A stretch of 64,000 nucleotides of DNA, taken from contig CP068257.2 of assembly GCA_009914755.4 (NCBI GenBank), positions 22,080,001 through 22,144,000 of the forward strand, in the 5' to 3' direction. The notes under the pieces are model-generated. The model saw only the letters and a program-made list of their open reading frames with translations, ran no database searches and was not told the DNA's origin. Made by a program: the position numbers and the translations under genes. Source of the DNA: the human T2T-CHM13v2.0 reference genome, Homo sapiens. Positions 1-64,000 of this stretch are shown here, piece by piece (position 1 is the first letter of the stretch; each line of letters begins with the position of its first letter).

Positions 1-666
1 TGTCCTCAGATGTCACCAATGCAAAAATAGGCAAGTAAAATCTGTGATGGGATTTTAACATTCACAAAGCACTAGAAAACTATATATCAGAATTTGTGTA
101 ACTATCTCAATGACCTGTCACTAGCTTTTTTTCTGGAGATTTCATTATTCATTCATCCAATTATGGCAAAGGAAGATATTCTACTCTCTCTTAATTAAAA
201 CTGAAAATGATACATTATATGCAAATATCATTCTACACACAAATATACACATAGACACTCATATATACTCATGCTCACACATACAGTCATCACAAATATT
301 GTGCTTACAGATGGTGAGAGTACGATTATAAACTAATTGCTTTAGAAAGGAAAAGAAGAATATCAAAGTGTGTGCTGGAGGTTGTGTGATCCAAGAGAGA
401 AGAGAAATGGAAAGGAAGCTGGGGTGGTAGGAACGTATTTAATGAGTTCTGATGGGGTGGTGGGGATGGGTGATATTGTGCTTGTCACTATATATGAGTT
501 ATTTCATTCAATTATCAAACGTGTTTATTAAGTAGATGTTATTATTTTTGCTTTAAAAGCTAAATATCAAAGATGTTAAGCAACACAGAGCCAAGGTACC
601 ACAAATACAAATTACCTGATTCCCAAAAATATTTTTTGTCACCATGTTGGTTCTAAAGCCTACTAG

Positions 667-1025
<359 letters not shown>

Positions 1026-1865
1026 TAATTTTAAATTTTCAAATTTGCAGTTTGTTAAAAGATCTATTGATAGTATCTCACCCCTACATTAGCTCAATTT
1101 CGTCTTCTTATGTGTGGCAACTTTCTCTGACCTTCCCTTAAAAACCTTCCCTAGAAGTTTTGACTGTAACCCTCTTCTATTTGCTTTTATTCACTCTCCT
1201 TCAAAGCGTTCATATCCATGTAGCTAGTTGTCTCTTAAATCATGAATTCAAATTCTTTCAAAATTATTACTCTGAGTTACTGTCTAACATGTTTCTTGCA
1301 AATAACTCAAATTTTATTTGTCCAGGTTTTGCTCACAAACACTCCAATGAAGCCTAATTATATCTTTAGACAGTTGATCTTAAAAATGCATTTAAAATAT
1401 TATTTAGATTTTTCCCTTTATTTTCATTTCTGCAAGCATCATCAAGGTCAAGCCGTTATCATAGCTTGAGTTGATTGAAATAAATCTCTTTTTTCTAGTC
1501 ATTCTTTAGCTAATTTCTTCTACTCAACATGATTCAGTTGGTCTGTCAAAATATATCACACATAAGTACAATATTTCTTTTCAAAACTTTCTGGGATTCC
1601 TTCTTGCTTAATGTTAATTCCAAATCTCCTATCCTGGCATTAAAGGCCTTCTAGTCTTATTCACAGTATTTCTTCACCCAGAATACTGTGCCTCTTTCAT
1701 TATAAATCAATGTTTTCCATTTGTACATGTCCAACTGAAACCCCATCTCCTCCCTGTCTCGCCCAGCCAAAACCAATTTGCTCCTCTGCTCTCACACAGA
1801 ACTTTGTTTATACCTGTCTTATGTAGTCATTAAATGCTTTCTTAGCGAATGGATGTTGGATTCTC

Positions 1866-2230
1866 TCTCAGTTTGTTTGGGTTGTCATAACAAAATATCA
1901 TAAACCAAGTGACTTATAAAGAATAGAAATTTATTTTTCACAGTTCTGAAAGATAGGAGGCTCAAGATCAAGGAACTGGCAGATTTGGTGTCTGGGGAAG
2001 ACCTGCTTCCTGCTTCAAAAATGGCAGTCTGCTCTGTGTCCTCACATGGTAGAGAGAGTAACCAAGTTCTGTGGGGATTTTTATAAAGACATTAACCCAT
2101 ACATGATGCTTCTGTCTCATGACCTCAGTGAACCCTGATTATCTCCCAAAGACCCCACGCCTTAATACCATCACATTAGGTGGCAGGGTTTCAACATATG
2201 AACTTCGGAAGAACTCAGCATTTGTAATGC
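1866..2230 (-). mobile_element. ERVL-type solo LTR (MLT2-like), antisense
   Basis: Reverse-complement similarity to the MLT2 LTR consensus as I recall it. ...GTCATAACAAAATATCATAAACCAAGTGACTTATAAAGAATAGAAATTTATTTTTCACAGTTCTG... matches GCTATAACAAAATACCATAGACTGGGTGGCTTATAAACAACAGAAATTTATTTCTCACAGTTCTGGAGGCTGGGAAGTCCAAGATCAAGG. Also CTCACATGG...ATTAACCCATACATGA...CTCATGACCT...ATACCATCACATT...TTTCAACATATGAA. Confidence 0.45.
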
Positions 2231-5200
2231 AAGAGCTTCTACTCTGCAACATACTTAAGGGAAGCCTCTCTCAGATGGATTTTCCCTACATCTTGTCATT
2301 AACATTAATTGCCCTGTTTAGGTTGGGTTCACCAGACAGCCTGAGAAAAGTGATGTACTGAGGGAGTACTTTCAGGTAAAGGATGTGTGATCAAGGGGAT
2401 ACAATACTAAGCACACATGTTGTTTTAACTGAAGATTAGATTCTATTTGATCCCACGAAGAGCTCTGGAGTACAAATCACACTATCAAGTTCCTGACCAG
2501 GGGTCCCCTCCTACTCTTGGAGGCAGGGGTATAACCTCTTCCAGAATGAGGCAGTTCCCTTTGGGCTGTAGGTAGGCTCCAAAGAAGATGGCAGCTATGT
2601 GTTATTAGCGTAGCTAAAGGGTGTATGCATAAACCTGGCAAGGTGATCTGGCCAGGACACCAATAATATCTATAACAATGTATCTTTTGCACATTCAGAT
2701 CAACTTCCTTTTATTAATTTCAACTTATTTATTTCATTAAGTTTACTTCATAAAGACACTATTTTTTCTGGATTTTAGTTAATTACAGTTTCTAGGAAAA
2801 CTCGCAAAAGTAGAGTTCATGGGTCAAAGAAAGTTCCCTGTTGCCACATTTGATCTTGAGGTTAAAAATATCATCTCCCTCCTCCATGTCTCATTCTAGG
2901 TTCCCCTTCTCTTGGCTAACGTTTCTGGTCTTCTGGTGTTCTGGCATGAGGGCTTCTACCATAGCTTTAAGTTTAACGGAAATCTTACTATGCCCCCTGA
3001 TGGAAGGGTTGCTTTATGACAACCAAGACCTGGAGCTGTACAGAGCTTAAAATTCCTGGGACTGGATGCTCAGACAGGTGAAATGGATCATTGAGATCAC
3101 TGAGAGTGACGCTGAATCAAACACTTCCACTCCTACCCCTTGGTTTCCAGAGCTGTGTATTCTTCCTCTTGGGGAAAGATCATGACACAACGATTGCTTC
3201 GAAGGTGTTAGCTTCAAGTGAGCAGCACGTATGTTCCTTTAAGATGTCATTTCACTTTTATGGCAGGCTAGCAGCTTTTAGGTAAATACAGGAAAGGTAA
3301 GTCTATGCTTCCAGTAGCTCAGGCCAAATACAAACCATAATCTTTGACTCCTGAATTTCTTTCACATACTCTACCACATTCTATTGGTTATGCATTCAAA
3401 ATATATGTAGAGTCTGATTTTCTCAGTGACTCCATTGTTAACACTATATTTTAAACCATAGTAATCTCCTACTTCTAGGCCATTAAACTGGATCTTGTTT
3501 ATTTTGTCTTTGCCCCACCACAAAACTACACTCCCGTGAATAGGTTTTGTTAAGAATGACTCTTTTTAAAACATGCCTGTCTATATCACTCTTCCGCTCA
3601 CACCCTGCCAATGACTTTTCCATCTTTCTCAGAAAAAAATCTAAATATTTTCATAAAAGTTTGCAAGGCATACCTGCAATCAAACATCTTATATTTAAAT
3701 CCACCTCTTACTATTTGTGTGAAACAGACAGGCTAATGGAATTATTTGTGTCTCAGTACAGTATTGAGAGAATTATGTGAGTTGGTGTATAGCAATATAC
3801 TTATAATAGTTCCTGGCACTGAAACAACACTACATAAATGTTAGCTAATATTTTCATTGTTTCAGTTCTTATTATTGCAGGTGTATTTTGTGCTTGTATT
3901 TTTATGAATTACTTAAACATAAATATTTTTCATGTCACATGATAATTCTCAGATACATGATATCTAATGGCTATGTAATATTCTATCCTATATTATGCCA
4001 TTTTTATTTCTTTCATCTATTCATTCATTTATTCATTGAATCATGCTTTCTAATCGAGGTATTACAGAAACTGCTTGAACTCACTTTGAGGAAAGTAAGT
4101 CTATATGAGATAGAAAGCAATAACGCAAGCCAACACATGCATAAAATGTATGATTGAATATGTTCATTATTTTATTTGGCAATTCCACCAAAGAATATAC
4201 TTTTTCTTCCTCACATGTTTAAATATTTAATGCTATAGCAAAAACATTATCTCAAGAAACTTTCTGTGCATATAGGGAAGAACACAGAGGGATCCTTATC
4301 CATCCCTTTCTTCTATGGAAAATGCTGGGCATAAAGAGAGAATAGAGTCCAAGTAGAGGTTAAATTTGAGTTCTGTCTATGTAACCTTTACTTGTGTCAA
4401 GGGTGCAATGTGTAGAAATAATGCTGCCATTTGTAGAGTCCAGTCACTTCTCAACTACCAGTAGTCATGACTAAACAGTAAATTGCATAAACCTCAAAAG
4501 ACATCAGAGACTAATATATATGAAGGATATCAGTACCGTATGTTCCACTGGTCACTTGGTAACATGGAAACAGAAAGAGTAAATATTTCACAGATGGAAC
4601 ATTCAGCAAATCCTATGAAAAAAATTCATATTTATTTTTAATCCTCAAATATACGGTCATTTTAAACAATTTTATTTATTTTAATGGCTACCTAATTTCC
4701 TTTAATATCAGAGAAAAATTAAATTAAATTCTATTTTCATCGCCACCCTCTCACCCCTGCTGTGGTTTACCTCTTTGGCATTTTATTATTGAAAAATGCC
4801 TACCCACCATATGAAATTATTTATCCAGGACTATAGCCGAAGAACAATAATTTTAAAAGCTACAAAACATTATAATACTAAAAACACACGAAATAGATTG
4901 TCCTCCTTTTTAATCTCATAGTGTTATCAAAAAAGTATTAATTTTCACTGAGACTCAGGCAAAAAATATTTTTTACTTTTGCAAGAGCATATTGTATTTA
5001 TTGTCCATATAATACTGTCTTAAACACGTTAGATTTGTTTACTATTTATTCCCGTAAAAGCAGGGAATTGGAAACCAAAGGAAATCAGACCTTTAAATCC
5101 TCTCACCTAATGTGAGCCGTTTTTTTTTCTGAGCTGAGGGAAAGAACCATCATATAATAAATCGAATCAGCTGAAAGATCTCTCTTCAGCAAGTAAGCTG

Positions 5201-5887
5201 TATATAGTTGGAGTGTAAAAGACAAGTGGCCACAGAACAGTCCCTACGCCTGGAAACTTAATTAACTTATATTTTACCATCATAAGAAACAAGGTTAGGG
5301 TCTCTACCAAGCTCTGCTATACACACACAACCCCTTTTACCAAAACCTCTGAGACTTGATCTCTGGCAAACCTGGTTTCAGAGTAACACCTCCCGTCGTA
5401 TCTTTACCAACATGCATATAAAACATTTTCTCATTATATTTTACTCTCATAATGCAATAAAATCTTTTATTAACCTTTACTTAGGATATAAGATTATTTG
5501 AGCACCCACCGACAACAAACTGAGTGTAGCATCTCTATTTTATTACCACCTAACCACTCGTCATTGTGGAGAAGACCAACGTTTTCAGAACCCCTCCCAA
5601 CTCACCATCATGGTTTGTGGAAAGTAAATCTCTTTCCACTCAGGTGTTGTGATATGAAAAGGAATTAAAGAGAGAGAAATACAGCGCTGGGATAAACAGC
5701 AAAAATGAGAACAATTTTAATCTGTTGTGTGTGAAATTAAATATCATGTATCATTTCCCCATTAGACAAACTATGTCCAGAGTAACTAAATATAGTTTTC
5801 CTGATTGTTTCTGCTTGGAATCTTACCCATTCAGCGCTTTTTTCTTTTACATTTGAGGAATTAATTTCAAACTTTAAGTTTCAGCTT

Positions 5888-5968
5888 ACCAACATGGCAC
5901 ATGTATACATATGTAACAAACCTGCACGTTGCGCATATGTACCCTAAAACTTCAAGTATAATAAAAAA
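5888..5968 (+). mobile_element. L1 (LINE-1) extreme 3'-end fragment (~80 bp) with poly-A, flanked by 11-bp TSD AAGTTTCAGCT
   Basis: ACCAACATGGCACATGTATACATATGTAACAAACCTGCACGTTGCGCATATGTACCCTAAAACTTCAAGTATAATAAAAAAAA is the canonical L1 3' end. Direct repeats AAGTTTCAGCT at 5876-5886 and 5969-5979. Confidence 0.8.
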
Positions 5969-7148
5969 AAGTTTCAGCTGATATATTGTGTAATAAGTTA
6001 TTTTAATAGACTTTAAAAAGCTCAATTTTCATTCAGGGGAAAAATTGCATAAGAGTACTGAAGATATCTTGAATGCCAAGAAGCTCTTGGAAAACTAACT
6101 TTTTTTAAGTAAAATGCAGAAAAACAGAGAAAACTCGAAGCCAATAAATTGGGCACGGATTTTAAAATTAGAAGCCACCACACTTGCAGAAGCAGTATAA
6201 AGTTTTTAAAATCTGGGATGTATTTAATAGACTCAATTATTTTCCATTTAAAATTTTAATATTTTAATAAAGCTAAATTCATAGGTAGAGAAATATTATT
6301 GGCATTGGTATATGGAAAAAATTATTGTATGTACTTGTATGTTGCAGCCAAGTACATTGGTATATATCACAACTTTAAAGGAGTGGAGGGAGCTCAGAAA
6401 ATACCCCTGTTTTGTCATCCAAATTAAAAGTGCCAATAATAAGCACAGAAACTCACATCCCCTTACTAATTTGTTGGCAGTTTTCCCAGAAACATATTTT
6501 ATGTAGATAAGTCTTCACTTTGCTCATACATTTCATTATATAAATTATTTTTACAAATTAATTTTTCATTAGGCACAAGAATATGGTTCACTAAATATGC
6601 TGAAATTTACTACATTATTTGCATCTGAGGAATATATGACATGCCACTGACTTTTACTAAGACGGTCTAAGCATTAGAGTGTGTTATGGTCCCCCGTGTG
6701 AATACATTTCTGAAATGTTTCCAACACTTATAGCCTGGCATTCAGCCCCCATGATGATCTAGCTCAAAGACATTTGTAGTCTTATCCTGTGCTATTCCTC
6801 TTTACATAGTAGATCCTGCAAACCAGTGGAACCATTGCTATTCACTAACATGCCTTTTGCACTTTCTATTCTTCTTTTATTTGCATCTGTCATTTTCAAT
6901 AATTTTGACCTCATGACCAAAAATTATCTTTAAATTATTGAGGAGGATCCCCCCCAAAAATTTATGTAGGCTGAATCTGTTAATACCAGGCTAAAAGTTA
7001 AATGTTTTACAAAATAGTATTTTAATTAATACTTCAAAACATAATCATGATAGATCTATTAAAGTTTTACATAATATATATATATGTGTAGTTTCTAAAA
7101 CAAAATAAAATAGTGAGCAGAAGAGAATTATTTTACATTTTAGCTACT

Positions 7149-7311
7149 TTTATTTTTTTATTTTTTATTTTTTATTTTTTATTTTTCAGACGGAGTCTCA
7201 CACAGTTGCCAGGCTGGAATGAAATGGCATGATCTCGGCTCACTGCAACCTCCGCCTCCCAGGTTGCTCCCAAAGTGCTGGGATTACAGGTGTGAGACAC
7301 CACACCCAGCC
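7149..7311 (-). mobile_element. Alu, antisense, with ~135-bp internal deletion; (TTTTTA)n tail at left
   Basis: CAGACGGAGTCTCACACAGTTGCCAGGCTGGAATGAAATGGCATGATCTCGGCTCACTGCAACCTCCGCCTCCCAGGTT joins directly at ~7265/7266 to GCTCCCAAAGTGCTGGGATTACAGGTGTGAGACACCACACCCAGCC. The middle of the Alu is missing. Confidence 0.8.
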
Positions 7312-7332
7312 TTTTTTTTTTTTTTTTTTTTT
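7312..7332. repeat. poly(T) tract, 21 nt
   Basis: Homopolymer run seen directly in the sequence, abutting the deleted Alu. Confidence 0.95.
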
Positions 7333-7932
7333 GCAGGTTTCTTTACAATCTGGTTTAATAGTTTGGTTTAACAGAAGACAGTTAAATACTAATAACTGCT
7401 TTTGCATTCAGTCTGTTGTAATATATTGTTTTGGTAGAAGTGTATGCTGAACATTGAGCATCACACAGAGAAGTATTAGAAAAGGCAAAAGTATTTTAAA
7501 TGTCTTTTCAGGTAATTGTGCATATTTTTCTTCAACATTACACCAAACTCTACAATATACAATGTGAATTTTTTTCCCTCTGGCACATTAAAATCCTCTG
7601 GTTTGTGTTGTACTTTGAATAGGTTTATATCCATTCATGATTTTGTGCCATAAGGAATTAATTATTTGGAAAATATTGCTTTATTAAACTATGCTGATCT
7701 GACAAATGTTGGAATATTTCATTATAAACATCTTTTAAAATCATCTTTTTAATGACCTCACCAATTTTGTCAAAATTATCTTTAAGTATTTGGAAGCTGT
7801 AAACCTCCTGGTAGCAGATACAAGTTTCATAAAATTCTATTTTTTTAAATATGAGTTTTATTATTGTCAACATATTTGGCTAGTTTTCTTTGAAGTGACA
7901 GTAAGTATTCAATTTTTAAAAGTCTCCGAATT

Positions 7933-7998
7933 GATCGTGCCACTGCACCCCAGCCTGGACGACAGAGCGAGACTCTGTCTCAAAAAATAAAAAAAAAA
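7933..7998 (+). mobile_element. Alu 3'-terminal fragment (~50 bp + A-tail) with 8-bp TSD TCCGAATT
   Basis: GATCGTGCCACTGCACCCCAGCCTGGACGACAGAGCGAGACTCTGTCTCAAAAAATAAAAAAAAAA. TCCGAATT at 7925-7932 and ATCCGAATT at 8001-8009. Confidence 0.8.
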
Positions 7999-8102
7999 TT
8001 ATCCGAATTTAGTTTTTGACTCCTTTTCTTCTGTATCCATTCGCACTCTTGAAAAGACATTACTCTTACAGTTTTAAAAATCATCTATATGCTTATAACT
8101 TT

Positions 8103-8620
<518 letters not shown>

Positions 8621-11149
8621 TAGCAGGACTTTCTGTTTTGTCACAAAATATTAAAAAGACATACACTCAAGTGTAGAGATTTAATGGTATGGATAATTTT
8701 ATTTTTTACTGTTTTATTCAGATGATCTTAAGCTCTTGTCTTATTTTAACTTTGGTGGTGAAGAATAAAACATCAATGAGTACATCTTGATACCACTGTC
8801 TATTTGACTGTAGCATGAGCTGCTTTATTCACCATTGTTTTTGCATGATCATGTCAAATGCCAACACATTAAAAAGGGCACAAAACCATTTAGTATTATT
8901 GTGAATTAATTCTTACTTTGCAAACTCCCTGAAAGAATCTTGTCGACCACTGGGGTCCATGGAACATACTTTAAGAACCACCGACTTAACTATTTTCTCT
9001 CCCTAGAATACACATCATGACAGTTTTTTGAGGGGAACTGTCATGGAAATTAATCTGTGGAACTGAGGTCATATCACATCGGGTTAGTTAATAAAAGCTT
9101 AGCCCACTTGAGGACACAAGAACTGCCATTATGGTTTAAGTAAACTCATATTGCAAGTGATCATTTAATAAAACAATATTAGTGAGTGTATTCAGTTTTG
9201 GAAAAGAAATAGATGCGTAACGCATGAAGTAGCCACTTTCAAGAGTGCAATCTAAATTCCCCTCAACAATACTTGCTCTTTCATTATTTTTAAGACAAAT
9301 TGCAACATTCAGTTTACTGAAACTTCATCATTTTGTTCATAATTTAATTCAGGAAACATTTATAAGCAGTAAGTAGTTTCACCAGACACTTTGCTAGGAC
9401 CTCAGGACACAGAGTTTATGCACTGTTCATTTTTATCAACGTTATAAAGCTGGTCTTGGGTTGCTCTATGTGATGACACTCCCATTGCAGTGAATCTGTC
9501 ATCTTCTGCCAAAATCAGTTTTTGCTGAAAGACTCACTGTATAGTATAGTAGCCAAGTAGAAGATTTATACATATATTTCATTTATCAAAAAGTAGTGAA
9601 TATATTCAATATATGTAGACACAGTCTAGGAGAAAAAAAGTCTGTAGTGTATATGTCTTCCTTTTTTATTTTATTTCCAAGTAAGTAGTATATTCATAAA
9701 AATGCCAATTTGACATTCCAAATTTGACATTTACTACAGACTTCACATAGCTTTTCTCTTTTCTGCATGATTCCAGTATATATCAGATCTATCAGAATGA
9801 ACATTTCTAAACTCAGAGCACAGCATCATCAGTATTTTCCCAGTTCTCAGGTGCACAGCTGGATAAATCACTCATTTTTCTGTTTCAAAAATCACTTCTT
9901 TTAACCTGGTTGTTTCAATGTATCAACATCAGTCATCCTTAATCCCCCAAAGATAACATTAGGAAGAATGAAATAAAAAGGAGACTGTAATCCCTCTCTT
10001 TCATATCTCTATTTTGAGAATAGGGAAATCACTCGATACCACAAGTTCTATTTGGAATGTCACAAAGTAGATGTAGCACAAAAATATATGCTTCTGATCT
10101 GTAAACAGTACCAGCTAAATCCATATTCCCATTAATCTCCTGCCACAGCACTGCATGTTCTCTTCATCATGCAGCCAGGTTATTCTAAGTCTCTTAGCAT
10201 AGCTTCCAAGAATGTACATCTGTCATTTGGAGCTGAGCAACATGTAGATTCACCATCATTCTGGGCAGTTGGATCTTGGTAACATTACTGCATTTCTTGA
10301 GTTGGATGCCAATAAATTATCTTTAAATGACTTTCAATTATCTGATTAGGTTTAGTTCCCTTAAAGGTATGCCTTTCTGCTATGAGTGAGTACTGCCCTT
10401 AAGCTTTAAGTGACCAGCCTGAGTACATGCATTTGGTACGGATAATGCACTTGATCTTTAGAGTTGGCTTTGTGGCTTTTGGCAATATTTCACTATTATG
10501 CCTAAGTGTAAGCAGAATAACATTAGATAGATTTATTCATTTTTGAAATTGCTATATTCTTTGGTAGGTAAAGAAATAATCCTCTTCCATATTCATTCAT
10601 TCATTCATATACATAACCTGATTGTGTTCCAAGTAAGAAAATTTCACTTAATGCTATCATTTCAGTCTAATTATATCAGTCTGAATTCTGTATATACAGA
10701 TGTCTACTGTATCAGTTCATTTCACTGGCCAAGTATCTTTGAAAGATAAATGTTTCATTATCACATCCAAATTAGGAAAATTATTCCTTTACATACTTGA
10801 ATTCATACATGCAGTATAAAATATTTATCAATCATTGTTCTATATCAGAAACTGTGCTTCTTATCTACTAGGTATTCAAAGATGAATCAAATGACTTTCC
10901 AGTCATCCAGCAAGTTGCAGTTTATTGGACAAGATAGATATATAAACCAATACACCTAAGGAATATGCTATAAAATAGAAGAATGAATTAAGAGTACTGT
11001 GAAATACTAAAGGAAAGTACTCCTTCTACTTAGAAGACATGAAGTCTTTCCCAGGGGAGGTGCCACAAGCTCCTAATCTCATTATTTATTTATTCATTCA
11101 TTTGTATTGAATAAATAGCTTCAGTTTCCTCTTTAATTATATTTCATAT

Positions 11150-11430
11150 ATAATAGTACAATTATATTTTATATATAATTGTACAATTATATATTATATA
11201 TAATTGTACAATTATATATAATTGTAAAATATAATTTTACAATTATATATAATTGTACAATTATATATATAATTTTACAATTATATATAATTTCACAATT
11301 ATATATATAATTTTACAATTATATATAATTTCACAATTATATATATAATTTTACAATTATATTTTATATATAATTTTACAATTATATTTTATATATAATT
11401 TTATAATTATGTTTTATATATAATTTTATG
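11150..11430. repeat. AT-rich palindromic tandem repeat array (~20-bp unit AATTGTACAATTATATATAT, ~13 copies)
   Basis: Tandem, slightly variable units containing the palindromes TTGTACAA and AATTATATATAATT. The array is bracketed by duplicated CTTTAATTATATTT at ~11128 and ~11431. Confidence 0.85.
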
Positions 11431-11781
11431 TCTTCTTTAATTATATTTATGGGGATGCCCCATATTCAAAGCTGAAGGTTGAGGTTTATTTATCCTCAGG
11501 TGAGAGGCCAAAAGTCAGACTTAAAAATTATCTGTCATTCTTCAGTTTTGAATTTCAAAGAATACAACTGACCATGTTAGCAAGATTGCAGTAATAAAAA
11601 TCAAGACTAGTGGAAGAAGGGGTGTTACTTAAGGTGATAATGCAAGCTCAAGATCTAAGTAATGACGTCACTACATATCCAGACTAGAAAGAGAAAGAAG
11701 AACAATGATAGAAAGAAGGTGAAACAGCATGAGACCCCTCCACTCAGCACACCTGGAGTCGAGTTTCAAGAGGGGAGTCAT

Positions 11782-12102
<321 letters not shown>

Positions 12103-13081
12103 TCAGTTAGGTATGTGTGAAGGGTTGGGTACAAGATATTAGAGATGGAATAGCCGGAGTCATTCCTCATGGAGATTAAAAGAAAATGCTGCCAGACGCT
12201 TACATGCCAATAAGGCACAATATAATGGTAGAGCAGAAGTTGTTGGAGGCAGATAGATAGATGAACCTCAGAAGTACCCTGGATTCCTTAGGATTTTCAG
12301 AAAACCTAACGGAATCTGAATATCTAACTGAAGGGATGCAGGTTTCCAGGAAGTCTGGTAGATTCTCAAAGACTGGGGTCGTGACAAAGAGAACATCATC
12401 AGCAGGGTGTTTGCAACCAAGAATAAATAGCTGAGACCACAGGCTCCTGCCATGGGTGCAAGCATATCAGCTCCTAAGGCTATTTAGGACAAACCCTGGG
12501 TCAGCCCACATAGGAAAAGCATCAGATTAACCACCCCCCTGAGACCAATGAGAATGAGAGGTCCCTTTATGGACTAGAAGACCACTTTTTCCCAAATGCC
12601 AATCAGGACTCAAATTCTTTACACGCATAGCCACCGTTATGGGGAGGAGATGATAAAATGTGATGTGCATGGCATAAAGACAATTAGTTATTTGAAGATG
12701 GTATTAAAGCCAGCCCTGGTAGGGCACTAAGCAGACTGAGGAATTATACTTAAAAATGAATGAGGAATTCTTAAAATGCAGGCTTAAATCTGGCTATTAA
12801 CCACTGGAATGACAACTCTTAAGAAAGATCAAATTAGTCATAAAGAATAAAGAAGCTGCACTTTATTTTATTGATCTGAAGGTAGAAATGAATCTGTGAT
12901 ATCACTTTGCTTTTATTGAACACACAGTTTGAGCAGCTGGAGATACAATCAATGGGCAAGATATTTCTTGTGGATCGCAGATTGAAGTGGGAAATGTAGA
13001 CAAAACAAATACAATAAGGAAATAAGCCTGAGACTTCAGGGTATCTTATGTGAGCATATATGAGGCATCTAATCAAATTTT

Positions 13082-13376
13082 ATTATTTTATTTTTTGAGA
13101 CGGCCTCTCACTCTGGCCCCCAGGCTGGAGTGCAGTGGCACAATCTTGGCTCACTGCAGCCTACTCCTCCTGGGTTCAAGTGATTCTCCTGCCTCAGCCT
13201 CCTGAGTAGCTGGGGTGATAGGTGCCCATCATCACGCCCAGCTAATTTTTGCACTTTTAGTAGAGACAGGGTTTCACCATGTTTGCCAGGCTGGTACCGA
13301 ACTCCTGACCTCATGATCCGCCTTCCTTGGCCTCCCAAACTGCTAGGAATAGAGGCATGAGCCACTGCGCCCAGCC
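13082..13376 (-). mobile_element. Alu (AluS-like), antisense; TSD CTAATCAAAT
   Basis: TTTTATTTTTTGAGACGGCCTCTCACTCTGGCCCCCAGGCTGGAGTGCAGTGGCACAATCTTGGCTCACTGCAGCC...GAGCCACTGCGCCCAGCC. CTAATCAAAT on both flanks (13068-13077 and 13377-13386). ORF 13108..13365 is Alu-derived. Confidence 0.9.
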
Positions 13377-16300
13377 CTAATCAAATATTATGAGTAGGAG
13401 GTGGCCAGGAGATACTTTTAGAAAGTTATTTCTGAGAGGAGACATGCAGGAGACATGAGAGTAGACGTGGAGACCTGGCGCCATCAGACTGGTCTCAGAA
13501 CTGTGAGTACGTAGACTGCTCTGTCTCGTGTGTAGTCACTTCATTAACCCCATCTAGAAACTCACTAGAATGCATCAGTTCTTGAGCCAGCTCTCAAGAT
13601 TATCCAGTTTTCCTCATTTATCTAAACAGTGTCAACATGAAAGCAAATCAGACATATTGATTGAACTGTCTAATTTATTATTCTATCACAGAGAAAGATG
13701 TCAACCAGCTGGAGGTCTTGCCTGTGAGGACACAGCGTTCTCTCCTTGGACCTGCCCAGTTCAACATGTTCATCAATAATCACAATGAAGATACAAAGGG
13801 CGTGATACTCGACTCATGACAAGCACAAGGTGGAGGGATAGTGAATACAATAAAAGACAGACACAAGATCCAAGGACTTGTAACAACCTGGAGCCATTTC
13901 ACAGCCAGAAATAATTCCTCAACTTTGATTCTAAAACACACAACTATACAAGTCAAAATATCACAAGATAAATCTTAGCAGGATCATATGAAGGATAAGA
14001 ATAATAACAAAAATATGTTAAGGATGTATTCAATAGTATATGCAATGAAAGCCGACAGTGTGACTCCTGTCAGATTCATTTCATGTAAACTTGTGACTAT
14101 AAGTGTGATATCAGCAAGGAAGAAACCAAGCCCTTTTATCCATTCTGTTTCTTATGTTACATTTGGATGTTATGCACTTCTGGGCTCTAAAGTTACAGAA
14201 ATTGTAATATCTATTCTGTTAATAAATGTTTCATAGGTGCTTTCTATGTATAAGTAATTGTGTCATTAATTTGGGATAAACAGTTTCTTGGTCTTCAGGA
14301 GACGGAGTTAATAGTCTTTATCAGTATGTATCCAGGGGAAGTTAACTATACTGGACAGGTAGAGGAAGAAGAGTTCAGTACAGTTCAAATGCCTGTGAAA
14401 TACCCGAGTTAAGATGGGAGTTAGTGGCAATTTGGAAATAAGTTTGCAGGTGAAGTTAAATAACCAAAGATCACTATAGTGCTGAAGGGCTTAAACACTG
14501 AACTAGTATAATATTATTTTAAAAAATTATTCTGTTTATAGCTGTAATATTTTTCTTTCATTTATGTACAAAGTTATTTTAATAGAACCATGTTATTTGA
14601 CAATGGAAAATCGATTCATAATATCAGTAAACATACTTTTAAGATTTGCTCTCAGTTTCCCATCAGTTAGTGGGTTATGATTTTAATGCTGTGCAGTGGG
14701 GGAACAAAGCAAATCTATTAACGAAGACAATTTGTGAATTACAAGAAGTATAAAAACCTGACAAATTTCTCCGTTTCAGTCTACTTCCATCAATCACCAT
14801 TAAGTCAGGAAAATATACTCAAAGACTTTTACATCCTGGGTGAAATTTCCCCAGTACCACTTAGTAAAGCAAAACTTCACAATTTAAAAGATGCTATATT
14901 GTTTTCCTCTAATATAGGAGCTTCTTTTGAACATTTGTGATATTATTATTGTAACATTATTTTAACAAATACGCATTCAGCATTGTTAAATGCTAGTAAC
15001 TTTGTGAGTTACTGTGGATACAAAAAAAAATCAATCTGCCCTTGAAGAGATCACATCTTGGTGTCAAAAAAACCCTTATGATCTCAAATGATTGCAATAT
15101 AACATAATAAACTTTATCGATTTATTTACATTCCTAACACTGTATCTCAAATGTGGTAAGCAATAAATAATTGATTGTTTAATTGGACTGAATATAAAGT
15201 CCCTTTGATTGGAATTCAAAGTGTGTGCTATGGATCCTGGATTGAAAACCTGCTGTAGACATGCTCTTGGTGTCTTTCCAGAGGCTTTCTCTTCTCATAT
15301 TTATCTGTGAACCTCTCCCTTCTTTGTGACGCCTCCCCAAATCTTTTATGCAGAATGAGTAATTGATCATTTCTTGTATAGTTATGCGCTTTAGAATCGA
15401 TTGCTACTATCAACTAAACATGTTCTAGGCACTTCACATGTATGACACATTTAATCTCTACAGGAATGGATTGAAAATGGAGACTTTCTTCAGCTGATGG
15501 ACCATGGAGTCTATTGATGGAAGGAAGGCATTTAAAAAGATAAGTCAAATAAAAAATCTTTGAAGCAGAAGAAATATAGCATAGTGATCCCTGATTAACC
15601 TCCCTCAGATCTTTCCATGCCCTTCTTCAGGAGTCATGTGGCCAGAGAAACACAAGCTCAGAGGGACCTTAAAATTCGGGAGGGTGTTGTCTATTCCCCA
15701 TAGTCCTTTACTAAACCTGCAGGGAATTTCATCAACTATGTATTTATTATTTCAGCAAATATCTGTAAGTTTCTCTGATGTGCTAATACTTACCAAGGTA
15801 TGGATTCAACAAGGAAGAGTTAAATGGCGTTTGCCTTTAAATATTTCACAGACTGCTATTCAGGCAACTAAATAATTATTCTTTAAATTCCATACCACAG
15901 GGATGTTCAGGAGGATAGGAGATAAAACATTTTAGAAGGAAACCTAACTCATTCTGAAAGACAATTGAAGACTATTTCCTAGAGGATCTGACAAGATCTG
16001 AATATTGAAACATAGATGGTATCTACAAAGAACTAGCGAAGGAAGTCACTAAACAAACAAACACAAAAACAGAATTTGCAGTCACAGATGGATATGAGGT
16101 GGCTGAATACTCAGTCTCAGAGTAATGTCTCTGGATTAACACAATTCACCTCAAATCAAATCATGACTGAATGTAGACAATAAAATATGACTGATGGTAC
16201 ATGTGAAATGCAAATGGCAGAGTTGTAAGAACAGGAAGGATGCAGATATTGGAGACTAGGCAGAGACTGAAGTTGTCACTTCTACCATCATTGGTGGATT

Positions 16301-18692
16301 TTTTGCTTTTTTAAATATTTTTACATAATTTTAATACTCCAGAGCAGATTTTCAAAATGGTAGGGATTAGTGAAAGAAGGGTGATCTACATGCTTTATAT
16401 AAAACTGCTAAAAATTTCCATAATGCAAAATAATTGAACATAATGAAGGAATTTACTCCCCCATAAAAGAGCAGTATTGCACTTAACCAATTTCCCATTT
16501 TTCAACTACCAGGGTTGTTTCTGCCTTTTCCCATTTATTTATGTAAAAAGAAATGCAAAGTCTGCAGAAGAAGAGTAAGAAAACCTTGTTAAACTTTTTC
16601 AATAATCCCTGTTACAATGTTCAAAGCAATTACTTTTGCTGTCAACAGGAATAAAATGTACTACCATCAGAGAGTGCAAAGAGTCAAATGTATTACTAAA
16701 AATTACAACATAAGCTGCATGCAAATAACCCCACTAGCTCTAAGGGCTTGTCATCCCGTATTTGTAGAGCTGAGGCTTCAGTCATGTGTTATTAAGGCTT
16801 TTTTAAAAAAAAAAATTCCTAGACACTGCCCATCAATTTCAGTGAAAGCCAAAAATGTACAAATGCTTGCTCTCTTGAGGAGCACTATTATTAGTGTGCT
16901 TTTAAAAAATAAGTACTTCTTTATAAACAAACCATATAATATGAACATTATGCAATGAAAAGTAATGAAAGCTACATAAACAATATTTTTTCAGATAAAT
17001 ATTTGAACTTTGCTCACACAGGCAGACTTTTGCATAATGATAATTATCTATTGTACTCGAAGGACATATAAGCCTTTCCGTATACATTGTATACATTTCA
17101 CTTCTCTATGAGAGTATTATATAATGCTGAAAACATAGGCTTGCCTTCCTGACATTACCATTTTCTCAACTGTAACCACTTCATCCCCCAAACCCCAAAA
17201 TCTTACCAAAGTCAGAGCTCAGCCAGTCTTTAAGGTCAATACTGGTAAAAAAAAAAAAATAATAACACGTGCACATAGCATAAGAAGCAAAGTAATTATT
17301 CGATAGTTATTAAACAAAATACAGCAATCCTTTATTTTGTCTTTCTCCTCCTATCAGTTTCATCTATATTTATGTTTGCATTTTGTATTTCATATATCTT
17401 GCATTTGTCACATGATCAGGAAAACAAAATCCGTCTACAGCCCACATGTTCCACATGAATAGATTAATACAGGGAATTAGAGGCTTGCATAATCGTTAGC
17501 TTAGGGAATAATTCGGGAAGTGGCCCCAAATATCTTACCCTGCAACATAGAAGTGAGTGGTTTTTCAAGGGTTCTCCCTAAAGCCACTGGAATTCTCAAA
17601 CACCTCTGGAAAACTCCCATCAGACAGCCTCAGTCTACAGTACTAGGACAGAGGATTCTCTCATATTTCACTGGAAAGCTAGTAATCTTCAATTGTGTCC
17701 TGGTAATGAGGCCTGGTAAGGAGATTCTAGAAACTATAAATTTAGACCTTTCTGCAAAATGGATCTTAGAAATCATTTACAGGTACATATAAGTAAACTG
17801 CTTATGAATACATTTTTATTTTTTATAACTTTTTTCCAAAGTTAATAAGTGCTTCTTTTTTGCCCCAGAAGCTTAAGTTTCTATAGTGATCACATCTGGA
17901 GTTCTGAAACACTTTGCAATACTGTTTTGTACATATTCAATTGCATCAGATAACATCACTTCCACCCCTTATTCCTGGAAAGATATACCGGCGCCCTCTT
18001 TCTTCAAGCTGGAATAATGGCTCTCCCGGTCACTGTCAAGCTTTCCTGTTCTCTTCTCCCATCCTGGATTCCTGTTTCCTTTTAGGGCTTGACTTTTATC
18101 TTTCTTCTTTGCTCTCTCATTTTGACGAAGCAGATTCTCTAGTAGCTTCCTAAGCAAGCGTGCAGGAGAGGTTAGCTTTCTACTACTTCCCTATCTGAAA
18201 ATACTTTTAATCTCCATGATCTTTGATTAATATGTGGCTTCATATAGACTTCTAGGCTGGACATAATTTCCCTCAGCATTCAGAACACATTATTTAATTT
18301 CAGCGGTAAACATTCATCTTTAGAAGTCATAGAAATTTTTTTCTTGATTATTTTGTTTGATCTTTTAGTCATTATTGTTATTGTGTTTAATTTTTTTCCT
18401 CTATGTAAGAATTTGGGGTTTCCTCCCTATCGCTGGTGTTTTATAATTTCACAGAGGCACACGTTGTTGTCTGTGTATTTATCAATGTTTGGCAAAAAGT
18501 GGTGATGAGGGTAAACTGCTTTTCCTGACTACCTGCTCAACCATTGCAATCTGGAGACCGTGTCCTTTTTGTTCAAGGCAATGTTCTTGCTCAACTTGAT
18601 GATTTTCTCTACTTCAGGTTTATTTCCTTCTGGAACTCGCTATTTTCTAATGGTAATTTTGCGAATTAGTTACATTGTTTTAGCCTTTTCTT

Positions 18693-19014
18693 CCTTTTGT
18701 TTTCTTTTTCTTTTTTCTTTTTTTTTTTTTTTTGACAGAGTCTCCCTCTGTCGCCTAGGCTGGTGTGTGCAGTGGCGCGATCTCGACTCACTGCAAACTC
18801 CGCCTCCCGAGTTCAAGTTATTCTCCTGCCTCGGCCTCCCGAGTAGCTGAGATTTTAGGCACACACCACCACGTTCGACTAATTTTTGTATTTTTAGTAG
18901 AGATAGGGTTTTGCCATGTTGTCCAGGCTGGTCTCAAACTCCTGACTTCAAGTAATCCTCCCGCCTTGGCTTCCCAAAGTGCTGAAATTACAGGCGTGAG
19001 CTAGCGCTCCTGGC
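18693..19014 (-). mobile_element. Alu (AluS-like), antisense, long interrupted poly-T; 11-bp TSD AGCCTTTTCTT
   Basis: TTTTGACAGAGTCTCCCTCTGTCGCCTAGGCTGGTGTGTGCAGTGGCGCGATCTCGACTCACTGCAAACTCCGCC...GTGAGCTAGCGCTCCTGGCC. AGCCTTTTCTT at 18682-18692 and 19015-19025. Confidence 0.9.
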
Positions 19015-19080
19015 CAGCCTTTTCTTTTTTAAACCTGCCTTTTCACATTTTATAAATATATTTTACAAATATTTTAATTT

Positions 19081-19375
<295 letters not shown>

Positions 19376-19388
19376 TTATTGTTAACTA

Positions 19389-19500
19389 AAATAAAATTAT
19401 TAACTATTATGATACGGGTATATATTATATTTATACATATTTTATATATTATGTTAAATATAAATATTTACATATTATAATATTTATATGTGTATGTTAT
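19389..19500. repeat. AT/TA-rich low-complexity tract
   Basis: Runs of TATATTATATTTATACATATTTTATATATTATG... immediately 3' of the Alu. Confidence 0.6.
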
Positions 19501-20607
19501 AGTATATTTGTTCTTATTTCTGGTAGATTTTTATAGTGACAGGAGACAGATGAATTCCTAGCAGACAGGGACAGGTCCTGGTGAAACTTAACCTTCAGGC
19601 CAAGGAGAGTCTGAAGCCTGAAAACCGAGCTGCCAGTTCCAGATAGAGTCCAGGACCAGAGTGAGAACTTCCATTGCCATCCTACCCTCTCTCTGACAAC
19701 TGGTTCCTTCTGAATGATGCCATTTAACCAATCGAATGGTGCCTTTCCCAAGCCCACCCATGGACCGATTTGCATGTATTCCGTTATTCTAAGCCCTTAA
19801 AAATCCTGGACTTAGCCTCGCAGACGGCAACCTGCTTTCAGGACCTCTCTTGCTGCTGAGACCTTTCTGCCACTCAATACAATTCTACTCTGTCTTACTC
19901 ACTCTCCTGTGTACACGTACCTTATTCCTCTTGGTTGCAGAACAAGAACCTGGAACGTGCTGAATTGAGGAAGCAAAAGAACTGTAATGCTCCTGCTCGC
20001 CAAGCTGCAGGCGGCTGGAGTAAAAGAGCTGTAATAACACTCCTTCCTGCTTGCCAGTCTAAAGGAGTGAAAAGGCCGCTGGGTGCTACTCCCTCCTGCT
20101 CGCCAAACTACTGGACTAAAAAAAGCTACAACAATTTCAGCAATAATATCAATTAATTTATTATATTTTAGTGTTAAAAGTATTATATTCTATTATATAT
20201 TTTTTAGATTATGCTGTTTTGTTTTTCATGTGTGCAATAGCAATCTGCTTTTAGTGGAGAATATTAATTTCTTTTATTGATTTGAATCTTTTTCTGTTCC
20301 CTGCATTATCTCTACTGTCTCCAGTTTTGTCACTGTATTTGTGTGCTGTTTGTGTTTCTATTTTATGTGTTAATTGGTTATTTCATATCTGGAGAACCCA
20401 GGCTGTATATTCATGGAGAATGAACTGATTGGAAACTTTCTGGACATTGATAGAAAATGTCAGTAGTGTATTTAGATGAATGGGAATCAGAATCAAATGT
20501 GTTTCACTCATGAACTCCCAAATGCTGGTATCGTGTATATATTGTTACTAAGACCAGTTTTTGTACTAAAAAATCCTCTAATTTCCTTCTAGAAGTGATG
20601 TAAGTGG

Positions 20608-20981
<374 letters not shown>

Positions 20982-21692
20982 CTAAGGGCTTTCTCTCCAG
21001 TGGAAAGGCTTTTAGTTGAATGTTTTAGTTTTTCAGTTCTCAGTCACATCTTCTGTTTTTATGGTATCTGAGCTCACCACTGGAATCACTGCTTCAGTTT
21101 CCGCTGAACAGTGGCCTTTGGTCTGAAGGTAGAGGAAAGCATACAAGAAGGAACAGTGGTTTTGCTGCATGGGATGGAGGAGGTCTAACTGCTTTGAATA
21201 GACTTTTACTATCTTTCTCCTTTAAGCTCCACAATTCAGTGCTCTCATATCCAACTTCTGTGTATTGTATTATCCCAGTCTTGAGCCTGTGCATTCTCTT
21301 GCAGCAAATTAAATTGTTCCTCCTGTTTCCCTTGGAGCCCCACCTTTTCTGCCAGTCTGTGTGTTGCATAATCCCTCCTGTGCTGGTTACTAGTTACATA
21401 ACTCATGTGACTCAACTCGCAGCCAATTAGCATAAACCTAGGTCTTATGTTCAAATTGATAGTCAAATTCAAGGGACACATAAGCTTTATTTGGTATGAC
21501 ATTTGTTCAGCTTTAAGGAAAATATAATAGAAGCGATAGAACATAATGGAGACTTCATGACACCTAGGTGGAACTGCTAATTTCCAAAATTACTCTGAAC
21601 TTTGATGTACAGTCAGCCCTCTATACCATGGGTTCCACATTCGTGGATTCAACTAACTGAAGATCAAAGTATTTGGAAAAAAAACAAAAAGC

Positions 21693-22010
<318 letters not shown>

Positions 22011-22359
22011 TTATGGTTGTGTCCAATCCCCCATGGATACTGACAGAAGATTTTGTGTGGTTACAAGAGTTGAGCGTGCTTGGAATAGACTAACTCAATT
22101 TAGGAAAACTATAAATTCTCGGGTCTCTTCAGCTTGTATTCCATATTTTCATGGTGTATCCATGTATCCCCTTCAGGCTTGTGTGAATTGTTATGATTTT
22201 CTGGTGCAACTACACTCATAAGTTATTCATCAATTACAGGTTACTCAGTTAAAAAAGTCAGCCAAATACAGATGCTTTGTTTCAAACATAACAACTGCAG
22301 CAGAACTCTCATTTATTTTGGTTTGCTACCCCTAAAATTCCTTAAATTAGAGTTTCTTT

Positions 22360-22654
<295 letters not shown>

Positions 22655-22808
22655 TAGAGTTTCTAACTTAGGCAACCAATCCTCCTCAGCCCTCTTTAAG
22701 GTAAGAAAAATAATATGGAGTGGCTAAAATGCTTTTATTGACATCCATCCATTTTCTTATCACAACAAAGTTTTTGACATATTTGCCTCCTTTTCTCTCT
22801 TGTCCTAG

Positions 22809-25030
22809 TGTATCAGTCTGTTCTCAAGCTGCTAAGAGATACCTGAGACCAAGTAATTTATAAAGGAAAGAGGTTTAATTGATACACAGTTCCACATGGC
22901 TGGGGAGACCTCACAATCATGACTGAAGGCAAATGAGGAGCAAAGTCATGTCTTACATGGTGGCAGACAAGACAATCTGTGCAGGAGAACTCCCATTTAC
23001 AAAACCATCAGATCTCATGAGACTTATTCATTACCATGAGAGCAGTATGGGAGAAGCCACCCCCATGATTCAATTATTTCCACCTGTCCCTGCCATTGAC
23101 ACATGGTGATTATTACAATTCAAGGTGAGATTTGAGTAGGAACACAGTCAAACCATTTTATTCTGCCCCTGGCCCCTCCCAAATCTCATGTCATCACCTG
23201 TCAAAACTAATCATGCCTTCCCAACAGTTCTCCAACGTCTTAACTCATTTCATCATTAACTCAAAAGTCCACAGTCCAAAGTCTTATCTGAGACAAGCCA
23301 AGTCCTTTCCACCTATGAACCTGTAAAATAAAAGACAAGTTAGTTACTTCCTGGATACAATGGTGATATAGGCATTTTACGTCCATTCCAAATGGAAGAC
23401 ATTTGCCAAAATGTGGGGGCTACAGGCCCCATACAAGTCTGAAATCCAGTGGGGCAGTTAAATCTTAAAGCTCCAAAATGATATCCTTTGACTCCATGTC
23501 TCACATCCAAGTCACACTGTTGCAAGTGGTGTGTTTCTACATCCTTGAGTAGCTCCATCACTGTGGCCTTTCAGGGTACAGCCCCCACTCCTGGATGCTT
23601 TCATTTCATGGCGTTGAGTGTCTGCAGCTTTTTCAGGCACATGGTGCAAGCTGTCAGTGGACCTAACATTCTGCATTTTGAAGGACTGTGACTCTCTTCT
23701 CATAGCTCCACTAGGCAGTGTCTCTGTGGGGACTATGTGTGGGCACTCTCACTCCACATCTCTGTTCCACATTGCCCTAGCAGGGGTTCCCCATGAAGGA
23801 TCTGCCCCTGCAGCACACCTCTGCCTGGACATCCAAGCAGTTGCATACAACCTATGAAATCTATACAGAGGTTCCCAAATCTCAATTCTTGACTTCTGTG
23901 CACCTGTAGGGTCAACACAATGTGGATGCCACCAAGGCTTAGGGCTTGCAGCCACCAAAGACATGGCCTGAGCTGTACCTTGGTCCCTTTAAGCCATGGC
24001 TGGACCAAGTCCCTAGGCTGCACACAGCACCAGGGCCCTGGGCCCAGCATAGAAAAGCATTTTTTCCTCCTAGGCCTCTGGGCCTGTGAAGGGAGGGGTT
24101 GCTGAAAAAGTTTCTGACATGCCCTGGAGACATTTTCCTCATTGCCTTGGTGGTTAACATTCTGCTCCTTGTTACTTAGGCAAATTTCTGCAGCCAGCTT
24201 GAATTTCTCCCCAGAAAAATGGGTTTTCATTTTCTATTGCATTGTCAGGATGCAAATTTTCCAAAGGTTGATGCTCTGCTACCTCTTGAACACTTTGCCA
24301 CTTAGCGATTTCTTTTGACACATGCCCTATATCATCTCTCTCAAGTTCAAGGTTCCACAAATCTCAAGGGCAGGGGCAATATGCCACCAGTATCTTTGCT
24401 AAAACATAGTAAGAGTAATGTTTGCTTTGGTTCCCAACAAGTTCCTCATCTTCATCTGACACCACCTCAGCCTGAATTTATTATCCAAATCACTATCAGC
24501 ATTTTGGTCAAAGGCATTCAACAAGTCTCTAAAAAGTTCTAAACTTCCCACATCATCTTGTTTTCTTCTGAGTCCTCCAAACTGTTCCAACCTCTGCCTG
24601 TTACTCAGTTCCAAAGTTGCTTCCACATTTTTGGGTATCTTTACAGCAGCACCTCACTCTGCCAGTACCAATTTACTGTATGAGTCTGTTTTCATGCTGG
24701 TAAGAAAGAGATACCCAAGACTGGGTAATTCATAAAGAAAAGAGATTTAATGGACTCACAGCTCCACATGGCAGGGGAGGCCTCACAATCATGGCTGAAG
24801 GTGAATGAAGAACAAAGTCATGTCTTACATGGCAGCACGTAGGAGAGCTTGTGCAGGGACCTCTCAACTATAAAACCATCATATTTCATGAGACTTCTTC
24901 ACTACCACAAGAACCATATGGGGGAAATTTCACCATGATTCAATTATCTCCACCTGGCCCCACCCTTGACATGTGGGAATTATTACAATTCAAGGTGAGA
25001 TGTGGGTGGGAATACAGCCAAACCTTATCA
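22809..25030 (-). mobile_element. Full-length MaLR (THE1/MST-class ERVL-MaLR) retrotransposon: LTR (22809-23165), internal region, LTR (24677-25030); candidate 5-bp TSD CCTAG
   Basis: Both ends match the reverse complement of the THE1/MST LTR consensus. TGTATCAGTCTGTTCTCAAGCTGCTAAGAGATACCTGAGACCAAGTAATTTATAAAGGAAAGAGGTTTAATTGATACACAGTTCCACATGGCTGGGGAG...CAAACCATTTTA and TGTATGAGTCTGTTTTCATGCTGGTAAGAAAGAGATACCCAAGACTGGGTAATTCATAAAG...CAAACCTTATCA. The two LTRs are ~85% identical to each other. The sequence between them resembles THE1/MST internal sequence. CCTAG lies at 22804-22808 and 25031-25035. ORFs 23733..24230 and 23749..23964 fall in the non-coding internal part. Confidence 0.8.
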
Positions 25031-25202
25031 CCTAGACTGTTTGATCTAAATTTATAGCTTTATTTTTTTCCCTTTCTTATTATTTGAACATATTTATTGA
25101 ACTTGTACATGTGTTTAATTTACTCAGAAATTCCTAAGATTCAACAACCTTTGATTAATTTCATAGGCAGAAAAATAACATTAAAGAAAGGAAGGCTGTT
25201 CT

Positions 25203-25546
<344 letters not shown>

Positions 25547-26964
25547 TTAACACCTGCTCAACTCTACTAAACAAATCATAAGTGGAAAGCCAACAATCCA
25601 ATAAGAATTGTGTGTAAATCCATCCAATATCTCTGTGCCAACACTCACAATGAAGTGAATCAAATGGACCACAGAATTTCTGGTACTTAATGTTATTTTT
25701 CTTTTACAGACATCTTAAAAAGATATAGGACAATGGCAAGTTTTCTGTTCACAAATAAATGAAAAATAATACCCATAATAATTAAGACTTAATTAAGGAC
25801 ATTGCCACAAATTAAGTATTATCCTTGATTATTTTTCTAAAATATCCAGTTGCGTGTTACAGTTTTAAGAAAATTCTAAAGTTTCCATTTGCTAAAAATC
25901 ATATTTCAAGGAACAGTGGTTTTGGAAAAAGATCACTAAAGCAGAATGAACAAAATTGCTTTTCTCTTTCATTTTGGATGCTGGGCAGAAGACATACAAA
26001 AGCCTTTGATAGCCAAAACACATTACTTAACAATTAACATTATGTTTTTAAAACTTGTAATATAAATGTAGAAAATAAATATTTCTAATGTTACAACTGG
26101 ATCATAGCAAATGAAACTAATCGGTTGAAGTAATTGATCAAAATTTTCTGTTTAAGAAAAAGTAAAATTCTTGCCCAAGTATCAAAACTGGCAAGTTAAT
26201 GAGTATGACATAAATGACCAATACTCAGTCTCCAAATGCGATTTGAACAGTCGAACTCTGTAGTCAAACTTTACCTTGAAGCAAAACACATTCTCACAAA
26301 AAGTCACATTTGGAGAGTCTGTATTTAACAAGAACATTAAAATTTAAATATCCCTGATGATGATTCAAATCATTAAGTTTTAGAAAACTCCAAGCCCCGT
26401 GATTGCAAATTTCTCAAGGCAATTTAGCAAAACACACCAGAAACCTGTTAAATAGATTATTTTATTGTGCCAATGTTTTATTAGCTTAACAGATCTATTT
26501 ATTTAAGAGGACCCTGCAGCCTTATAAAATACATTTTATTTGGTATGCATGACGCAGCTATTTAAGAGAATTTGCATACTGGCGTCAACTTCCACCAGGC
26601 ACCTTAGGAATTAGTATTTTCCTTCATATACAACTTCTGTGAATTATTTAGTATAGTACTAGGTAGGCAGGTAAAATTGAATTTGTGGACCATTAAATGG
26701 AATTAGCCAAACTATAAGGCTAAGGGAATAGTCTTCCAGGCTGCCAAGTGTGTCAGGAATGCTTAGATTTTAAAATTTTACTAAATACAGAATCTTTAAA
26801 TGTGAATTATTGACAGAATGGTTTATGCTTTAAGGTAAAATTAGTTTTTTAATCCACATGCTATTTTTCCAAATTCCATTAGTTAGAATTCTCCCTACTA
26901 ATTTGTATCAAAGCTTTTGGCACTTCTTATCAGAGTATATATATATACTTGATCATATATATAT

Positions 26965-27170
26965 ATGATCTTTATTGTCTATACATCTAGAGCTTATATT
27001 TTTTATTTTTATTTTTTATCTTATTTTCTTTCATATGGAGTCTCACTCTGTCACCCAGGCTGGAGTGCAGAAGTACAATCATAACTCAAGGCAGCCTTAA
27101 ACTCCTGGACTCAGGAGATCTTCTCACCTAAGCCTCCAAAGTAGCTGAGACTACAGTTGTATGCCACCAT
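26965..27170 (-). repeat. Copy A of a recent inverted duplication (right half of an old Alu + ~75 bp of A-rich/unique flank); inverted partner at 28720-28934
   Basis: The reverse complement of 26965-27170 aligns with ~97% identity to 28720-28934 (ATGGTGGCATACAACTGTAGTCTCAGCTACTTTGGAGGCTTAGGTGAGAAGATCT...GACTCCAT(A/C)TGAAAGAAAATAAGATAAAAAATAAAAA...AAGCTCTAGATGTATAGACAATAAAGATCAT). Homology stops at both ends where the flanks differ. Confidence 0.85.
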
Positions 27171-27523
27171 GATGATTACTTGAGGAAGAGAATGAAATTG
27201 TGGGCGTTGGTCAAAGAAGAATTTACCTTAATTTTTAATGTTTTAATATGTAAAAGGCACTATGTTATTCTATTAACCTTAAGTGTTGAATTGTAGAAGT
27301 TAGAACAAAATCTGAATTTGAGTGGGGCCCTAAACAGAATTAAGATTGATAGATGTGTAGGTCAGCCCTGGGACATCACGACTCAGCTGATCAGATGATA
27401 ATAGAAATATCTACAAAAGAGATAGGAACCTGATTTTTTGGCAGAAAGCAAATTTCATGACTCAGGAGGGCCTCTTGGGTTTTGAACCTAAAAACTCTTG
27501 AGGCAGCTGTCCATTAAAACCTA

Positions 27524-27777
<254 letters not shown>

Positions 27778-27906
27778 TTACTGGCAGTTCTTTTTTCAAA
27801 ATTGTCCCAACTCCCAACTACCATAAGATAACAGAAGATTCTGAAGCCACTAATATTAATCACATCTTCTGTGTATGCCCAAAAAAAGACATTCAAAAGA
27901 AGGGGA

Positions 27907-28206
<300 letters not shown>

Positions 28207-28575
28207 GAAGGGGACAACAGAAACACGGTAGATTACTCATAAATTTGGAAAGGTTATCCCATGAGATAACAACATGGCTTCCATTGGTGTTATGTAAGCA
28301 CTAGAATTCCCTCTCAGGAAAGGTTAAGCAGGTTGACTGGATTACTGATAGGAATGTAGGCCATGTTGCTATTTGGAAATCAACTGCAATTCACCTTGCA
28401 GACAGTAAAACCTTAAAGGAAGAAGGTAAGGACAAATTTACCTATAGGCAGTTAAAAACTATAAACTGGGCAGAAGAAGACATGAGTTCCAGACTTCATG
28501 AGGTGACATTTGGAAATTTACAGATTTTGGGGCTATCGCCAGGGTCTTTGCTCTATGGTCAAGAAAATAAACCTT

Positions 28576-28902
28576 CCAGGCACGGTTGCTCATGTCCGTT
28601 ATCCCACCTCTTTGGGAGGCCAAAGTGGGATGATTTCTTGAGCCTAGGAGTTCAAGGACAGCCTGGCCAACATAGCAAGACCCTGTCTCTATAAAATAAT
28701 AATAATAAATTAGCCAAGTATGGTGGCATACAACTGTAGTCTCAGCTACTTTGGAGGCTTAGGTGAGAAGATCTCTTGAGTCCAGGAGTTTAAGTCTGCC
28801 TTGAGTTATGAATGTACTTCTGCACTCCAGCCTGGGTGACAGAGTGAGACTCCATCTGAAAGAAAATAAGATAAAAAATAAAAAGAAAAAATTAAGCTCT
28901 AG
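28576..28902 (+). mobile_element. Alu (AluJ-like, old), sense, degenerate A-rich tail. Its 3' half plus flank is copy B (28720-28934) of the inverted duplication
   Basis: GGCACGGTTGCTCATGTCCGTTATCCCACCTCTTTGGGAGGCCAAAGTGGGATGATTTCTTGAGCCTAGGAGTTCAAGGACAGCCTGGCCAACATAGCAAGACCCTGTCTCTATAAAATAATAATAATAAATTAGCCAAGTATGGTGGCAT.... Confidence 0.85.
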
Positions 28903-30759
28903 ATGTATAGACAATAAAGATCATCCCTGTATAAAGTAATCAGTTATGAAAATCTCTGTGGGAATTAAAGGAAGAATTAAAGTGGGCTATGTGGATCCAC
29001 ACCAAAAAAAATAAAACACAGTTCCCTGCTTAGTGGGTATAGCAGGTTGGAGTCTCTGTGAGTCAGATCCTGAGATACAATTGGATGTTCAAAAGGTTTA
29101 TTGGGGAATAATATCAAATAATGAAAGTAGAAGAGGAGGAAAGCAGGACTGGCTGGGGAACCATCAGATCACAGTGGAGATCTGACAATGTTCCTGCCAT
29201 TCCAATGGTTCTCTGAAGTGACACACCTTGTCATAGTCCCATGTTGAGTGGCAATGGTCATGCTCTGTCAGTGTGTGACAGGAATTGCCTTGAGAAAAAC
29301 ACGACCTTGGCTCAAAATCTGACAGGGGTGATGAAGGAACAAAAGCAGGAGACTGTCAGAGAGAAAGTAAATAGTTACTTAAAGGAAGATCTCAGTGACC
29401 TATTGTCATATCTACCACAATTTACTCCTTTTACTGAATGTAGCCACTTTTCCTTACACATGTGGGAGCAACTTTGCCAGGGTTCTAGAGAGCTTCTCTT
29501 CCTGCGAAGGAACATTGAAGAGAAAGATGAGATGAAATATAGCCCACCTTACTGCGGTTAGTCTCGAGGCTGCAGTGGGATTCATCTTCTTCCTTATGCA
29601 CTATTCAATACAAACCCACTTCTCCTCAGCTACAACCTCCATTGCTCTGGGTGGCTTACTCCATGGTGAGTGGGGGAATGAGTGACTTAAAATCTCACTC
29701 CTGAGCTGACAGGTCATCCAATAACTAAGATCTTTTCAGGCTAGTTTTGTTGAACTTATACTTCACAGTCACCAAGAGACACTCAAGAAGATCACCTTAC
29801 TTCCATATGTAGTCCTACTGCCCCCATTATATAATAGCAGCCCTAGTTTCTTCCCCCAATCAGGGTCAGTTGCCCATGAGAAGATTGAACAGTATTTTTT
29901 TTGCTTACTGATTCCTAGAAAAAGGAGCCCAAAGTGTCAGGCAGTAACTTGTAGTTCAATCACAATTTCCTGTTTTCATGGATGAGAATACACCCCTTTG
30001 AGTACTAGGAAGTCTCATCCTGAAGAATACATTAGTGAGAAACAGTAAGAGAAATACTCCAGTGGGCCTCTAGGAATGATGGTGCAAGGGGCAACTCCTG
30101 TTTCTTCTCTTTGTTCTTGGACCCACGCATTCTTCCACTTGGAGCACCATGTTGTGTTAAGGTCTTTGAATTAACGCTTACACTATAGCCTAGAGTTTGG
30201 TGCGTTTTGATGACAGAGTGTTGCAGAAGGAGCGCTGATGTTTTCCCATCAGTTTTCTCAGGTTCAGGAAAAAAATAGACAAGGGGAAAGATGGGGCTAC
30301 ACAGCTGTCAAACATCAAAAACAGGGTCAAATTCTTTATTACATTCACAAAGCAGATGGAACCCGGTTTACTGGACAGCAGCCTATAATTACCATCCTAA
30401 TCATCGAGTTCTATGTAGAACATGAGGAAATGTAATTCCTTTCAGGATTTTAGTGTAATTTAAATTGATGTATGTTATACACACATTATTTTAATATTTT
30501 TAAAAGAGCTCTATGTACAACAAAGCATATGTCAGCTCCTTTACTGTAAGCAATAATTTTCCAGTATGAGAACAATTTGGAGATACTGAGTTGAAGTCTC
30601 CAAAACTAATTGGCCAGGGAAAAAATTGAATTTAGCCTTAGAAAAAAATTATGTATCTAATGAAATGTCTTTATCAAGACTAATAAAATAGTTCAAATAA
30701 TTGTGGATGGTAAAGAAAAAGGAGCAATTGAGCCAGCAAAAATATATATATGTGTATAA

Positions 30760-31038
<279 letters not shown>

Positions 31039-32555
31039 CACACCCGGCTGAGCCACTAAAAGAATTTAGATAAGGGAAAAGATACAGTCATGGCCAAATG
31101 CTTTGTAGAGGGAATATCTCTTCCTCCAATGGATGTTTCGAAGACGGTGGTTGTTGGGGTATTCGGTGGCTAATTCTTCAGTGTGAATTATTGCAGAAAA
31201 TGACCTAAGTCAAATGTTGAAAGAAAATATGGGCAACAAGTTACTGACAAATCTGAGAGAGTGAACTGAAAAGGAAGGAATTAAAACAACTGGGCTATAA
31301 TTCATTTCTCCCCCAGTTACTATGGATTGGATGCTCTGGGCAAAGAAGGCAAGTTCTAGTCTTCTAGTCTTGCAAAAATGATAGCTGAACCTCTAGACAA
31401 GCAGTCTAACAAAGTTGGTTAGGAGAAAATTCCTCATCTGTTGAATGCTTTGAGCACTGATTTTCCTATTTTAGAATTGTCTGCGATAAACAAACTTATA
31501 CTATGTGAATTTATGGGACATGGTTCCTTAAGGAATGTTACATAAGTAAACAACTATCTGGGGAAAAAAAAAAAGGAAAATATGAAATAACTTAAGAAGC
31601 CTGTCCTGTTGGGTGACCTATAATCCTCATTTAAAGATCTCTTTTATTTGAGTCTGATAGCATGTGTTCCAATGGGAACACAGCATGTGTCCAATGTGAG
31701 AAGGAACAGCTTGTGGAGTCAGGAGGATGTGCAAAGCCTCTCTCTGAATTTTGTTTGTTTGCATCCGTGTAATTGTCAGTAAAGCTCACTACTGTGAAAG
31801 TCTCTGATTTGTGTGTTTCCTATTAGACAATCAGATCTCTGTGTTAGATTAGTTTTCTGTTTTTTTATGCACTTAACTACAAATGATTTTTGTAATCTTT
31901 GAATGAAAACTTTTTCATCTCAATTCATTGTTAAATTGGTTTATAGTTTTAACTTCTACACCAGCTTTTAAAATTTGGCAATGAATTTGCATCATACTCA
32001 TAAAAGGAATTGAGAAACACTTTCTATTTTTCTTTAGGTTTAAGTATGTTTAAAATAACATAAGTTAGATAAGAACTTTAGCATATATCCATTATGTTTT
32101 CTTATCACTCACTTAGTATGTAAAATAATACAAATAATTTGCAATTTTGGAACATCAATAACTATAGGTGCCCCAGGGATATTGATCTAGATTTCAGGTA
32201 TACTCACCCCTGGGTATACTCAGGGGATTATTTCCCACAGTATCTCCTTAGGATACCAAAATCCACTGATATTTAGTTCTTGCTGTAAAATGGTGTAGCA
32301 TTTGCATATAACCTATGCGCATCCTCTTTATATTTTAAATCATCTATAGATTACTTATAATACCTTGTATAATGTAAGTGTTATGTAAATGGTTGTTATA
32401 TTGCATTGTTTAGGGAATAACGACAAGAACAAAGGTCTGTACATGTTCAGTACAGATGCAATCATTCATTATTTTTCTAAATATTTTCAATCTGCAGTTG
32501 GTTGAATCCACAGATGTGGAAACCACAGATGCAGAGGGCTGCCTCTATAACAGTG

Positions 32556-32578
32556 TTTTTTTTTTTTTTTTTTTTTTT
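32556..32578. repeat. poly(T) tract, 23 nt
   Basis: Seen directly. There is no adjacent SINE body, so this is probably a remnant tail or a slippage product. Confidence 0.9.
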
Positions 32579-33349
32579 GGTAGCACGTCAAGCCTACATG
32601 ACAGTGTAGATTTGCTTCCATTTAAGTCCTGGAGCAAAGCCTAACATTTTACTATTTTTCAGGAATTCAGCAGACAGAGGCCTGAGAGTTTGCTTAATGA
32701 GGAGCTGTAACACCTGAGATCTATGACTGCTGAATTCCGTTCACCGTAGTGAACATAAAATCAAACTGGACTTGAAGGATAATGTGCTTCCACGGCTGTG
32801 CGACTGAGTGAGAACTGAACCCTTGGGTAGTCGAGGATAGGAGCATGAGCAGGTAACTGAGAACGAGGGGAGGAGAGGCTAGAGCATGGAATTTCGGTGT
32901 TTTGGGTTAACATTTCAACACAGAAATCAAGGTTTTGCTTCCTTTTACTCAAGTAGACCCCACTAGCTGAAACTAGTATTTTGTCACCTTTACTAGATTT
33001 TCCATTCTTTGGCAGTCCCACATTACTTGAAAACCACTGGGATGTACAATTATGAGCCGAAAAAGAAATTTACCACTCATTTGAGGAGACTCAGAAAACT
33101 GAAAGAAGAAGATTAAGCTAAATGCTTGGAACAGGTCACTTCCATCATTAGAAGAAACGACAAATGAAACAGACTTTAAATAATGCCAGTCTTGGTTAGA
33201 TTGCTTATAGAGTTAAGATTGGGGTATGAAAAAGACTTTCTCACATTTTTAAACAATGATTTTAAAATTTAAAACTACAGTAGACTAATTGAAAACAGGA
33301 TACTTACTTTTGTGAAATTTGAATCATATGATTAGATTAGTGGCCTTAA

Positions 33350-33353
<4 letters not shown>

Positions 33354-33395
<42 letters not shown>

Positions 33396-33680
33396 GACGC
33401 AGTTTCACTCTTCTTGCCCAGTATGGAATGCAATGCGCAGTCTCGGCTCACTGCAACCTCCACCTCCCGGGTCCAAGTGATTCTCTTGCCTCAGCCTCCT
33501 GAGTAGCTGGGATTACAGGCGCCTGACACAATGCCTGGCTATTTTTTTTTTTTTAATTTTTAGTAGAGACAGGATTTTACCATATTGGCCAGGCTGGTCT
33601 TGAACTCCTGAGCTCAAGTGATCTGTCTGCCTCAGCCTCCCAAAGTGCTGGGATTACAGGCATGAGCCACCGTACCCGGC
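33354..33680 (-). mobile_element. Alu (AluS-like), antisense, carrying an uninterrupted 41-nt poly-T tail and an expanded internal T14 linker
   Basis: T41 at 33354-33394, then GGACGCAGTTTCACTCTTCTTGCCCAGTATGGAATGCAATGCGCAGTCTCGGCTCACTGCAACCTCCACCTCCCGGG...GGCTATTTTTTTTTTTTTTAATTTTTAGTAGAGACAGGATTTTACCATATTGGCCAGG...GCATGAGCCACCGTACCCGGCC. Confidence 0.9.
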
Positions 33681-33940
33681 CAAGATTTCATAATCACATA
33701 TCCACATAAAATATTTTAAAGCTGTGTGCCTTCCTTCACATTTTTATGGTTTCTCTCTAAAATGAACTGTTCTAAGCTTAAGAAATTAAATATTGTACAA
33801 TTTTCACATAATTGTAAATATTATAAAATAATATATTCATGTAATCATTAATATTAAAAATTTGCTATTGTATATCAAAACACCACAAAAATTAATTTTA
33901 ATTTAAAAAGTATTTTTCTTTTTTTTAGTTGGAAATTTTA

Positions 33941-34205
33941 TTTTATTTTATTATTTTGTTTTATTATTATTATACTTTAAGTTTTAGGGTACATGTGCAC
34001 AATGTGCAGGTTAGTTACATATGTATACATGTGCCATGCTGGTGTGCTGCACCCATTAACTCGTCATTTAGCATTAGGTATATCTCCTAATGCTATCCCT
34101 CCCCCTCCCCCCACCCCACAACAGTCCCCAGAGTGTGATGTTCCCCTTCCTGTGTCCATGTGTTCTCATTGTTCAATTCCCACCTATGAGTGAGAACATG
34201 CGGTT
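33941..34205 (-). mobile_element. L1 3'-end fragment (~230 bp + T/A-rich tail), antisense; ~14-bp TSD AGTT(G/A)GAAATTTTA
   Basis: The reverse complement of L1 end-of-ORF2/3'UTR: TTTAAGTTTTAGGGTACATGTGCACAATGTGCAGGTTAGTTACATATGTATACATGTGCCATGCTGGTGTGCTGCACCCATTAACTCGTCATTTAGCATTAGGTATATCTCCTAATGCTATCCCTCCCCC...CCACCTATGAGTGAGAACATGCGGT. Flanks AGTTGGAAATTTTA (33927-33940) and AGTTAGAAATTTTA (34213-34226). Confidence 0.85.
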
Positions 34206-34577
34206 CTTTAACAGTTAGAAATTTTATAATGACCCTTTTTCTTCTTGAGCTCACAATTTCATTCTACTTCTTTCAGAGAATTCTATACCACAGTAAAATA
34301 TTAGATAATTGTAATTATTTTCGATGACAATTTTAAATATTTTTTGCTACCAGATACGTAAAATATGAATGTGAAGTGAAAAAAATTTTTTTTAAATTCT
34401 TGCCCCATAAGACATTTAGTATTATGAAACCAAACATTATTTTGGTTTGAGGTGTCATTTTAGTTATTAATGTAGACTGCTGATCATAACATAAATATAT
34501 TACGTAACTTTATATATGATTATAGATTATCAATGCCTAAACATTTTAGAACTGCACACCACTTACAAAGGTAAATG

Positions 34578-34895
<318 letters not shown>

Positions 34896-35277
34896 TCAAT
34901 AGTTCATTTGGTCCTATATGGCTATCAATTCCTGTTAGCGTGACACAGGCTTCAGAACTAAGTATCTCCATAATTTCAGTTTTTACTAATGTAACATTGA
35001 GAAATTTTGTTTCATATACCTAAGCGCATATGAATGGGAGGTACCTCACTGTACAATGTCACTCAACAAAATGTCAAAGAGAATACAGTGCTCTATTATA
35101 CGATTTGTCCAAAATGATTATTCAACTGACAAATCAATTCACTCTTCCTCCTATTATGTTGAAAACGACATACTGGAAATATATGATAAACAAAACAATT
35201 TATTTCTCAGTCACTAGATGTAACCATTGGACAACATCGTTTAGGAATAAACAATGATATTGAAAATAAAAACAAGA

Positions 35278-35739
<462 letters not shown>

Positions 35740-36244
35740 TCAAGTTATATTTATCCTTTAAGATTTTGTATAAGGCATGTATCTATGTCTATGCATGTAT
35801 GTGTCTATGCATACATATATAATATACAGTATTTTATGTATATGATTGTGTGTGTATATATATAATATTAAAACAAAATAAAAGCCAATACATTTTAAAA
35901 AAACATAATTATACAGTCTAACATTAGTACTAAGAAGACTTAGATAAAGCAATTAATCTAAAATATACAAGGGGGCAAGTCAGAAGGCACACATATTTGG
36001 TCTTCAAAGATTATAAAATTTTGCAGACTTTTCCATATTGAATATTTAAAAAATCAAATAATATTAGAGCTAAACACAATGCATTCCAGTTACTGCCAAA
36101 ATAGAGCAAAATTTCTACTGAAGAAACCTGTTTGTATTTGTGCAAATTGAGGGCATGACATCAGACAAATTAGATATGGTAAGTTCTAAAGGACACTGTT
36201 ACAAAACTATACTTTATGCAAATGTGCTTGCATAAAAACAATTT

Positions 36245-36880
36245 CCTGCACCCATCAACTCGTCATTTAACATTACGTATATCTCCTAATGCTATCCCTC
36301 CCCCCTCCCCCCACCCCACAACAGGCCCCGGTGTGTGATGTTCCCCTTCCTGTGTCCATGTGTTCTCATTGTTCAATTCCCACCTATGAGTGAGAGCATG
36401 CGGTGTTTGGTTTTTTGTCCTTGAGATAGTTTGCTGAGAATGATGGTTTCCAGCTTCATCCATGTCCCTACAAAGGACATGAACTCATCATTTTTTATGG
36501 CTGCATAGTATTCCATGGTGTATATATGCCACATTTTCTTAATCCAGTCTATCATTGTTGGACATTTGGCTTGGTTCCAAGTCTTTGCTATTGTGAATAG
36601 TGCTGCAATAAACATACATGTGCATGTGTGTTTATAGCAGCATGATTTATAATCCTTTGGGTATATACCCAGTGATGGGATGGCTGGGTCAAATGGTATT
36701 TCTAGTTCAAGATCCCTGAGGAATTGCCACACTGACTTCCACGATGGTTGAACTAGTTTACAGTCCCACCAACAGTGTAAAAGTGTTCCTATTGCACACC
36801 AACATGGCACATGTATACATATGTAACTAACCTGCACATTGTTCACATGTACCCGAAAATTTAAAATATAATAAAAAAAA
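36245..36880 (+). mobile_element. L1 insertion with twin-priming inversion: inverted segment 36245-36794 (ORF2 C-terminus through 3'UTR, minus strand) joined to direct 3'-terminal segment 36795-36880 (plus strand, poly-A)
   Basis: 36245-36794 is the reverse complement of L1 (CCTGCACCCATCAACTCGTCATTTAACATTACGTATATCTCCTAATGCTATCCCTCCCCCC...CAACAGTGTAAAAGTGTTCCTATTG). 36795-36880 is sense L1 (CACACCAACATGGCACATGTATACATATGTAACTAACCTGCACATTGTTCACATGTACCCGAAAATTTAAAATATAATAAAAAAAA). The two segments are contiguous in L1 coordinates. ORF 36373..36846 (157 aa, ...MIDWIKKMWHIYTMEYYAAIKNDEFMSFVGTWMKLETIILSKLSQGQKTKHRMLSLIGGN) is an L1 ORF2p C-terminal remnant. Confidence 0.85.
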
Positions 36881-37489
36881 TTCCTTATAAAATGTAAAAT
36901 TATCTTTTTGTCAGCAGAACCATCAGTTTTTTTGTTTTGCTTTTATGCCTCCTATATTAAGAAGATCATCTCACATAGCAAAGCTATCTGCTAAAAAGCT
37001 TTCTCTTTCACCGACCCCATGTGAAACATTGTACACCTTTTTCTGGGCCAAAGTACTTAATGTGAATGTTATACAGGAAAGTGTAAAATAATACACCATT
37101 AATTTTACACTACATTTTGATATCAGAGCTACCCTGGCTCCCAGAGAATGAACAACTGTCAGGAAAGTTTCTTTCAGGAGGAAGGGCAGAGAAAGATCAT
37201 AAGCCAGGGAGACAGAGGAAGCTAGATCCTTATCCAGGAGCTAACTCCAACACAAACCAGTTCTGACACCCTGAGACACCCGTAACCTTCCTAAGTCTCA
37301 GTCTCTTTATCTACAAAGTGTGTTTTGTTAGCTTTAAAAGATTCAATACAGGCAAAGTGTCACAAGTAAATGTAAGTTATAAACTTTATTTCAGAGACCT
37401 GGAAGGCATACCAAGGCAAACAGAAGAGCTGCAGCAAATGAAGACAGTGTGGTATTGGCAAAATAAGAGGCAAACAGATCAAATATTCA

Positions 37490-38475
37490 GTAGTCACATG
37501 TGGCTAGTGGCTACTGTATTGGACAGTACAGCTGTTTAGTATTTATTTATTCATTCTACTGTTATTATGTGAGTTCTTTCTACTTTGGAGATATTACTAT
37601 TAATGTTCCTAGGAACATTCTAATACTTGTTTTTAGTGTTTATTTGTATGTGTCTCTGTTGCATATGTATGCAGAAGTGGAATTGCTGGCTTATAGATTA
37701 TCATATGTTCAACTTCATAAGTTACAGGCAAACAATATTCCAAAGTGGTTGTATCAATTTCCCTCCTACCAGCAGTGTGCAAATTAATTTAAAAATTATG
37801 TCTACACAAAAACCTGCACACAGATATTTATAAATGCCTTATCATAACTGCTAAAACTTGGAAGCAACCAGCATGCCCTTCAATAGGTGAATGGATACAT
37901 AACTCATGGTATAGCCAAAAATGAAGGATTTAGTTATGTATTCAAGATTCATAATAAATGAGCTGTCAAGCCATGAACAGACATGGAGGAAACTTAAATG
38001 CATATTACTAAGTGATAGAAGCCAATCTGAACAGTCTATCTCCTGTATACTTTTAACTATTTGACATTCTGGAAAAGGCAAGACTAAGGAGATATTCAAA
38101 AGATCACAGTTTCCAGAGGGAAACCATGGGGAAGGCAGGGGATGAATAGCTGGAGCACAGAAGATTATTAGGACAGTGAAATTATTCTGTATGATACTAC
38201 TATGGTGGACACATACAGAGTACAATGGTCTAGACTCATACATGGTACAATACCAAGAGTAAACCCTAACATCAGTTATGAACTCTGGGGATAATGAAGT
38301 GTCAGGTTGGGTTCATTGATTGTAACAAATGTCCCACTCGGGTGCTGTGGGATGTTGATAATGGAAGAGGCTGCATATTTGTGGGGACACAGTAAATGAG
38401 AATCTCTGCATTTTTGCTCAATTGCTGTGACGCTAAAGCTTCTCAAAAATAAGCTATTAAAAAACTAAATAAATC
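37490..38475 (+). mobile_element. Older L1 (L1P/L1M-type) 3' portion (end of ORF2 + 3'UTR), sense, diverged
   Basis: Similarity to ancient L1 3' ends: GCAGAAGTGGAATTGCTGG...CAAAGTGGTTGTATCAATTTCCCTCCTACCAGCAGTGT, then ...AACCAGCATGCCCTTCAATAGGTGAATGGATACATAACTCATGGTATAGCC...AGAGGGAAACCATGGGGAAGGCAGGGGATGAATAGCTGGAGCACAGAAGATTATTAGGACAGTGAAATTATTCTGTATGATACTACTATGGTGGACACATACAGAGTACAATGG...CTCAAAAATAAGCTATTAAAAAACTAAATAAA. Subfamily and exact 5' boundary are uncertain. Confidence 0.5.
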
Positions 38476-39959
38476 CTTTAAATGGTAATATAGTGGAATA
38501 ATGACATTTTATAGGCAAAATGACATAAAGAAAATATTGATATATCTGATATCAACATTTCCATTTTCACAGATTTACTTATATATGGGATTATGGTTAA
38601 TTGATGGTAAAATGTTATTTGCAAATTATAAGAATTTTTTAACCTATTGTTAATAGGTAATAAGGCCTGATGCTACAACAGGCAAAAGATTTAAAAGAGT
38701 ATAAAGTGAAAAGCTTGATGATAACTGTGGCTCGCTTTATCATCAAACTTTTGTTACCTCATCAACGATTCAGTGAACATATGCTATTTGCTAGCATTGT
38801 CAAAGTACATGAAGAAAATGAATCTCCTAGTATATCAAAACATTACAGCGAATGTTATAGACAAAATTGGAGACTTACGCTACATGATTGTACTTGCTTC
38901 AGAAGAGAATATGAATAAATGAAAAGAAAATTTGTTAGTTTTTTTTTTCAAGAGATTCTCCAGAGAGGAAGAAAAAACAGTTTGCACCATAAAAAATAAG
39001 CAAGAATAATTTTAGCTGAAGACTAGAACAGGATAACTAGATGAGCTAACCCAAAAGAGGGGCTACTCAAAATTTAGTTAGTTGTGAATTTCATCCAAAC
39101 ATTTATTTGTCAACTATGATTTACTAGTTGTTGTATTAGACATTGAAGATACAAAAGTCAGTAATTACAGAGGAGCCTACTGCATAGTGAGATAGTAACA
39201 CAAACACATGATTGTAATACAATTGTAATATTATTTAAGCATAAAGCCCAGTGCATCCTGATAACTTTTAGTAGTTGCTGTTAAATACTAAATGCCAGAC
39301 ATATTAAGTATTTACTTTTAAGATCTCCTGTGTCTGTGGCCTCCTATTCTTATTACTCCTCTGGTGGTAGTTTTATTACTAGCTCAGGGGCCTAGCTGAT
39401 CCATATAGCAGTGCATGAATTTCTGTAAAGCTATTTGTATAAAGAATCTCAAAGCCCATCATCTGGGTTTAGGGAATTGAGCCATTACAAGATTGCAAGA
39501 TCACCTAGTTTTGTTCCCCCGGATATTTCTTTAATAACTCTTTACTATGCTCACTTTAGGAGTAGAGACGCCAAAGTTGCAACTGAATCTGTCATGCTCT
39601 GCTTTACTTTGAGGTAGAGAAAAGGTCTATTGACTCTTAATAGGTGCAAAAATTCTGTATATATGTTGGAGAATTTTGAGCAGACATCTCACATCTAAGT
39701 GAAAGAGTTGAAACTGAAGTAACAGGAGAATTTTGCAAAAACACTTAATTCATCTGCATAAGTCACTCTGCTAGAATATAAAAGGGACACCTGTACACAT
39801 AGGACACATGAGACCTGATAAGAAGACAAAAATCTGTGACTTTCAGTTATGTAATTCAGGGTAACGATATGAAGCTTGTTTAATAAAATGATCTGGAGAC
39901 TAGAATGAAATGCAACTGAGATAAAGATCCCAACTTAACTTTTAAAACTTACACTCTTT

Positions 39960-40614
39960 TTGTTTGTTTGTTTGTTTGTTTTTATTATACTTTAAGTTTT
40001 AGGGTACATGTGCACAACATGCAGGTTAGTTACATGTGTATACATGTGCCATGCTGGTGTGCTGCACCCATTAACTCGTCATTTAACATTAGGTACTAAA
40101 GGTCATTATTTTTGAGTCTGTCTTTATCTCTAAGCGCTGACTATTCACAGATATTTAAAGTTCTGAAAGCCTTTTTCCCTCTTTCTCTCTCTCTCTCACT
40201 CTTGAATGTGTCCTTTTGAGCTTTGACTATAAATGTAAAAAGAAAGAATAGCAGCTTTTATGTATTTAAATACAGTCCAAGGTAGTCAGTCATCTCCTGG
40301 TTCTAATTTCATACGATGATCTGAGCTTAGATCACTCTTCAATCTTTAGATAAGTTTTTAAAAACAGAGGCAAAATTAACACATTTTAGATAAACCTATG
40401 TACAGTTTTAATTTTTGAGAAGAGGAGGGAAAGGAACTTAACTACTTAGTGCATCTGTGGTAAGACAAGTTGTCATCCTTGTTGGTATCCATTACAAAAA
40501 AGTCAATTGCAAATGGTTTTGTATTTCTTAGTTGTACAAAAATCTGGGTCTGTGTTTCTACATGTTTTTCAACTAATAAAAAGCTTGTAAAACTAAAAAA
40601 ATAAAAATAAAAAT
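39960..40614 (+). mobile_element. 655-bp TSD-flanked retrotransposed insert (probable processed retrocopy / 3' fragment of a polyadenylated transcript): (TTTG)5 + antisense L1 3'-end piece (39982-40094) + ~500 bp unique + AATAAA + A-rich tail
   Basis: Perfect 16-bp direct repeat AAAACTTACACTCTTT at 39944-39959 and 40615-40630. The right end reads AACTAATAAAAAGCTTGTAAAACTAAAAAAATAAAAATAAAAATAAA directly before the 3' TSD. The TSD starts with AAAA and is preceded by TT, consistent with an L1-endonuclease TT|AAAA target. Confidence 0.6.
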
Positions 40615-41501
40615 AAAACTTACACTCTTTGAAGGAAAGTTTTCCCTCCTATAAAAAGAGCTTATGAGGTAAATTTAGAGGACTTTAGGAATAAATACTA
40701 TAACATCTGTTGTTTAATATATATGACAGTATTTGTTTAATATATATCACAGGTTTACTTCGAATGCTTCTGGATAAATTAGGAAAAAAAATGGCTATGA
40801 TGGACAGTGGAAGGTTTGAATTTAGTTACATTTCAGTGATGGAATTATCAATCCAAAAGACATGTAAAATCATGTAACGTACAAATTAAGTAAACTGGGT
40901 GGGGGAGAAAGCAAAAAATGAAAAACTATAGCAAAAAATGGAAGAGTAAAATATTTTCAGAAAACACATACTAGATAAAAAGAAGACAATGGAGAGAGAA
41001 CCTATACAACGGAGGTGCGACATAATTAATATCCTGGACAGAAGGAAACGGCTGTGTCAGGGTCACCTGCATACTGGGACAGGCAGAGTGAAGAAAACAG
41101 TGGAAGCTTTTTCTTCTTTCATTTGTTAAAGTTAGCTGTTTAGCTTTATAAAGATATCCCTAGGAATATGACATTGTAACTTTTCTCTGGCTTTGTGCTT
41201 TCTTAGATACTAAATTCTGCCTTGTGGTGACGAAAATTAATGGCATAAATGCATTCATAAAGGAAGTTATTAAAGAGTTATGTGACTGAATTACAAGTAA
41301 GGATTATTATACTTGCAAGTTCATAATGTAAATTTTTAAAAAAAAAACATAATACAGAAAGGGCGTGGCTTCTAAAAACACAGTCCCGAGAAGAGTTGTA
41401 CAATTCATAAGGATATCTAAGCTGTGTATAAGTAGTTTGTGTAAGTGCTTGACTTTCCATAATTTTGATCCTGTAGTAATTTTTTTAAAAAATTAAAGGC
41501 C

Positions 41502-41803
41502 GTAGGGACATGGATGAAGCTGGAAACCCATCATTTTGAGCAAACTATCGCAAGGACAGAAAACCAAACACCGCATGTTCTCACTCATAGGTGGGAATTG
41601 AACAATGAGGACACTTGGACACATGGTGAGGACTATCACACACTGGGGCCTGTCGTGGGGTGGGGGGAATGGGGAGGGATAGCATTAGGAGATATACCTA
41701 ATGTAAATGGTGAGTTAATGGGTGCAGCACACCAACATGGCACATGTATACATATGTAACAAACCTGCACGTTGTGCACATGTACCCTAGAACTTAGAGT
41801 ATA
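41502..41803 (+). mobile_element. L1 3'-end fragment (~300 bp, end of ORF2 + 3'UTR + poly-A), sense; TSD AA(AA)TTAAAGGCC
   Basis: GTAGGGACATGGATGAAGCTGGAAACCCATCATTTTGAGCAAACTATCGCAAGGACAGAAAACCAAACACCGCATGTTCTCACTCATAGGTGGGAATTGAACAATGAGGACACTTGGACACA...GGGAGGGATAGCATTAGGAGATATACCTAATGTAAATGGTGAGTTAATGGGTGCAGCACACCAACATGGCACATGTATACATATGTAACAAACCTGCACGTTGTGCACATGTACCCTAGAACTTAGAGTATAATAAAAAAAA. AAAAAATTAAAGGCC at 41487-41501 and AATTAAAGGCC at 41807-41817. ORF 41514..41759 is an ORF2 remnant. Confidence 0.88.
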
Positions 41804-43979
41804 ATAAAAAAAATTAAAGGCCATATATTTACTTTAGAATGTAATGAATTCTTGAAAACAGAAAGACTAAGAGTTGATCAATCTGGTGAAGGCATCATCC
41901 TTTATTGTGTATAAAGTTTGTTTAGGGGAAGCACTGTTCCTTGAGGAGCTGATAGAGTCAATGTTTAACAGTAGGGATTCTATCCCCATGTTTTCTTATC
42001 TTGGAGATTGAGGGGGTGAAAGTGTCACTGTGTCTGCTGGAGAGCTCAGATTTAAATTAAATATTAGACCACAATAATTTTATGATCATAGGTTTCTAGG
42101 TGTTTGGTATTTTTATTACTCTATTTCTACAGGGTTTGTTTGTTTTGATAGCTGTCATTTTAATTGTTTGGCTTTATCATACATTATCTCCACTCCCCTT
42201 TAGAATTGTGCCAGACTAGAGGAAATGAGGATAAATCTGGAAGAGAGAGAAGAAGAGAGAGGTAGAGGAAATAAAATTATTGACTTTGGATCATTTTTGA
42301 TACAAATAGTAACAGAAAGATATTTTTATTAAACATTCCTGGTACACGTGAACTTAAAATGTGGCATATATATATGCTGACATCCTATTAGGTATTTTTC
42401 ATATCATTCATGTGCTAGATGAAATAGAATGAGAATTAGAATGAAGCAAAACATACCAGATTATGTAAATAACAGTGAGAAAGATTGTGGAGTGAGTGAG
42501 TTAATAAAAAATCCCTGAGCACCAAATCTGCTTCTGAGCCTTAGGTTAAGCATTGGAATGATTTCATCCAGAGTTAAAAATTTATCTTTGAATTAAATAT
42601 CTAAAGGGATACCTCAGAAGACTAAAATTAGAACCCTAGTTTCCTTCCAAGGGAAAAGATCAAATACATGTACAAACTTACATGTCCTTGTAATTGAGTA
42701 ACCTTCAGTTTGATTGAGAATTTAACACTGTAAATAAAAGGTAAGTTTTAATTTACCAGCTCCGTATGGGTTGTTGGAGAATTAAATCATTTTGGGGAGC
42801 CCATATTTGCATAACACAATTTATTATTTGTAATTAACTAACCTTTACAAAGTTCCATTTTTAATTTCCTCCTGTCAAGATATCTGGAAAATGCAAAGTT
42901 AATAAGCATTGCATATAAGGGACTGCGTTATTGTAGAAGCTTTGGTAAGCATTGGATGGATGAAACAGGCAAATCCCAAGTTAATTAAAGAGTTGTCAAC
43001 CCATCACATTGTTCACTTGAAAACATGTGGAGAAATATTTTATATTATTTCTAAGTAACAACATACATAAGTTATCATTTCGTAGAGTAATAAGCTAAAG
43101 TAACATTGACCAGCACTGTTTGATCAGCATTGTTTTCTTCTAGTCCTTCCTATTTTGTGAGCACCAAACATTCATAGCCGAGCAAAACCTAAATTAAAAT
43201 CAGATTATTAGATATAGTATATATATAATGATAAAATCCAATTAGGATATTATATTCTATCATTGGTATATATACATATATATTTTTGGACAATATTTTC
43301 AATAGGATGGGAAACAGTTAATCTCTACAGCACAAAAATTGATTACAGTGTTTTGACAATGATGGTTTCCATCACAATAGGATTATTATACTTTGTGTTT
43401 TGAGCAGAGAGAATTATAAATTATTATAAGTGATTAAAAACCAGTCAAAGTCGTGCAATGCTATGGAATCCATCAAACTAGAGGGTCCTTTACACCATGC
43501 CAGCACTCCACCAAAAGGATACCTAGAAATTTATTTTGCCTACTTCCAAGTCTAATAAAAATAATTAAAATTGACATTCTCACATTTGTTTTTTTCCTCC
43601 TTTTAATATTCTCGGCTAATAAGAAATATTGATGCTTCTTGGGATTTAATGGGTTTATTTTTAATAAGAAAAAAAAACAAAAGCAATTACAAAGAAAACA
43701 TCCATCCCCTACCCCCGACCTCAGAGTGTTATCAAGCTCTGCTTGATGCTTTATCTAACCATTATAGTACATAGAAACAAAAACAGTAGTAGTAGTTGGC
43801 CATATGAATCTAAATTAGATCCAATGCTTTGTGGGACTGTAGGAGGTCTTCTATGTCAGTTTCTTGAATGTACATATGAGACACCCACAAGATCAAGTGC
43901 GCAAGCTAGTGTAGCCATTCATGTCTTTCTATTTTACTAGGTTACTAACTTTTCTCAATATTTTAGTCTTTTTACTCGC

Positions 43980-44380
43980 TGATTTGGTCTAGTTCTGTGT
44001 CCCCACCCAAATCTCATGTGGAATTGTCATTCTCAATTTTGGAGATGGGGCCTGGTGGGAAGTGATTGGATCATGGGGGTGGTTACTAAAGGTTTGGCAT
44101 CATTCCCTTAGTGCTGTCTCATGATAGAGTTCTCAGGAGATCTGGTCGCTTGAAAGTGTGTAGCACTCCTGTCTCTCTCTCTCTCCTGATGGCCATGTGA
44201 AGACAGTGAAGACATGCTTGCTTCCCCTTCACCTTCCACCATGATTGCAAGTTTCCTGAGGCCTCCTCAGCCATGCTTCCTGTAGGGTCTGTGGAACTGT
44301 GAGTCATTTAAGCCTCTTTTCTTTAGAAATTACCCAGTTTCAGGTACGTCTTTATAGCAATCTGAGAACAGACTAATACA
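43980..44380 (+). mobile_element. Solo MaLR LTR (MST/THE1-like)
   Basis: TGATTTGGTCTAGTTCTGTGTCCCCACCCAAATCTCATGTGGAATTGTCATTCTCAATTTTGGAGATGGGGCCTGGTGGGAAGTGATTGGATCATGGGGG...CCACCATGATTGCAAGTTTCCTGAGGCCTCCTCAGCCATGCTTCCTGTAGGGTCTGTGGAACTGTGAGTCATTTAAGCCTCTTTTCTTTAGAAATTACCCAGTTTCAGGTACGTCTTTATAGCAATCTGAGAACAGACTAATACA. The end matches the THE1/MST consensus. Confidence 0.7.
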
Positions 44381-44504
44381 CTTATCAAAATGTCTTATGA
44401 TAGGACTGACTAAGTAAATTTAGAATAGTTGTTCAGGAAGATGATAAGTACAAAACAAAACAGCTTGATTCTCAAGCCATTTCTATAATCACATGCATTT
44501 TTGC

Positions 44505-44508
<4 letters not shown>

Positions 44509-44540
<32 letters not shown>
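44509..44540. repeat. (AC)16 / (CA)n dinucleotide microsatellite
   Basis: ACACACACAC... seen directly. ORF 44410..44595 (CVCVCVCV) is its artefact. Confidence 0.95.
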
Positions 44541-44541
<1 letters not shown>

Positions 44542-44857
44542 ACTCATACAAATGTAATCTGACTTCGTAGTGACCATTGTAATTTTCTTACACAATTTCC
44601 TTAAAATTAAAATTTCTTACACAATTTTCTTAAAATGGTGTCAACTAGAAACATGAATTATTTGCCAGGTTCTTAAAATTTGAAATTTGCTTTGGAATAT
44701 TTAAAAGGGCAAAGCTCACTAATTTTTTTCACAGCCTGGCTCTTCAATAATTTCCTATTACATGATTGTCACCACCATCCATCATGTTATTTCAAAAAGA
44801 AATTTGGGAATTCTTTTCTAACCATAGTAAATCATCAGACATTAAGAAAAAAATGCA

Positions 44858-45557
<700 letters not shown>

Positions 45558-46330
45558 TTAAAGTTTTTAAAAAGTATTTTTAAAGTTCTTTTTAAAATTT
45601 TTTTTCTTCTAATCTTTTACAGAACCACTAAATTGACTGTGGAAAATGGGCAAGTACAAAAAAGTTCACACATAAACGAATAATAATTGTTTTAATTGTA
45701 TAAACCAGAAGTTTTTCTAATAATAATTAATGAAAGGTAAATTATATATAGCAGATTATAGTAACAATGTTATATAATTTTTATCCACCCAATTGTAAGG
45801 GTTAATCAAAAATAAAACTAAGCTGTTATAAGCAGAGAATAGGAATGATATTCTCCATTAGAGAAAATATTGGCTGAATCTTTAAAAAAAAACAGATACT
45901 CTAGTAAAATCTACCAAGAAACTTAAAAATCTCACTTGATTATTTATTCAGTTTTTTTCTATTCTGAAGAAAGAACAGTATTCTAGAAAAAAAATCAATC
46001 TATAAAAGTAGTAATAATTATTTGGCCAAAATTATAGAAATATTTTTCTATGCATAAATATATATATATATAATTTATACATTTTTCTATGTATAAATAT
46101 GTATAAAATTTATAAATGTATTTTAATATTAAGCTCAAAAATGGAAACCTGTGTTATTGCTCCTAATCATGATTCCCCTTTTCCAGTAGAAGGTTTTATA
46201 TTTATCATTGTCCTTTGTCATGTGACTTGCACTACCGTAATATAGGGAGGATGTTATTCTCCACCTCCTTGTCAGGTTGATCATGTGATTTGCTTTGTCA
46301 ACAGAATGTGTGTGAAAGTGATGTACACGA

Positions 46331-46630
46331 GGCTGGGCGCAGTGGTTCACGCCTGTAATCCCAGTACTTTGGGAGGCCGAGGCGGGTGGATCACGAGGTC
46401 AGGAGATCGAGACCATCCTGGCTAACACGGTGAAACCCCGTCTCTACTAAAAATACAAAAAAATAGCCAGGCATGGTGGCGGGCGCCTGTAGTGCCAAAT
46501 ACTCTGGAGGCTGAGGCAGGAGAATGGCGTGAACCCGGGAGGCGGAGGTTGCAGTGAGCCGAGAGATCGCGCCACTGCACTCCAGCCTGGGCAACACAGT
46601 GAGACTCTGCCTCAAAAAAAAAAAAAAAAA
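46331..46630 (+). mobile_element. Alu (AluY-like), sense, 18-nt poly-A; 18-bp TSD GAAAGTGATGTACACGAG
   Basis: GGCTGGGCGCAGTGGTTCACGCCTGTAATCCCAGTACTTTGGGAGGCCGAGGCGGGTGGATCACGAGGTCAGGAGATCGAGACCATCCTGGCTAACACGGTGAAACCCCGTCTCTAC...GGAGAATGGCGTGAACCCGGGAGGCGGAGGTTGCAGTGAGCCGAGAGATCGCGCCACTGCAC. TSD at 46314-46331 and 46638-46655, with 7 nt (GTGGTAA) between the poly-A and the 3' TSD. Confidence 0.93.
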
Positions 46631-46859
46631 GTGGTAAGAAAGTGATGTACACGAGTTGTCACTGGAGGTTTAAGAGCCATTCCATGTTTCCAATGCTCTC
46701 CTATTTCTCTTCTGTCAAGAGAAGCACATTGCCTGAATAGGGGTCTGCTCCTTGGGATTGGAGCTCAGCATAGAGAATAGAGCTTGATTAGGTGTAAAGT
46801 TTCATAAAGGATTTTGAAAATTTTTGAAACTGCACAATTTGTACAGTTTTTCAACCTCA

Positions 46860-47170
46860 TATACTATATATGGATACACCACACACGTATGCAAATATAT
46901 GTAAATTAATATATTAAATTAAATTATATAATAGTAAATTGTTAAATTAATAATATAATTTAATAGCTTTTCCTTTGAAGGCATATATGAGAGATTATTT
47001 ATAAAATATTTTAAATAGATAATACAGAAATTTAAAAAATATATAATGTTATATAAAAATATTATATATATATAATGTTATATAAAAATATTATTTTACA
47101 TAATTACATATTATTTATGTATATAGTTTATATAATTTAAATAATATATTATATAAAATCATATTTACTA
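46860..47170. repeat. AT-rich low-complexity region with internal tandem duplications (ATATAATGTTATATAAAAATATTAT units)
   Basis: Repeated ATATAATGTTATATAAAAATATTAT / TATATATATAATGTTATATAAAAATATTATTTTAC segments seen directly. Confidence 0.6.
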
Positions 47171-48643
47171 ATTGTTTATTAGTATAGATGAGTATACTTT
47201 TTTATTGTTGTATTCATGAAAAGTAGCTTGATAGGCATTTACATTGTTACTGGATCTTTTCATAATCTCAAATATGACTTGAACATTTTAACATCTAGAT
47301 TCATGTTCTGTATCTTAAAACGTTTAATGTTTGATTAAACTAATTTGTTAAACTCATAAGAAAGGAGTGAATTTCCATTTCAGATTTATGTCATTTGCAG
47401 TGTGTACCTACGTAATGTCATGATAGGCATTTTACATTTTTAACTATATATTTTTGAGGAATCCTAAAGGTGCAGTGGATGGTGTCTGCAGTATGCAAGC
47501 CTGGTGGCTGTGGGACCAGCTAAAGTCTGTATTCCAAATTTTATGGAGAAGATCAGGAGAATTATATTCTATGATATATTTAAAAATGTACAAATATGCT
47601 TCAAAAGATTAAAAGTAGTTTGTAACCTACGCAATATTTGAAGAGTAGCTAGCGTATTGATATCTACTTCCTGCATTGTAGCTTTATGTATCTGGTGATG
47701 AAACACCTTTACATGCATCCTGTTCAGAAACCTGGAGCCAAGTAACACTTCATAAAAGTGCTGAAATGGCTACCATTCAACAATATTTCATCATATAGTC
47801 TGTTTTCTATTCATTTCACATTTATTCTCTCATCTTTCATCTATGGACTTCTTTTCTATATTTTCACTAGATAAATTTTTATTATAAAGAGACAACTTTA
47901 GAAGGGGAACTCTGCCAGAGACTCGGTGATTTATTAACAATACAGAGTCTGATTCTTATTAAGTACAGAGGTATAATTTTCATCTCCTCTCCATCCTTTC
48001 CCATTTTCAATTTCTGCTTCTAATTTATGCCCCCAATTCACCTTCTGGTTTATGCCCCCAATTCACCTTCTGGTCTCCACACAATGACCTTCTTCAGCCC
48101 TCACTATCATAATATAGAATCCCCAGCATGAACAGGCAGACTCGCCCTTCTGCAAATAGTGACTCAAGGTCACCTGTCTCTTTCCATTGGGGAATCCAGC
48201 ATCTTTCATCCATAGCTTCCAAGCATGAGACAATGAGATGATGGAGCATAAAAAGTGATGTTTTAAGGGAAAGGCAAAGATACTCTACAGATCACTTTTG
48301 TTATCATTCTTATAAATTCTGCTTCACATAGCCCCAACCTAATGGGGAGAAACTTAGAGTGGCATTCCCTTTTGTGCATAGGAAGTATAAACAGAGCTGA
48401 TGATCACATAACTAATTTCTTCCATATGATCTTCTACCTAAAATACATGAATATATTCAAAGGTAAATTTAAATATTAAGCTACATTTATTAATTCCACA
48501 AATATATCATATGTGCACTGTATGACAAGCACTATGGGATGCACTATATATATAAGTGTTATAAGTGCTAACAAAATCCAGACCCTACTTTTGAGTAATA
48601 CAAATAATGACGCGATATTGTTGTATTTCTTTTTGTCTTCTTT

Positions 48644-48936
48644 TTTTTTTTCTTTTTGAGATGGAGTCTCACTTTGTCGCCCAGGCTGGGATGCAATGGC
48701 GATCTTGGCTCAATGCAACCTCCACCTGCCAAGTTCAAGTGATTCTCCTGCCTCAGCCTCCCTAGTATTTGGAACTACAGGCATGTGCCACTATCCCCTG
48801 CTAATTTTTTGTATTTTTAGTAGAGAAGGGGTTTCACTGTGTTAGCAAAGATGGTCTCGATCTCCTGACCTCTTGACCTACCCGCCTCGGCCTCCCAAAA
48901 TGCTGGGATTACAGGTGTGAGCCATGGCACCTGGCC
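48644..48936 (-). mobile_element. Alu (AluS-like), antisense; perfect 15-bp TSD TCTTTTTGTCTTCTT
   Basis: TTTTTTTTTTTCTTTTTGAGATGGAGTCTCACTTTGTCGCCCAGGCTGGGATGCAATGGCGATCTTGGCTCAATGCAACCTCCACCTGCC...GTGTGAGCCATGGCACCTGGCC. TSD at 48629-48643 and 48937-48951. Confidence 0.92.
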
Positions 48937-49363
48937 TCTTTTTGTCTTCTTAATACTATTTTATCTAATGGCTTTTGTCAGCCATGGTGGTCAGTGAAAA
49001 AATATATGATAAAACTTACTGAACTGAATACAGCTACTAAATCATATTTTTTCACTTCAGCATAATTGTTTGTGTTTGAAACACCATAACTGCAAAACAT
49101 GAAGGATATAAAAGATGGGCAAAACACAGCAAATAAAAGGAAAGCATAATAGTGACATGACTTTGATGAAATTAATTTCTTATTTAAAATATTTTTATAC
49201 CCCTAACAAATAAAAGATCTTAAGATATCGTACCTAACATCTTTACTGACTTTTTAATGAGAAATGTAGTTTTACAGTGATTTAGTAATTTTTTGCATAA
49301 AGTTTACTGAAAATAAAAGAATATTTCTAATGTATGTGGGGTTTTTTTAGCACCTTCTGAACA

Positions 49364-49677
<314 letters not shown>

Positions 49678-50450
49678 CTACGCTTTGGGGAAAAAAAATT
49701 AGATAGAGCTCAGATGTTTAGAGCTTGCAGTCTGGGTCAATGGTTAGACATCTAAACAGATATGATATCATAATGAGGTAAGTACAAAGAGAGTTAGACA
49801 CTAAGTTACTTCCCTATGTCAGTGACTCAAATTGCTTTGAGTACACAGATCCTTCCCAGCAGCTAATTATGGTACAATTTGATGAAATGTGTGTAGAGTG
49901 TCACCAGTACACAAATCATGGTTTGTTCCAAATTACTGCTGAATACCTCCTTTTAGGTGTCCACTCTTCTATCCCATCAAATTCTCTATTTATATAACTC
50001 ATTTACACACCAGAACTAGATCAAGCCGTAGTGTGCAGCACTTTCCCCTTTACTACAGTGCAGAAGAGTGCAGTGTTCATGAACTCAGGCTTAAAGTAGG
50101 GGCTCAAAACCATGACTTTGCTACCTACCAGGCTGGAAAGGATATTTCACTTATCATGCTTAAAAGTGTTTTTTTTTCCCTTCCTGAGAAAAGTTGGAAA
50201 AAGAATACTACTTATCTTAGCAAGTGTTACAATGTAAGCAGAGGCTTAGCATAGAATTAAATGTATGGTGCTCATTAAATGACAATATATAAACTGTAGT
50301 AGTTGCTGTCAACATTGATATTATCATTATTACATCATTTTGTGTGAATCTGTATAATAACTTTTGTAATTTTGTAATTAATAAAGGGATGGAAATTGCA
50401 AAAAGAGAAATGATTGCTTTGTTAATTGATTAATATGTGGCATTATACGC

Positions 50451-50606
50451 ACAGTGGTTAAAAGCATGGCCTTTGAATGAAAATTGCCTTGGTTTAAATC
50501 TCACGTTACCTTCTAACTTATGGTCTAAACTTGGTAAAAATACGTATTTTTTCCTACTTCAGTTTCCCCAGCAAATAAATTGAGAAAATAATAGTTCCTT
50601 TATATT
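50451..50606 (+). mobile_element. MIR-like ancient SINE fragment
   Basis: AGTGGTTAAAAGCATGGCCTTTGAATGAAAATTGCCTTGGTTTAAATCTCA...CTTCAGTTTCCCCAGCAAATAAATTGAGAAAATAATAGTTCCTT resembles the MIR core (AGTGGTTAAGAGCACGG...GGGTTCGAATCC...CCTCAGTTTCCTCATCTGTAAAATGGGGATAATAATAGTACCT). Diverged. Confidence 0.4.
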
Positions 50607-51118
50607 TGTCAGGGTTTTCCAGAGAAACAGGACCAATAAAATGCATATATATACATGTATGTGTGTGTATTTATTATTAAATATGAGGAATTGACTCACA
50701 TAATTATGGAGGCTGCGAAGCCTCATAATCTCCTTTCTCACAGCTGTAGACCCAGGAAAGCTGGTGGTGCAATTCAGTCTAAGTGTGAAGGCCTGAGAAC
50801 CAGAGGAACCAATGATGTAAATGCCAGTTCCAGAATGAGAGAAGATGAGATGTCCAGTCAAGCAGTGGGGCAGAAAAGAAAATGAGAGATGAGGGGCAGA
50901 TTACTCTTTCCTCTACCTTTTGTTCTATTGAGGGCCTTAAGAGATTGGACAATGATACCCACCACACTGAGAAGGCAATCTACTGTACTGAATTATCCAA
51001 TTCCAATGCTAATCCCTTCCACAAACACCCTCTCAGAAACAGCCGAAATAATGATTGGTCTGGGCACACCAAGGCCCAGTCAAGTTGACACATGAGATTA
51101 ACTATCATACCCTCTGTC
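50607..51118 (+). mobile_element. MLT1-type MaLR solo LTR
   Basis: Start TGTCAGGGTTTTCCAGAGAAACAGGACCAATAAAATGCATATATATACATG...AAGGAATTGACTCACATAATTATGGAGGCTGCGAAGCCTCATAATCTCC...CTTTTGTTCTATTGAGGGCCTTAAGAGATTGGACAATGATACCCACCACACTGAGAAGGCAATCTACTGTACTGAATTATCCAATTCCAATGCTAATCCCTTCCACAAACACCCTCTCAGAAACAGCCGAAATAATGATTGGTCTGGGCACACCAAGGCCCAGTCAAGTTGACACATGAGATTAACTATCA parallels the MLT1 consensus (TGTAGGTTCTCCAGAGAAACAGAACCAATAGG...GGCCCAGTCAAGTTGACACATAAAATTAACCATCACA). ORFs 50655..50885 and 50889..51095 are non-genic. Confidence 0.65.
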
Positions 51119-52864
51119 CTGAATTTACCATGAAATTGTATGAAGTGAAATATGTAAAGTGCTTAGCATGATACCTTGCACATAATAAGTACTATGTAAG
51201 TGAATGCTTTGTCACTAATACTACTGTTTTAATTATAGTATTCATGATACTATTAATATCCTCTTGGAAAGCATATGAAGTATATGGGATTCCTCTGATC
51301 TCTTATATTCCCAATATTGAGATCACTTATTCCCTGCCTCTTTGTAAGGTCTCCTTCTTTTTTTGGCTGTTACCACATTAAGGGTAAAATGCTGTCTCAG
51401 GGATTCAAAATTCTTTTTCTGAAACCTGGCAAATTGTCTCCCTAACCACTTCTTCATGACATAGATCATGCCTAATGCATTGAAGACATACAGCATTCTT
51501 ATTCCTTCAACAAAATTGTGGTGGAGCACCTGCCAGGTGTTGCTATCACAGCAGCTATGCATTTTCCTCACACTCATCTGGGGCTTTTCCATCACGTGCT
51601 CGGCCCTTCATCTCATCACTTGTAGACATAAAACTGTTCCTAGTGTTCTCTCCTTGAAACTTTTCCTTCCCTTATCTGTATTTTTTCCCTAAAAGAGTTC
51701 CTTCAAATCTACAATTTTAAACGCCAACTATCTCACTATGCTTAGTCTTTCTCCTAAACTAGCTCAAAACTCTGGTTATCAAAGGCATGATAACATCTCT
51801 CCCCCACCACAACTGGTAGCCCATTGGCATTGAAGATTCACCTCGTACAAAACTGAACACCTCTCTTCATCCACCTTACTTCCTAAAAAGGGTATCTTTT
51901 GTCATTGGTGTCACCATTTATTCAACTTTCCGTCATGACTTATAAAGATATCATGGATTCCTCCCTATCTGTTACTCCCCATGACCCCAGTCAATTATCA
52001 AATCTTGCTAATCCAAAGGTGACATGTCTCCCCACCGCTACTGCTGTCTCAGTCTAAACTTCATCATTTCTTAAGTTAATTACTGAAATAGCCCCTTGAC
52101 TATCCTGTAATATTTCATCACTTATAGATCAGAATATCATTATGTCATTTTCCTATTTAAGAGCATTAAGTAATTTGCAATGTCCTTGAATAAAGTTCAC
52201 AGTCCTGAGCATGGGTTATAAATCCATGCATGATATGATCCTTGTATATCTTCTAACCTCATCCATCTTATTTGCTTTGGTTCCCAATTCAGATCTACTT
52301 AAGAAGGCATTTATTTCTTCTCCTATGATAGCCCCTCTGTTTAAAATTTCCTTTCCTCCTTCATTTCAAAATGAAAAGAAATCATTTTCTCTTATTAAAG
52401 CTGCTTTTAATCACTTCTGTATAAATGTAGGAGTCTATCAATATGACATTCTTATTATCCCTCAACATTCTTACATGCTTTTTTTCAAACTGTCTCAAAA
52501 TCATTTACATTTTTGCCTAATTTCCCTGCTGGTCTGTGAATCCCTTGTAGTCTGATTCTGAGACACAGTCTTAGTTCTAATATAAGCAGGCACAGCAGGT
52601 CTTGACATATTGTAGATTCTCAGATTTTTTTTTTTGAAATGATGAACAATGGAATAAATAAATCAATGAAGCATGTTGATTGGGAGAATTTTTTTAGAAG
52701 ATGGTTGATGTGATTATACTCAGATATGTTGCATTGGGTAAGACTTTTAGGAAACTGGTAAATTCATAGTTTAATATTTATAAAATCAACAATCAAAAAC
52801 AAAATTTTGAGACAGTGTGTTCTCACATATTAGAAACCATTTACTTATAAAAAAATGACTTCAT

Positions 52865-53198
<334 letters not shown>

Positions 53199-53244
53199 TT
53201 AATGGTTCATTCAATTTTTGATTAACTTAGGCAGACTTTCCTAA

Positions 53245-53775
<531 letters not shown>

Positions 53776-55622
53776 TTATGACACCAGTGGAATTCTTAGT
53801 ACATGGGATCTCAGCAGTTAAAACGGCTGAAGAGATTACCGTGGCCGATCTTCTATGAGTGCAAGAACCACCTTTCTAACAATTCTGAAGTGTTATTATT
53901 TAAATGTCAGTGGAAAAATGTACTGTGAAATGGAATCAATTTGGTATTGCCAGTTATTAATTCTATTGCTAATTAATATTAATATTTTCCTCCAGAAAAA
54001 AAATATATCTATTTCTGTACTTAGAAGAAGATTAAGAAATGTAAAAGTATGTACTATTATTATCTATGGGTGTTGAGATTACAAGAGTTTCTTAATTTTT
54101 TCTGTATATTTTAAATATTTTTCAAATTTTCTAAAATGTTTTTCTAAAAATTAACTGAGGAAAAAATAAAATTAGACAAAGAGAAAAAGAATGAAAGAAA
54201 TATAGAGAGAGGCTATTTCTGTGCTGAAGTAAAAGATCCCTCCTGTTTACTACTCTTAAACAAAAAAAAATTGTCTTTAATGAATATGATGCTTCTACAA
54301 GTATCTAGCTATGATAGTCATTATCACTCCCTTTAGATTTCTCTTTTTAAAGTTAATAATAATCTTATTTCTTCTGCATGTATCCCTGCATTTATTTCAG
54401 AAAAGCTCCCTGAGGTGATGGCAAAATGTTTGGGATTATTAATTGAATTATTTTTCTGCTGTGTTATTTTTCAAAAAAAAAAAACTCAAGTGTATTTTTA
54501 AAAAATATATGGGTTACAGTACATGAACCCAAATTTTGACTATATTTCTTAAAATATATATTATTCTATCTTAACGACATGGTTTTACCTATGACATTTA
54601 ATCCCGTATTTAATTGTTCTCATCTCAATATTTTATATTGGAGGTGATAGAGATAATTATTTCTGTACAATTAATGCTTATATATTATACATGAAAGAAA
54701 AATACATGTAAAAGAATAATTAGCAAAATAATCTAAAAATTTTCTGTTTTGTTGACTTCAGTGAAGAGAAAATACATTAGGTCAACTAAAGATTTATGCA
54801 TTTATTTTAAGTTATGTGAAAATATTGAGTTCATCTGAGTTTTAACTATAAGAGATAATGACACACGTCACATATTCATGTGACACTCAATCATAATTTT
54901 ATTAGGAAAGGAACCAAAGCAGTTATAAACTAAGAAGACTTTGGTTCAATTAAAAATATTAATACTATTGAAAACATACAAGAAATAATGATGGTATTTA
55001 ATTAATGCATTAGTAACCCTTTATAGATTATAACATATCACTGGTTGATTTTGCCACCATGCTGGGTATTAATGACATTACTTATCAATCTATAAATCTA
55101 ACTAATGTAGCGTATATATGAATGGCAACTAAATTTTAGATATTATATTTCATTTGTGTGGCCCATTTTATAAATGTATACTTTTTTGTACTTATTTATC
55201 TATTTACTTATCTCATATGACAGAGTTGATTTACAGTATTTTTCTTGTCATTAAATTAAATCTCCCCATCTGAGACAGAATCATTAAGAGCAGCCACACC
55301 TAAAGAATAGCTACTGCTATTTAACATACAGTTACCTTGCCTAGAATAACAGGAATTAGATACAGGCATTTATAGGATAGTTTATTGAATATTATCACCC
55401 CCTTTTAAGAGTGTTACCTTAAATCATATAAAATACATTTTGACAGAAATTTGGTATCTATTTATCCTACAAAAAACTTCTTTTAAAAATTTATGTTCTT
55501 TAAACTTTTCTACATTTTTTCCCATTTGCTGCTCTTCATATTTTTATTCTATCTGGAAAAATCATAGAGCATCATGAAATTTAATTTTGGGAAAATTACT
55601 GGCTTAAGGAGAATATGGTCAC

Positions 55623-56076
55623 TGATATGGTTTGGCTGTATCCTCACCCAAATCTCATCTTGAATTCCTACGTGTTATGGGAGTAACCTGGTGGGAGGTA
55701 ATTGAATCATGGGGACAGGTCTTTCCTGTACTGTTCTGTCACTGATATGCTTTGGCTGTGTCTCTACCCAAATCTCATCTTAAATTCCCATTTGTTGTGG
55801 GAGGAATCTGGTGGGAGGTAACTGAAATCTTGGAGGCAGGTCTTTCCTGTACTGTTCTGGTGGTAGTGATGGTTTTGAAACTGGGAGTTTCCCTACACAA
55901 GTTCTCTTTGCTTACTGCCATTCATGTAAGACGTGACTTGCTCTTCCTTGCCTTCCACCATGATTGTGAGGCTTCCCCAGCCACGTGGAACTGTAAGTCC
56001 AATTAGACCTCTTTCCTTCGTAAATTGCCCAGTCTTGGGTGTGTCTTTATCAGCAGTATGAAAACAGACTGTTACA
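55623..56076 (+). mobile_element. Solo MaLR LTR (MST/THE1-like) whose first ~120 bp are tandemly duplicated (55619-55738 and 55739-55858)
   Basis: Two consecutive starts, TCACTGATATGGTTTGGCTGTATCCTCACCCAAATCTCATCTTGAATTCC...GGTCTTTCCTGTACTGTTCTG and TCACTGATATGCTTTGGCTGTGTCTCTACCCAAATCTCATCTTAAATTCC...GGTCTTTCCTGTACTGTTCTGGTGGTAGTGATGG. The second continues through ...CCATGATTGTGAGGCTTCCCCAGCCACGTGGAACTGTAAGTCCAATTAGACCTCTTTCCTTCGTAAATTGCCCAGTCTTGGGTGTGTCTTTATCAGCAGTATGAAAACAGACTGTTACA (THE1/MST terminus). Confidence 0.7.
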
Positions 56077-56437
56077 GTCACCTATAAATGAACTATGTCA
56101 AAACAAACATTCCATGGATTATTAAATCCATTGATATTAATGATTTATTTACATACATAAACAAAACAAAAAGTCACTTAACAATGGCAATAATAATAAT
56201 GTTTGTTTGCATTTATTAAGCTCTTAATATGTAGGAGGCACTGTTCTAAGCCCTTTACATGTATGAATTTATTAAAACAAATTATCTGGCAATTAATTGA
56301 ATTTGAGAAAGTTTGAGCCAAGTTGATCCATCTCCGTTCTATTATTTAAGGCCAATAGGTCAAACAGATAAAATTACTCACCTGGCATTAATGTTTATAT
56401 TGGAACAAAGATATCAGCTTAAAGAATGTCTGCATCT

Positions 56438-56816
<379 letters not shown>

Positions 56817-58150
56817 TTAGTTGTCTATTAATTCACTTCAGTGTTAGTTATGAGTTGATCCTAAAAATAGAAATATTGCATTCACCAATTATATTAGGTG
56901 AAGAGTTGAAAAAGTTACCTATTTTTTTTCTTCTGTCTGTGGATTTTATTCACTCCCTATGCGTACCAAAGAACACACAATCAACACAAGCTTCCAGATG
57001 CAGAGATTTGTTCTGAACTCTGTGGAGCAGGTTTGCTTAACAGCAAGCATTCTCTCATCAATTTTACCTTCAGCATTTGAGATTTCGTTAACTCCTTAAG
57101 CTAATTCAAATATTGACATTTTTCAGCACTGTTCATTTTGTAATCAGGGAGCAACAGAAAAAAAAGATGAGAAAGCACATCACAAAATCACATAAATTCA
57201 AAAGACATATTTGTATCTCACACAAATAGTACCTCTGAGCTCCAACAAGAGTAATTCAGTGGCAAGCCTGAAAGTATTGATTTGTTCAAACCCCCCCAAG
57301 GGCCATGCCCTTTCTCTATTTAGTGAGAAAAAAATACAAAAATGTGTCATTTATAACAAAGATTTTAATATCAAGCTGATCAAAAGCTATGTTATAATGG
57401 CCCACGTACTCATTAAATTTTAAATTTATTTTTAGTATTTTTTCATTACTTAGATTTATTTATTTCTATACATTTTAGTATCATAACATCCTCCCCCTTT
57501 CAACGAATCTGAGAGTACAATTTTCCTTCACAGTCGACAGTCATTCTTCTCAAGAAGAGAAATAATTTTGGAAATGATGAAGAATGAGATTGCCTTGCTG
57601 ATTTTAATCCAAAAGATGCTTTGAGGTGAAATCTGACAGAGGGTCCCTGCGGATATTTTATACTGTATCAGCATTGCCGTTGTCTTTCCTAATCAGCAGT
57701 TTTATCTATTCTCCATGGTAGGGCATAGATATTTTTTTTATGCTTGAGATTTCACAGAATGGGAAGTCTGAAGCCCTGAAGATTTCTGATCACATTTTTC
57801 AAAAGCATCATAACTTATTCATTCATCACTTGTGGTTCCACACATACATGCAATTACCATATGTATCTCTCTCTGCTAAGGCCTATGTTACCATGGAGAC
57901 AATGGACTTCTTTGATATTTGAGGACACTGGTCACTTTTACTACTCGCTGAAATGTGGTTTTAGCTAATATCATTAGGTTAAGTTATTCAAACAACCCAG
58001 TTAAATTTATCATATTAAACACTACCAATTATATTTTCAACTTACAATTTATGCATAACACAAAACTACCTTTAGAACATGCCTGAGTCTGTTGCTTAAC
58101 AGTACATGTTCACAAAATTAAACACAAGTACAAAAATTATTCATATCTAA

Positions 58151-58496
<346 letters not shown>

Positions 58497-58952
58497 TCCT
58501 CTTAATTTTAAATGCACGCTTCAGATGTGTAGGAAAGGTAAATTTTTTTCTCTATTTTCTCTTGCCTTAAGATTCTCTGCCTTAGATTTTTATATCAAAG
58601 TATGCAGTGTCATTTGTATAGTAATATCTACTTCCATGACAGAGAAACAAATCTAGTAAACTAACTCAAACTAACACATTAATAACAATGAATTTGACAT
58701 ACAAAAGTATTTGTATTTTATCAAAAGATTTCTTATAGAATGTATTCATCCTAGGGAGGTTCCATAATGGAAGTATGAGATCCTGGGGCATCTTTTCCTT
58801 GGAGAATTTTAGACGATATCTGACCTTCAATATGTGATAAGAAACTGCCCTGTCATCAAAGTCAATGTTATCACTGTTAAGTGAGGATTTGTTTGTGTTA
58901 AATTAAATGATTAATGGATGTGGGAAATTATGTCTTAATAAGAAAATAGAAT

Positions 58953-59208
58953 TAGCCTGGGCAACATGGCAAAACCCCGTTTCTACAAAAAATGCAAAAA
59001 TTAGCCAGGCCTGGTGGCTTGTGCTTGTAGTCTCAGCTACTAGGGAGGCTGAGGTAGGAGGATCGCTTGAACCTGGGAAGCGGAAGGCTGCAGTAAGCCA
59101 AGATCATGTCACTGCACTCCAACCTGAGTGACAGAGTGAGACCCTGTCTCAAAATAAATAAATAGATAAATAAATAAAAAACAAATGAAAGAACGAATGA
59201 AAATAGAA
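58953..59208 (+). mobile_element. Alu, sense, 5'-truncated (starts ~position 90), (AAATA)n tail; perfect 12-bp TSD GAAAATAGAATT
   Basis: AGCCTGGGCAACATGGCAAAACCCCGTTTCTACAAAAAATGCAAAAATTAGCCAGGCCTGGTGGCTTGTGCTTGTAGTCTCAGCTACTAGGGAGGCTGAGGTAGGAGGATCGCTTGAACC.... TSD at 58941-58952 and 59209-59220. Confidence 0.9.
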
Positions 59209-60239
59209 TTCACTTAAGCATATATCCACCCAACTAAATCTGGCCCAACTGATTTTTCTGGTTTTATTCCCTTAGAGGCAACGTGGACTAAGGAAAAGAG
59301 AATGATCCTGAAAGGTTAAATAGAATTATGGCTTTGACAACTAATGCTGCCTAACACTGGACAACTCAGGTAAGATCATTCTCTCTTACAAAGTCGCCTT
59401 TCCACAATTTGCCTTGTTGATCAGTTCCTTTCTATTTTTATCTGGTTTGTTGTCTCTCTTCTGTCATTTCTGCTCTACCTCTAAGATGATTTTTTGTTCT
59501 TGTTTTCTTGTCTCCTCCATACATTTTTGTGCTTATGAAAATTTCTTACTTGTTTTCTTCTCTTCACCAACTAAAATCTACCTTTAGACTAGAAATGTGT
59601 GACCATTTCTTACGTTGTGTGACTATTTAGCAGTCTGGCATAGCCTGTAAGCCTTTTTCTGAGAACGATGTTTTCAATGCGTGAAAGCAAATACAAAGAA
59701 TGATAAAGGAAATCGCTGAAATACAGGTGTGAAACTAGGGTAGTCCCCTCTTATCTGCAAAGGATACAATCCAAGACCCCAGTGTATGCCTGTAATTTGG
59801 ATAGTATTGAACCCAGCTGCCATCAATCAGAGCACAGTTCTGTTCATGTCTTCCACCCACATATTTATTGCCTCTTCTATCTCCTAACTAAGCACTTATT
59901 ATGCACTGGGACAATAATTTTTGCAGTTTGAGGTGCAACAGACAAACTGGCACAAAACTCTTTTCTCTTCGCCAGATTAAGGATGGAAGATTTGATCTTA
60001 CCATATGTTATAGTAACTTCAGCATACAATTTTTTCCTTTCTTCTTTGCTTTGACAATATTCACTTTTTCGTTTTAAAGAAAGTACTTTAAGACGTCTTT
60101 TTGGCATATGCGAGTTGCCAGCATCGCTACTCTTGTTCTTTGGGGCCATGATGAAGTAAAAGAAGGGTTATTTGAACACAAACACTGGACGAAGGAATGA
60201 TTCACAATGCCCAGGGCAGTAGGGAGTGGAACAGAGTGA

Positions 60240-60896
<657 letters not shown>

Positions 60897-61122
60897 AGTT
60901 GGACAATATTGATAGATAATTAAAACGTGGCATTTTGCCAAGGTAAGTTAACTAAATTATCTGAGCTATGTTTGTGAATAAATGAATGATAAATATATAT
61001 ATATATATACACACATGTAAATATGTGTAATTATATATGTATATTCATATTTATACATAACTCCTATGGCAAAATGGTTTTTCCACTCACCCTCGCCCCC
61101 TTAAATTCTGACGCCCTCGGCC

Positions 61123-61166
61123 TCCCAAAGAGCTGGGGTTACAGGTGTGAACCACCGCACCTGGCC
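61123..61166 (-). mobile_element. Short Alu 5'-end fragment (~45 bp), antisense
   Basis: CCTCGGCCTCCCAAAGAGCTGGGGTTACAGGTGTGAACCACCGCACCTGGCC. ORF 61087..61359 overlaps it and is non-genic. Confidence 0.6.
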
Positions 61167-61876
61167 TGAAATATTTTTCATTTGATATTTTTAGACCAAG
61201 GTTGGCTGCAGTTAATGGAAACCATAGGCAGTGAAATGTGAATAATGCGAGAGGACTACTGGATAGTTGACCCTCGAGCAACATGGGTTTGGGCTGCATA
61301 GATCCCCTTCTACACAGATTTTTTTTCTCCATCTGCCATCCCTGAGATCTCAAGACCAACTCTTCCTCCTTATCATCCTCTTCATCCTACTCAATGTGAA
61401 GATGAAGTGAATGAAGATCTTTATGATAATCTACTTTCACTTAATGAATAGTAAATATATTTTCTCTTCCTTTTGATTTTTAATCACATTTTATTTTCTC
61501 TAACTTTATTGTAACAATACCTTATATAAAACATTTAATATACAAAATATGTGTTAATCAACTATTTATATTATTGGTAAGGCATCCAGTCAACTATAGG
61601 CTGTTGGTAGTTAAGTGTTGGGGAAGTCAAAATTTATCCAGAGATTTTCTACTTTGAGGGAAGCCAGCGTCCCCCACCCCCATATTGTTCAAGGGTCAAC
61701 TGTAATTTAAAATACTTTATTAACATAAGTCAAAAGATCTAAAGACACGTTTCATAGGTATCATAATTTCAAAATAAGGATAAGCACCAATAATCTTTCA
61801 AAATGTCTGCAGCAACTATAATGTTACATGAGAGTATGTGAAGTTTATGTTGGTGATACTGTGCTCTGTTCTCTAG

Positions 61877-62158
61877 GACATGATGGCTCATACCTGTAAT
61901 CCCAGCACTTTGGGAGGCTGAGGCGGGTTAATCACCTGATGTCAGGAGTTTGAGACCAGCCTGGCCAACAGGGTAAAACCCTGTCTCTACTGAAAATACG
62001 AAAATTAGCCAGGCATGGTTGTGGGCGCCTGTAATGCCACCTAGTCGGGAGGCTGAGGCAGAAGAATCACTTGAACTCAGGAGGTGGAAGTTGCAGTGAG
62101 CTAAGATTGTTACATTGCACTCTAGCCTGGATGACAAGAGTGAAACTCTGTCAAAAAA
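61877..62158 (+). mobile_element. Alu (AluS/J-like), sense, whose A-tail has expanded into the downstream purine microsatellite
   Basis: GGACATGATGGCTCATACCTGTAATCCCAGCACTTTGGGAGGCTGAGGCGGGTTAATCACCTGATGTCAGGAGTTTGAGACCAGCCTGGCCAACAGGGTAAAACCCTGTCTCTACTGAAAATACGAAAATTAGCCAGGCATGG...GAGTGAAACTCTGTCAAAAAAGG. Confidence 0.88.
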
Positions 62159-62159
62159 G

Positions 62160-62205
62160 GAAAGGAGGGGAAGGGAAGGGAAGAAGAGAGAGAGAGAGAG
62201 AAGGA

Positions 62206-62289
<84 letters not shown>

Positions 62290-62348
62290 GAAAGGAAGAA
62301 AGAAAGAAAGGGAGAGAAGGAGGGAGGGAGGAAGGAAGGAAGGAAGGA

Positions 62349-62416
<68 letters not shown>

Positions 62417-62738
62417 AAAGGAAAGGAAAGGAAGGGAAGGAGGGAGGGAGGGAGGGAAAGGAAGGAAGGAAAGAAAGAAAAAGGGAAGAAAGGAAAGAAA
62501 GGAAAGAAAGAAAAAAGAAAGAAAGAGAGAGAAGGAGAGAGGGAGGGAGGGAGGGAGGAAGGAAGGAAAAAAGAAAGGAAAGGAAAGGAAGGAGGGAGGG
62601 AGGGAGGGAAAGGAAGGAAGGAAAGAAAGAAAAAGGGAAGAAAGGAAAGAAAAAAAGAAGGAAAGAGAAGGAAAGGAATGAAGGGAGGGAGGGAGGGAGG
62701 AAGGAAGGAAGGAAGAAAGGAAGGAAGGAAGGAAGGAA
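62160..62738. repeat. Long compound purine microsatellite (GAAA)n/(GGAA)n/(GGGA)n/(GA)n, ~580 bp, all purine on the + strand
   Basis: Uninterrupted AAGGAAAGAAAGAAAG...GGAAGGAAGGAA...GGGAGGGAGGGA blocks seen directly. ORFs 62071..62826 (251 aa, KERKKERKK...), 62115..62681 and 62151..62762 (- strand, FLSFFLS...) are translation artefacts of this repeat. Confidence 0.97.
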
Positions 62739-64000
62739 ATGGTATTTTAAGAGGTTAGTCAAAATAATGACGTATTATTTTCTCTCAAGATCACAGACTC
62801 CTTACTTCTCTCCATGGATTCCTTAGGTGAAGACCACTTTCTGTAGATCAACCCCTCCTCATCCCCTATTTAATAACAGTTCATATCATAATGCTTCTTA
62901 ATAAATAATTTTATTTCCCTTTTCACTGATATGATTGGAAACTTTTTGAGGTCATCAACCTTTGTATGTTTGATGACATTGCCAGTGACTAATCAATAAA
63001 TATTTTGGAACAAGTAGAAGAGATCTTGCTGTTCACTCCCGGTGTCTCTCAAAGAAATCCAGCCCTGTGTAGGTGATTGCTAATAAGACTTATCTATTCC
63101 TAATATGAGTGTGAGATGAGGTGCTTCATGAGAACTATGACAAATTCCCAAAGAATTTAGTCCTCCCAATACGTTGGAACTAAGGCTAAAGTTTAGGCTG
63201 TCTCCTATGTCCTCCCTCAATAAATAAATAAACCTATTTATGTATCTAATAAATTACATTAGGATAAAATGTAAATGTTCTTAGTCAAGGAGAGGGAGAT
63301 AAGAAGGGAGAAACTGTCTCACCTGGCCCTATTTGCTACCCAGAAAACATAGGAAAATAAAGATATAAGAATGGGAATTTATGGAATATAAATGGAGAAG
63401 AGACACTAGCCAAGAGAAATTCAACCCCAGGTCCCTTGGAGTTAAGAAAGAAAAACATTAAATAGGCCCAGTTCTAATAATTCTAATAGGCATGCCTCTT
63501 AACAAAAACAAATCATCAAATGCTTAGGAATGAGACACCTCAATTTTCAAGTCTTTTTTGTCATGTAGAGAAGGCCCCTCCTCTGAAAAAGTCTCTCAGG
63601 ACATACGTCAGTCATGTTATCTTGTTATAGTCAAAGCAGTTACCACCTGGAAACCCTTCGAGATCAATGACCAAATGCTTAAAGTACCACTCAGTGATTG
63701 TGAAAGGATTAAACATCAATAAATGGCTAATATTGCACCTGGTAGTGAGTATGGTTGAGTTTCTCTCCAAATTTTCTTTCTGAAAATTTACAGAGCCTTG
63801 ATTATAAGCAATGTGCTTGATTCAGAAACATCAGCCAACTTGGAATTACAACTTGCACTGCTGGGTTTGTTTGCAAATAAAATAAAAGCAAGAAGAAAAA
63901 CACAGAGACAAGATTATAAAAGACACTAGAATTTGGAAAAGAGATTAAATATTATTAAAATATCATTCCTAGGAATTAGAAACAGTTCTGTAAGCAATAA

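What the first reader, a model, noticed from the sequence alone, without database searches (positions are those of the whole stretch)
36231..36896. L1 twin-priming inversion junction
A 550-bp inverted L1 segment (end of ORF2 to within ~85 bp of the 3' terminus; minus strand, 36245-36794) is joined to a direct 86-bp L1 3' terminus with poly-A (36795-36880). The two segments are contiguous in L1 coordinates with at most a 1-3-bp junction overlap (..CCTATTG|CACACCAACATGG..). This is the diagnostic product of twin priming during target-primed reverse transcription. Approximate TSD-like flanks are AAAAACAATTTCCT (left) and AAAAAAAATTCCTT (right). The event preserves an intact junction at base-pair resolution.
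Basis: partly seen in the sequence, partly recalled or inferred. Interest (0 to 1): 0.5.

Follow-up and report, generated by a model that had tools for sequence, protein, structure and literature searches.

The report
Ordinary 5'-inverted (twin-primed) L1 insertion
This is an old, dead, 635-bp fragment of the human-type LINE-1 retrotransposon whose front part was inserted backwards, a well-known by-product of how LINE-1 copies itself that affects about one in five of its insertions, so it is real but ordinary.

Summary
Window 36246-36793 (minus strand, 548 bp) carries L1 ORF2 codons 1137-1275, the stop codon and the first 127 nt of the 3'UTR. Window 36795-36872 (plus strand) carries the last 78 nt of the 3'UTR, followed by A8.

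If the inverted block is flipped and placed before the direct block, the result is collinear with L1. There is no gap or extra base at the break (…GGGTGCAG|CACACCAACATGG…). This was checked against 3 other L1 tails in the window and 115 L1 copies from host DNA in metagenome contigs.

The contiguity lies between the outer (left) end of the inverted block and the start of the direct block, as twin priming predicts. It does not lie across the physical junction CCTATT-g-CACACC, which joins L1 positions about 548 nt apart. Base 36794 (g) is either a 1-bp overlap or an untemplated base.

- One imperfect TSD pair brackets the composite (AAAAACAATTTCCT / AAAAAAAATT-CCT).
- The first-strand nick site reads TTTTT/AT.
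- The inverted block has no poly-T.
- Both flanks are free of L1.

Verdict: a textbook twin-priming product of an L1PA element about 3% diverged from consensus. It is already known and of low interest. One loose end remains: the short direct tail is more mutated (6/78) than the inverted part (13/548).

The parts
36234..36247 (+). Left copy of the target-site duplication, AAAAACAATTTCCT. Its last two bases, CT (36246-36247), are also readable as L1 (the complement of …AG). This gives a possible 2-nt microhomology for internal priming. The flank just upstream places the bottom-strand nick at 5'-TTTTT/AT-3'.
   Evidence: Sequence read. Direct repeat D2. Edit-distance nulls (2 edits; 1/90 and 18/1184 as good or better).
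36246..36793 (-). Inverted L1 block of 548 bp. ORF2 codons 1137-1275 lie at 36376-36792, the ORF2 stop codon at 36373-36375, and the first 127 nt of the 3'UTR at 36246-36372. The 3'UTR part ends …GGGTGCAG at the left edge. There is no poly-T at its left end.
   Evidence: ORF. PDB ORF2p match (E = 1.6e-87, residues 1137-1275). Alignments to other L1 copies.
36794..36794 (.). Single ambiguous base (g) at the physical inversion junction. It does not fit the inverted block, where the L1 consensus would require t. It does fit the direct block as the G of GCAG. It is therefore either a 1-bp overlap of the two cDNAs or an untemplated or mutated base.
   Evidence: Alignment column 360. The consensus reads GAAATAGG against CAATAGG in the element.
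36795..36872 (+). Direct L1 block: the last 78 nt of the 3'UTR, from CACACCAACATGG… to …AATATAAT.
36873..36880 (+). A8 run. It is the remnant of the poly-A tail merged with the A-rich start of the right TSD copy.
   Evidence: Sequence read.
36873..36885 (+). Right copy of the target-site duplication, AAAAAAAATTCCT. Against the left copy it has 1 substitution and 1 missing T.

Best explanation
This is a single LINE-1 (L1PA-type) retrotransposition event resolved by twin priming.

**Proposed sequence of events (inferred from the geometry)**

1. L1 endonuclease nicked the bottom strand at 5'-TTTTT/AT-3'.
2. The T-rich 3' end primed reverse transcription on the poly-A tail. This made the non-inverted cDNA, now 36795-36880.
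3. Before that cDNA had gone further than 78 nt, the top strand was cut about 14 nt downstream.
4. The freed top-strand 3' end (…AATTTCCT-3') annealed inside the same RNA at …GGGUGCAG, using at most 2 nt (CT:AG).
5. It primed a second cDNA that ran 548 nt upstream, into ORF2 codon 1137. That cDNA is now 36246-36793 in antisense orientation.
6. The first reverse transcriptase ran up to the second priming site, which explains the abutment at 0-1 bp.
7. The two cDNA 3' ends were joined without microhomology at 36793/36794/36795.
8. Gap filling produced the flanking target-site duplication.

**What is shown and what is inferred.** The anatomy, the collinearity, the TSD-like flanks and the nick motif are shown. 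The order of events is inferred from the established model (Ostertag & Kazazian 2001, as described in PMC2837659 and PMC12016303).

**Present state.** The fragment is a non-functional fossil. It is about 3% diverged from a consensus of related copies, which suggests an age of roughly 10-25 Myr (inference).
For: - ORF2p residues 1137-1275 are encoded on the minus strand without interruption.
- The reconstructed RC(inverted)+direct sequence is collinear across the break with 3 in-window L1 tails.
- It is also collinear with 115 L1 copies from metagenome contigs, 16 of them over the full 634 nt at up to 95.6% identity, with no majority indel at the break.
- The inverted block has no poly-T at its left end, and its outer end is the L1 position immediately before the start of the direct block.
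- The L1-like island spans only 36242-36903. The flanks 35612-36241 and 36904-37426 show no L1 similarity.
- The TSD-like pair differs by 2 edits in 14. Matches that good are rare in matched nulls.
- The nick motif TTTTT/AT matches the EN consensus TTTT/A quoted in PMC2837659 and PMC12016303.
- No inverted repeat links the two blocks, so there is no long cDNA overlap.
- Literature base rate: 18-22% of L1 insertions are 5'-inverted, and in 46% of these the two cDNA ends lie within 20 bp of each other.
Against: - The TSD is imperfect (1 substitution and 1 indel). Its A-rich half cannot be separated from the poly-A tail, so if the full 14-nt TSD is right, almost no poly-A remains.
- The direct tail differs from the copy consensus at 6 of 78 sites, against 13 of 548 for the inverted block (Fisher p = 0.022). 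Other L1 copies do not show faster-evolving tails. Taken alone, this would hint at different ages.
- Microhomology at the internal priming site is at most 2 nt, and there is none at the inversion junction.
- The orthologous empty site could not be examined.
Confidence: 0.93

Rival explanations
1. Two independent events. An older, severely 5'-truncated L1 tail (36795-36880) was already present, and a later L1 fragment was inserted in the opposite orientation right at its 5' edge.
For: - The direct tail is more diverged than the inverted block (6/78 against 13/548, p = 0.022). Only 1 of 36 other copies has a tail that diverged.
- Another L1 tail in the window, at 5888-5970, is truncated within 3-4 nt of the same L1 position. 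Short tails of this length therefore do occur on their own.
Against: - The later fragment would have to be 3'-truncated with no poly-T, which is not what target-primed reverse transcription produces.
- It would have to end at exactly the L1 nucleotide where the older tail begins (0-1 bp), a coincidence of roughly 1 in several thousand.
- It would also have to land exactly between the old tail and its left TSD.
- No second TSD pair is visible.
Confidence: 0.03
2. A plain 5'-truncated 626-bp L1 insertion, followed later by a genomic inversion of its first 548 bp.
For: The end product would have the same L1 content and the same outer TSDs.
Against: - One inversion breakpoint would have to coincide to the base with the L1/TSD boundary.
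- No inverted repeats or duplications that could mediate such an inversion are present at the breakpoints.
- Twin priming yields this boundary automatically and is common.
Confidence: 0.03
3. An assembly or chimeric-read artefact created the inversion in the source sequence.
For: No independent copy of the junction was found in the collections searched. Those collections are not expected to hold this locus.
Against: - The junction is clean.
- The blocks abut exactly in L1 coordinates.
- The composite is bracketed by a TSD-like pair and a proper nick motif. A mis-join among dispersed L1 copies would not reproduce these features.
Confidence: 0.01

Closest known systems
5'-inverted L1 insertions made by twin priming (Ostertag & Kazazian 2001, Genome Res 11:2059; described in PMC2837659 and PMC12016303)
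   Same: - The 5' block is inverted and the 3' block is direct with an A-tail.
- The start of the inverted cDNA and the end of the non-inverted cDNA are adjacent in L1 coordinates.
- One TSD pair brackets both blocks.
- The EN-type nick site is TTTT/A.
- The total length (about 630 bp) and the block sizes are within reported ranges.
   Different: Nothing differs in kind. The non-inverted block is short, at 78 nt against reported medians of 253-571 bp. The join is nearly exact (0-1 bp) rather than a gap or a longer overlap. The TSD has decayed.
Simple 5'-truncated L1 insertions, for example the in-window copies at 41502-41813 and 5888-5970
   Same: They share the same L1PA 3' end, an A-tail, TSDs and an A-rich target site.
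   Different: Those copies lie in one orientation throughout. Here the 5' 548 bp are reversed.
Twin-priming variants with a 5' poly(T), and 'dual priming' (Meyer et al. 2010, PMC2837659)
   Same: The insertion is primed from both strands of the staggered break.
   Different: In those variants the non-inverted cDNA never leaves the poly-A tail, or a second RNA is primed at its poly-A, which leaves a poly-T next to the L1. Here the non-inverted cDNA extends 78 nt into the 3'UTR, and the inverted block starts internally with no poly-T.

Membership tests
LINE-1 (primate L1PA lineage) | Encodes ORF2p-homologous sequence | tested here: met
   The minus-strand translation matches human ORF2p residues 1137-1275 with E = 1.6e-87. 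Pfam has no model covering this C-terminal stretch (0 families).
LINE-1 (primate L1PA lineage) | Characteristic 3'UTR ending in an A-tail, collinear with other genomic copies | tested here: met
   The element is collinear with 3 in-window copies and 115 copies from metagenome contigs. An A8 run lies at 36873-36880.
LINE-1 (primate L1PA lineage) | Assignment to a named subfamily (L1PA2 to L1PA8) by diagnostic positions | not testable with these tools
   No Dfam or Repbase consensus library was available. From memory, the CACACCAACATGG and TAAATGACGAGTT motifs suggest a mid-aged L1PA (about L1PA5-7). Divergence from an ad hoc consensus is about 3%.
Twin-priming (5'-inverted) L1 insertion | Two blocks of one L1 in opposite orientation, with the 5' block inverted and the 3' block direct with poly-A | tested here: met
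Twin-priming (5'-inverted) L1 insertion | The priming end of the inverted block (next to the 5' TSD) and the 5' end of the direct block map to adjacent or near-adjacent L1 positions | tested here: met
   The join is …GGGTGCAG (36246) | CACACC… (36795), a 0-1 bp overlap. There is no indel against 115 copies.
Twin-priming (5'-inverted) L1 insertion | The inverted block lacks its own poly-A or poly-T | tested here: met
   The left edge reads …AATTTCC|TGCACCC with no T-run.
Twin-priming (5'-inverted) L1 insertion | One TSD pair flanks the whole composite, and there is no second pair | tested here: met
   The pair is 36234-36247 and 36873-36885, differing by 2 edits in 14. Matches as good occurred in 1/90 and 18/1184 of the matched nulls. 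No other flanking direct repeat was found. The pair is imperfect, so support is moderate.
Twin-priming (5'-inverted) L1 insertion | L1 endonuclease-type first-strand nick site (5'-TTTT/A-3') | tested here: met
   The bottom strand at the left TSD edge reads 5'-…GTTTTT/ATGCA-3'. The consensus is as quoted.
Twin-priming (5'-inverted) L1 insertion | Microhomology between the top-strand overhang and the internal priming site | tested here: inconclusive
   At most 2 nt (CT at 36246-36247), which is compatible with chance. The literature notes that microhomology is often small or absent.
Twin-priming (5'-inverted) L1 insertion | Both blocks have the same age and source | tested here: inconclusive
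   The inverted block shows 13/548 differences from the consensus and the direct block 6/78 (p = 0.022). No diagnostic linkage between the blocks could be established.
Twin-priming (5'-inverted) L1 insertion | The orthologous pre-insertion site lacks both blocks together and carries one TSD copy | not testable with these tools
   No primate genomes were available. The junction was not found in genome contigs or viral contigs. The junction ORFs are not on record.

The most novel reading that the evidence does not exclude
The excess of substitutions in the 78-nt direct tail (6/78 against 13/548) might be real rather than chance. It could reflect a difference in how the two cDNAs were made or repaired. 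For example, the short poly-A-primed cDNA may have stayed single-stranded longer and been damaged or filled in by an error-prone polymerase. Alternatively, the tail could be an older fragment next to which a new L1 cDNA was captured. Either reading would make this locus a small natural record of asymmetric fidelity in twin priming.
Probability: 0.04. Interest if true: 0.25.

Novelty: already known. Interest (0 to 1): 0.07.

Why it matters
It matters very little on its own. 5'-inverted L1 insertions have been known since 2001 and make up about a fifth of all L1 insertions, which means tens of thousands of cases in a primate genome. This locus is a clean teaching example. It shows an exact abutment of the two cDNAs, a blunt inversion junction and a recognisable nick site and TSD. 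It carries no coding or regulatory feature that the evidence points to. Its practical value is in annotation: the two adjacent, opposite-strand L1 hits should be merged into one insertion event.

Tried and rejected
- **Independent copy or ortholog of the junction.** An exact 24-nt junction pattern gave 0 hits in genome contigs and 0 in viral contigs. Exact-protein look-ups of the junction-spanning 157-aa ORF and of the 80-aa ATG-started ORF found nothing on record. The orthologous site could therefore not be examined.
- **Pfam.** A scan of the ORF2 C-terminal translation found no family. The PDB sequence search gave the identification instead.
- **Shared source lineage.** I tried to show that the two blocks share a source lineage through linked variant sites among 115 copies. 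No informative linkage emerged.
- **General tail divergence.** I tested whether L1 tails are generally more diverged than L1 bodies, which would explain the mutated direct tail. They are not (ratio 0.8).
- **APOBEC-type editing of the first cDNA.** I considered and rejected this. Only 2 of the 6 changes are G>A, and neither is in a TC context on the cDNA strand (by inspection).
- **Shorter TSD.** I considered a shorter TSD, AATT(T)CCT, with A6 as the poly-A tail. It puts the nick at AATT/G, a poor endonuclease site, so the 14-nt reading is preferred.
- **Literature.** The original twin-priming paper (PMC311219) is not held. The model is cited through PMC2837659 and PMC12016303.

Full report
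**1. What is in the sequence**

The window is AT-rich, repeat-rich primate-type DNA.

- On the minus strand, an open frame runs from the stop codon at 36373-36375 up through 36792 and beyond.
- Its translation matches residues 1137-1275 of human LINE-1 ORF2p (PDB 8sxt_A and three other ORF2p sequences) at E = 1.6e-87, with no stop or frameshift.
- Pfam has no model for this C-terminal stretch.
- Downstream of the stop codon, still on the minus strand, lie 127 nt of L1 3'UTR. They end …GATGGGTGCAG at window position 36246.
- On the plus strand, 36795-36872 reads CACACCAACATGGCACATGTATACATATGTAAC… This is the last 78 nt of the L1 3'UTR, followed by A8 at 36873-36880.

**2. Are the two blocks contiguous in L1?**

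The motif GGGTGCAGCACACCAACATGG spans the proposed break. It occurs intact, with at most 1 mismatch, in three other L1 tails in the same window, and never in shuffles.

- I flipped the inverted block and placed it in front of the direct block. The reconstruction aligns straight across the break to the in-window copies at 41502-41813(+), 34204-33961(-) and 40095-39976(-).
- For a larger reference set, I scanned metagenome contigs for a 41-nt L1 pattern across the break. This returned 120 host-derived L1-bearing contigs.
- Of these, 115 align across the break, and 16 align over the entire reconstruction (positions 2-636) at up to 95.6% identity.
- No position, including the break, carries a majority insertion or deletion relative to the reconstruction.

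The blocks are therefore adjacent in L1 to the nucleotide.

The multiple alignment (column 360) and the consensus show that base 36794 (g) does not belong to the inverted block. The consensus there is GAAATAGG, which would require t at that position. The base does fit the direct block as the G of GCAG. The two cDNAs therefore either overlap by 1 nt, or the base is untemplated or mutated.

**3. A point of geometry**

That is the physical inversion junction. It joins ORF2 codon 1137 to a 3'UTR position about 548 nt further on.

The L1-coordinate contiguity is between the left, outer end of the inverted block (36246) and the first base of the direct block (36795). This is exactly the arrangement that twin priming predicts. 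The inverted cDNA starts at the 5' TSD from an internal site on the RNA. The poly-A-primed cDNA can extend only up to that site (model as described in PMC2837659, and PMC12016303).

**4. Flanks**

- **Isolation.** BLAST of 33000-42500 against the 120 L1-bearing contigs shows an isolated L1-like island at 36242-36903. Nothing matches in 35612-36241 or 36904-37426. The flanks are unique within the window.
- **Sequence at the edges.** The left flank ends …TGCTTGCAT|AAAAACAATTTCCT. The right flank begins, after TATAAT, with AAAAAAAATTCCT|TATAAAATG.
- **TSD match.** The two 13-14-mers differ by one C/A substitution and one T in a T-run. The repeat finder reports the core as D2.
- **Significance.** The left 14-mer has only 9 matches within 2 edits in both strands of the window, including itself and the right copy.
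  - Among 90 other A-run starts, one is as good.
  - Among 1184 other AAAA-started 14-mers tested against the real right flank, 18 are as good.
  - The TSD is thus supported at roughly the 1% level.
- **Nick site.** The bottom strand at the left TSD edge reads 5'-GTTTTT/ATGCA-3', a good L1 endonuclease site (consensus TTTT/A).
- **Poly-A.** If the 14-nt TSD is right, very little true poly-A remains. A shorter TSD (AATTTCCT) would leave A6 but gives a poor nick site.
- **Microhomology.** The last two TSD bases (CT, 36246-36247) can also be read as L1. This allows 2 nt of pairing between the top-strand overhang and …GCAG in the RNA. The inversion junction itself has no microhomology.

**5. Mechanism**

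The data fit one retrotransposition event by twin priming.

- **Shown:**
  - the block orientations;
  - the exact abutment;
  - the absence of poly-T on the inverted block;
  - the single TSD-like pair;
  - the nick motif;
  - the L1-free flanks.
- **Inferred from the established model:**
  - the first cDNA was primed on poly-A and stopped after 78 nt, where it met the second primer;
  - the second cDNA was primed by the top-strand 3' end and ran 548 nt into ORF2;
  - the two 3' ends were joined by end-joining.

**6. Rivals**

- **Two independent insertions.** This would need a 3'-truncated, poly-T-less antisense L1 fragment. Its end would have to coincide to the base with the 5' truncation point of a pre-existing tail. 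It would also have to land exactly between that tail and its TSD.
- **A later inversion of a plain insertion.** This would need a breakpoint exactly at the L1/TSD boundary. No mediating repeats are present.
- **An assembly artefact.** This would not reproduce the exact L1 abutment together with a TSD and a nick motif.

All three rivals are kept at low probability.

**7. A loose end**

Against the pile-up consensus, the inverted block differs at 13 of 548 sites (2.4%). The direct tail differs at 6 of 78 sites (7.7%; Fisher p = 0.022).

- The 33 nt of the tail inside my search pattern are identical by construction, so 6 of 45 is the unconstrained figure.
- Two of the six sites are polymorphic among copies (23-29%), and one of these is a CpG.
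- Four sites are private to this element.
- Other copies do not have faster-evolving tails (tail/body ratio 0.8). Only 1 of 36 copies reaches this tail divergence.
- I found no lineage linkage and no APOBEC-like context.

With so few sites and a post hoc test, I treat this as probably chance. It is the only feature that leans toward a two-age reading, and the exact contiguity heavily outweighs it.

**8. Age and family**

Overall divergence from the ad hoc consensus is about 3% (19 of 626). At commonly used primate neutral rates (own knowledge), this suggests roughly 10-25 Myr.

From memory of the diagnostic 3'UTR motifs, the element looks like a mid-aged L1PA (about L1PA5-7). This was not tested, because no curated consensus library is available here.

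The ORF2p numbering, together with the remembered position of ORF2 in L1HS, puts the insertion at about nt 5400 to the end of a 6-kb element. The inversion point is near nt 5945/5946. These figures are approximate.

**9. Comparison with what is known, and verdict**

- 5'-inverted L1 insertions account for 18.4% of germline and 21.9% of somatic L1 insertions.
- In 46% of them the two cDNA ends lie within 20 bp of each other (PMC12016303).

This locus is a member of that class in every feature I could test. Its only particularities are a short non-inverted block (78 nt) and a nearly perfect abutment.

It is already known biology and of low interest.

Noticed in passing
window 5888-5970 (+), flanks 5874-5887 and 5963-5977: Another L1 3' tail of about 78 nt plus A8, in one orientation. 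It is bracketed by a perfect TSD (AA)GTTTCAGCT. Its 5' truncation point (…TACCAACATGG) lies within 3-4 nt of the inversion point of the studied element, so the same L1 position has been a cDNA end twice within 64 kb.
   Followed up: partly
window 41502-41813 (+), TSDs at 41487-41501 and about 41808-41822: A plain 5'-truncated L1 of about 300 bp, from the ORF2 end to the poly-A. It has a perfect 15-bp TSD, AAAAAATTAAAGGCC. It is a useful internal contrast to the decayed TSD of the studied element.
   Followed up: partly
window 33961-34204 (-) and 39976-40095 (-): Two more short, 5'-truncated L1PA 3' ends on the minus strand, both carrying CACCAGCATGG rather than CACCAACATGG. Their A-tails have decayed into (AAT)n- and (AAAC)n-like repeats. 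Their TSDs were not worked out.
   Followed up: no
window 33352-33688, 34563-34885, 35248-35611: Three stretches of about 330 bp that each match about 40 of the 120 unrelated host-derived contigs. By size and copy number they are probably Alu elements. They were not examined.
   Followed up: no
window 62153-62739: A purine-rich microsatellite of about 590 bp, (AAGA/GGAA)n, on the plus strand. It explains the strong GC and AT skew of the last 2 kb of the window.
   Followed up: partly
window 36373-36846 (-): A 157-codon open frame runs from the ORF2 remnant across the inversion junction into the antisense of the direct L1 tail. It is a chance extension of the still-open ORF2 C-terminus, and no identical protein is on record.
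   Followed up: yes
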